This document shows positions 1-64,000 of a stretch of DNA of 64,000 nt, piece after piece. A program made the translations under genes and the position numbers. Source of the stretch: Adineta vaga (Eukaryota; Animalia; Rotifera); contig CP075496.1 in assembly GCA_021613535.1 (NCBI GenBank), positions 4,092,001 through 4,156,000 on the forward strand, read 5' to 3'. Under the pieces are notes generated by a model. It did no database searches. It was not told where the DNA came from and saw only the letters and a list, made by a program, of their open reading frames with translations. Position 1 is the stretch's first letter, and every line of letters starts with the position of its first letter.

Positions 1-902
1 CAAGTTTTCTTGAAAAACGTGATGCAGAACATGCCATTGATCGTATGGATCGTGCCGATATTGACGGGCGAGAAATTCGTGTTCAATTAGCTCGTTATAA
101 TCGAGGTGCAAGTACAAGTGGTCGCAATAAACTTCGTTCTCGTCGGTAAGATTTTGCTAACAAAAATGATAAAATTCAGAAAGAAGGCACATTTCTCTAC
201 AAATTATTCCCATTCGATTAGAATAAACAAAAAAAGAAAACAAGCTTGTTTATCTCTATTCATACGGTTGGTTTCCTGAACAAAGATCCTGCATTCAAGC
301 TATTGAGAATATAATAAAAAAAAACCTGTTGGGTTATCCCGGTGTTTTTTTATGCGGCATTTTCGATCTGACTGATGCAAACTAAACAGAGCGAGATTGC
401 AGTTATATTCCTGTTGTTTTAACAGATCAGATGTAAGATATACATGTTTCGTCAATGACATAGTTTTCTTTCTAAGCTATCAGTTTGCATATTATTTATA
501 CAAAAACAAACGGAATTTGTTTTCTGCTTATTTTCTTAATAGAAATTTTTATGAATACTTTCTTTGTAAATCTTAGATCACGTTCTGGATCGAAATCTCG
601 ACGACGTTCAAGAGATCGATCACGAAGTACTAGTGCTGACCATAATCGTAATGATCATCGACAGTAAGTTTGAAATATTGATACATCATGTTTGCTATAC
701 ACTTTCCCGGAATTTAGTTCACGTTCTCGGCCAACACGTCGATCACGATCAAGATCGCGGTAAGTGTTCTAGAAAATATTAAGAAACAAAACTAACCTAT
801 GAGATATCATTCGACTTAATTGTATCTTTTATATATTTTAGTTCTCAACGAAAGAATCATTCTGAATCTGATCAAGATGATAATCAACATGACAATAAAT
901 AG
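1..902 (+). CDS. SRSF2: SR splicing factor, SRSF2/SC35-like (3' part; 5' end lies outside the window)
   Basis: Exons <1-145, 577-663, 718-759, 842-902. They encode the RRM end [31 protein letters not shown] (compare SC35 [31 protein letters not shown]) followed by an RS-rich tail. Introns are GT-AG. Confidence 0.8.
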
Positions 903-1068
903 AACTCTTATTTCAAATTAATAAACAAAACCTTTGTTCTTTTTTTTTCTATAGTTACTCAACTATATACATAAATACACTAATCATTTTGGCTGATTCA
1001 TAAATAAATATAATTCCGATTTCAGATAGAAATAGTTCAAAGTTTTTTTTTCTCTCTTCTCCAAATCA

Positions 1069-1676
1069 ATGACAACAACAATAACAGCTGATCAGGTATG
1101 ATTAACATTTCTTTATGAATGTGTGTATTGTTCAATTTTGAATATTTAGCAAAAAAAATGTCGAGAAGATGCTGAAGCAGTTGAAAGTTTTTCCAAAAGA
1201 TATTATGAAATATTTGATACTCGACGACATGTAAGGAATACCTTTCTATGAAGGAAAGAAAAAGAAAGATAATTATTCTTTCACCTTTCTTTTTAGGATA
1301 TCTCAAAATTTTATCAAGCACAAGCCAAACTAATTTGGAACGGAACAGAACATGATGGACGAGATGCGATTGCAAAACATCTCGTAGCATTACCTTCTAC
1401 ACGACATCATATTTATGCTTTAGATTTCTTTCCAATGAAAGGTAAATGAATAATTTGCGAATGAATAAACTTAGCTTTTCTTATTATTTAGATTTATTTC
1501 CTGATGAAGCAACAACTTATCAGGTATTTGTGAGTGGTGCAGTTGTATATGGCACATCAGATAATCCATCAGGTCCAAAAGAAAAACGTCTATTTTCACA
1601 TATATTTGTTCTAACAGTTGATGTTGCATCATCCGTATGGGTGATTGCGAATGAATGTTTTCGTTTTCATGAATAA
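1069..1676 (+). CDS. NXT1: NTF2-related export protein NXT1/p15
   Basis: Four exons give MTTTITADQ/QKKCREDAEAVESFSKRYYEIFDTRRH/DISKFYQAQAKLIWNGT...LPSTRH.../...VFVSGAVVY...FSHIFVLT...WVIANECFRFHE. This is an NTF2 fold with the NXT-type C-terminal CFRF. Confidence 0.85.
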
Positions 1677-1780
1677 ACTGAAAAGAGATTTGTTATATCT
1701 ATTGTTGCTCGCTGTTTTTTTTATTAAACAAAAATAAAAATAATTATACAAAAAAAAAACAGATAGGGAAATTAGTCATC

Positions 1781-3393
1781 CTATATAGAAAGTAATTCAT
1801 TTATATCACTTTTTATTTCGTCAGGATCTTTGAATACTGTCCAACGTTCTTTTGGTACATCTTCAAATGCTTTCTTATATCGTTCTTCGCATGTTGGCAA
1901 ACATGTAGGTGTATGACAAACATCACGAATAAATATATGAACAATTGCTTTGGGATATTTTGTATATAATTTGGAATAAATTTCTGGATCAAGCTCACCT
2001 AAAATCCGAAATTTTTTTACTCCAATGAAATTATTTCACACGAAAAAACAAACCTGAATCACCCACACAAATATATTTTCTTAATGGGTATGAATCGAGA
2101 ATTTTTGAGATTGTTTCTATTTTATACGTATCAGTTGGATTAAAAAATTCCAAGCTCCATGAAAATTTTCTTAAATTCACTGTGCCCATTGGAAATTTAT
2201 ATTTTTCAAAAAAACAACGAAGTGCAGGATATCTGAAACAATTTTCTTCCAACATCTCTACTCTAGTTTCTCAATAATGTTTACTTACAATTGCCATGGA
2301 CTCGCGCTAACATAGTGAAATTGACATTTCTGTTCGTACCATTTCTGATAAAGTTCACTCATACCTTTAACTGGTTTGAAATAGCTATAAAATGTATGTT
2401 TTAATAGTAATCGTTTACTAAGTACATTCGATATTTTCACAGTATCATCAATATCTGATATAATACTAGTACCATGTTGATGAAGAACATAAACTGTACA
2501 ATTAAATGTTTTACAATCCTCTGAATCATTCCGTTCAACTTGTTCATCTTTGTTTTCGGCTAATTCTTTAGCAGGATTAATTTGAATTTGATATTCAAAT
2601 TTTCTATCTTCACAATCAGAATGTGTTTCTGAACAGAGTAATTTGATTTCTTTATCAGCAAATTCAAGGCGTTCTTCGATAAAACCACTTTCATCTGATG
2701 GTTTAAGAAGATGTTCAACACCATTAATAATCGATTTTGTTGCAATTTTAACTGGATTTCCAGCAAAAAATAAACCTAAACGACCGGGATTTTCCTCTGG
2801 TATACCAAGTTCATCGCCTAGAAGAAAACAAATGATACGATATTTATAGATTAATATGAAATGTTTGTTATGAGCAATTACGAACGTAAAGCATCTTCAT
2901 ACATATCATCATCATCGGAACCACTTTCACCATCATCTTTTTTTGCTTGATGATTTTCTTCATGAACAGTAGCTGCTGTTTGTTTTTTGTCTTTATCCAC
3001 TGTTGTGTTTGCTGATTCTGGTGCTTTGTTCATTGCATGTTCCTTTTCATTAAAGACACTTTTTTTCTTTTTATCGTCTTTAGGAATTGAATCAGTGGAT
3101 TCTTTGACTTCTTTCTCATTTGTTTTCTTTTGTTCATCTTCTTGTTTATCACCTCCACCTAAGAAACTTGGCAACGATGGTAGATAACTTGATAATGATT
3201 TTGGTTGAAATGGTAAATAAACCCATGCTTTAATATGCACTAACCAAGCATGTTTATGTGCATCAAATATTGCTAATGTTGGAAATGGTACAATGAGTTC
3301 TTCATCAGCATAAACATGATCAGACGACCATTGTGCTATATAATCTTTAGCAGATGCAAGTGCAGTAACATATTTTCGTATGTAGGATGTCAT
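1781..3393 (-). CDS. APP1-type phosphatidate phosphatase (DUF2183 / APP1 catalytic domain)
   Basis: Spliced product contains IISDIDDTVKIS (HAD DxDxT), FHYVSASPWQLYPALR, YKIETISKILDSYP and CVGDSGELDPEIY...IFIRDV. Start MTSYIRK at 3393, stop TAG at 1783-1781. Confidence 0.85.
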
Positions 3394-5647
3394 CGAGTAT
3401 AAAGCGACATAGAAAAATACGTTTATATTATAATTTGTTAGCAGTACGATGAAGTAGGAAAGAAAAAAAAACGACACCCTCGATTGTGCGTAATATTTTT
3501 TTCTTTCTTTCTCTACACATTCATTCCTTGCGCATGCAGCCAACGGCGAATATCAGTATTTTGTAGTTAGAACAAAAAGAGCAGAGGGAGAGAGTAGACT
3601 ACTTGTTTTATATTTATGTCAATGATTAGCTACAACAAAAAACAAAAGCGATCAAATAAAATGTCAGAAAATCAATTTAAAATAGAATACAAATTGATTG
3701 ATATATGAATGAGATAGATAGATATGAGAACTCAACCATGTTTTATAATTAGATTATGCTAAATGAAAATCAAGTTTCATCATAATATTGTTCTGATCAG
3801 AAATCTGAATTTCTCCACAACCAAGTCTTCCTATTTAGTTTGTGATTTTTTTCTAGAAAAATGCCAAGCACTCGCCTGTATCGTCGATGATTTCATAGCT
3901 TAAGATCTAGTATTTCAATCGTTACTATTAAATTTTAACATTTTATGAAAAACTATCATTATCGTTACTTGTGCGAATGATTTTGTAATCAATTTTGTAT
4001 CTCTTGTGATATATATGAGAAGCACGGTATTTGAAACACATTTAGTTTACATTCACTGCGAAAGGACTCAATCCTGTAACATTTCATTTAAAAGTAAAAT
4101 TCTTGATCATGTTTCTCTGAATATGTTCGTTTACGACTATGTTGTTTTTTACCTGAGTATGATGTTGATTAATCTACTTTTCAATAACTAATAATCAAAC
4201 TATATCATCGATTATTTACAATGACTGATTTAACTCTATGATTATCGTCGATAATTATTGTAATATGTGAATAATTTAGTTTCAATGAATTATCTAGATA
4301 CGAAAAGCGTAAAACAAGATTTAAACAATTCTGTTTTCAAAGGTTTTTCTAATCAATCACAATGTATATTATTACATTTTGTCAAAATACCGAAGCTGAA
4401 TAGATATTCCTTCAATGGATCAGTAAATGATGTGACGAACAAGATTCGAATAAATCTATATTTGAAACAATTCGTGATTTTATTCATTCTTTAAAAAATA
4501 ATATCATTCTCATGGAAGAACATGTAAATAAGGTTGGCAAACGGGAACAACGATTCAAACTGAAAGAGGTGCACTGTACACTACAACAACATCTGTTGTA
4601 ACAATTATTCGAGAACTTTCCTTTTAGGTGAGCACAAGAGTTACCTCATTTTTATATATCAAGTAATATCAAATTGCTTTTCTTCAGCACTGACAATGGT
4701 TTCGTTTCACTTTTTATTTGAAATTTCTGCTTTTGCAATAACAGGCTGAAAGTAAAAATGACAGTGTTGTCACATGTCATAATCAGAAGTTCAGAAAGAT
4801 TTTTGCCAGTTGATTTTTATCGGTTAAAATGATTCTTCTTGCTCTCAATTGAATCATTTATTCATTCAAACTAACATGTCAATGCTTTTCTTTTTCCTCC
4901 TTTTGCCGAAGCTTTCACCAGTTTCTATTCCTACGTACGATCTGAATAAATGATCACGAATTATATCAAAAAGATATCTTTTATCATAATTTGTTTAAAT
5001 AAGTTTTATGAATCCAGTACTATATCAACTCTTACAAATGATATTCTACTTTGTTATTCCATATCCATAGAGTCTAGATCTCAGTATGTTCTCACATAAT
5101 CCTAACTTATGATTTGTTTTTTATGTAGAACTAGATGAATGCTCACATATTAACGTGTAAAAGGCTGACCTTGTTATTATGAAAATATACGTAAGCAATT
5201 TTAATATAATACTTCGAGTTATTTACATGTGTGCATTTTCAACGCAAAACTCCAATATCATGATAGATCATTGAGATATTAAAAGATTATATATTTCTTT
5301 GTTTTTGGTAATGATTCATTCCGAGGCAAATATATATTTCACAATCAATGCTAAATAGCATCATTGTATTCGGATGAATCATATATCTCAAGGAGTAAAA
5401 AATATCTTTATCTTCATTATAGCAATACCTAGCTCGAGAAATATCCTACCAATCAACGTTGTTTGTTGATTTCATTCGTTTAAAGAAAATGATTCATTTA
5501 TTTTCTTATCACTGAATACTTTTTTCTTTTTAACTAAGTACATGAACATAATACGATATCATTGCTATATACATGTTTGCTTTCCTTTCTGCACATGAGT
5601 CAAACACATACATTCACAAAAGAATAAATATTGACAAGAAGAGAAAA

Positions 5648-5683
5648 TATAAAAACAAGACCATTAAACATTTTTCTTCATTT
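5648..5683 (+). promoter_or_regulatory. Serpin core promoter: TATA box plus initiator
   Basis: TATAAAAA at 5648-5655 and TCATTT (TCAKTY initiator) at 5678-5683. The A(+1) is 32 nt after the TATA start and 33 nt before the ATG. Confidence 0.5.
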
Positions 5684-5712
5684 CTCCTTCTTCTACTCTT
5701 CTGACGCGATAC

Positions 5713-7917
5713 ATGGCTTCATCATCATCATCATCCACCGCAGTTGGTTTCGAATACTTTGGACAAAAACTTTATTCGATTGTTAGTAACAATCAAAATA
5801 ATCAAAATGTATTTCTATCACCAGCAAGTATTGCTCTTGCTATGTCTATGTGTACGGTTGGTGCTCGAAAAGAAACATTGAATCAAATGTTACACGCACT
5901 CGAAGTATCAACAACAGCTGAATTAACTAAAACAGCTGAACAAGTAATGCGTGTTTTTACAATAGCTGATCAAGATAAACAAGTACAATTGAAATTAGCT
6001 AATCGTCTCTATGCACAAAAAGCATATAAACTTCAAGAAGATTATTTACAACTTGTTCAAAATTCATTTTCAGCTGATATTAAATTAGCTGATTTTGCTA
6101 ATGAAAGTGCTCAAGTTGTTCAAACGATCAATGTATGGGTAGAAGAACAAACAAATAAATTAATTAAAAATTTACTTTCGCCAAATGATGTTAACAGAGA
6201 CACACGATTGATTATAATTAATTGTATCTATTTCAAAGTAAATTTTTGACTTCGCTTTTTATTCGATTAAAATTCTTGTATATTGAAACTGTGTAGGGTA
6301 CATGGATCAAACAATTCGATGAAAATTCTACAGATGAACAAGCTGATTTCCATGAAGCTAATGGAAAAGTTTCTAAAGTTAAATTAATGTATAAGAAAGA
6401 GAAATATGCTTATGTGGAAAATAGCAAGTTACATGTTCAAGTTGCACATCTTCCATATAAAAGTGATAGTCCAGATGTTCAATTTGTATTTACAGTTATT
6501 TTACCAAATCAAGATGTTTCTTTATCTGATGTGGAAAAACAATTAACATCAAAACCAGAACTATTACAATCATTATTGGATCATCGAGAAGCAACAACAC
6601 AAGAACTTTTATTATATCTTCCGAAATTTAAAATGGAAGCTTCATTTACATTAAATGATGTACTTCAACAACTTGGTATGCGAAATGCGTTTGATCCTAG
6701 TAGCGCTGATTTTACTGGTATTGTTAGTAAAGAAGATGATGCTGCTGGCCTTTATATTAGCAAAGTAGATTATTTATTGATAATGAAAAAGGTTATTGAA
6801 TATAAAATTTCAGGTCATTCATAAAGCATTCATCGATGTTAACGAACAAGGTAAGCATATTGAATCAATATGATAGAGAAAAGTTAGGATTTGTTCATAT
6901 TTACAACTGAATTGTAAAGGTTCTGAAGCTGCAGCAACAGCACTAGTAAAAAAGGCATGACGTGCGTGTAAATCGACGGCAAAAAATGATCCTATTGAAT
7001 TCAAAGCAAATCGACCATTTTTGTTTTGTATTCAAGAAAAACAACAAAATATCTTGATATTCATTGGCAAATTTTGCTAAATGACAAAGAATAGATAATA
7101 AATGTTGAGTTTTTAAATCTTTCTTTATTTTCCAAGGAACTCGAGCAGCAGCTGCTACTGTTGTAAGCTGTAAAAGAAAACGTCGCACGTTATCAAAGAC
7201 CGGACCAATTGAATTTAAGATCGATCGTCCGTTTCTATTTCTGATTCGAGAATATCATCAGAATATCATTTTATTTTCCGGAAGATTTCTAACTCCTACA
7301 AATGCTTAATATTCTTTTCATAATTGAAAAATGATGATAATAAAATTTCTTTCGATCATTAATCACTTATAATTTCTTTGCATCTAGTATGAATACGATA
7401 TTGAAAACATCCCTATAAATTGCTTTTCAATTTCTACTTCGAACAGGTTCAGAAGCTGCTGCTGCTACAGCTGTTATTATGATGAGAAAAAGCTGTATAG
7501 TCCGTCGAAATCCTGACCCAATCATTTTCAAAGCCGACCGACCATTTTTATTCTATATACGCGAGACTCGACAAAATCTCACTCTATTTAATGGCAAATT
7601 TTTAACATGTCCAAAATAAACATTTTCGTACGAACATTTTTCAATCTCTACACTAACCATTATCAAATAAAAATATAGAATTTTTCATCAAGATTCGAGA
7701 ATCAATTATTTTCATTTTTTTTCCATTTTCTCGTTTAGGATCAGAAGCAGCAGCAGCTACTGCAGTGATTATGACACGTTGTTGTGCATCATTTTCGCCT
7801 AAACCACCTCCTATTGAATTTAAAGCTGATCGACCATTTTTATTCTTCATTCGTGAAAATAAACGAAATATCAATTTATTCACTGGAAAATTTGCTTCTC
7901 CACCAGCAACAGCATAA
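5713..7917 (+). CDS. Intracellular serpin with four alternative reactive-centre-loop (RCL) terminal exons
   Basis: Shared exons 5713-6237, 6297-6764 and 6814-6850 give [34 protein letters not shown] and [14 protein letters not shown] phase-1 donor at 6851 is followed by four phase-1 acceptors, each opening a G(S/T)(E/R)AAA hinge exon. No signal peptide. Confidence 0.95.
6920..7080 (+). pseudogene. Serpin RCL cassette exon A (in-frame TGA at P2)
   Basis: [55 protein letters not shown] at 6958-6960; AATAAA at 7097. Confidence 0.7.
7137..7309 (+). CDS. Serpin RCL cassette exon B (polybasic KRKRR loop)
   Basis: [57 protein letters not shown]. Pyrimidine tract and AG at 7135-7136; AATAAA at 7339. 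Confidence 0.9.
7447..7619 (+). CDS. Serpin RCL cassette exon C (predicted P2-P1-P1' = R-K-S)
   Basis: [59 protein letters not shown] at 7445-7446; AATAAA overlaps the stop (7615-7620). Confidence 0.9.
7739..7917 (+). CDS. Serpin RCL cassette exon D (predicted P2-P1-P1' = R-C-C)
   Basis: [61 protein letters not shown] at 7737-7738; AATAAA at 7916. Confidence 0.9.
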
Positions 7918-8094
7918 TAAAACATATTTCGAACTTTTGACTGCTATTCCTCCTAAGATATAACTTTTAGAAATAAATACTAGAATACATACATTCTTCA
8001 CATTCAGATTTCAATATCAAAAGTCACTATCAACAATTCGCTAAGCTCTTAACCGAATTACATAAGACAGATTTGATTAAGAATGGCATCAAAC

Positions 8095-8418
8095 TTATTC
8101 GAGAATAATATTTGTATTTCGATCAGCAAGATGATTTGTATGATTCAAAATAATATTTAAAATTACAACAAGAACAATGACAACAAGAAGAAGAATTCCA
8201 ATAGCAATATACTTCAATTTATTCAATGTTTCATTTCGTTGCATATCTTTTCGATAATCCATCACACCAATTCCGAAAGCTTGATTCTTATGTAATAATA
8301 AATCACTTCGATCTAAAAGAATATTTAATTGTTCATTTCGTTCGAGACTCGAATTAATTGCTGTTTGAAGTTGTTGTTCAGTTTGATTAGCTAATTCATG
8401 TAATTTCTTCAATTCCAT
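8095..8418 (-). CDS. Small R-SNARE (synaptobrevin/VAMP-like)
   Basis: Coiled coil SLERNEQLNILLDRSDLL with a zero-layer Arg, followed by a C-terminal transmembrane helix. The true start may be MDDKPIAL near 8486 if there is a 1-nt deletion near 8433. Confidence 0.7.
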   Translation of the reverse strand: MELKKLHELANQTEQQLQTAINSSLERNEQLNILLDRSDLLLHKNQAFGIGVMDYRKDMQRNETLNKLKYIAIGILLLVVIVLVVILNIILNHTNHLADRNTNIILE

Positions 8419-9396
8419 ATCACTTAATTCGCTTTTGAAGATACAAGTGATGAATTCATATTTAACGCAATCGGTTTATCATCCATTATTAACATATTCA
8501 ATAAGGTAAAAAGACTTAACAATTCCGAAAGTTGTCTTTCAATAAACAAATATGTTCGAAATGTAATTCTATGAAAAAAACAATCCATTCGTAGTTCAAA
8601 AAAAAACAAAATTAACAAAATAAATGAGCGCTATTTCAACAATAAAAGAATTCGGTATATGCAATTAACAATGTCGGAGAGTTTGTACATGAGAATCTGA
8701 TTAGTTTCTTTCTATATGGTTATTATTATGCATGACAAATTAATATGAACGATAACTAAACGATATTTTAATCGAAAATAGTTTGTTATATTCCACTTTG
8801 TTATTGAATATTTCTATTCAATTATATTTAAAGATTGACTTTAATATATAATATAATAAAACGCGACATGTTTCGTATGAAATTTCTCTTGAGACTTTTT
8901 TGTTCTCACAACATAAAGCCCGATTTGTTTTTATTCACATTATCAACTGACATTAGACGAAAGAGAATAAGAATTCAGCATAAACTAAAGAAAAAAAGAA
9001 CGAGAAAAAAATATGGGCAAGACAACGGTTCTGTTTATCGAGGTGCGTATCTGATGTAGTAAACAGAAGATGAAAGAAAGAAAACAAAATTTTACAATCA
9101 TTCACTTGTTTTTTTTCTCCCTTCTAAGTGTGTTTATTAATTACGTGCGTGTGTATTAACCAAAATGATAACAACATCAAGAAAAAGACGAGTAATGTAA
9201 AAAGTAATACATATAATTATAAACACCACATCGACGATGCACATGTGTTAGAGAAAGATACGTTTTAGTCAAAACAAAAAAGAACAACGACAATATCGAC
9301 AGAACAAAACATTGGGTGAAGAACAATATTATCAGAAGAAAAAGAGAATAACTTTTTAGAGGTCGCAGTGATTAAAGTCTTTATTGGACTAATTCG

Positions 9397-10276
9397 ATGT
9401 CAGCTTTAGTACATCAAACGGTAGATGTTCTCAGCTCTTATGAAGGCCGCGATGCTGCTATAACATTTACACTGTATTTTTGTTGTTTATTAAGTGGATT
9501 TCATCCACGAAAATCTACTTGGCATCGATCTTTACAACGAATATACAAACGTCTAGAAGATTGTCGTGTTGTCTTACGTCTTTACGATGATTTAGGAATA
9601 CTGCGAGATTTTTTTACTTATGAATTAAGACCTGGAGTATGAATTCAATTCATATTGTTTATCTTGATCTCAAAATGTTTTATTTCTAGGAGCGAAATCA
9701 AATTGTTCGAATTCTAAAATGTCTCCATTATATTTCATGGCTTTGCTATTATCCAGCTGAGCATATAAGTTGGCTTGGAGAAATGAAAATGTTGAATATC
9801 GATGGTAAATTATGGGAATTTTATACGAATTTTTTCTGGTCAACGGCACTATTAACATCTGCTCTTTGGTAAGAAAGAAATTTTATTTTCTTCTTTATTA
9901 ATTGTTTTATATGATTAAATTTCGATTTCTCATAGGAATGCTTATGTCGTTTTACAATATAGAAGTCAAAAGAATTATACAAAGGAAAAAGAAGAAGAAG
10001 AGTAAGTTTAAATTATTGATTTTTCTATAAAATATACTTGTTTTTGCTTACAAATAATAATTCAATAGAAAGAAATCATTTATTCCATGGACTGCTGCTC
10101 GAAATGCAATGTTAGCAACTGTTCGAGATGGTACTGAATTTATAGTTGCTGTTAATTGTTTACCACGAGGTTTTCTTTGGTCATCAACATTAACATTTAT
10201 TCGAGTAGGCATGTTTGGTACTTGTTCTGCTTTCTTACGTCTATATGCACTTTTCAAATTTGAAGATAATCATTAA
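9397..10276 (+). CDS. PEX11G: Peroxisomal membrane protein PEX11 gamma-like
   Basis: Four exons give LSSYEGRD, CRVVLRLYDDL, YYPAEHISW and AVNCLPRGFLWS...VGMFGTCSA, which are PEX11G motifs. Confidence 0.8.
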
Positions 10277-11632
10277 GATTTGTTCTATTTTTTGTTTTGA
10301 TGTGATGAGTTCATAGAAAACAATTCTCTTTCAAGAAAAACAGTTTGAGGATTCTATTGTAACAAGCACTTTTTTTTCTACTTTACGTTTTTTTCTATCA
10401 CTACATAAATAGATAATGTGTAGTTTTATTTTCTTAAATAAAGACTGAAGGAAAATGTATGAAATAAGATTATGAATAAAAAAAATTAATAAAAGATAGA
10501 TAAGAATACAAGTATTTTTCAGTTTGTATGGCTAATCTTGGAATGTTGACAATATTTGTAAATAAGTCTACTTATCAATAACTTGTATTTATTCTAAATA
10601 TTTGTGTAACAATCAATCTTATTATTTTAATAACTTTGGTGAAAATATACTGACACATATATATTCTTCAATCTAGTAGTCTTCGATTTCAAAATTCTGA
10701 ACATTCATCTTATATCAATAGTATATTTATTTTAATGCACACGCTCAAGATGTTCATCAGGTCATTGATTACTAAAGTTGTGTTAATAATACACAATTCA
10801 TGTGACTACGGAAGATGAGGAACTCATCCATCAACTTAATATTATCTGATTTATAAGACGTATTTCAACAATAGAAGAATAATCTGCCATAATCATGTTA
10901 AAAAAAGAGGAAAATTCAATAGCATTTATATTCTATACATCAAAGGAAATCTTGTCATAGAAAACGACATCTCAAGATGCGATATTCGTCTTTCGTATCC
11001 AGTTGAACTGTTTCGACGTTCGAACTATGATCGCAAAATTTCATATGATCATATCGTTTTTTTTTCTTCATTTCTATGTAATTTTTGTTATTAAATAATT
11101 CCTGAGAAATTTCTTCATAAAACTAAATTTTTATGCCTTGAATAATCAATCAATCATTCGATCACGGCATAGCCATTCCCATGGTTAAACATCGTATGTA
11201 CTACTGTTTCCTCACTCTATCTCATCTCGTCTTTTTCCTGCTACTGTCATTATTAAATCTCATGATAATAGAATCACTCAGTCAACGAATCTCTTCGAAA
11301 GGAAAAGAGAAAGGGGGGAGAAAAAATGTTCTTCACTCTCACACATCCAATGACACAAACATTATCTACTCTCATCGTTTCTTTTCTATTTCTCTTTAGT
11401 TACTAACATATTCAATAGTAGTTTTCTAGAGAGAGAGATTTTTGTCTTCTTACAAGTTAGAAAAAGAAAAGATTTTCTCCATTGACAAGATAAAGAACGA
11501 CAATGATTCTACTTGACATTTTCGATGACTTAATCGAACGATGCATATGGATGCTTGTTGCTCTTTTTCTTTTAGCACGCTTCACATCATTGCTTATTTC
11601 TAATTGTAATCATTTGTTATTTTAGTCACAAC

Positions 11633-14600
11633 ATGATTCCGAATCTGACACATTTAGTTTTAATTACTTTGCAACTTTTCACTTCGATTCAAACTCAAAA
11701 TCATATACCCATTGGTAAGTTAATGAATATATTTCATTTCATTTCACTTTACAGTTCATCATTTCAACAGGTTGGTTCATTGATGAAACAGCATCAAATT
11801 ATATCAATGCAGAAACATTTTCTAAAGCTTTACCAGCAGCAATGAATTTAACTGATCAATTTATTTGGCCATTGGATCAACTTAGTTTTCAATCAGTCTA
11901 TGAAAATGTTACTGTATGTGTTTTTTTTTCTCTTATATCTTCTCTTATTTAACTAATTATTTTGATTTTTCATAGGATACAAATATTTATTCAGGTTTTC
12001 ATCGTCGTAAGTTATTTCTCTTTAAATATTCATCAATGATAAATGAAAGAATGATTTATTTGAAATTTAGTTTGTAATCGATTAGAAACTGGTGCAATTG
12101 GTTCAATCTCAAGTATTGACCCTCAAAAAACGCATCTACTCGAATCATTTATGACACGTTTACGTATTTCAATGGTATCATTAAATTATTATAATTATAA
12201 TAAACCTGATATGCATCCATTGCATAAAGTCTATCATTTAACAATGAAAATTGATCTTCTACCAGCGTTAGCAGCATTTATAAAACGTTATTCTGTAACG
12301 AAATTATTTTATATTATTGAAGGTGAAGAAGCATTTGCACGTTTTCAAGCAATGATGGTAGCACAAGCACGAGATAAAAGTTATGATATATTAGATATAC
12401 AAGTTCGACGTTTAACAGATATTAATAATCCAAATCATACGAGAAATTTATTACAAAGCGTTGAAATTAAAGATCGAGGTTCCAAGGAAGAACGTTATAT
12501 TGTCTTGGATTTAAATTATATTAAAAGTTATATTAATCTACTAACACAAGTAAGATATGACATTCGATCAAATTTGAGTAGAAAAATGTTTGAAAGATTT
12601 CATTTCTTAAATCATTGATTTTCTGATGAATGACAAGAACCTAATAGTAGTATGTTAATAAATTGAAGTTTTTATAATTATTTATATGAAACATCATGTA
12701 GATCAGACTGTTTAGAATGCTTCACACTTTTCAGTTATCGACACATGCAAATCACTTGGGAAAAGTTAACAATGGAGAACGTTCTCTATGAGACTTGTCA
12801 TTATCTTTTACGATCTCTCTATAATGTTTCTGTTCATAGAAGAACAATGAAAATTTACTGTAAAAGAGAGAAAATATATTTTGATTGTTTAGATTCGGCA
12901 TCATGGAATGACAACTCCTCATTACCATTATATTTTAATGAGTCCTGTGAGTGAAATATGCATTTTAAAAGCTGAGAAAAAGTGAACTGATTGTGAATTT
13001 TAGGAAGCTGATCGAATTGATATGAGTTTCTTTCGTTATGGTGGTGTTAATGTTACATATTTTCTTCCAAAATCATCGTATCGAATGAATCGTTCAATTA
13101 ATCTTACAACACAAGATCGATTTTCTCTTCCATCTGTATAATTTATTTGATGTTTTTTTCCTTAGAGAATAAACATTCTACTCTTTTAACTTCTAGTTCG
13201 AAAAGAAAGCTCTCGCTGATTCATTATCATTATATATGCGAGCTTTGATGATTCTCGATGAAAGTACACGAATGAAAATTGTTCATTCAGATAGTAATGA
13301 TGAAAATTATGATCATCTGAAGATCGATTGTCGAGCAGCAGATAAACAACATCAACATGAAGATTTCGGTGAAAAACTAGCTACCATCATGCGATCTGTA
13401 AGATTATTTATTATGATATATTTTCAATTGAATATTCTTCTGCTTCTAGCTTTCATTTGAAGGTTATACAGGTCAGATTACATTTAATGAACGTGGCGAA
13501 CGAGTTAACTATACATTACACGTTTATCAAGTAACAATGAATAAACTACCAAAAAATGTAAGATGATTGAACTTATTTATATTGAAAAAAGATGAATTTC
13601 TTTCTTTTTATTTATTATTAGGTGGGAAATTTTACTCATGATCAAATGGCTATGGATGATTTGAAAGTTTTTGAAGGTCGACAAGCACATGATTTCGATA
13701 AAGGACGAGAAAGAATTATAACTACAATCATTGTATGAATCTAACTATTATCTTTAGAGAAAAAAACACAGGATTTTAATCATTTTCTACTCTCTCTTTT
13801 TTTAGGATGAACCATTTACAATGTTGAATCGAACTGTTCTTGGTAATATGACCAATTCCGAAGCGGCAGATAAATATTTTAATTTCGATCAATTGTATGG
13901 TTATTGTGTTGATTTAGCTCGTTTAATATGTGAAAAAAAACTTGAAATACGTTGTAAATTTCGTATTGTAAAAGATCATTCTTTCGGAAATAAGCCGGCA
14001 AGTGATCAGCCATGGACTGGAATTATTGGAGAATTAGTTCGACATGAAGCAGATCTTGCTGTTGCACCATTAACAATAACAAGTGAACGAGAAAGTGTAG
14101 TTGATTTTAGTAAACCCTGGATGAATTTGGGTATTAGTATTCTTATTAGTAAACCAGAAAAACAACCACCAGGTAAGATTTCATATGTTATTTATTGTTT
14201 AATGTACAAGAATATTGTTACAAGGTGTTTTCTCATTTATGGCTCCATTGTCCAAAGAAATTTGGATGTGCGTAACATTTGCATATATTGGTGTTAGTGT
14301 TATCTTATTTCTTGTATCACGTTTTTCACCATATGAATGGAGTATTGAAGATGAAGTCACACCACAATTATCAAATAAATTTTCAATTTTGAATACATTA
14401 TTCTTTGCCTTAGCCGCTTTTATGCAGCAAGGTGTAGATTTCATACCGAGGTAATTGAATTCACTACGAAAAATATCTTAATATAATCTATTTACTATTT
14501 AGATCAATATCTGGTCGACTTGTTGCTAGTGTATGGTGGTACTTTTCTATGATTCTTGTATCGTCATATATGCCAATTTAGGTAAGTGAATTATTTCAGA

Positions 14601-15939
14601 TGATTGAGAGTGTTTGATCCTTAATAATTTGTAGAGTGAAAGATGTAAGATTAACTTGTATTATTTCTAGCTGCTTTTCTCACGGTCGAACGTATGGTTA
14701 CCCCAATTGAAAGTGTAGAAGATTTAGCTCGACAAACAGAAATCAAATATGGTGTTTTACGTGGTGGAGCTACGCAACATTTTTTCGACGTGTGTATTCG
14801 TTTTTAGGGCATGAAAAAGTATACTTTCTTTATCTTTCAGAAATCTGATGTGAAAACTTATCAGCGTATGTGGGCCTATATGCAACAGAGTGATGATGTT
14901 CTAGTTTCCAGTAATGAAGAAGGAATCAATAAAGTTCGGTAAAACAAAAGAATCTTCTTTCAATTCAAATCAATTCTTCAAACTGAAATGCTTTTTTTCT
15001 TCGTTTCTAGGAAAAGTAAAGGAAAATATGCATTTTTACTTGAAGTAAGTTTTAAAAAAATAGACTAAAAATCTTGTACACTTTCTTTTCTAAAATTTCA
15101 AGTCAACAAAAAATGAATATACCAATGAACGTGCTCCATGTGATACCATGAAAATTGGTTCTAATCTTGATTCTAAAGGATATGGAATTGCAACACCAGT
15201 TGGTTCAGAATTACGGTATGAATATTTCGTCATTTTATTCACATCGTATAATCTTGGTTTTAGCGAAGCAATCAATATAGCTGTACTCGAAATGAGTGAA
15301 GATGGTACATTAAATAATCTAAAAAGACAATGGTGGTATAATCAATCAGAATGTCGTAGTAATGCGACCAAAGTATGTCTTCAATATAATTGTTCTTCTT
15401 CATATTTGCACTTATTTTCAAAAACTAAAAGGAATCAAAGCAAAGCAATGCACTTAATCTTGTTAATGTCGCTGGTATATTTTATATATTAATTGGTGGA
15501 TTAGCATTAGCAATTACAATTGCCATATTAGAATTCTTTATCAAAGCAAATATTGAAGCAAAACAAACAAAAGTAAGAAAATAATAGTTAGGATCTGGTT
15601 TTTTTTATTGTAATAAAAATTTTCATTTTAGCATAATTTTCTCGATGTTATGAAACGAAATATGAGATTAAGGTAAATAGGTTTTATATTGCATTAACCA
15701 AGAGAAAATATAGTGATCTTTTTTTAGTATTGCTGGTGTTGATTTAGAAGAAAAATCACCCGAAATCTATATGTATAAGTTTCCTGTACAAGAAAATTTT
15801 CATGTAAAATAGTTTCTCATTGTTATGAAAGAGTATAATCATGTTTTCATTTTTTGTTTAGAGTTCAGATCCATTATTTGATGAGCACGCTCGTATTGGT
15901 ACTACTAATCATATCAATGGAAACCAAAGTCAAGTTTAA
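11633..15939 (+). CDS. AMPA-type ionotropic glutamate receptor subunit (apparent 1-nt frameshift in M3)
   Basis: Multi-exon gene: signal peptide, N-terminal domain, S1 (YGYCVDL; [20 protein letters not shown]), M1, pore FMQQG, M3 SSY[T][13 protein letters not shown]2 (YAFLLESTKNEY; [21 protein letters not shown]; WWYNQSEC), M4. C-terminus ends NQSQV*. Confidence 0.9.
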
Positions 15940-16814
15940 TAATAATAATAATAAAAGGATTTTCCATTTTTTATTTCCTAAAAAAACGTTTATTCCACAT
16001 CTTTTATGTAAATTTAAATAAAAACAAAAGTAATCTATTCTTTTTGAACAAAAAGACATATCAAAAGTTTTACACGATCAGAAATATGATTTTATCGTAC
16101 GTCATTTGTCACGCAATATTTCATTCACTAGAATCAATTTTCCTTTGACATTGTTCATAAATAAAAACCTTCGCATGTGACACATAGTGAAGATAATATT
16201 CAGTTGTAATTATAGTCTTATCAAATTACTAGAATTCATTCAGGTAATACTTAAATATGCTGTTGAACGAACGATTGTTATGTCATAGTATTAATTATTC
16301 ATTAAAAATGATGAAGAAAATTTATTTCTGAAAATTCAGCTTGATTAATGAATAGAGAACGATGCGAAAGATTAGAAGGAAAAGAAAAGAAAGAGTTGGA
16401 ATATACTTTCTGTAATCATGTAAATACAGAAATATTCAGATATTAACACATAGGTAAGCTTTTAATTTAGTCATTGCAGAGTTTATTAGAGGAGATATTA
16501 ATTTTTCGACCGTTAAATGAAAGAAGTCAAATATGAATACAAATAAAATCAATGATTTGTCTATGAAATTTTCCAATTATTTATTTCTTGTTTGAACATA
16601 TTTAAAAAAACAATTCAAATGTTTTCTTTTTCTTCCATAAAGACATATCACTCAGAGATATATGAACAAAGGTAAATAATAAGATACAAAAAGAAAGAAA
16701 AGATCTTAGTAAGAAAAATGTTTTTGTATACACACATTGTCTGTTCGAATGCTAAATGATTTGGAATTTCGAGAAATATCAACGAAATAGAAAGAAGCAA
16801 AACGGAACTGAAAA

Positions 16815-19019
16815 CTACAAAGGATTTGCATCAGATGATGATGAAGGTTGATCAGATGTAGACGATTGTTGTTTTGTCAAGTTTTCAACATATTCTATTT
16901 GTGACATGGCAAGAACTTGTTGCATTAATGACTCATCATCGTCGATAGGATCTAAATGAGAAAATGTTCAAACTTGAATAATATCGTATTGATTTCATAC
17001 CAGAATTTGTTGACGAATCACCTTCGTAATGAAATGGTAAAGCAAATTCACAATCTTTTCGTTCTTCTAATTTTAATGGTAAGAAATTGGTCGTCGAGTT
17101 TTCTGTAATAAAAGATTCAAGTTTGCTTTGAGATTTTCTTGGAATAGTTCACTCTACCTTCAGTTATATGTGAACTTGTAGCTGATGAATTTGACGCAGA
17201 TGTCTATTAGATAGAAACTCTAATTATTATCTATTGAAATTGACGTAATTTAAATGCAATCTTGTTGATTTTTATTCTAATAGAATCAAATCTCTTTTAT
17301 AACTTATTATAAAGTCAAAATTATTTGCATATAATTGTCTTTCATTAGTTTTATATTCACATATACATAGTTCTGACTGGGCAACAAGTGTTCATTCAAC
17401 ATGTGATCGAGTGATAGTTGATAGACATCATAGAAATGTAGCAAGAAATTCATATCCTAGTTTGTATGATGATGTGACCTCTTTAGAAGCTCTATTCAAA
17501 TGATGTATAGGTATATACATACTATTTTATTATCTTTAGATTGTTGATTTGTATCACACAGCCATTGTAAATATGATTCTCTTGCAATTTGTTGCATAAG
17601 TTCATCTTGTGTAGCTTCCCAATCAGTAGCAGCTAATTTATCATCAAGCATTGCTCTTTCGATATGGCTCTCTTCAGATTGTTGTAATGCTGTGACGATT
17701 AAGGATTGTTGAGCATGCTAAATATCAAATTTTATATAGAATAAAAAATAAGAACACTTAAAAAAAGACTATTAGCATTCATACGCCTGGTTCAAGATCG
17801 GGTAATCCAAGGCCATGACCAGCTGTTGGTCTCCAAGGATCAATGATTGAATTGTAATGTACACCACAATGATAACTTAAACGAATTGGTTCATTGTCAG
17901 TTTTATACATTCCATGAACAACATTAATAGGTTCTTTACATAGATAGAGACAAAGCAATTCAATCGTATGAGAAAAAAAACTATATTCGAAAATTACCTG
18001 TACTATATTCATAAACTTCAATAGGTCGATTATACAATTCTGAAAGAGCAATCATTTCAATATGATTTCCATGGCAATTTTGTCGTCGTTTTCTTGATAT
18101 ATATCGATCAAAATCTTCGGTTATATATTCACGAAAGAAATCAGCATTTTTAACCTGGAAAAAAAAACAAGACAAGAATGTCTTCGATTATAACATATAA
18201 ATGATAGATGATCTTACAATATAGTCCATACAATTGTGACGTACTGTTGCATGCATTTCTTCATCACCGAATACTTGATCCGCTAAAAAGGGAAAGAAAA
18301 GTTCATAGAATTAGAAAAAAACGTTTTCGTTACTTACACACTGCTCGAAATAGACATGCTCCATCTTCTTGAACCGATTTAATAACAAAACCTTTTTTTT
18401 CTTTTAAATTTTGAATAAAACGCATTTCAATCTAAACAGATCATAAAATATTCTTTAACAACTATTAGGTTCCGATGAAATTACGTACTTCATTGAGATT
18501 ATTTCGATCATACTTTACTGTAGTACTAGGCTCATGTTCATCTTCACTATTACATGGATCAGCTTCGCTGATTTGTTGATGATTCATTGTCGTAGTTGAC
18601 GAAGATGTCACATTATTTTCTAGTGAATCTTCTTCATTTGATGAGCTATTATTAGAATTTGAAGAATGATTTCCTTCAATTGAAGTACGTCTTCGTCTCG
18701 TTTGTCTATTGATTGTTTGTGACAATTGCTGATGCTGTTGATAATTATGTGATTTTCGTTTGGAGTTAGTTGAAAAGATCGGTGGTGATGATGTTGTTAT
18801 CATTGTATGTAAATTGTTCGTTGCTATTGCAGATGATAATTCATTATTTGATTCATTGGAATCAGCGATTGAATTTATTTCATTCGAATGTTCATTATCA
18901 CGTGATGGACGTGTTCGAGTTGATACAGTTGTTTGTTGTTGTTGTTGTTGTTGTTGGTTTCCTGGTGAATCTTTATTGTTAGTATTATTCGAAGGTTTTT
19001 TAGTTGATAAAACTGTCAT
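16815..19019 (-). CDS. OTUD5: OTU deubiquitinase OTUD5/DUBA
   Basis: N-terminal MTVLSTKKP; NSEDE phospho-motif (human Ser177 equivalent); catalytic [11 protein letters not shown]; [21 protein letters not shown]; [14 protein letters not shown]; C-terminal UIM-like [11 protein letters not shown]. Confidence 0.92.
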
Positions 19020-21177
19020 ATTTAAATTGTTTGCATTAGCGATATACCCGAAAAAATAGAATCTAAAAAATAAAACTTTAATTGACAATTCTATTCTATT
19101 TATTTGACTCAATCGATGATGTATATGTATATGTATTACATATTTAGTTTAGATTTCTCTTCATCTTCTATCGATTCGCTGTATGATTAGTAATATCAAC
19201 TTAGATATGAAGAAAAAGAAATCTTTAAAAAAAATATTTTTCTTGTCTTTTTATTTTATTTGTTTGTAGTTTGGAATAGATTTTATTTAAGTAAATTTAC
19301 AGTTTTTATATATTTAGATGTCGCTATATGTCAGAAAAGAATATTTTCGACTTTTTTTTCGTAGGCATTAATTCAAATATTTATGAAATAGATTTATCGA
19401 AGAATGATGAAATTTTCTTCGAGAAATGAGATTCCCATTTGTTCTTTTTTAGAGGATATTAAGTAAAGATGATGGTAGGAATAATTCTCTCTTCTCTCGT
19501 TCGTTCGCTCGTTTTGAGCGCATACAGATATAGATAACTTTTTTTTGACAATTTCTTCTTCTTCTTCATTTATTCGTCTTATTTCGCATCTTTATTGATG
19601 TTATGCTTTATCATTTTATTTCTCTTCAACTAATCGAATTATCTATGATAACAATGAATCTATCATAATCGAAACAGCGATCCGGTAAGTTAAAACAAGT
19701 TAAACGCATTCTATTGCTGTATAGCATGTCTTTTTCTGTATACTAATATGAGTAAACCCAAGTATTTACTGATTCAATGATGTCTAACACGTAATGTATA
19801 TATATATATATATATACATTTGCATAATAGTGATAAGCATCCACATAGTTCTCTCCTTCTCTTTTGAATATTATATACATTTTTTTTCAAACGGAATGTA
19901 TATATATATAAATACGAAAGCGTGAAGCGTACAAATGTATGAATGAACTTGATATATAATATATATATGTATATATTTATATTTATATAAACAGTATTTT
20001 AATTGATGACGGTGACACCAAAGGAAGTCCAAGAAATGCTCTCATTCTTTGTCGTTATATATATACATATATGTTCATATATGTTCATGTGTGTCACTTC
20101 ATTATTTCCTCCCCCCTGTTTACAGAAGAAGACGTCGAGACTCGAAATAAGAGAAACGACGAATAGACTATATGTGTATGTGTACGAATGAATGTATGTC
20201 TGTGACCTATCGGCATAGTATATATGCACGTAGCACATACTAACATAAATGGGATCTTTTTATGCTACAGGCACAATCGTCCAACCAAGAAGAGCAGAAT
20301 AAGAAAAAGATGGAGAGAAAGCACATCGTTCTTTGTTTATCGACAGACGCCGGTCGAAGCTGAGAAGGGATAGAAAAAGAAAATATCTGCTAGATATACG
20401 CCCCTTTATGCTCCTGTTCTGTCTATTGACGTTGGTATCAGATGCTGGTAATGCTGCCGCCTGTGTTGGCAGCAGCAGCAGCAATATCAACAATGTATGA
20501 GCAGATCGAAATATTGGTAGGAGACGTGGATCTTCTTAATACTAATACAACTGTTCTTTCACTCATCATCACTTGTCATTGTGTCGGTATTTCTATTGAT
20601 ATTTCATCATTGTCCTCGTCTAATCGTGCTACACACGTGTGCGACGTTGCGAGATAACCATCGCCGCGTCGATCATTCTTATTTATCATCATTATTCTTA
20701 CTATATTGCATCGCGTTGCCCCCGAAAAAAAGAAGACGACGACAACTATTACTACTACTACTACGCTTTTGCTTCTCCTTTTTTTTCTTCGATTACTTCG
20801 TGCGAGAAAAATCGGCGACAGTAATAACACAAACAACTAGTTGGTAGGTGCTTCATACATCTATTCGGTCGAGTTTTCTTTTTTTACATTCATCTATAGC
20901 CTTCTTCTTCTCTTTCTTCTTCTCCCTCCTTCTCTCTCTCTCTCTTAAATACTCATTGTCTTGAAACCCATATCGATGAATAGTATCTGCACATCAAGAA
21001 ACAAAAGTACCGATCACGAATGAGTCGAAGAATCAATGATACCAGACAATAATACTAACGAAGATTGATTGTTTAGATTAGACAATTTTTAGTTCTTCTT
21101 CATTTTTTCTTTTAAACTAACATAAATTATCATCTTTTTCTCATCTACTTTCTAGAACATCTTGTTTATTTTTCACT

Positions 21178-24100
21178 ATGTTTTCATTTTTGAAAAAAAA
21201 GTAAGTCATTTCGAAATAAAAATAAACAATTACATTTTTATACAACAAAATTTTTTGTTTTTCATATAGAAAAGTAAAAAAAACCGATAACACACAACAA
21301 CAGCATCAGCAGCAGCAACATCAGCATCAAATTCCCATAATTAATGAAAATAAAGAGAACTTATTAACTCGAACTGCCAAACAACAGTATCATCGTGATA
21401 ATGAATCAGGTGGTTTCGATTATTCATCATCTGTCGTTTCACCACAATCGATATCGAAGAAAGCTTCCTGTTCACCTCGTACATCATCACCAATCATACA
21501 TGACAAAAATCTTTCAACATTTCGTGCAAATCCAGATCAAACATCGAAAATTCACATTGATGTTAGTCATAATCCATCAGATAAATTATTACTTATATGT
21601 GATTCAAGTGAATCAAGTCCGCATTATTTAACAGATATAGCTTTGTCTAGTTTACCAACACATAAAGTAAATATGATTATACTTTTATATCTCATTCAAA
21701 CAAATGTCAAATGAAAAATAAAATAGAACACATACATATATATTTGTTTAGACGAAAATTCCTTCGTCAGTTTCTTCTTCTTGTTCTTCGACAGAAAATC
21801 GGAAGGTGATTTGTGTTCTTAGAGGCTAAACTAATACATTAAACTATTAGTTATGACTAACAAAGCGTATTAAGTATCGGCGAGACATATATTAATTAGA
21901 AGAATCCTAGACAAATTATCACAAGAATTCTTATTTAGTTTCTTTCTTTTTGTCTTTCTTTCTTAGAGCTGTCACGTGAGTACGACAGGCACAACATCAC
22001 CAAGTCAAATAGGTGCAAGTGATTTGAATCGAATATTAACGTCAGGTTATATTAATGGTGAAGAAAATATGGGTTATATGAGACGAGCTGGTGATCATAT
22101 AGCTTCACATACCAAATCACCACACTTTCATCGACCAAGTAAATCTATTTTCCTTTTGATTTCTTTTCATTAGTGCGAGAAAGTATTCTCAAAGGAATTT
22201 AGTTTAGTAGAACAACACTTGTTCTTTTATGTTGATTGAATTTATAAAGAGAATCTGAATAAGATTTGCTTGACTGATCGATTTCGTTGTGTAATAAAAG
22301 ATGGGTGTAGAATAATGACGCAAGAAACAAGCAAAAAACATGTTGAACATAACAATAATTTGTTTCGCTTGAAATAGTATCGATAGAATTTCTGTTACTA
22401 CCTTATGGTAATGATATCGGTTACACGAATTGACAAAAGAATGAAAAAAAGAAATCGATTGAATAATCAGCAAGTCGACACACCCAATTCTTTTATTTCA
22501 TTTTCTATATATATATATATGAGAGGTTCAATTTCTTTTCTTTTTTGATTATTGGATTTATTCAATGATCATTATATCTTAATATTCAATCTACAGCTGA
22601 TGATAGGAAATTTTCTTTTTTCCCCTTCTTCTGCTATTCGTCCGTATGTTTCCTTAGTTGAGGATATAAGAGAAGAAAAGCGAAGAAGGAAGAGACAGAG
22701 AGGGGAAAAGTCAGTTAGAGTGTAACGAACAAACGATGCAAGCAAAAAGGAACAGAAAAATAACAATATCTACATGCATCAGTCAACTTGACGACCTTGT
22801 TAGAAATGAACACACAGAGCGAATCATATTTGTTCAAGAGATTCGAATACGATAGCTCAAAAATATGGAAGTAGGAACATTGTAGAAAACATTAACAGTA
22901 ACTATAGCAGATGTCGAGAACGAAATAAGAAAAAAGGAACGAGAGATGGAGAGAGACTTAGAGGGAAGAAGACGGAAAGAAAAAAAGAGAAATAGAAAAA
23001 AACAATTTTGCCTTGTGTCTGTCTGTCTGTCTATATGCAAGTAGTATTAATAACGCAGCGATAAGACGAAGAAGACGACAACCATTGAAACGATCAATAA
23101 TGTTGATGGTTCACCATCCTCATCATTATCAGCAAACTTCATCGCCACGAAAAGAAATGGGTAGGTGTTAGTGAAAAGACCTTGCTGTCATGTTGCTTTC
23201 TATCATCATTCATGCTTGAAGCAAAAAAAATAAACAATATAGAATGATGCCAATTGATTCTGCCACATATCGATCGATGTTTTCTCCTTATCCTTTTAGA
23301 ATTTGACTTAATAGATCATCAATCTATTGTATATGTTAGTCCTATCTACACATCCGTATGCACGTATGTGTTCACTTGACCAGTATACTTAACTTTACAG
23401 ATGATGAATGTTGCTGATGATGATGTAATATAGCGAAGCCTTTTTCTTATTGCTTGTCGAAAGGTCCAAGAGCAATCGCTAAGTGGCACATTGTCTGCAG
23501 GCGATTATGATACACATACAACTCTATAATCGGCTTTACGTGTGTGTGTGTGTGTATGCATGCATATATTTATGTATGGTAGAAAAAGAGAATATGTACA
23601 AATGCATATATTCATACGTCACGTAAAGAGACTTCGTTTAGTACAGATCATGAAAAAAAAAGAATTTTCCATCAATTGTTATCTGATTTCTTCGAATATA
23701 ATTTGACTAATACCAGAAAAAGGATTAGACAGATGTTAAATATCATTGTTAAATATTAAAACTAGATTAATAAAATAGAATAATTGTTTTGATGTACTCA
23801 AGACATAGAAATGAAACAATAACAATCGATAAATGTTTACGATCGTGAAAAGAAAAGAAAAAAAGAAAAACTTTTGTTTGATTTCTTTTTTAGTGGGTTT
23901 TTCCTACAATCGAACACAACCATTTAGTGTACCAGGAACTAAGAAAGGCATGAAAGCTTTAGTCACTGGTATGTTTGCAATTCTTTTTCTTACCAATTAT
24001 TCTTCAGAAAAAAATACATCAATCAATTGTTACTTGTAGGTCAAACTAAAATTCGTAAGATACATTGTTCAGTACCTCATACAGCCTCACCTCTTTCATC

Positions 24101-25725
24101 ACAATCAATATCTTCCACACCGAAAACTGCAATTCATGATTCAACAACAACTCCTTCTCATCATTCGGTACCAACAGTCGAAGAAGAACCAATTGTTCTA
24201 TCACGTTATTCAGGTGGATTTATTCCCGATCCAACTGCACCAAAGAAAATTGAATCACTCGATTGGCCAGCACCTATTGCCCTTCAAGCTGTACCAGAAT
24301 TGATGAAATCCCATCGTAGTCGAAGTGAATCTCGTACAGAATCCCGTCCTACTCGTTCTCACCATCATAGTCAAAGTACCCATGCTACAACATATACATT
24401 ATCTCCTTCCTCTCCGCCTCCACAACTCTCAGTAGCTTCCAATGATCATGATCAACAACCGACTATTGATGATATTACTATAACCAGTGGAAATTTCGAT
24501 GATGGGGACGAAGATTCTATAGCTGATGGTGAAATTCGTCATGATATGCAATTAGAAAAAGATATCGATATGATGACAAAATTAAAAGATACGTCAGGTA
24601 TGGCACATGCTTTACTCGAAGATTTACGTGTTCAGGAAAAGTTTATCTCGAGACAATTACCACTTGATCCATGGAAAGCTTCTCGTTCACCATCGGCAGC
24701 AGTTGAACCACCGCGACGTTGTCGTTTTGAATCACCAAAATTTGCGTCACCATCAAGACGTGTACATACCCATTCATCATCGACGACTAATCCAGATGAA
24801 AGTCTTGCCGGTTTATCAACATCAATATCAACGACACCAGCCGGTGGTAAACGTGTCACATTACCCAGATATCAACAACAAGGTACGAAATGTAAATCTT
24901 ATCAAAAGACGTGTTTTAGACTTTAATCCAAAGAAAATTTAGGTTTTATTGCATATGATTTTATCAGACAGACACCAGGTTTGATCAGAGAATTTCCGTT
25001 TTAACATTTTTCACGCATTTTGACACGCATCTCCTTTCCGTTTGATAAAAACAGCTTTTGTCTCTTTCTTCTTCATTATTGAAACGAGACATGAAATATG
25101 TTTTAGTTCTTCGACCGGGTTATGGTTTAACACCATCGCCTAAAGCACAAACCTTACCAACATGTCGAGATATGCAAAGAAGTTGTGATCTTGATTCTAC
25201 TGATCTTGGAACAACTCATTCATATTGTAAATATAAGAGATTTCTTTTAATTATATCTACTAATGAGAATTTTTCATTTAGATTCAAATGATATAGATCA
25301 AAATAAATCAATCAAGGTAATGATAACATTAAATATCAAATGAATTCATATTTGAAATATATGTATTTTCTAGACAGTTGATGTCGGTGGTGGTCGTGAT
25401 CAAACATATTTAGATTCACAACATGCACATTCAACCCGTTCTGCGCCAACATTAATTAGTAATCCGAAATTATATACCTATGAAGAATTAAAGATAATGT
25501 CTAAAAAACGTTTACCGTCCGATGTCGATCGAGATCGTCTCGAGGTAGGTGATCATGAAAATGAAATTATGTTTTCTCTATATATTCTTTTATTTGTTTT
25601 CTTTTCCATAGCGTCATCTGTCTGATAATGAATTTCATACGTTATTCCAAATGACACGATCGGATTTTTACCGTCTACCCGAATGGCGTCGTATTGATCT
25701 GAAAAAGCGCTTCAAACTTTTTTGA
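21178..25725 (+). CDS. AbLIM/UNC-115/dematin-family protein with a villin headpiece and no visible LIM domains
   Basis: SPHFHRP, SRYSGG..P..PKKIESLDWPAP and DPWKASRSPSA...RFESPKFASPSR (AbLIM anchor region). C-terminal villin headpiece YTYEEL...LPSDVDRDRLERHLSDNEF...FYRLPEWRRIDLKKRFKLF*. Confidence 0.8.
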
Positions 25726-28700
25726 AATACAATTTTTTTTACATATTAGATTGTTTATCCCGAGAATGCTTTCTGCTTTATTGTAGATGCTTGTGTGCGT
25801 GTGTATTATTTCTTTTCTCATTCTATTTTATTTTATGTGTGTGTGTCTGCGCGTCTAAAACTATCATCAACAGCTACTAATATAAGAATTGTTCAATCAC
25901 TCCCTCTCGCTCGCTCTCTCTCTCTCATTCTTATACGTTAAAATTTTTCTTTTTGTTTGTTGTGTCAGATTGCGAAAAACCAGAAGAGAACAAAAATCAA
26001 TCATGAAATTTTTATCGATGCCTTATGGATAGAAAGACCATCACAACAACATATACTTTGAACATTACTTAAGTAGTTCTTTTTCTTTCTTTTTTTGGGT
26101 TGTTTTTTCTGCCGTTTTTTTCTTTGTTGTTGTTGTTGTTGTTTTTTGCTAAGCGGAAAAAGAACAAGAAAGAACTCATCTATGAATTTATTCGATATCA
26201 TTTTCTTGATTATCTCATGTCGTTTCTAATTGAAAACAAAAAAAAATTGTCTTTCACCAATAATCATCTCTGTTACTCTCTAGAGATAAACAAAGAATTC
26301 GATCAGTCTGTTGTCTATTACTCTATCGAACCATATAAATGATCTTGTTTCCTTCATCTTTATGAGCAAGCATCGCCTTCCTAATCTATATAAATATATA
26401 TAGAAGCGAAAAACATACTGAAAAATAAGTTTATCGCTTTAGACGGAAGAATATTTGTTCTATCATTTGATACGATTAGAATTTTGCATCTTCATCAAAA
26501 TCGAACAAAAATTTGCCGCTATGCGTCTTATCGACTAGTTTATTTTCTTGTTAGTGTTTGTTCTTGAAAGAAACGATCTATTTGATCTATCAGAAATGCT
26601 CCATTGAGTACGGATGTGTCGGTTCAGAACAAAAAAAAAGAATGTTTTTTTAGTGATAAGATGTTTGATGATGAAGTCAAGTGAACAAGATATGAATGAT
26701 TTTGAGTTATATCATTGTTCTTTGATAAAGACATTAACAATTGAAAGCAAGTGAAAAGATATTTAATCATCGATCATGTAGACATAAACAATGAAGATGT
26801 CATTATTGAACTCAAATGAAAAATGTCCGACGAAACAATGTTAAAATTGATGATCATTTTTTTTTGCATATGAAAGCCGTTATCTACTTTTCATCTTGTA
26901 TAGAAGTTAAATTATATGCATACAATACAATATCTTTTTCGATTATTAATATAAGATAGATTATTCTTTCTCGATCATCAAAATCGATGCCCGTAGGAAG
27001 AATATTACTTGCATATTTATTTCTGTTCTTAATCAGTTTTTTATTCGTTTAGGTAGTATTAATTTCACATAGACGCCTTCTTATTATTACATATATGTAT
27101 ATATCTATCGAGATAGATGTGATGAATGGAGTACTTCAATATTTATCGATGAGGAATGTCATATGATTAAGATATTTCTTATCTTTATGACTAATATATA
27201 GCAAATGGTTGTTTTCAAGCAATAAACTGATAATATTATATATCAAGGAAAAAGAAAAACTGTTTGTCTTATCGATAAAAGTATTTGTGAAGCTATTTCT
27301 TCTCGGAAATTTTCATTGCTCCATGAAGCTAAAGAACGAGACTCGTTAATAAATGTCAATTCAATCTAAGAAGATTATCTCACAGTATAAATGATCATTG
27401 ATAATCGAATTCGACAAGTCTTTCTTGTTTATTGATGATATAAAACAGATATTCATGTTAATTAGTTGATTAAATTAAAAGATCCTCTATTTTCATCGAT
27501 GAAAACCTCTCAAGACAATTTACGAAGATATATCATACTATAGATCTTCATTGTATTCGAAGAAAACTGTCTCGATTATCAGTCGATGTTTCAAATCTAA
27601 TGTCTATATTCAGATTGACTATCTTTAAATTTTCAACATGTTTGCTATCGTTTCATTTTTATTAAAATATCAAATCTTAGATAAAAGAAACAATTGATAG
27701 ACGATTCTATTTTAGAGATATTCATTATGGCACTAATTCTGGGCTTGAAATAAACGTTACATTTCTATTTAGACCTCGTTGAAGTTACACAGAGAGCAAA
27801 ATCATTGCCTATACAATCAGTTTACTCCACTCTAGACTCCATTGTGTTCTACAGATCAATTTTTTTAGTTTTGTTTCTATTCTAACTAAATAAATTTATC
27901 AATAAAAATCCAATGATTAATTATTTAAATAGTCGACAGAAATTCATATGTGTCTGTGTGAAGTTCTGACAATTAAACATTGACGATCATTGTTTATTTC
28001 AACGTATTTCACGGAATGAGTTCATAAGTATATGATATGTTCTTGTTCCATACAGATTTATTTCGGTAACGGCACTCAAAACGATGAAAATTTCTTACAG
28101 AAAAACTACGCTAGGAACATTTATTGAATCGTAATCATTCAAAGTAAGTTCTTTTTTTTTCTACAACAATAATATTTTACATTCATTACTATAGTCATAT
28201 GAATATATAAGCTATGGAACTTCATTTTTTTCTTTTTAACTCGTTATTAACTAAGCGTGATATGACTGACTAATTATTCTTACAAGCTTTTTTTCTCGAC
28301 TATCATATAGATATAAATTGTTTTGCAATCAAACAACTATTTCCTTCTATCTCTAACACATTCATAGTTATTGAAAAACAAAAACAATCATCCTAATGCA
28401 ATTGATTCTATGTGTATGTTACATTTGTTTAATGTCAGAGATCTAGTGCACTCAATTTTCTGTTGATACAACAATACAGATACTGTATTTAATTACCATA
28501 AACTATCTAAAAAAAGCAATTGATCATATCATTATCTCTATTCGAATATGTAATATTTTCATATCATCAAGATAAATTTACACTTCGTATTTTATTTTTG
28601 AATTTAATGATATAAGTCAAGAAAAAAAACCCGAATAAGACGAAGAAGAAGAAGAAGATTATTCACAACTATAAATAAATCTCTATATAGATATATGTAT

Positions 28701-28748
28701 ATATATATACTGAAAGATTTGTCAATTTTTTCTTCTTTCTTTTTTTTT

Positions 28749-29815
28749 TCAACAACACCAACCATTTGTTCTAGTTCCATTCATCGTATTATTGTAATTA
28801 TCTCGATTATTATTCAATGATGATATTCCTGACATTTTCATCATATCATTTAATGTAAAATGTCCATTTGGAGAATTTTTTCGCGTTAATTCTTTATCGA
28901 GCAATGCTTGTGCCGTTGCCATAAATGCTAATTCAACATTTTGACCTGTTTTAGCTGATGTTTCCAGAAAACTAACTTCATAGTCTCGTGCTAAACGTTC
29001 ACCAGCTTCTCGAGAAACAACACGTTGAGATTTATCAATTTTATTTCCAATTAACATTATAATAACACCATCATTAGCAAATTCTTTGATTTCACCTAAC
29101 CAAGCTGCAATATTTTCAAATGATGAATATGATGTCACATCATAGAGTAAAAGTAATGCATTTGCATCACGATAATATGAATGTGTGACAGAACGAAAAC
29201 GTTCTTGTCCCGCCTGTAGAAGTAGAAGAAGAATAACAATATGTAATAATATGACAATATTAAAATTAACTTACAGTATCAAATATTTGTAATTTGATAT
29301 TTTTATCGCCTAATGTCACTAATTTATTTCGAAAATCAATTCCAACAGTTGCAATAAAACTTCCGGCTAAAAATGTTCCATCCTTAAATCGTACCAATAA
29401 ACATGTTTTACCTTAACACAACAAATTCATTCGAAATAAAAACTGTCTAGATTTTCTTGTACTTACCGACACCACTATCACCTAATAGCATGACTTTAAA
29501 TTGATACTGATTATTATTATTACTACTACTATTATTACTACTCATAACTTCTGTTGATGGTGATGTTGATAAGGAGAGATTGTTTGTACTAGGTGACGGT
29601 GATGTTGACGTATAATGTTGACTTTCCACTTGATATGGTGCTTGTCTGGATAATTCATTCATTGATTTTGCTTGTGTTTCATAATATTGTGCTGTTAGTG
29701 GACCTGTATAAACATATCCTTCGCCATAAGTAGTCGTTGATGAACGTTCATTATTATGGATTGGTGTAAAAGAAGAACATGGTGTTGATTTAGAATATGT
29801 ATTCAAATGATCCAT
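28749..29815 (-). CDS. RAB26: Rab26/Rab37-like small GTPase
   Basis: Three exons give [72 protein letters not shown] and a C-terminal WCC. Confidence 0.9.
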
Positions 29816-31753
29816 CGATGAAGAAGATTTTGTTAATGTACTTTTGTTAATAGTATGTTAATTATCACATTATAGAATATCTAAAGTTAAATACAATCTT
29901 GTCTGTAAACAAATAAGTAGATAAATCATCTTCTTTAAACTAAAGTCGATACGTATCAATAGAAAGACTTTGAAAAGTTTACAAAATGGTTTATAACTAC
30001 GAGTAAAGAAGAAGAAGAAGAAGTAGTAGAATCATTCTTACTAGTAAACATTTTCATAACAATAGAATTACCTTGTCAACTATAAGAATGAAGCTAAGAG
30101 CTGATTATCAGACTTTCTAATTCTTTCTGAAGAAAAGATGCGTATATGCGTGTTCAAGAAGTACTACTCAATGGAAAGACCGGAATAGCAAAATGAAGGG
30201 AAAATGGAGTTTTGAGAGAGATCATGTTCTTCTTCTTCTTCTTCTGTCTCTGTCTCTCTCTCTCTTGCTTTCTTCTCCCCTTCTGCTTTCCACAGAGCCA
30301 TTAGTGCACCTCTATTACTTATGCATTTCGTTCTGTTGTATTTATCTCCTTATTTTTGCTCATCAATAGCGACAACTATTTCACATAGTTCTTATTAAAT
30401 ATTCAGCTACTTCTTACAGTCACAACATCGACAAGATGTCTGTTAAAAAAAGCGAAGAAACTGACAGAAATAAACTAAAAGGAAGAGAAACGACAGTAAA
30501 ATAACGTAAAAAAACAAGTGTGACAGAATCACTACTATTTATACTGTTTATGAACAAGAAAAAAATTGTTTTAAAGAAACCCAAGCGAGAAAGTTCATTT
30601 CAACACCGTTAATTATCAATCATTTTCCCCTTTTCTCTCTCTCTCTCACTGACCCTTTTCGCTAATCAACAGTCACAAACTAGAAAGATTGAAACATGAC
30701 AATTATTATGCTTGATAGATATTCTAAGATGCATTCTAAACTATGCTCTCCTCTCCAGCCACATAGATAAATATTTAACTTTCTTTTTATAAACCTGTCA
30801 CTGACAATTTAACTCGAGATATATTAACTATAATCATCAATGTCAAAAGCAATACGGTGCATTTATAATTGCATCAATACCGAAACTATCAGAGGACATG
30901 TATGTGTTTTGAATATGGAAATCAAAGAAAAAAAAAATATATGATAATCTAGTTTATTTTATTAATATGTTATAAAATCGTGCTCAGTTTTCTAGTCAAT
31001 GTGTTTTCTATCGGATAAAGACTTGGAATCTTTCTGTTTTTTCACAAAAGAAAACTAAATACACAAACATCATGATTACACCATCGTTGTTCGTGTTCTT
31101 CAACTCGGATAATAAATAAAGACTGTGTTGTTATTGAATAGAAACTCGTGCTCGTCAACTAATTGTTATTTTAGATGCTACATCTTTCTCTTCTTCTTTT
31201 TTTCTCGTTTTTTTTTATAGAAAAAAAAGTAAGGGTAGTTACTATAGTCGATGGCATCTTTCCCGTCAAGCATGCGCACTTGAATCTCGTTCATTTCCGT
31301 CACATCAGAAAAAAGAAAACGACTTGTTTCTGTTTTCTCTCTCTCTCTCCTCAAGTAGATCTTCTTATCTTTCGAGGGTCATAAATAGTCCGATATACCT
31401 ATCTTTATTCCTGTCATTATTATCTGCTCATTAGTAATAATAGAACAAAAGAATGTGTAAATAAAAAGAAAAAATCAATAATTTGTCTGATACTCCTAAC
31501 AATATTGATTACTTAGATAATAAAGATAAAAGATTTAATAGAATTATTTGAATAGAATATGATTAGTATTTGTTATTTTTATTTCATTATTTATGATTAA
31601 TAAAAATTGGGCAAAATACATCGAGTTTTTTTTATTAGTATTGATAATGATGATGGTATTTGTTTATTTCTAAAAAGAACTTTTGTTTCATGTGAACATG
31701 AATATGATCTCGTGTGACCGTTATTCTCCGAAGGAGATTAATTTAATAAGAAT

Positions 31754-32245
31754 TGGGATAATGAAAAAGCTGCCTTCTAAGTTAATCTTTTTGTTTTTAA
31801 GTATACCGAGATGAGAACAGAGAGAGAGAGAGAGGAGAGGAAGTTATGTAAACTATTCTTCCTTTTTCTCTTCTAATGAAGTTAAAGAAACAGCGAGTGC
31901 ATTATAGAAGAAAAGATGCAGTTAATAGTATCTAAATGATACAATGAATCTTATGTGTAGACAAATATTAAAGAATTTTCAGATGGACTATATTTGAATG
32001 GGATAATGAAAAAGCTGCCTTCTAAGTTAATCTTTTTGTTTTTAACTATACCGAGATGAGAACAGAGGGAGAGAGAGAGAGGAGAGGAAGTTATGTAAAC
32101 TATTCTTCCTTTTTCTCTTCTAATGAAGTTAAAGGAACAGGGAGTGCATTATAGAAGAAAAGATGCAGTTAATAGTATCTAAATGATTCAATCAATCTTA
32201 TATGTAGACAAATATTAAAGAGTTTTCAGATAAACTATATTTGAA
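31754..32245. repeat. Direct tandem duplication, two copies of ~245 nt
   Basis: Copy 1 (31754-31998) and copy 2 (31999-32245) both start TGGGATAATGAAAAAGCTGCC. They differ by scattered substitutions and a GA-repeat length change. Confidence 0.95.
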
Positions 32246-33151
32246 TTCAACATGAGAAACTTGTTATAGTACTCATTATGAACTTATTTCAATTATAAAT
32301 AGATAAACCCATGTAGTGTGTGTTTAGTTTTCACTTTGTAGACTTCAGTTGTTGATGAAACAGTATAACAAATCTTTTGTGAATAGATTATGTTATTTGA
32401 CCATTGAGAAAGATAGAATGAAAAGATTCTTGTCACTTTTTTTATTTCCTAATATGAATAAACGACAGCTATTCTGATCTAATTTTTATTAACGAAAAAA
32501 GAATTGTTTGTTGAGCCAACGCCTATGAATGTAAGTGGCAAGAAAAAAGATGATAATCAAACTTAGTAGTAAGACGTCAAAAAAACATTTCAACCCGCTA
32601 GCACACTATCATTAAAGAGTCTTCAAAAGAAAAGATTTCTAATACAAATATATAACGTTTGATGATTATCCTATTCGACGGCACTGTCTTTAATATTCCT
32701 GAAGTATTTTATAAAGTACTGCACTAATAAACGGATATTTACGTGATTGTTGTAGTTCATCCGTCTTCAATTCAATGGTTGATAGTTAAAATTATATATG
32801 AAAATTCTGAAAAAATAAAGATCTTTGACTGATCTCTTGTTGATACTTTTTGACTTTAAAAATGTTTTCCATCAAAAATCCTAATGTATTAGAATTCCGG
32901 CTCTTAGAAGACGTCCGGTCGTTTTAACATGTTAAATTTAATAAAAAGAAACTGCTGTTTCAAGATTTTTCGTCCTGTGCAGATTGTCTATGCAATATTT
33001 TATATAGGTTAGTAATTTTAATATGAAAGTATTTCTATCAGATCAAATAATTCTTTCCACTAACTAATTAGCGCATTTTATGTAACTATGCTTATTGATT
33101 CATTTCGTAAATTTTTTTTTCTTTTGTTTTTCTCACATTTTTCTTTTCAAA

Positions 33152-33868
33152 ATGCAAATTTCTCATCGACAAAATCGTTTACTTCTTCGAATACTTCATT
33201 GTTTCGGAATGTTTTTTGGATTGATTGTATTTATTTATGAACTTATCTTTACACAGAAAACATCAATGATTATCTGTTACTTTTGTTATCTATTGGTAAC
33301 TAGTGCAACACTCTATCTTTTATTCTATCGTCAACGACCAAATAGAAAATTTGCCTACATCACATTTTATGCTATGACTTGTGTAACAATGATGTTCTTT
33401 ATAACTTATATTTATGAATCAGTTACTCTTGTTTCTGGAATGAAAACTAATCTTATTGAACATATTGAAGAGAATAAAGCAGCAAATCCAACTTTAATTG
33501 CAGTGATTAAAATGAGCCAGTAAGTGAAATGAAATATGTCATTTTTTGATTTGTTCGATGATTATTGATATAGCTGTTGTACAATCGATGAGAACAGTCA
33601 TACAAAAGAAAATTTTCAAAGTTTTCAAATGAAATATCCTAATACATGTGGCACTATTGCATTTGATCAGGCAGCATCATGTTTACAATTTATTAAAAAT
33701 CAAAGAAATTTAACGATATTTTATAGTTGTATTATGATCATTCTTCGTATATTAATATTAATCTTATTGTGGAAATATATAAAAGAAGAGTATAGTAATT
33801 CTAATAATGAAACAACAAATCATTCTGGGACTAATAATGAACGATCAGCAACCAATTCAATTGCCTGA
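33152..33868 (+). CDS. Four-transmembrane tetraspanin-like protein
   Basis: Two exons. Three N-terminal hydrophobic helices, then a loop with HCC...TCG...SC cysteines, then a fourth helix and a short tail. Confidence 0.55.
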
Positions 33869-34050
33869 TGAAAAACTCTTTTTTTGTTCATTTTAAAGTC
33901 ATATTGTTTGATTAGGAAACAACAAATGTGTGTAGAACAAATTTGATCCTTTCATTTGTTATATAAGAATACCGTTTATTTTCATACATATTTAACTAAA
34001 GATGAGGAAATAGAATAAAAGAACTAGAAAGAATAATGTTGATAGATAAA

Positions 34051-35377
34051 TTAAATAAATCCAGGAATAAAAGCGTATGGAACACGTTCACAATAAATTT
34101 TCCAATCTTTGCCATATTTATTTTCACATCGTGCCATATCGCGTGTATAACGATGGACAATCATGCCTGTAAAAAATGCAGGATAGAAATAAGGTAATAA
34201 ACCTGGCCACTGATGACATGATAATGCCCAACATGAGACATACAAATATCAGCAGTATATTGTGGTTTACGACAATATTTGAAATAACCATCAACTAATA
34301 GCGGTGATCCACATTCAGTTTTTAAATATTTCGGATTTTTTATTACATTCCACGGAACTTGTGGAAATGCATTTCGTGGAATATACGTTCCTTGTTGTTG
34401 CATACGAAAACGAATTTTTTGTGATAATGATGAATCCCATATATAGTAAGCAAGAAAAAGAACAACAAATAGTACTAATATCAATGTCATCGATACACCT
34501 TCATTTGGGTTTGAATTTTTTAAAGAATTTACAAGTATGTAATATGCTTGAAATGCATAAACAAATGGAACACCAGCTAAATTCCAATAGATTAACATCC
34601 AACCCCATTTCTCATAAAATATATCCCATGTTGTCGGAATACATTCGTCACCTTTCATACAAGCATTAATATACAATAATTGAGCTGTTAAAATAAATAT
34701 CATTGGCCATGACAGAGTTTGAAATACATCGTATTGTTTAACTGCTGCAGAAATAACCAAAAGAAATAATAAAAGCCATGATAAACGAACTTCAGCTAAC
34801 ATTTTCAAATCAACATCTTCTCCAAGAATTCTCACTCGTGGATTCAACCAAACGCCCATGAAAAAATCATAAATAGGTGAATGAGTCATTCGACATGTTT
34901 GTTTGGTTTGTATAGCATAGAAATGAATAATTATCGAAAGAATATCACTACAAATTACACAACACATAGGACAGAACCAAACTGATCAGCTAAGATTGTT
35001 AAACGAACAAGACCAGTGACATGAAGAACTGCAACAAGGATTAATGTAACATACCAACTAGCTAATGCATTGCATTTGTATGTATATTGTCGATTATTTT
35101 CTGTAGGTACTGGTAAACCTTTCACCTCTGGACCAGGTAATATAGCAGCAAAAATAAGTTGTAAGAAACAAAATCCTGTATAGAGAAAGAATGCTGACCA
35201 TGTTGGTAAACAAGTGTCTTTCAAATTTTGAATTAATTCATCAAATGAAGATGGTCGATAGAATCCGCCAGCATTATATTGAAGTGAAAGAGCGAAATAA
35301 AATGGTATAAAATGCGAGAATACCATCAAACCAATCGCTCCTGGTGTACCACCAAATTCTCTTTCTTCCTTACGCAT
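34051..35377 (-). CDS. ERG4: ERG4-type delta24(24(1))-sterol reductase (ERG4/ERG24 family) with two apparent 1-nt frameshifts
   Basis: EFGGTPG, YKCNALASW, IYDFFMGVWLNPR, DLKMLAEVRLSW, YINACMKGDECIPTTWDIFYEKWGWMLIYWNLAGVPFVY, SQKIRFR...RNAFPQVPW, RKPQYTAD, KYGKDW..YC..VPY. Frame breaks near 34960 and 34240. No coding intron. Confidence 0.88.
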
Positions 35378-36578
35378 CGTTGATAATCGTCTAAAGCTAG
35401 AATTATTCTAAAAACTAAAAATACTAGTCGAAAAAAGATTCGTTATCATAATCTTTAATGTTCATTACGCTTCATATATTCTAAGATAAAAATGTAACTT
35501 TCTTAGCATCTCATAGTTTTTTATGTTCTCTATTTCTATTGCCTTCATCCGTCTTTTCGTGTAATTCAACTGATCAGCAGATACTCACGCCATACGAAAA
35601 TAACTTTTCACCTTTACTTTTTTTTCTTCCTGTGTGCTTGACGTATTTCGATTCGCACCGTCGTAGGTTCTTCATTCTTCTATTTGTGCTCAATATTGGA
35701 TTTTCTCACAAAGGTCAACAATCAAGGACAAGAATTCGATTTACCTACTACTTTTGCATCCATCAAATCCAGTTCAACATTGTGAAAGGCTATATTGTTT
35801 TAAAATTACGATATTCGTATCTGTATCGGGAGTAGTAATTAGATGAGGACTATGAAATCTTACTCATAAATATACGAATATTACCACTGTTAATAACCTA
35901 AGTGAAGTACAATTGCTTCTTCGAATCCAATGAATATAGAACGATAACGAAAGTAAGAGAACATTATTTATATATACATAGTTTAGTTACGTCAGAGAAA
36001 AGATCACGCCATATATTTCTTCGTATAGAAATGACGTCATATATATATATATATATATATATCCAAATAATATCTGAGAATTAGTAAAACTTATAACAAT
36101 TGATAGTAGTCTATTTAGTTTTATAAAACAATTTCTTCTATCATTCAATTCATTTTTATTCTTTTATCATATACAAAATCTTCCTTTGTTTTTATTACAA
36201 ATCTATATAAATCAAAGCACGTTTTCACAGTGCCTATCGAATATAATTATTGTCGAGTAGTCCTAATATCAAATTTTGTTTATCTTCCTTTTATTCTCCT
36301 TATCAAGCAATTGTGTTAAAAAGTTTATTATTATTATCATCAACAATGCTTACAAATAAAAAAATCGATCGGTTTTGTTCTTTCGTATTTCAAGTAGAAA
36401 AAAAAGAAAAACAGTTTAAAATATAATATATAAAACACATACATGTATACATATATATTCGCATTTAATCAATATAGTTATGGAAGTAAAAATAAAAATG
36501 TATCGAAAATAACTATTTCATTTTCAGTATTTTGTCCTAATGAAACATTTGCACGAATGATTCAATGAACAACAAAGA

Positions 36579-39500
36579 CTAGACTGATAATTGTAGTCGA
36601 CTGGCAAAAACATATGAATGAACAGATCCATCATTATTACCAAAGAAGAACATTCCATGATTATGAGCTATGGTGGTTATAGGTAGATTATCACAGATAT
36701 TTAATGTATAAACTTTCTCACAAATTTTTAAATTCCATACATCACATGAACCATTGATTAAACCAACAATTAACATTTGAGAGGAATAAAATAAACAATT
36801 GAATAGTTGATCATTTGATAAACATGTATTTGTAAAAACATCAGTACCAGATATGATATCAACTAATGTAATCGTTGTTGCAGATAAATAAGCAAGAAAA
36901 CGTCCATCGATACGAAATGATACTGATAAAATTGGTGTTGAAAGTGATGCTAATTGTTTTAAAATTTGTCCTGTTTGAAAATGACAAAGATAAACGGAAC
37001 CATCTTGACAACCAACGGATAAAAGTGAATGTTCTTCTAATACATTCATACATGTACATGATGAATCAAATGAAATATCATATTGCATGAAAAGCATGAA
37101 TGATCGATGAGAATCTGATGTAAATACATATTTTTCTTCATCCATAATCAGAAGATTTTCTAAAGACCAAAAACGAACAGTAGCATCACTTGATGATGTA
37201 CATAAGAGTGCTGGTGTCGATCGATTCGTTACATATAAATCTGTAATAACATCATCATGTAATATTTGAGATAGTATCGATGTGCCTGTATCTAAATTAT
37301 AAATATATAATGTATGATCATAACCACCGATAAATGCTAATGAACATTGTTCATTGGTATCAATGGATAAACGAACAGGTATAGATTTCAAACAAGTTAA
37401 TGGACGTGATGAGACATAGAAATAAGCGTCATTTTTACTTGAATCAACAATATAATTACGTAAGAAACCATCATCACCAATAGTTAATAAATGTGTTGTT
37501 GATAATAATGGATGTGGTATAATTCGTGTCACAGCAGTTTTATGTAAACGACAGATAGAATCAAATTCAAATTGGCCTAATTCATGTTCTTCAAATGATG
37601 ATAGAGATTGAATTCGTGGACGAATGGGATTAGATTCAATTGGATCTATTGGAGTATCAATTGGTGTTAGTGAAATACTTGTATTCGCATTCTTTTCTTG
37701 TTCACTACCTAAGTAAAAACGAAGAAAATGACAAGCTAAAGATTCTTTTAACAATTATTAAATAAACTACTTACAATCGTCTAACTCTTTTTTTGTCAGT
37801 TTTCGTGGATGTGGTTTGAAGAAAAGCTAGAATAAACGAATATTTATTTTGAAAAAAAAAGATTTTCGTAGTTTTACTTGTTTAGGAACCTGTCCAAATT
37901 CTAGAATTTGTGTTTCTAACGATAAATATTCATTAAATTCGTCAGCTGATTTAGAAATTTGATTTTCTGGTACTCCATATGTTAAATAATGAAATAAATT
38001 ATCCGCTGCTCGTGCTTCTTCTCCACGTTGTTTATAACCAAAGATAAGATCAATCCATTGATGTAAATGTTGTGAAACATAATCACTTTCTAATGCTTGA
38101 CGCATTTTATATATAAAATCATTGGGATTTTCTGCCCATGGTGGAAGAATAACATCTCCAACAGATACATCATCATGTCGAATACCGAAATCAATCGTAA
38201 ATTGATTGATTAAAAATTCTCCATCGTGCCGATGTTCTTCATCATCATTACCATTTTCAACATCATCAAATTTTGATGACATATAAAATTCAGGTATTAA
38301 TTCTTTCACATCCGAATCACTTGTTAATACACTTTTCCATGTATCAATTAGTGAATGAAATAATCGATCCGGATGATCAAATCGACCATCATTTAAACAT
38401 AAACTAAATTGTGGATAAAGTCGACAAAGAAAATAAACAAGAAAACCTGGATTGGAATAAAAACTTCCATAAAGAAAACGATGAGAATCTGATGGTAAAC
38501 TCATATTGATATAACGTTCTTTCAAACGCTCTAAACGTTCAATATTGAGTGCACCTATTGGTTTACTTAGATCACGAAATGTTTGCGGATCATTTAAATC
38601 AAGATTGACAGCTGTATAATTTCTTAATACCCATGGAAAAACTGGATATTGTGAACAATCATGAAAGGAACGTTCAGCACGATCATTTAAATAAAGTAAA
38701 TAATCATAATTTGATATTGTACCTTGTTGCCATCGTAAAGTCATATTTTCGAATGAAGTCGAATCAACTTGAACGGATGTTTGAGTTCGAACAAGATCAT
38801 AAAATCTTGAACATAACGATTCATTTGCAAAAACTAAATATAGAATTTTACTTTGATTCGTTCGTCTACAAAAACAAAAGAAAAGAAGAGAAGAGAGACA
38901 ATTTTCAAACCATATGATGAATTATATTTACAGATCAGTTAAATTAAATTGTAATTCACAACCAATATATCGAAATTTATATCGTCTTTTTCTTATTTTA
39001 CATAATGTATGTAAGTCATATTTAACAATTCGTTGTTCATTTATATTATTCAATGCTTGAAAGTAACAACATTGATCTGTTAATAAACATTTTCCAGGAT
39101 TTTGTATCAATGGTTTAATAACATACGCATCTTCTTCGAAAAGAATACGTTCATTTAAATCTTTTAATTGTTTTAAATCAAATTTAAGCATTTTTAATCG
39201 TCCTTGAACAATTGATTCAACCATCATGACTTGATCAGGATAGAGTAATGTTGTTGAACGATAAAGTTGTCCAACAACAGACAAACAATCTTCAACACTT
39301 GTATAGAAAAATTCAAACGAAAATCGATGTTTTTCATATAAAGTTGTATATGGTTCAATTCGTCCACCAATTGACATTAATGTAACAGATGAACAGATTA
39401 AAATCAAACAATTCGATGTTGTTTTCGTTGGACTTAATGGTGTTGATACGATCGTCGAAGCTGTAAGACTCAGTTCATTTTTTCTACCATCTTCAAATTT

Positions 39501-39728
39501 TAAAATTTGTTTATATAGAATTTTAATCATTGGCGAACGAATATCATTGGGAACAAAGACAAGAGATTTCGAACAAATTTTTAAACGACCTTTGATTTTC
39601 ATTTGTTCAAAATCCTTCAATGAACTTTCACAATCGACAGCATAATCTTCAAAATAGATTTCATTTGCTGAAAGATTATATAAAGAAAAGGTATGTTGTC
39701 GAACAGATGATTGACGTCGTGAAGTCAT
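36579..39728 (-). CDS. NSMAF: Protein FAN (neutral sphingomyelinase activation-associated factor): GRAM/PH, BEACH, WD40
   Basis: N-terminal FSLYNL...EIYFEDY and GRLKICSKSLVF; BEACH WQQGTISNYDYLLYLN...QYPVFPWV...VKELIPEFY...WIDLIFGYKQRG...FGQVPKQL; C-terminal WD40 repeats. Confidence 0.92.
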
Positions 39729-39842
39729 TTGAAGAATCTTTTTTTTTCTAGAAAACGAGGAAATTATTTATAATTAAGTCAAAAAATTGTTTGATTAAGT
39801 AAAAATAAACAAAATATAAACAAAAAACGACTTTCAAATGTC

Positions 39843-42181
39843 TTATTCTTGTACAGATGAATCTTCACCACTATCGAGATGAATATCATGATCCTGATCA
39901 TCATCATCTTCGTAGAATTGCTGAATTAATAATCTTCGTAATGTTGTTGGACGTCGTTCTGGTAAAACATCTGGTGTTTTTACTAATACTACTTTCGGAT
40001 CCAATGAAGAGTAGATTTTTGAATCGATTGATTCATCAAATGAATGTGTCCAACGTACATGTGCACGATATGTATCCCACTGAAAAAGAAAGAATAACAT
40101 TAAAAGTCTTTTTATTTGCATTTTCTCTATCTCAGTAACCTATTCTTTACACCTTTCTATTTTTGTTATTTACTATGATAATATCTCGAGTAGTTATTCA
40201 AATCATTCTCTCTGGTTTTCTTGCTGTTCTGTAATTTCTTATCAGTTATATTTTCAATATTCGAAAAGGTTAATGAGACTATTACCGATGTTGAAATAAT
40301 ATAATTATCATATGGATGCCAGGATATATCTCGAACACATCGATCACGACTATTATTTGAATTATGACTCACACGAAGACATAATTCAACAACACCAGTA
40401 AGAACATCATAAACTAAAGAAAATCGTTTGATGAATGGAAATAAAAATTGAAGAATACAAACTGCGAATGCAACCATCGGAAGACCCAGTAATAATATAT
40501 TTTTGTCCAGTTGTGAATGATGGTGAAAAATAACAACGTATTAATGTAAAACTAACAGAATGACCACGATATGTTTGAACACTTGGATCACCTGGTATAT
40601 CAATTGGTTTCGCTAATTGAAAAAGAAACAAATTATTTTTCGTTAGAATGAATAAAATGGTAAAAATTTAGTTTTACGTCGTGGTCCATAAGCATCGTAT
40701 CGATAATCCCAGCCATTATCATGATTTGCTATAGCACGACTTTTTCTATAGTTGCTTCGTTTGAAAAACGACGCATATCCCATAATTTAATACTTTGATC
40801 TTTACTATTCGATATTAAATATCTTGTATCCATCTAAGAATAACAAAATAAACTGGTTAGAAACTAAAATCATATTCTATATTAAATAAACTGACTCGAC
40901 TATCAAGAAAAGTAATTCCTCTTGTATGACCAGCAAAGACACCGACAGGTTTAGGTTGGGATTCATTCAATGCTCGTCGATCCCAAACTAAAACAAGATT
41001 ATCATCCGAACCACTAACTACTAATGAATTGGAATTATCAATAAAACGAACAGCATTAATATCGTCTCCATGTGCTTGAACCTAATGTATATGAAAGAGA
41101 ATATTCAAATTTATCTTCTAACTTCTTATATGGTAAACATTTACACGTAATGTTCGTTTTTGTTTTTCAAGATCATAAATATATACACAAGTATCATTTG
41201 AACCACCGATTATTTCTGATCCATCAGCAGAATATTGAAGAGAAAATATAGAAAAACTATGTACTTGTGGATATAAATGCAATGGAATAATAGTGGATTC
41301 TTGTTGATCTTCATTTAATTTGACCAAATAGACTTGAAAGAAATAGAAGAGATACAAAAGTCTTGACTTGATTCGTTGTTTAACTTACTGCAATCCGACC
41401 ATGTCGAATAAGCAACATGATTTCGATTGGGTGATAGAGCTGTATCTAATATTGCCCAACCGACTTCATCCACGGGATGTTCGATTAAACGTCGAAACGT
41501 TTTTGATGATGTGGTGTCAAAAACGCGCAGACAATTATCTAGAAAATAGGATCGAATAAGGAAGATTAAATTATATAACTGAATCGAACCTTGACAGGCA
41601 CTTAGAAATCGTTGTCCATCTTCAGAAAATTGTCCACAAAATGATGATCTTCCCATTGATGCAACTACTTCACCGTCATTTGGCAATAATCCAAAAAGGA
41701 AAAGATGCAAACGGAGAAAGAAAAATTCAATATCTAAGAATCTAATACCTGTCCATCAATTGATGTCGTGCAGTTGGATAGCGATGAAAATTGATTAGAC
41801 CAGTTTCACGCTAGAAAGTGATTCTATTATTTAGAAAATATTTTCTATAAAGAATTTAGATTTTCTAACCTGTTTTAAGACCGATATTAAATTTTTTCTC
41901 TCAGCTATTTTTTTCGAATATGTTTTATTAAAACATTTGACGGGATGAACATATGTTGAATATAAGTCACGTAAAGCTTCGGTCTAAGTTGAATAAGAGA
42001 TTCAAATATAGTCATAAGAAAGATTTTACTTGTTCAATAGATTTCGATTGAACATCATTTGCAGAAGATTCAGTGGCAGTGGAAGATATTGGTTCTAAAA
42101 TCGTTCAAATCGATAGTTTTTACTTTATCAACATTTTGCTTCAATACCTCTAGAGAAGAATTGAATTAAATTTCGATACAT
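39843..42181 (-). CDS. DCAF11: DDB1- and CUL4-associated factor 11 (WDR23)
   Basis: Multi-exon WD40 gene: FCGQFSEDG...SACQD, VGWAILDTALSP, AHGDDINAV, SGSDD..VLVWDRR, SNSKDQSIKLWDMRRF, WDYR, PGDPSVQTYRGH..TLIRCYFSP..TGQKYI, VRDISWHP. Confidence 0.9.
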
Positions 42182-43145
42182 GATTGAAAACTTTATATAA
42201 AATCAGTTGGAATCTCAATTCCACTAGTTGTGTTTTCTCTTTTCAATCCTGATGATTCATTCGCTAACGTAAATGAGTCATCAAACTACTTCAACAACGA
42301 ATCTCTTGTTTTGAATGTTTATATTAGCTTATATTGAAGTGACCTTAATATCTCATTCCATAACTAAATTGATTATGACGAAATATTGTAGTATATTGTA
42401 TAACAATCGAATTCTTTCGATCGTCACTACTCCTTAGTTCCATTAACTAGTGTCATCTAGAAATGATGCTTTCAGAAACAGATTTAGGTGTTACTGTTTT
42501 GCATGTCTTATGAACTTTGAGTGTATCTGATAGATCTTACGTAGATTAAGATGTATGGTTACACTAAAAAAAGAGTTGGTTGCATAATACGTTTCTATTC
42601 AAAAGTATTATTAAGTCCAGTGTGAAGAACTAAGTAAATAGATCAGCAATGAAATCAAAAATGGTATGCGAACTTTTCTTCAAAGTATTTCCATCAAAAG
42701 ATCCATGTATTAAAGCATGGCATAGCATTGTTTAGATACTGAATAGGAGATTGTAAAGTAGCAAAAAGTTTCCTTTCCAAAGAACGATATCAATGTTATA
42801 TTGCTACATAATTGGTTCTGTACGACATCTAAATGGAAAAAAAACATTTTTATTTATTGTTTTTTCCTATAGAGTACGCTAGTTAATATTTCAGTCCTCT
42901 CTCATTTATTCATTGACGTCTTTGATTGGATGCATAGTTTATCGATTGGAACATACAATGTTGTTTTTTCTTCATTTTACAGATCTTTATCGAAAAATCA
43001 TGTAGTATTAATCCATAATCATATCTTCATTTGCACTTACCGATTCGATTGAAAACTATCGAAATAGATTGGCAAATTTCTTATGATTTGATTTGTAAAG
43101 AAATTTGTTTGTTTTCTAGATTCACCTCATTGGACTCTTATCATC

Positions 43146-43941
43146 ATGAAGTTGAACATCGCTTATCCAGTATCAGGCTGTCAAAAGCTTCTTGATATCG
43201 ATGATGATCGTAAATTACGTCCATTCATGGAAAAACGTATTGCTCAAGAAGTCGATGCCAGTTGTTTGGGCAATGAATGGAAAGGTTATACATTACGTAT
43301 AACTGGTGGAAACGATAAACAAGGTTTTCCAATGATGCAAGGTGTCTTAACAAATCAACGTGTACGTTTACTTCTCGATAAACGTCATAAATGTTATCGT
43401 CAACGACGAAAGGGTGAACGTAAACGTAAATCCGTTCGTGGTTGTGTTGTTGATGGAAATTTATCCGTCATAGCTTGTGTTGTCACAAAACGTGGTGAAC
43501 AAGAAATTGAAGGTTTAACCAACAAAACAATTCCACGTCGTCTTGGACCCAAACGTGCGAATCATATTCGTAAATTATTTAATTTAAGCAAAGAAGATGA
43601 TGTACGTAAATATGTTGTTAAACGACCATTAACAAAAGAAAGCAAAAAACCACGTGTTAAAGCACCAAAAATTCAACGTTTAATTACACCAAGACGTGTT
43701 CAACGTAAACGACATTTATTATCATTGAAAAAACGACGTGCTGAAAAACAACGTGTACTTCAAAATGAGTAAGTCAAAATCAAATCATTCTTTTTGTTTT
43801 TCTAATTCAAAGATATTCATTGGAAATTTCTTTTCTAGATATGCTAAATTACTTCAACAATACGCCAAGGAAAAACGTGAACGAAAACGTAGTGAATCAA
43901 AACGTCGTTCATCAACACGATTATCCGAATCGAAAGCATAA
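43146..43941 (+). CDS. RPS6: 40S ribosomal protein S6 (eS6)
   Basis: [14 protein letters not shown]...[16 protein letters not shown]...PRRLGPKRA...[11 protein letters not shown]. Exons 43146-43768 and 43839-43941. C-terminal RRSST phosphorylation region. Confidence 0.99.
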
Positions 43942-46217
43942 ATTAAGAACATTTAGAAGAATAATTATCAAAGACAACTGGAAACATGAAAATATACGAA
44001 AGAGAAAAATTGTTTTAGTTGTCTTTTTTATGTCATCAACGTTTTTCAAATAATGTTTTTCATCAAATAAACATATGATGACAAAGAAAACGTTTTTACT
44101 TTCTTAAAAAACGAAGTCTCTTCGAGAACAAGAGTTCATCTAACTTTGATAATCTCTATTTAACTCATCCATTTTATTCTGCATCAAATCGACTAATCGA
44201 TATTTCAATCGCTTAGTTATCATAATAAATGCATCTACTTCTTCTCTACTTATCAATACATGATTTCAATCAGTTAGTCGGTTTCAGCATTTAAACTTCA
44301 TTTCAAACGAAGAACCAGTTTTCTTTGGATTTATTCATGAAAAAGTCGTAAACATCTACAAACAACTAAGCTGCAGTACGAGTCTAATTCAGCGTTAATT
44401 GATCAATTGAAATTTTCTATCATGTGAAGTTAGACGTAGATAGCAGTCTGTTTTACATATTCATTCTAAATTTGTAGTTTAATCATTACTCACGCCGTTA
44501 ACTACATTGTTGTCCTCATATTCGTCCTCGTCGTTTTGCATGGAAATGCGTTTTATGTTCGTCAACAGAACATCAATGAGAATTACTATTTCGATGAATT
44601 GGTCTTGTAACAATGTAAAAAACATTACAATTCGTTTATTAGTCATCTAGTTTATGAGAAAAAAAAGATAAAAACGAAGAATTCATGTTGTTCTTCATTT
44701 CTATTAATCACATTATTGTTTCATATATTCCTGTCATATTCCTAATGAAAAAAATCACAGGATTTCTCTCGTCATTAATTCAAAAACACATAATAATAAC
44801 TGTTGTCAGTTGGATATAATGACAAAATCTCGAAAATTTATTAAAGATACTATAGTAACGTTAGAAATACTTATATCAAAGCAGTATAACTGTAATTTGT
44901 TAGATAATAGTTTATTTCACTGAGAAAATTCAACGCAATTTATCGATTGAATAAAAATTTTTAAGCTTTTTGTTGTTACTAATATTGTTAACCTTTAAGT
45001 AAATTTTTGAGGGTATGGGTGAGGTTGGAGGTGTGTTTGTGGGTGACAGAATCATAGACATACTCACCATCAAATAAATTCTGTATAATTTTTTCGAGAT
45101 TTTGTTAGTAATTCTCAACAATATTCAGAATTAAAGATATGCTATAAAGAACTATTGATTTTTATTGAGAGAAAAAAATTGATTTTTAGTTTCATTCTTA
45201 AAGTAGTCTTTATGTCGTCGGCAATCCTCTGATTCACTTGAAAACATTGTAATCATACTATATAATATTAAAAAAAGAGAAGAATCTATTTTCGATGTGA
45301 ATTAAGAAAAATCAACAGACATCCTCTCTTGTCAGTTTTTTCCTTATCAGTCAAAGTAAGCAGTCCCTAAATCGAAGTCGAAAAGTTCGGTACACATGAT
45401 CTTTAATGTATTTTTCGGTCAAAGATATAGACGTTTGTAGTGCATGAAATAGAAAACATACTTTTATTTATGCAATGCAAATAAGCATTTATTTTTCTTG
45501 CATAGAAGAAGAAAAAAATCTCCTCGTGTTTCTTTTTCCAACGACGTAAAATATTTCTATGTACTTATACCATTCAAAACGATAACGAAGTACATTGACC
45601 CTTTGCTATCATGATCGCTAGTATGAAGTCAGACCGATAATAATTCCTTAGTTGTTTTGCTTGTTTCGATATTTTTTCCCACCTCTTTTCATCGTTGAAA
45701 ATATTAGAGAAACTTAAGATGTACGATATTCGAAAGTAAAAATAAAATTATGTTTAATGCGTTAGAAGATTGGCAATGTACATCATCATGCTCTGTGAAA
45801 TGAGCCTGATGCTCTTTCGATACTACAATATCGTTGCTCTTTAGAGTATGCGGCATCCAAACGATTGCATTTTTGACTACTTTCGCCGTCGAGAATGTGT
45901 TTCTAAATATATTTATGTAGCTCTCTCGATATATATCCAACGTGTGCGAAAGCAAGAATGCAATGCATAACCTCATATGGCGCATTCATTTTTCTTCTTT
46001 GTTCTTTGTCGTTCTGCACTACGATCGCCTGTGCTATTGCTCGCAAGGCAAAAGTACGAACACTGCACCAGTCATCTACCTCTTTTCATTCTCTTTCTCT
46101 CTCTGTCTCTCTCATTCGTGTAATAAAAGAAGTAGTCTATATAAGTACGTGAACAAATCCAATATATAGAATGTTTTATAGAGTTTATCAAATTTGAATA
46201 AATCAAGAACTTTGACA

Positions 46218-48890
46218 ATGCTATCAACATCAAGATACATCTATGGCAAAACAACAACTCATCGTCTAGGTCTATGGTATAAAAATACAACCGGTAAATA
46301 TGTTTACTCGTATATGCACTGTAGTAAATGATGCGTGAAATACACTTTTCCATAGGCGTTTGTGCATTTACTATTATTTTTAAAATTTATTTAAGACATC
46401 CTTCGACCAGCTTCACTGCTCAATACATTCTCGACATTTCATACGCCGTTAACTTCTTCATCGTTACGAATTAATTCTACTAATTGCAATGGAATACATA
46501 TTGCACCTGCACCTACATCAATATTATTATCTTCAACAAATGGTTTTCAATCAAAACCTATGATTACAACTTCCTATCGTTCATTATCAACCGTTTCGAC
46601 ATGGAATGAATCGTCATTACCTGATAGAATTGAATCATTAGATGAATACAGAGCATTGTATGAATTATCTACGAAAGATCCTGAACGATTTTGGAAAATG
46701 GCCGCTGAACGTTTAGATTGGTATCGTTTTCCTACAAAAATCAAAAATACAGAATTTGATTATCGTACAGATCGTGGTGTTGATATTAAATGGTATGAAG
46801 ATGGAATATTAAATGTTTGTTATAATTGTCTTGATCGTCATATTGAACATGATCATAGTATTGCCCAACAAGTTGCACTTATATTCGAACCAGATACACC
46901 AACAGAATCTCGACATCATGTTACTTACGGTGAACTTTTACGTGATGTGAAAAAATTCGCTAATGTATTGAAAAAACATGGAGTTAAAAAAGGTGATCGT
47001 GTTACTGTTTATATGCCCATGGTTGTAGAAACATGTATAGCATTACTTGCATGCGCACGTATTGGTGCTATTCATTCAGTTGTATTTGGAGGTTTTAGTG
47101 CAAATAATGTGGCTGAACGTATCTCCGATTGTGATTCAAATATTGTTATTACAAGTGATTTTGGTGTTCGTGGTGGAAAATGTTCACCATTGAAAAATAA
47201 AATAGATCAAGCTTTAAAATCGAAACAATGTAGTCGTGTAAAAACTGTTTTAGTATTCGAAAGAAATCATGGTATGCCCGAAATGAAAGATGATTGTTCG
47301 AATTTACGTGGAACACTTGAATGGAAAGAAGGAAGAGATTTTTGGGTACACGAAGAAATGGAAAAAGTTTCGGAAAATTGTGAACCAGAAAGAATGAATG
47401 CCGAAGATCCATTATTTGTTGTAAGTAGATAGTAAAATAAATACTCGAAAGACAGAATTTGTTTTCTTTTCTTTTTTTCCCTAGCTTTATACAAGTGGTT
47501 CAACAGGAAAACCAAAAGGTATTGTTCATACGACAGGTGGTTATTTAGTATATACAAATTTAACATTTAAATATGTATTTGATTATACTCCGGGTGATGT
47601 TTATATGTGTACTGCAGATGTTGGTTGGATTACAGGACATTCATGTAAGTAATGAATATTAATTAGAATTAAGGAGAAATCTCATTGATATATTCAGATG
47701 TTCTTTACGGTCCATTGTCGAATCGAGCAGCAACTGTTATTTATGAAGGAGTACCAACATATCCAGATGTATCACGTTTTTGGAATATAATTGATAAACA
47801 TCAAGTTAATATATTCTATACAGCACCAACAGCAATTCGATCCTTGATGGCACATGATGATGAATATGTGACGAAGACAAGTCGACAATCATTAAAAGTT
47901 CTTGGTTCAGTTGGTGAACCTATTAATCCTGAAGCATGGGAGTGGTATCATACTGTTGTGGGTAAGATGAAACTTGATTTCATTGATTTTAATCAATGAT
48001 TTTCATTATAGGTGAAAAACGATGTCCAATTATCGATTCATGGTGGCAAGTAAAGTGGATAATGTCTATTCGATTGTTTTATCTATACGTTAGTTTTTTT
48101 TCCTACATTATTCTAGACAGAAACAGGTGGTATGATGATTGCACCGATGGCAAATGCTTGGGAATTAGAACCAGGTTCGGCAACACTTCCATTTTTTGGT
48201 GTTAAAACACAATTATTTGATAAATCAACGAAAAAACCATTAAAACCACCAAATACAGGTGAATTATGTATTGCTGATTCATGGCCAGGTCAAGCACGTA
48301 CTCTCTATGGTAATCATGAACGTTTTGTCGAAGTTTATTTTAAACAATATCCAAACTATTATTTTACTGGTGATGGCTGTGAAATAAAACAAAATGGATA
48401 TCATCACATAACTGGTCGAGTGGTTCGTAGATACATCTCAATAGAAAAGCCAAATCTAAATTTCTGTTTCTATTCTGCATAGGATGATGTTCTTGTTATT
48501 AGTGGTCATAATATTGGTACAGCTGAAGTCGAAGCAGCTCTTGATCATCATCATGGTATCTCAGAATCTGCTGTTGTTGGCTATCCAGATCCAAAGAAAA
48601 ATCAAGGAATGTATTGTTTTGTAACATTAAAAGATCATGTTAAAGAAAGTGAAGAACTTCGAAAAGAATTAATCAAACTTGTACGAGACACCATCGGTGC
48701 ACATGTACATCCAGATATAATACATTTCACACCAAATCTACCGAAAACACGCAGTGGAAAAATTATGCGACGTATTCTACGTAAAATTGTTGAACCTGAT
48801 ATCAGTAATCTTGGTGATATATCGACATTAACTGATCCAAGTGTTGTCGACGAAATTATTAAAAAATCTCCACGAACAAAACGTTCGTGA
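46218..48890 (+). CDS. acs: Acetyl-CoA synthetase (AMP-forming) with a Ser/Thr/Arg-rich N-terminal extension
   Basis: [39 protein letters not shown] and [16 protein letters not shown]. Exon 1 (46218-46293) splices in frame into the exon containing Met 46560. Confidence 0.95.
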
Positions 48891-49263
48891 GAGAAATAAA
48901 CAAAAGAACTTAAAAGACATTTTGTTTTTGTAAAGTTTTCTCGTTTTGATTTTTTTAGTATAGTTAAACTTTCTCTATAGTTTCAAAGATTTTATCGGTA
49001 TCTGAATTCTTCTCAACTAGAAGACTAATGTTCATATTCACTGTCTAACATTTACTTTGCAATTCAATTGTTATTTTAACATATTAGATAGATAAATCGA
49101 ACTTTAATCCGATCATTTATCCATATTACTTTTATGAAAACGAAGAGGAAGAAGAATAAAACACAAATTACTGTCAAATACCGATAGACTTGCATAAATT
49201 ATCCAAAATGAATAAAAACTGGAATTCAAGAAAGAGATTATACAAAATAAGAGATAGATGAGA

Positions 49264-50145
49264 TCACGGTAATTTTGTCAAATGATTCGTTCGAAAAAGT
49301 TCTTGTGTTGTACGTTCTATGATATTACACGATTGTATTATTTCATTACAAAAAACATCAATTTCTTCAGCCGTACGTTTTCGAAGTAATTTATCGACAA
49401 GATCTTGTCGACTTGGAAGAGTTAATTTGAGAGCAGCATGAATTCTAGGAAGAAAAAAAAAAAGTATTTTTTTATTATTCATTTGAAAGCTATCGACATT
49501 ATCACATACGTATATCGAACAGGCCATAGATGGAAGCGTGCCATTGTTGCTGAATAAGCAGTCCAGGCAATCGATGCTGAGCTGGCATCATCTGGTGCCG
49601 TTCGCATTTCAGTTAGAAAAGCAGAGATAAAAGCTAATGCTCGATGTAGTCGCAATAATGTTCGTGATCCATTTGGTAATGGTTTACCAGATGGAAGGAA
49701 AAAAGGCGTGTCTCGTGTTTGAATACGACCGGATTCGATTTCATATGTAATCATTGATTGAATTGAATAATAATTAACCGGATCAAGACGTTCAAGTTCT
49801 CTGAGAACATTTAATTTTATGGATAAATCATTTGTTGCCCATTCAAAAATCGTTCCAAGCGAAGAAACAAATCTGTAGAAAAAAATTTGAAATGAAATTT
49901 TCTGCTTTCTTCCAAGCAATATCATCTTACGTGCATAATTCTTCATAAGCACGAACATATTCACAAAGAACAAGTGTATGATCTGGTTTTACGCAATTAA
50001 CAAATGCATCACGAAGTATTTTCAAATCAAATTGGCGTGTTGTTGTTGTTGTTGTTGTTTGTTTTGAAACTTCAGGTGTATTCATGAATGAATCAGTTGG
50101 TGTAATTGTATTTGTAGTTATTTGTGTTTCTGGAGCAGATGACAT
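49264..50145 (-). CDS. CPTP: Ceramide-1-phosphate transfer protein (GLTP fold, GLTPD1-like)
   Basis: Three exons give FVSSLGTIFEWATNDLSIKL, GSRTLLRLHRAL, YSATMARFHLWPVR and LTLPSRQDL. Confidence 0.82.
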
Positions 50146-50279
50146 GGCTATTTCGTGTAATATCACAGTTAGATCTTCTGTTCGAAAATGTAATTATCTG
50201 AAAATATATGAAAAAATAATACATATATATATATAAGAATAATTTGAAATTATTTAAAACAAAACAAATAGATGTTATT

Positions 50280-51733
50280 TTAAAACTCATCATCCATCGG
50301 ATCACAAGCATCAAAAGAAAGACTGGAATGTACATCGACACTATCATCGAATGAATTTGTTAATGGAAAATCGAAATATTCCGTTATTTGTACCGATGGT
50401 TTATTGACTAAGAATGATGCATGGATATGATTCGTCGAAGATTCATCCAAACTAAGAGCAGAAAAAAATGTATATATATATATATCAAATAACATATACT
50501 TTTATTCATTTGACGACATAATGATTCATAAAATGAGTTTTTCTTTCTTTCTTCTTAGTATATTGATAGTTATCAAAATGAATCATTGATATTGAGAGAA
50601 AAATAACATGATACTCGTAGACGTCAGACAAGATGACTGTAAATGAAATTGGATAACTAAGAAGCAGAAAACAGTTTTGTCTGACATACATATATCGTGT
50701 TTATTCGATGAAAAGGCACACAATATGCTCTCCAAAGTTAACTTGTCATCTATAACTTTACTAGTAGGAAAATCTAGTATGGTCTCTATTTAACTTACAC
50801 TGGAGTGCTTGGTTCGAGGATAAAACAATCTGATTGAGAAAATCGAAGTGGTGAATCATTTTGTAATTCGACAACGGTTAGATTATTGTTATATCTTACA
50901 GATTGTGAATAACTCCTACAAAAAAAAACACTTTGTTGAATAAAAATGAAATTTTTTTTCATCTTCGAACCTTTTCATTCGTAGAGGTCGTCGATTCGTA
51001 GTATCACATGGTTCTTCAACTGTATATGGTAGAGGTAGAAATGGCTTTTTGAATAGATGATCGTCATTTTTTTTTGTTTTGATTTCAATCGTTTCTATAG
51101 GTTTTAAGGTTTCTTTTTCATCTTTTTGCTCTTCACTTTTCATTACGACACTTGTATTATTCAATTGCGTAGGATGAATAGGCATATATGGAACAATTTG
51201 CATAGAAAATCTTCTTCTAAAACCAAACGTATTAAGAAAATCACGTTTTTTCTTTGCCTTTGAATTCAAATTACCGTTCCAAATCATACATTTTGTTAAA
51301 AAATTCGCCTTGGAAATCATCTTTTTTCAAATTATCTTTGAACAATCGATGTAATTCATATTGTGTCTCCATTGATGATCGATTATCTTCATTAGTAATT
51401 TGTTTTTCCCTTACAAAAAACAGAAGAAATAGTCAATTCAATGAACAGAAGAAAAAAACAACTCCTTTCTTACTGATCTGTTTGTATTGTCGGATTTTCT
51501 ACAGATATTTGTAATGAAAGTGTACGCATATTTTGAATAAGTTTTTCTTCCGTGAGAAATACTTTACGTTGAGACCTAAGTCGTAAACAAAATTTTAAGT
51601 CCGAAAAGACGTTGTTTTCTTTTCTTACTCTTCGTCCAAATCACTTGCATGTACTTTACGCTTTCGACTACCATTATTTGACAAGAAATAAGAGGTACTT
51701 GAGGAGAAACTACGACAGTTATTCAAACAAACA
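50280..51733 (-). CDS. Small protein resembling HCFC1R1/HPIP or CCDC117
   Basis: Spliced reconstruction contains RKRK...RKVFLTEEKLIQNMRTLSL (compare HPIP RKQFLSEENMATHFSQLSL) and MQIVPYMP. The start is uncertain, with a possible 1-nt deletion near 51729. Confidence 0.45.
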
Positions 51734-51919
51734 TTTCAATTTTCAAAAAAAAAAATAAACTTTTTTCTTTCTTTTTACTCGGAAATATCTGATGTAATTA
51801 GTGACGTCGAATGCATTAGAAATAAATCTGAAAAATAAATTATATATTCAGAAAGAAAAAAACAACATTTTTTCAATATGATCAATCGGTATATAACCTT
51901 TCTTTCTTACTTAGTAGCA

Positions 51920-51943
51920 CGCACACACACACACACACACACA
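51920..51943. repeat. (CA)n microsatellite
   Basis: CACACACA run between the divergently oriented HPIP-like and RBR genes. Confidence 0.8.
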
Positions 51944-52301
51944 TGTATTTATACTTGTCATATTCTATTCATCAATATTTTTCTTTTGACAGAGGGCGGA
52001 ATAGGACGGACGGATGGAAACTTTGCTTTCTACACAATATGAACTCAGACATAGATACAAAGTTAATATTATCTTTTTACAGATTGATTTAACAAGAAAA
52101 AACATTACCCTCGGAGATATTATCTCGAATCAATATACTATGTTATCTACTTGTAAAAACTGAGTTTCAACAATCTTGCGCAAGATTGAGTCATTCTTGC
52201 ATTAAAATAAAATTGTCAAAAGTATATATACATGCAAATATACCATTTCGTTTTAGTAAATTTTTTGAAAAGTAGAATAGTTTATTTTAATTTTAAATTC
52301 A

Positions 52302-55277
52302 ATGGATAACGAAAAACCAAATTTAAGACCAACAAAACGAAGTAATGCACATGGAAAAAGTCTCTATTTACATTACAATCCAAATCAACCGGAGAATGAT
52401 TCATATATCTACGAAATAAAGAATAATATTGAATTCCAACAAAAAGAACCTCTTTCTGAAAAACGAAATCCATTTAGTACTCACCAACCAAATCTTATTT
52501 ACTCATTAAATAAACATCAACGATGGGAATTACTAAATGATTTGCGTCAATCTATTGCCAATCAATCGAGTTCTTCTTCGGATAATGATTCTTCAACGCA
52601 ATCGTCTTGTCAACGTCAACGAAAGACAAAGAAATCTGTACGAAAAGATGCCAATCAACATCAAGCGAAATATTGTCTATATGAATGTCATAGTGTTCGA
52701 AATGACAAACTTCAAGCTAATTGTATTGAAATTACGACTAATTTAAAAGAACAACGAACGCAAATACCTAGAAAAACTTACATGCAACAATCAAATAATA
52801 ATGTTGATGTGACTTATATTGCAGTAGTTCCACCACCGCGAGAAAAGTTTTTGAATAATATTCGAAGATCTTACGGTTCAAAAAGTATTTATTCGTTGCA
52901 TTCTTGTAATTAAATCATTTTTCTTTTGCATTTATTGTTATAGATAGAAAGATTACATTAGGTGTACAGTGTCATAAATTCGATCAAATGGAAGGGAAAT
53001 TAGATGCTGTAGAACAATTTGATAATGATGAAGATGAAGAATTATCTACAGATGATGATGATGATGAATCTGTAAACTTTTCATGTTTATTTATTTTGAA
53101 GATTCGCTTAATTTCTTTCTTTCTTTCCAGTATTATACCGTATCAAAAGATGATAAATTTCAATTGAATGATTTCATTGCAAAGCGAGCAATGTCTCATA
53201 TTCCGAAAAATTCTTCAAAATCAAAAGAGAACAAATCAATTGATTCTGAGGAAAACAATTCAGTAAAATCAACAAAAAAAATATTCTATCGACAATTCAG
53301 TAAAGATGAAGGACTTTCTAAGAAACCTGTATGTATACACATATTCAATCTTAATTCTATTGTTGAAAACTTTTATTTAGTCGAGAAAACCTAGAGAAAC
53401 AAAGGAATCGAAAGAAAATTCATCATATATAATGTCATTTTCTTTTCGTACGATATATTTACATCGATCTGACTTGGCAGTAGAATATTTATCGAAAACA
53501 TATGGAAAAGATTTCATTCATGCTCAATGTTATCCAACAAAATATATGATTTGCTTAACTGATCGTCTACGAACTCTTCAATGGACAAATAATTTCAAAA
53601 ATTTTCCTGCTCATACGTCATTGAATTGCTATTTAATAATTATTTTGAATGAAAATATCGATCGAGAAGAAAATCATTGTCAAGGACAAGTTGCTCTCAA
53701 TATGGATTTGAATGTTGAAAAGATTGAAATAACAAATTTGTCTTTATCGATTGATTCAATTTATCACATGGAAAAATTGATTAATGAAACACTTGAATTT
53801 ATTATGAAACTATCAAATCAAATATTTAAGCCCATTGATTCTGAAATTAATCAAAGAAAATTAAAAAAGAACGAAACCGATAATGAATTAAGTGATAGTG
53901 AATTTATCAATAAACAAATTCGTCAAGTGAAAATTTTAGATCAACCAAAATTCTCATCTGTAGATTTCAATAATAACATTATAGCTGATGATTACGATTT
54001 AATTCGACCAGAAATTTGCACAAACTGTTATGCGGAGATGAATGAATCAACTCCTATGACCGCATTGAAATCTTGTGGACATTGGCTATGTAATCAATGT
54101 TGGAAACAATATTTAGAAAATTCCATTCAACAAGTGAAAGTTATTCTTTGTCCAGAATGGAATTGTTGTTCCATGGTTGATGTGGGTAAGAATTATATAG
54201 GCAACATTTCTTTCATAAAGAAAGAACGAAATATTTGACTTCTATTTTTTTTCTTCAGGTACAATGTTATCTTTAGTTAATATTCGTTGTTTGAATATTT
54301 ATGAACGTAATATTGAAAAATGTCTTGTAAATTTATCTCGTTCTTATGTTACATGTCCAATTAAATCATGTTCAAATATTGTACAAATAATCGGTGCACG
54401 TATTGATCAAATACGATGTCGCTGTGGTCATCAATTTTGTATTCATTGTAAACAAGAATTACATTTTCCCGCAACATGTAGTTCGTATCAAGCATATATC
54501 GAAGAAGCAAATCGAAATGGTGATTTATTACTCAAATTTGACACGAAATGCTTAGTACGAGGTCGCAATTGTGTATCGTGTAATAATTTCATTGAAAAAA
54601 GTGGTTCGTTATTCTTTTTTTATGCTATTACTTAGTTATTAGATATTCTCTCTCTTTCTCTTGTTTAAGGTGGTTGTAATCATATGACCTGTCGATGTGG
54701 TGCTGAATTCTGCTGGCTTTGTACAGCTTATTGGAAGGATCATTATAAATCAGGTTCGTTTCATTGTCCAAAACCAGAGATTCATCTTCAAAAGAAAGTT
54801 ATTATTCGAGAACGTAATTGTCTTCGAAAACTTTATGAATATGCAATATTGCATCGATTTGAACGTAAATATGAAAATCAAGCTAAACAATTCGAACATT
54901 GCAAACGATTAGTTGGAACAATTCCATTTGATCAACCACCAAATGAATTTGATAGTTCATTTATTAAAACACAAGTGGATAAACGTGAAGCTCTTCTTCG
55001 TCACTGTTATCAAATGGTTAAATATATCAATTATCTACATCGTATTTGTGAATTTGTTGCTGTTGCAGCTGATGGTTATGGAAATAATCCGATTGAATTT
55101 GCAAATAGTTTCTCACCACTTGAAACAGTTCTCTTCAATCTAAGTCAAATATTAGAAAGTGGAAGAGGTTATAAAGCTATTGAACAATTGAATCATCTTC
55201 ATCAGACAAGTGAACGAATTATTGAACGTATTCGTCAAGTACGTCAAAGAAACTCAAATGGATATATGACATCTTAA
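52302..55277 (+). CDS. RBR (RING1-IBR-RING2) E3 ubiquitin ligase, Ariadne-like, with a long unrecognised N-terminus
   Basis: RING1 CTNC...SCGHWLCNQCWKQY...CPEWNC; IBR CPIKSC...CRCGHQFCIHC...HFPATC; RING2 [29 protein letters not shown]; helical C-terminus. Confidence 0.88.
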
Positions 55278-55457
55278 TAGAGAACAAAATTTTCTCTGTC
55301 TCGTGTTTGTTTGTTTGTTTATTATTGAAATACATATATTAACTAACCAAAAACACACACGCACACGTACATGAATGCAAGAGATACATATCTGATGAAT
55401 GTTAAGATAATAAAGCGATTATCACCGGTCGAAAGAAAAAGAAAATGAAATGTCAAT

Positions 55458-58400
55458 TCAAACAACAACTTCATAGAAGAGTTTTTTCATACGATTAGGC
55501 GTTGAATTTCCACTTGATGATTGTTGTTGATCAACTGATATCGATCGTAATGATGAATTACCATTAACTAATGGATAATGTTTTGAAGAAGATGAAGCCA
55601 TTGATGGAAAACCATAATGTGAAATTGAGGGAGGAGTATGATTTGTATTCATGTCATTCGTACCAAATAGAATATTGGTATTTTGCGTTAAACAACTAAA
55701 TTCTGATGAAGGATTAGATCCTGAACGAGAACTATTTCCACCATTATTGCTTAACCAATGTGAAGATGCACGAATCGTTGCTGTACGAGTTGCTGTACCA
55801 TCTAAAGAAAAAAAAGTTCATAGTTGAAGAAAAATTCGAATATCTACATACATGATGAACATGCATCATGAACAGAAAGTTCATCTTTTGTTTCATCACG
55901 TGCAATTAAATCGCCTAAAAATACAACAAAATAAATCATTCAATTAACATAGCACGAAATTTACCTGAATGAGAAAGTGAATTAATCGCTGTTCGTTGTT
56001 GATATTCATTCGTGGAATAATCATAAGGAGAAATGTGAGAATTAGCATTACCATACAACATATACGGATTTTGAAGACGTGGTTCAGAAATAATTCTATT
56101 GACGAAAAGAATGAAACATAATCTGCTTTTTTTCGACAGTTATTTAACTTACGGTTTAACACCTTTATCAAAATTATGAATACCAACTGAAATAAAAAAA
56201 ATACAGTATTATTGTTCAGTTCATTCGAAGAATATTTTCTCTTGCATATCAATGATTTCTTCATTTACATATCTTACTTATTAGATTATTCAAGTAAATG
56301 AAGATCAAAGATGTTTTCTTTAATTTCATACTTACATTTATTTGTTCGTTTTACATTTGATGTTAATCGTTTCTTTCTCCATCGACAACACAAAATTCCA
56401 ATAATAATCAAGATAATTAAAACAAGAAAACATGTTGTTACAACAATACCAATAATCATTGGTGCTGAACTTCGATTAGAAGAATCTATTTGGAAAAGAC
56501 AAAACAAATTCTATTTATCGAACAGAAAATTAAAGCAATAACTCTATACCTTCTTTCATTTCAATTTCTTGTCCACATATATTCAAATTCTTTTTCGAAC
56601 AGATCGATAATTTTAAAAAGGCAAAATTTTTTTCTATTATCCATTTCACACGATTATTATGTATAGATAAACATTGATTGATTGGATGATAAATATTTCC
56701 ATCGATTGATTGACGAATATTTAAACATAAATGTTCAATACTAGTTTTCATTAAACGATCATCACCAGGTAAATAATCAAAATGAAGATAATGCTCTTTT
56801 GAATTATAGGAAACAACATGTAATTGTGGTAAATCTAAATGAATACAATTAACATGAAATAATAGATGAATAAATTTCAATCAGTTATTCATACCATCTG
56901 ATGATAGAATTGACTCAAGTGTTTGTACCGGTGTTTCCATACTCCATGGACTTTCACCATAAATATTCATTGATTTAATTCGAAACATATACGAAGTTGT
57001 TTCATTAAGATCTGGTAGAAAAAAATAAAAGAGATTTTCAATTTCTTTCGATGGAAATCGATCTTTCTACCTTTAACTGTATATTCATATGTATTAAATG
57101 GTAATTGTTGATTGATAACTGTCGAATTGAATGTCGTATTTTTGTCGTATAAAGTAACTTCAATTAAAAATCGTTGTGGTCCACCACCACCATCAAATGA
57201 AGGAGAAAAATGAATTTTAAATGAAGATGATGTGACATCTGTTACACGGATATCGTGAGGTGTTTCAGGTTTACCTAGAGAAAAGAATAACAATATAATT
57301 ACAAGAAGTAAAAAAGTTTCAAGAGACTATTTTTGTCTTACATATTCAAACATACTTGAGACAGTTTCATATTAGTTCTACTCAAAAGAGCTTCATCATC
57401 ATCATCATCTTGAACAAGATGAGATTTGATGATAAACTAAAGCTTCATATTTACAACTCATCAAGCAGAAGGATAGTAGATCTGAAGAGTTCTAATGAAC
57501 CGGAAAATATGAACAGTTACATTGAGATTATCATATTTCAAAAGAAACGAACATTATTGTCAATGATAACATTTTTATTCAATCGAAATCTAATCAACCG
57601 GATCTCAAATACATATCTAATGAAGTCCGTCAACAACAAAAAAAGAAAGAAAAGAGAAAAGAAACTCAATAACTTTTAACACTTCTATCTTACCGTATCA
57701 TATCATAATGATTTCATCACTTACCTCTCGATACAATTGTATATGTCCATTCTTCTTTTCCCAATAAATTCTCAGCAATACATCGATATGAACCAAAGTC
57801 TTTATTCGTAATTTTAAGTAATTTCAGATAACATTTATCGTCAACCGTTTGATCACAATCAAGAATTTGTTCGTTTCGTTTCCAGAATATTTTTGGTTTG
57901 GGTTCACCTGAAACTCGACATGTTAATGTAATTGTTTGTCCAATTTCTGCAGCAAGTTTAGAATATGTTGTTTCTAATATTGGTCGACTTTGTACAATCA
58001 TTTCAATTGTACTTGAACCATTTTGAGTTATATTATTTTGTAAACGATTGTAAATCATACATGTATACAATCCTGAATCATTTCTTTCAACATGATCAAT
58101 TCGTAGATCAGATAATTGACTTTGTCGAACGATTTCATAACCATTTTTAAACCAAATTATTTGATATGGTAATGGATTAGCATCGACAAGACAACGAAGA
58201 CTAGTTGAATCTGATCGATTGACAATTAAACGCGATTCAATAGCACGTACACGAGGTGCATCTAAAAGAAATTCTTCGATATATTTATTTATTTCAATAT
58301 TTCATTTCACTTACATTGAACATCAAGATAAATCGATTGATTTACTTTACCAATAAGATTCTCAACTACACATGTATAAATTCCACTTTGTTCTGATGTT

Positions 58401-59658
58401 AATCGTGGTAAATAAACATTGATTTCACCTATATAACAAATGAATTTTGTTCATTTAACCGAGATTTCTCTTTCTCTCTATCTACTATTCACTTACGACT
58501 AACAATATTTGTATTATTGATTGTCCAATAGACTGTCGTAGCAGCTGGATTAGCATCTATCTGACATGTTAGTTTTTGTTCATGAGATTCAATTCCAATA
58601 ATTCGTTCTTCGTTTGATGATATTAAAAATGGTTTAGCAACAATTTTTATATACGGACGATCTATGAATTTCGAATGAAAAGAATTATCTTCACTATTCT
58701 TAGATTGAATTCTTACATTTCACATGTAAATATTTTTCCACACGAAGTGGTATTGAAAGTGCTTGATTCATAATTTGACATTCATATTTGATTTGATTGT
58801 CAAAACGACTTACATTAAATGTATAGCTTGAACTATTATCTGTCATAGATACTTGTGAATTCAGTGAACTAGAAATCAAATAGAAAAGAGAAACATTGAA
58901 GCAAAAGATAATCATTCTTATTATTGTTCATTATACGTGAGAAGTGTGCCATTGCGATACCATGTATATTGAGGTGGTGGATTTCCATTTAATGAAGAAC
59001 ATGTCAGGGTGATAATTTGATATTCTTGAATATTTTCTTCGTTAATTATTAATGATGGCATGTCAGGTTTGACTGAAGGAAGAAAAAAAAAAGAAATCGA
59101 TTATATAACAAATCTTCTTCTCCTTTGTAGAGGAAAAAATGCATCTATCATCATGATTCTTATCTTTATCAATTACGATATCTGCGATGAGGAAAGAATA
59201 ATGTATCTGATCTGTTTCTACTTACTGAGCACAACGAGATTATATTGACAAAGAATTGTTTGAGTTTCAAATGATTGACAAAGATATGTGGTTGAATCAT
59301 ATCGGTTAACTTGAGATAAATCTAACGAACTAAATTGATTTGTTAAATCGGTTTGATAGAGTTTTTCTAAATTTTTTGGAACTCTTCCATTGATAGATAT
59401 GATTAAATCATCATTATCATCGTTGGTACGTAATTTTTTCCATTGAATTATATTTTCTTTGGGAGAAAAATTTCGAGGAAATTGACAACGAAATTGCACA
59501 TGTTCACCATGTGTTACTGTCATATTTTCCAATCGAAGAAAAGCAGAAGCTAATAAAAGAAGAAGAAAAACAATCATGATTAATAAGTAAAACTAACAAG
59601 CAAATTTACATTGATTGATAAAAATAAAAATAAAAATGATCAAATAATTGTACGACAT
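55458..59658 (-). CDS. Ig-superfamily type I membrane protein (about five Ig domains plus FN3; sidestep/echinoid/nephrin-like)
   Basis: Signal peptide MSYNYLIIFIFIF; Ig motifs (LTCSSLNGNPPP..W, CQIDANP, CLVDANP, DSGLYTC, CRVSGEPKP, DFGSYRC); FN3 PETPHDIRV...FDGGGGPQRF; transmembrane helix; tail ends LFYEVVV*. Confidence 0.85.
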
Positions 59659-62600
59659 GTTGTTTTCAATTGTTATTCGTCTTCTGAGCTTTGTACGTCC
59701 GACGGGTTAGTCAACAATCGTCATTCTCTTCTTATGATTGTTTTTCGATCTGACAATGTATAAATTGTTCGATATATATACGTATAGATGGATGCACTAC
59801 AGTGCACTCTCGTTCTTCTTTTCTTTTATTCTAAAATACAAACAATAAACGTTCACATATATATATATATATATATATACACGTATGTATGAATTGAATG
59901 AATGTCTCGTCTTTCTCTCACTTCACTAACTTCCGATCTCTTTTTCTCTCGTCGATAATATCAAGCAAAGGACTTTTCAAGCGAAAGGAGAAAGACAGAG
60001 AGAGAGAAAAGGTGATGATGAACGACAATTTGTACATTTCTTCTTTTCGCACATCAAGAAAAAGAAAAAAAAGCTAACGTCGGTCATTTTCAATCATAGA
60101 GCCTGTCCAATAGCCAGCGGGGATGGTTTGAAGTGCATATGACTATCTCAATGCGAGATCGAATCCAACCCTTATTCAATTACCTGTTGTGTCGTCGTCA
60201 GATGGACTGTCTAACTGATGATGAACATTCGAGCATGGATAATTTTCCTTTAGGCATTATACAGATGTTATCGAAGGGAAAAGAAGCTTTACCACGTAAT
60301 CATAAGCTTTTTCTCTTCTGTATATATATATATATATATATGTTCATAGATGCAAGGAAACACACGTTCTCAATAAACGACAGGAGGACCACAACTACAT
60401 CGTCAAATTAGCCGTCTCTGTATGCATAACGTATGTTAGATGACATAACTGTTCTTTCATAAGTCTATTCTACTGTCAATTATCGTTTTGGCACCTGTTG
60501 TTGACATATTTAAAAGATTGAATGAAAAGACAATTGTTCTCGAAATGAAACACCTTTGTCAAAAAATCAAGGAAGGAATGACTTTTTGTCAGAAAGTCTA
60601 ATATTTATTTATTTATTTTGTCAGATGGTGAAGAGAAAAATGATTAAAGAAGAATAATAATTATGTTAGGAAAAAGGCACATGGCATTTCGAATATTAAC
60701 ATACCCAGGATATCTTCATCAACGAGTAGACATGTTTGAATCAATTAGATATTGAATAAGGAGGAGAAAATAGATGGTTCTCGTTTTCATCATGATGACC
60801 ACTCGAAGAGGTTGTATGCCGTAAGGGCTAAAAGAACTCCTGTCAATCAGCATCAATATGAAGAGAGACGGCGGAAAGATAAAATTCACTATAGACATAT
60901 ACACAGATGTTAGATTCAAATAATTGAACTCCAGCACTACTGAGACGATTTGCTCATTTGTAATCAAGTTGGTTATAGAAGACGAAATGAATTGAAGCAA
61001 AACATAGAATAGATAATTTGATCGAATATAATCAAGTGGAATTTTAAATAAATGACGATGAAGAAAAAAAAGGAGGAGAAGAAGAAGAAGAAGAAGAAGG
61101 AATCGAGTATAGATATATATTGAAATGATCAATTTTATCTTTTACTCACTCACCTGTTCAAATCATCAAGGACAGGAATTTATGATAGGTCAGGCAATCA
61201 CTATGTACACATATCAACAACAACACCTAAAAAAGAGAGACTTCACTCGTCATCGATCTTATCTCGTGTTCTTGTCTATATATATAAATATATGTATATA
61301 TATTTATGCTCAGCAGGAGAAGTAACAGACGACGACTCTCGAAAGTAAAGTTCATCATATCTATGTATGCTCTTGTCATTGATTTCGTTAATCAACACAC
61401 AAACATCATGAGTACTACTATACTACTACCTCAACCGTTCAACGATGATTTGCTTCTTCTTTGTCCGTTTATATACGTACACACATATGTATATGTATGG
61501 TAGGGATAGATAAGATTTGTTGCTCTGTTCACTCTCTCTCTCTCTCCTCTTTTATTTCCTCTTCATGCAAAAAGACCATAATTCATCAGGAGAATAATGA
61601 CGAATCGTGTGTGTCTACTTATATTTATACATATCTCTATATATACATATATATATCTATGTGAAAGAGAAGGATGACTTTTATTATTAATCCAGTGTGT
61701 TTCGGACTATCATCTATATACGGATGAATAAATGAAAAAGAAGAATGAGATGAGTCCTAAGGCTATCAGTTGTCACACTCATTTTGTTGTGATAAATCGA
61801 TCGAAGAGGAAAAGAACAAGTAGAAGATGAAGATGAAGGCAAGCCTCTATGTCGTTAGTTGATCAGTATAAATCTTTTCGATTAAATCACGTCGTGTAAA
61901 TAGCATGGTTGACTTTAATGTTAATTTCTGTCAACATTCACTAAATAAACGGTTGATTTGCTTGTCGTTAATCAAGATAAACATAAGAAAGAATGAAATG
62001 TCTTTTTATGTTCTGTGTGAACTTTATCCGTAGCAAGTGTTTTTTTTAATATTCATTACGTCAATATCCGACAATGACAATTCAATAGACAATAATATAA
62101 GAAAATAAAAGAGACAAGACATATTTGTCTTATCTTGCAATATAACATTATAAAAGAGATTGTCCATCAATGGCGGTATCTGTTGAAGATTTTTGTTTTA
62201 TTATATTGTTATCTATCATGTTATCTACCGAGAAGAAAAAGAGTTCAAAAGTCATTATTCTATCGCTTTCTCTCTTTGGGAAATCTATTTCTTCAAAGTT
62301 CAATTGAGATATATAGATGGTGGCATACAAGTGAGATATCTATCTATCTTATGTGTCTCTGATAGAGACATACAAATAGGTCAATTGCACTCGTTTTAAT
62401 CAAGAGAAAGTATTTGCTAATTTCCTATTAGAATGATATGTCGGACAAAAGATCAACTAGTTCAAATAAACGTTAACTAGGGGAATGATTTTGAAATGAA
62501 ATATTTTCCTTTTATTGGAGATTTTCTTATAATTAACTAGTTCTTTTTCGGATTTATTGATGATGATGATGATGATGATGATTATACAGAACTATATATC

Positions 62601-64000
62601 AATATAATTGATCATTTAAAAAGATTGTTGTTCTTTTCTGTTTCGAACACTAAAGTTGAACAGATGTTGAAAAGAAGGAATTGATATTACTTTGTCAAAA
62701 TACAGGAATGATCTTTTAGCAAATATGATGTATTAGAAATTTCTTAATCTATATTACTTTTTCTACTGTAGAAAATTTTTTCTGCAATGAATCATATGTA
62801 TATGGTTTATTTTCTCTGATCCGAAGATTTATACAAAAGAACATAATATCAGTAGATCGTGTAATCATTTTTGCCACTTGTTAAACATGATTTTCGGATT
62901 GTATATATCTTGAGAATGTAAGGATGTGAATGAAATTTTACCCGACACTCCCTCCCTGGTCTTCATTAGTTGTTTCAATCTCCTCCCGACCTTAGTCTAA
63001 ACCATGGCCAGGACAGTGAAAAGTTTGCTGGCGCTAGCTATCATAGTCACTGGACGCATAACAAGCGAACAAACATACTTTTATATGCATACATAGCCTT
63101 ATATCAGATGAAGAGAAAATGCCATGAAATAATAGTTAATGATTATGATCAACAAAATTTTGATCGGCTTGAAAATCGCTCAACAAAAGTTTATACAATG
63201 TCTTTATACAAATCTTTTCTTCCAATAAATTATCAATGGCAATTGAAAATACTTGAGAACATTTAATGAATGATATAAATTATTGCAGAAGAGAGAATGT
63301 ATCTCATAGGGATACTTGAAAACGACAGGAAAGATAATTTCATTCTCGACTTAATTATCTTCACTATGCAGAGGTCGAGTCAAATCTATAAAATAATAGA
63401 CCATTTATCATATTTAATAGGAAACAGAACAGAGTTCAATTGCACTTTCTCTATTGGAAATTCAACGAACAAAAGTCGTTTTGAATAATAATATGATCTA
63501 ATATAAAGTTTATCTTTTTGACATTCTTTTCGTGTGAAATTCTATTTACTCATGAACTATTGTTGTTAAAATTAAGAAGAAAAGGTTGGGTAAACAATGA
63601 TATTGATCTTTTATTTTGATTATTTAACACAAAATTATCAACACAATACTTTCTATGATTAGAATAAATCGGTTAAGAAGTTCTGCGATTCATCGATCGA
63701 TAAGTTACATGAGAATTAATCACCAAATTCAATTTTATTCAAAAAAGACCAGTGAATTATTTGACGAGATAAATTAATCCATTAATATCCATTTGATATT
63801 TTTAATACATCAATTTTAGAACGAAAAAGCAAGATTGTGAATTTATTGTTATAGACGCAACATACGAACAGAATAATCTTTTCTTACAAACGTAGAACAA
63901 TAACGAAAAAGAATGTCTAGCAGAATTTACAGTTGTTTATGTAAATACGCATACAATTCTTACCTGCCACGCTACAATTTATGCTTTTAATAAAAACAAT

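Follow-up and report, generated by a model that had tools for sequence, protein, structure and literature searches.

The Adineta vaga serpin gene I4U23_018383 occupies positions 5713 to 7917 on the plus strand of the window, by which we mean the whole 64,000-nucleotide (nt) stretch of contig CP075496.1 analyzed here and to which all coordinates refer. Direct reading and translation resolve it into a body of three coding exons separated by two short introns, followed by four tandem cassette exons, A to D, each of which starts after an AG (Table 1). Exon 1, exon 2, and each cassette align with successive stretches of the Pfam Serpin domain (PF00079), all above the gathering score; the cassettes match its last ~50 positions (~320 to 370), with E values of 5e-10 to 9e-12, and cassette A, scored from the piece after its internal stop, has an E value of 6e-9. 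The N-terminus encoded by exon 1, as read in translation, has no hydrophobic signal peptide, and RNA contigs take the 5' untranslated region back to at least 5599 to 5619. Downstream on the minus strand, a 107-amino-acid (aa) open reading frame matches the synaptobrevin-like neighbor of the bdelloid orthologues. The hinge intron recurs at this position in four other A. vaga serpin genes of the subfamily, and the loci scanned, with ~1.5 kb of flanking sequence on either side of each match, have a single last exon each and no cassette array.

Table 1. Features of the serpin locus in the window, with the reactive-site residues predicted for each cassette.
Feature	Position	Strand	Description	Predicted P2-P1, cut, P1'
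Exon 1, coding part	5713-6237	+	175 codons; Pfam Serpin positions 6-163, E 9e-42	
Intron 1	6238-6296	+	59 nt, GT..AG; junction 6237 to 6297 in four of four RNA runs	
Exon 2	6297-6764	+	156 codons; Pfam Serpin positions 164-307, E 1e-32	
Intron 2	6765-6813	+	49 nt, GT..AG; junction 6764 to 6814 in four of four RNA runs	
Exon 3	6814-6850	+	37 nt; ends VNEQ plus the first base of the P15 Gly codon	
Cassette A	6920-7080	+	Loop KKA-stop-RACKS; stop 7078-7080; AATAAA 7097; weak pyrimidine tract	(stop/R)-R, cut, A
Cassette B	7137-7309	+	Hinge GTRAAAAT; multibasic loop CKRKRR; stop 7307-7309; AATAAA 7339; open frame; acceptor TTCCAAG/G	R-K, cut, R (inside KRKRR)
Cassette C	7447-7619	+	Stop 7617-7619; AATAAA 7615; used in RNA	R-K, cut, S
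Cassette D	7739-7917	+	Stop 7915-7917; AATAAA 7916 and 7972; used in RNA	R-C, cut, C
Synaptobrevin-like reading frame	8095-8418	-	107 aa	

The original prediction held that a shared serpin body ends within the codon of the P15 Gly at 6850 and is followed by four phase-1 exons, and translation confirmed all of these coordinates: after one common donor (G/GTAAGC, the slash marking the cut), every cassette completes the P15 Gly codon in phase 1. From there, translation reads through a G(S/T)(E/R)AAA.. hinge and a divergent loop into a PI(E/I)FK.(D/N)RPFLF...GKF tail and a stop codon. As had also been claimed, each cassette has its own stop and, 0 to 30 nt after it, its own AATAAA, a motif with a background of 2.2 per kb in this region. 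A repeat search aligned the four cassettes in register at 61 to 82% DNA identity, over their coding parts only, and found no mutual alignment among the spacers; by DNA identity, cassette A is nearest to cassette D (79% over 85 nt). Between cassettes of A. vaga, identity is 0 to 28% in the loop versus 57 to 76% in the scaffold, bearing out the proposed pairing of divergent loops with a conserved scaffold. The chance that a frame of 57 codons stays open at 30% G+C is ~0.01 (arithmetic from the local composition). In the reference haplotype, an in-frame TGA at 6958 to 6960 lies inside the loop of cassette A; it had been written as an asterisk in the original prediction, without comment there.

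Cassettes B, C, and D conform to the serpin hinge consensus (P15 Gly, P14 Ser or Thr, and small residues at P12 to P9), all reading G(S/T)(E/R)AAAAT, and cassette A (GSEAAAT) departs from it at P9 (Thr). With the hinge consensus intact in B, C, and D, the products are predicted to be standard inhibitory serpins. The full D isoform (P0273) aligns end to end with solved serpins; used as the query, it has SERPINB1, antithrombin, and SERPINB3/4 as its closest solved natural relatives, and Drosophila Spn42Da matches too. P1 positions were assigned by counting 15 residues from P15, which would give each of the four loops basic residues at P2/P1 (Table 1), and both the P1 residues and the target proteases that they suggest are putative. 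No orthologue model has a signal peptide, indicating that the products are probably intracellular. There is likewise no endoplasmic reticulum retention tail, so that it is not obvious in which compartment the convertase-type loop of cassette B would encounter a target.

RNA evidence came from Logan contigs of four runs in three studies, examined over window positions 5500 to 8100. These runs had only been guessed to be RNA beforehand; introns 1 and 2 are absent from the contigs, with zero depth in intron 1, indicating that the data represent spliced RNA and not DNA. A junction from 6850 to 7447 (cassette C) is present in three runs of two studies, and one from 6850 to 7739 (cassette D) is present in all four runs and all three studies. 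Both have GT..AG boundaries, and both start at the exon 3 donor, which the junction listing gives as 6848 "cut +2." The gene thus uses C and D alternatively, which contradicts, for these two, the possibility raised with the original prediction that only one junction is ever used. No junction out of any cassette occurs in the four runs, as terminal exons would give. Nor do the four runs contain a junction from 6850 to 6920 (A) or to 7137 (B), in contigs of a kind that loses rare variants, which makes this absence weak evidence. A protein search with cassette B alone returned no short peptides spanning the joint from exon 3 to B, the length window and word index making this a weak search.

Two runs give low-depth coverage of cassettes A and B, by contigs that are continuous with the flanking spacers, consistent with either unspliced RNA or the read-through product annotated in GenBank and described below. 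The contigs of cassette C end at 7628 in two studies, just past its AATAAA, and those of cassette D end near 7980; although contigs cannot prove transcript ends, these positions are compatible with separate poly(A) sites for C and D. Junction-contig depth favors D over C by ~2 to 4 to 1, such depths being unreliable as a measure. The acceptors in use are the most distant ones, lying 596 nt (C) and 888 nt (D) from the donor, and the constitutive introns span only 49 and 59 nt. The most-used acceptors being the most distant, and the good acceptor of cassette B being skipped, repression of proximal sites is suggested. An inverted-repeat scan of positions 6765 to 8000 found no convincing docking or selector RNA pairings of the type known from Dscam or PGRP-LC; it recovered AT-rich matches and complementarity between the GCT/GCA runs of Ala codons in the hinges, and nothing else.

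The GenBank products of I4U23_018383 in A. vaga begin with exactly the residues of exons 1 to 3, in agreement with the rotifer-like lineage that had been proposed from the letters alone. UJR30868.1 (402 aa, P0273) equals exons 1 to 3 plus cassette D exactly, and UJR30869.1 (400 aa, P0274) equals exons 1 to 3 plus cassette C exactly; exons were otherwise searched singly, and these two database proteins are the only full-length isoforms that we used. A third product (P0190, 350 aa), reached from the exon 1 search by using the Didymodactylos carnosus serpin P0002 as a query, comprises the residues of exons 1 to 3 in its first 343 positions and then reads into the intron and stops there. Cassettes A and B have no GenBank annotation in A. 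vaga. The expectation that the array would be invisible to annotation, or misannotated, thus fails for the C and D isoforms, which are already in GenBank, and is borne out for A and B, as well as for the orthologues of three other species, which are mismodeled.

Scanning the loci of the closest bdelloid models identified five array loci in four species besides A. vaga. A. ricciae (two assemblies) has three cassettes, of B type (G(C/Y)KRKRRA), C type (M(L)K(S/G)CAVRR), and D type (LMDRCCAS); A. steineri has five, the first of B type (SLKRKRRAIS) and one with a broken tail; and Rotaria socialis and R. magnacalcarata each have four, comprising a B type (LTKRRRLAS), a C type, a D type (IMMRCCASI), and a fourth. 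The first cassette is of the multibasic B type, (K/T)KR(K/R)RR, in all four of these species, and the B acceptor, TT(T/C)CAAG/G, is conserved across five species including A. vaga. A synaptobrevin-like gene lies just downstream on the opposite strand at four of the five array loci, the A. steineri locus being without it, and this common neighbor indicates that the array loci are orthologous. An A-type cassette is absent from the loci of A. ricciae, A. steineri, R. socialis, and R. magnacalcarata. The D. carnosus relative P0002 is intronless with a single C-terminus, and there is no array in that gene. An apparent second exon 3 in the A. steineri locus abuts an N and was treated as an assembly-gap artifact.

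Orthologous cassettes within Adineta have dN/dS ratios of 0.19 to 0.34 for B, 0.14 to 0.37 for C, and 0.21 to 0.26 for D. Compared with one another, the A. vaga cassettes are near saturation at synonymous sites (pS, 0.45 to 0.9), and their pN/pS ratios are 0.25 to 0.43 in the scaffold and 0.6 to 1.3 in the loop. In a tree of 23 cassettes, built from ~59 columns and subject to confounding by gene conversion, the B-type cassettes form one clade (support, 93/95), and cassette A is a long, unplaced branch. The comparison with related genomes that the original prediction had called for returned conservation, with dN/dS below 1, for the B, C, and D types and, among the species examined, confined A to A. 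vaga. The distribution of cassettes suggests that the array is older than the split between Adineta and Rotaria and that cassettes have been gained and lost by tandem duplication.

Between 5709 and 6689, there are 14 sites at which the RNA contigs depart from the window sequence, 13 of them in exons 1 and 2, and several further differences fall in the cassettes. At one of the cassette sites, T6958C, the TGA of cassette A becomes CGA (Arg) in about half of the RNA depth at the site, indicating that the stop is specific to one allele. Both allelic differences in cassette C alter loop residues (I to V and V to A). In cassette B, the Cys immediately ahead of KRKRR is Tyr in one allele, and the same Cys/Tyr difference separates the two A. 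ricciae copies of the B-type cassette.

Taken together, these observations favor, with a probability of about 0.8, a single inhibitory and apparently intracellular serpin gene in which the donor at 6850 links exons 1 to 3 to one of several tandem terminal exons at the 3' end, each encoding a hinge and a loop, giving one scaffold with what would be different protease specificities. Transcription would run through the whole array, and the one donor would pair with one of several acceptors, the sequence between the donor and the selected acceptor leaving as an intron. The selected terminal exon would provide the hinge, the reactive-center loop, the C-terminal strands, the stop, and the poly(A) signal, such that the choice of acceptor would be coupled to the choice of poly(A) site and the same scaffold would acquire a different specificity. 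The mode would be alternative use of last exons rather than the classical mutual exclusion of internal exons. The RNA junctions to C and D uphold the corresponding original claim, that of one serpin gene with alternative last exons carrying the reactive-center loop. Proximal acceptors under regulated repression are suggested as part of this scheme by the preference for distant sites.

How many of the cassettes take part is the point on which the strongest alternative turns. If only C and D were functional, A and B would be relic exons of old duplications that are never spliced, and the lack of junctions to either in four runs of three studies, the restriction of the GenBank isoform models to C and D, the in-frame TGA and weak acceptor of cassette A, and the empty, if weak, peptide search with cassette B are all as such a two-cassette gene would have it. 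We regard this as unlikely for the gene as a whole, because the open frame, the KR(K/R)RR motif, and the acceptor of B are kept in five species, and its dN/dS within Adineta is like that of the expressed cassettes, whereas an unused exon would not outlast synonymous divergence that is nearly saturated. Its conservation across species and its dN/dS indicate that B is maintained as a coding exon even though its splicing is unseen, and B is probably a functional exon used in conditions or cells outside the sampling.

For cassette A alone, the odds of its being a relic are about even. Its status is doubtful, given its restriction to A. vaga, its weak acceptor, and its in-frame TGA; against its being a relic stands the finding that the stop is confined to one allele. 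Cassette A may be a young, fast-evolving copy specific to A. vaga that is being lost or is rarely used. Of the four cassettes originally taken to be in use, then, C and D have their junctions in RNA, whereas neither A nor B has one in the four runs, and A combines an allele-specific stop with the lack of an orthologue.

A different arrangement, in which the cassettes follow one another as internal exons of a single long, multiloop protein, is what the public models imply for A. steineri (518 and 494 aa), A. ricciae (468 aa), and R. socialis (473 aa), each of which chains two to four cassettes in series. These models depend on cryptic donors within the RPFLF region, yet an in-frame stop closes every cassette, and in the A. 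vaga RNA exon 3 is followed directly by C or by D, with no junction out of a cassette. The chained models are therefore wrong, and we give a multiloop protein almost no weight.

That separate serpin genes or haplotypes were collapsed or stacked at one locus by the assembly is just as improbable, despite the diverged homologous and paralogous copies in bdelloid genomes and the N gap adjoining the apparent exon 3 duplication in A. steineri: independent RNA contigs overlap end to end from A through B and C to D (6967 to 7169, 7140 to 7261, 7232 to 7474, and 7445 to 7766), speaking against the collapse that the original prediction had allowed for, the stretch or part of it occurs in 15 public runs from eight studies, the same array order recurs at five other loci in four other species, and cassettes that are 18 to 39% apart in DNA are not haplotypes.

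Among characterized serpins, the vertebrate clade B (ov-)serpins resemble the A. vaga gene in lacking a signal peptide and having an inhibitory hinge, and the best natural solved match is to SERPINB1 (4ga7; E, 5e-66), which has a Cys at its reactive site, as does loop D of A. vaga. Unlike the A. vaga cassettes, which are exchanged by splicing, the loops of vertebrate clade B were diversified by gene duplication. Anopheles SRPN10 and Caenorhabditis elegans srp-7 are intracellular serpins with three or four alternative 3' loop exons, and the isoforms of SRPN10 take their names from their loops, KRAL and RCM among them, which are reminiscent of the basic and R-C loops of A. vaga. Exon 9 of Manduca serpin-1 is internal, not terminal.

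Serpin genes with loop cassettes are established in insects, nematodes, and urochordates, the insect examples including Manduca serpin-1, Drosophila Spn42Da, Anopheles SRPN10, and PpSerpin-1 of a parasitoid (PMC4006314, PMC10513286). The mechanism in these groups is already known, as are the C and D isoforms that stand in GenBank. Spn42Da, whose structure (4p0f) matches the A. vaga D isoform with an E value of 2.5e-58, has the same plan of a common core and four alternative terminal loop exons, one of them a multibasic loop of the furin type, namely, the furin-directed RRKR loop of Spn42Da-A (PMC4006314), an inhibitor of furin-like convertases. The multibasic loop of A. vaga cassette B resembles it. 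Some of its isoforms have no signal peptide, as in the A. vaga gene (PMC4006314). The two genes differ in that an alternative 5' exon supplies Spn42Da with a signal peptide, no such exon being seen in the A. vaga gene. The A. vaga B isoform is so far unseen in RNA.

Insect genes of the serpin-1 type, such as Manduca serpin-1 and Pteromalus PpSerpin-1, share with the A. vaga gene the production of many loops from one gene by tandem C-terminal exons in phase 1 with one "extra G," the fast gain and loss of exons, and the variable loop on a conserved scaffold (PMC10513286). These insect genes have up to 21 cassettes, as opposed to four in the A. vaga array. They differ also in the position of the splice: in 84% of the insect genes with C-terminal alternative splicing, it falls one base past the hinge end, after GSEAAAVT (PMC10513286). 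Insect cassettes thus start after the hinge, whereas the A. vaga gene is spliced within the P15 Gly codon, which is eight codons farther upstream, and the hinge is inside each cassette. An array of common descent would be expected to have its intron at the same position; the phase (1) is equal, and the position is eight codons off. With the intron at the start of the hinge and not at its end, descent from the same ancestral array as that of insects is unsupported, and an origin independent of the insect arrays is plausible and indeed probable, with convergence being the simpler reading of the gene structures.

A more extended scenario is tentative, and we put it at somewhat below even odds. 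In it, bdelloids would have evolved the switching of loop cassettes independently of arthropods and nematodes, by way of a different intron that includes the hinge in the cassette, and would have kept at least three loop types, multibasic KR(K/R)RR, (K/R)S.(C/M)..VRR, and RCCAS, since before the Adineta/Rotaria split. Cassette B would be a conditional isoform (for example, in eggs, in desiccation and recovery, or in infection), and proximal acceptors would be actively repressed in favor of those 600 to 900 nt away. A search of the full-text literature, whose coverage largely leaves aside subscription papers, found no description of a cassette serpin in a rotifer or other spiralian, in keeping with the original expectation that such an array was undescribed in rotifers.

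For gene annotation, the array flags errors of two kinds, the two unannotated cassettes of A. vaga and the serial multiloop models of A. steineri, A. ricciae, and R. socialis. The stop carried by one allele of cassette A offers a small worked case of the decay of an exon allele in an asexual diploid. The locus raises the questions of when the multibasic isoform is made, which proteases are under the control of the conserved RCCAS loop, in animals that survive desiccation and radiation, and how a genome with short introns skips good proximal acceptors. For the serpin family, the finding extends the mechanism of one scaffold with many loops to rotifers, and with them to the Gnathifera and the Spiralia, and the difference in splice position suggests that the same solution evolved convergently.

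The hinges of the alternative last exons of the A. vaga serpin gene I4U23_018383 differ in their use of alanine codons. The hinge alanines of cassette C are encoded by a run of GCT (window 7450-7466), whereas those of cassettes B (7144-7160) and D (7746-7762) are GCA rich, and as a result the hinge RNA of cassette C is 88 to 94% complementary to that of B or D over 17 nt. The GCT bias of C-type cassettes is also present in Rotaria, as is the GCAGCAGCTGCT of B-type cassettes. This complementarity could reflect RNA pairing that affects the choice of acceptor, or it could be mere codon usage.

The contig from a 2013 RNA sequencing run (X5) begins its match exactly at the ATG of the serpin gene, window position 5713, and carries 23 unmatched bases upstream of this position and 10 downstream of position 7902. 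These unmatched ends are probably library adaptors, although those at the 5' end may represent a trans-spliced leader. At its 3' end, cassette D has tandem stop codons (TAA TAA, window 7915-7920), the first of which is replaced by TCA (Ser) in one allele, detected in two runs, lengthening the protein by one residue.

Beside the orthologous serpin arrays of A. ricciae and Rotaria, the position of the 107-amino-acid open reading frame (ORF) of the window is taken by genes annotated as synaptobrevin-like, and this neighbor served as a synteny marker for array loci. A candidate ERG4-type gene lies in the window and an ERG4/ERG24-family gene near the A. steineri array (locus L025), and the two neighborhoods may be syntenic. 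The other serpin listed below (locus L001) has an open frame of 429 amino acids (Pfam E value, 7e-86) and is only ~28% identical to exon 1 of I4U23_018383.

Genes and ORFs in and beyond the window and at the A. steineri locus
Feature	Location	Strand	Remark
107-aa ORF, C-terminal hydrophobic anchor	window 8095-8418	-	tail-to-tail with serpin gene
ERG4-type gene	window 34051-35468 (candidate)		
ERG4/ERG24-family gene	L025:9055-10383		near A. steineri serpin array
Intronless full-length serpin ORF (L001)	G000:C4:4173282-4174415	-	~17 kb past window end

The A. steineri locus contains two copies of exon 3 with their flanks (L025:5088-5350), situated 222 nt apart. The copies are near-identical and the second starts at an N; the doubled exon is most likely a scaffolding-gap artifact, not a real duplication. 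In the five A. steineri cassettes (L025:5513-6852), one of which has a disrupted tail (6151), the scaffold is near-identical throughout (DHPFLFMIRECRQNITLFSGKYLSPP) but the loops are different, suggesting that this array has undergone gene conversion, or else recent duplication with fast divergence of the loops.
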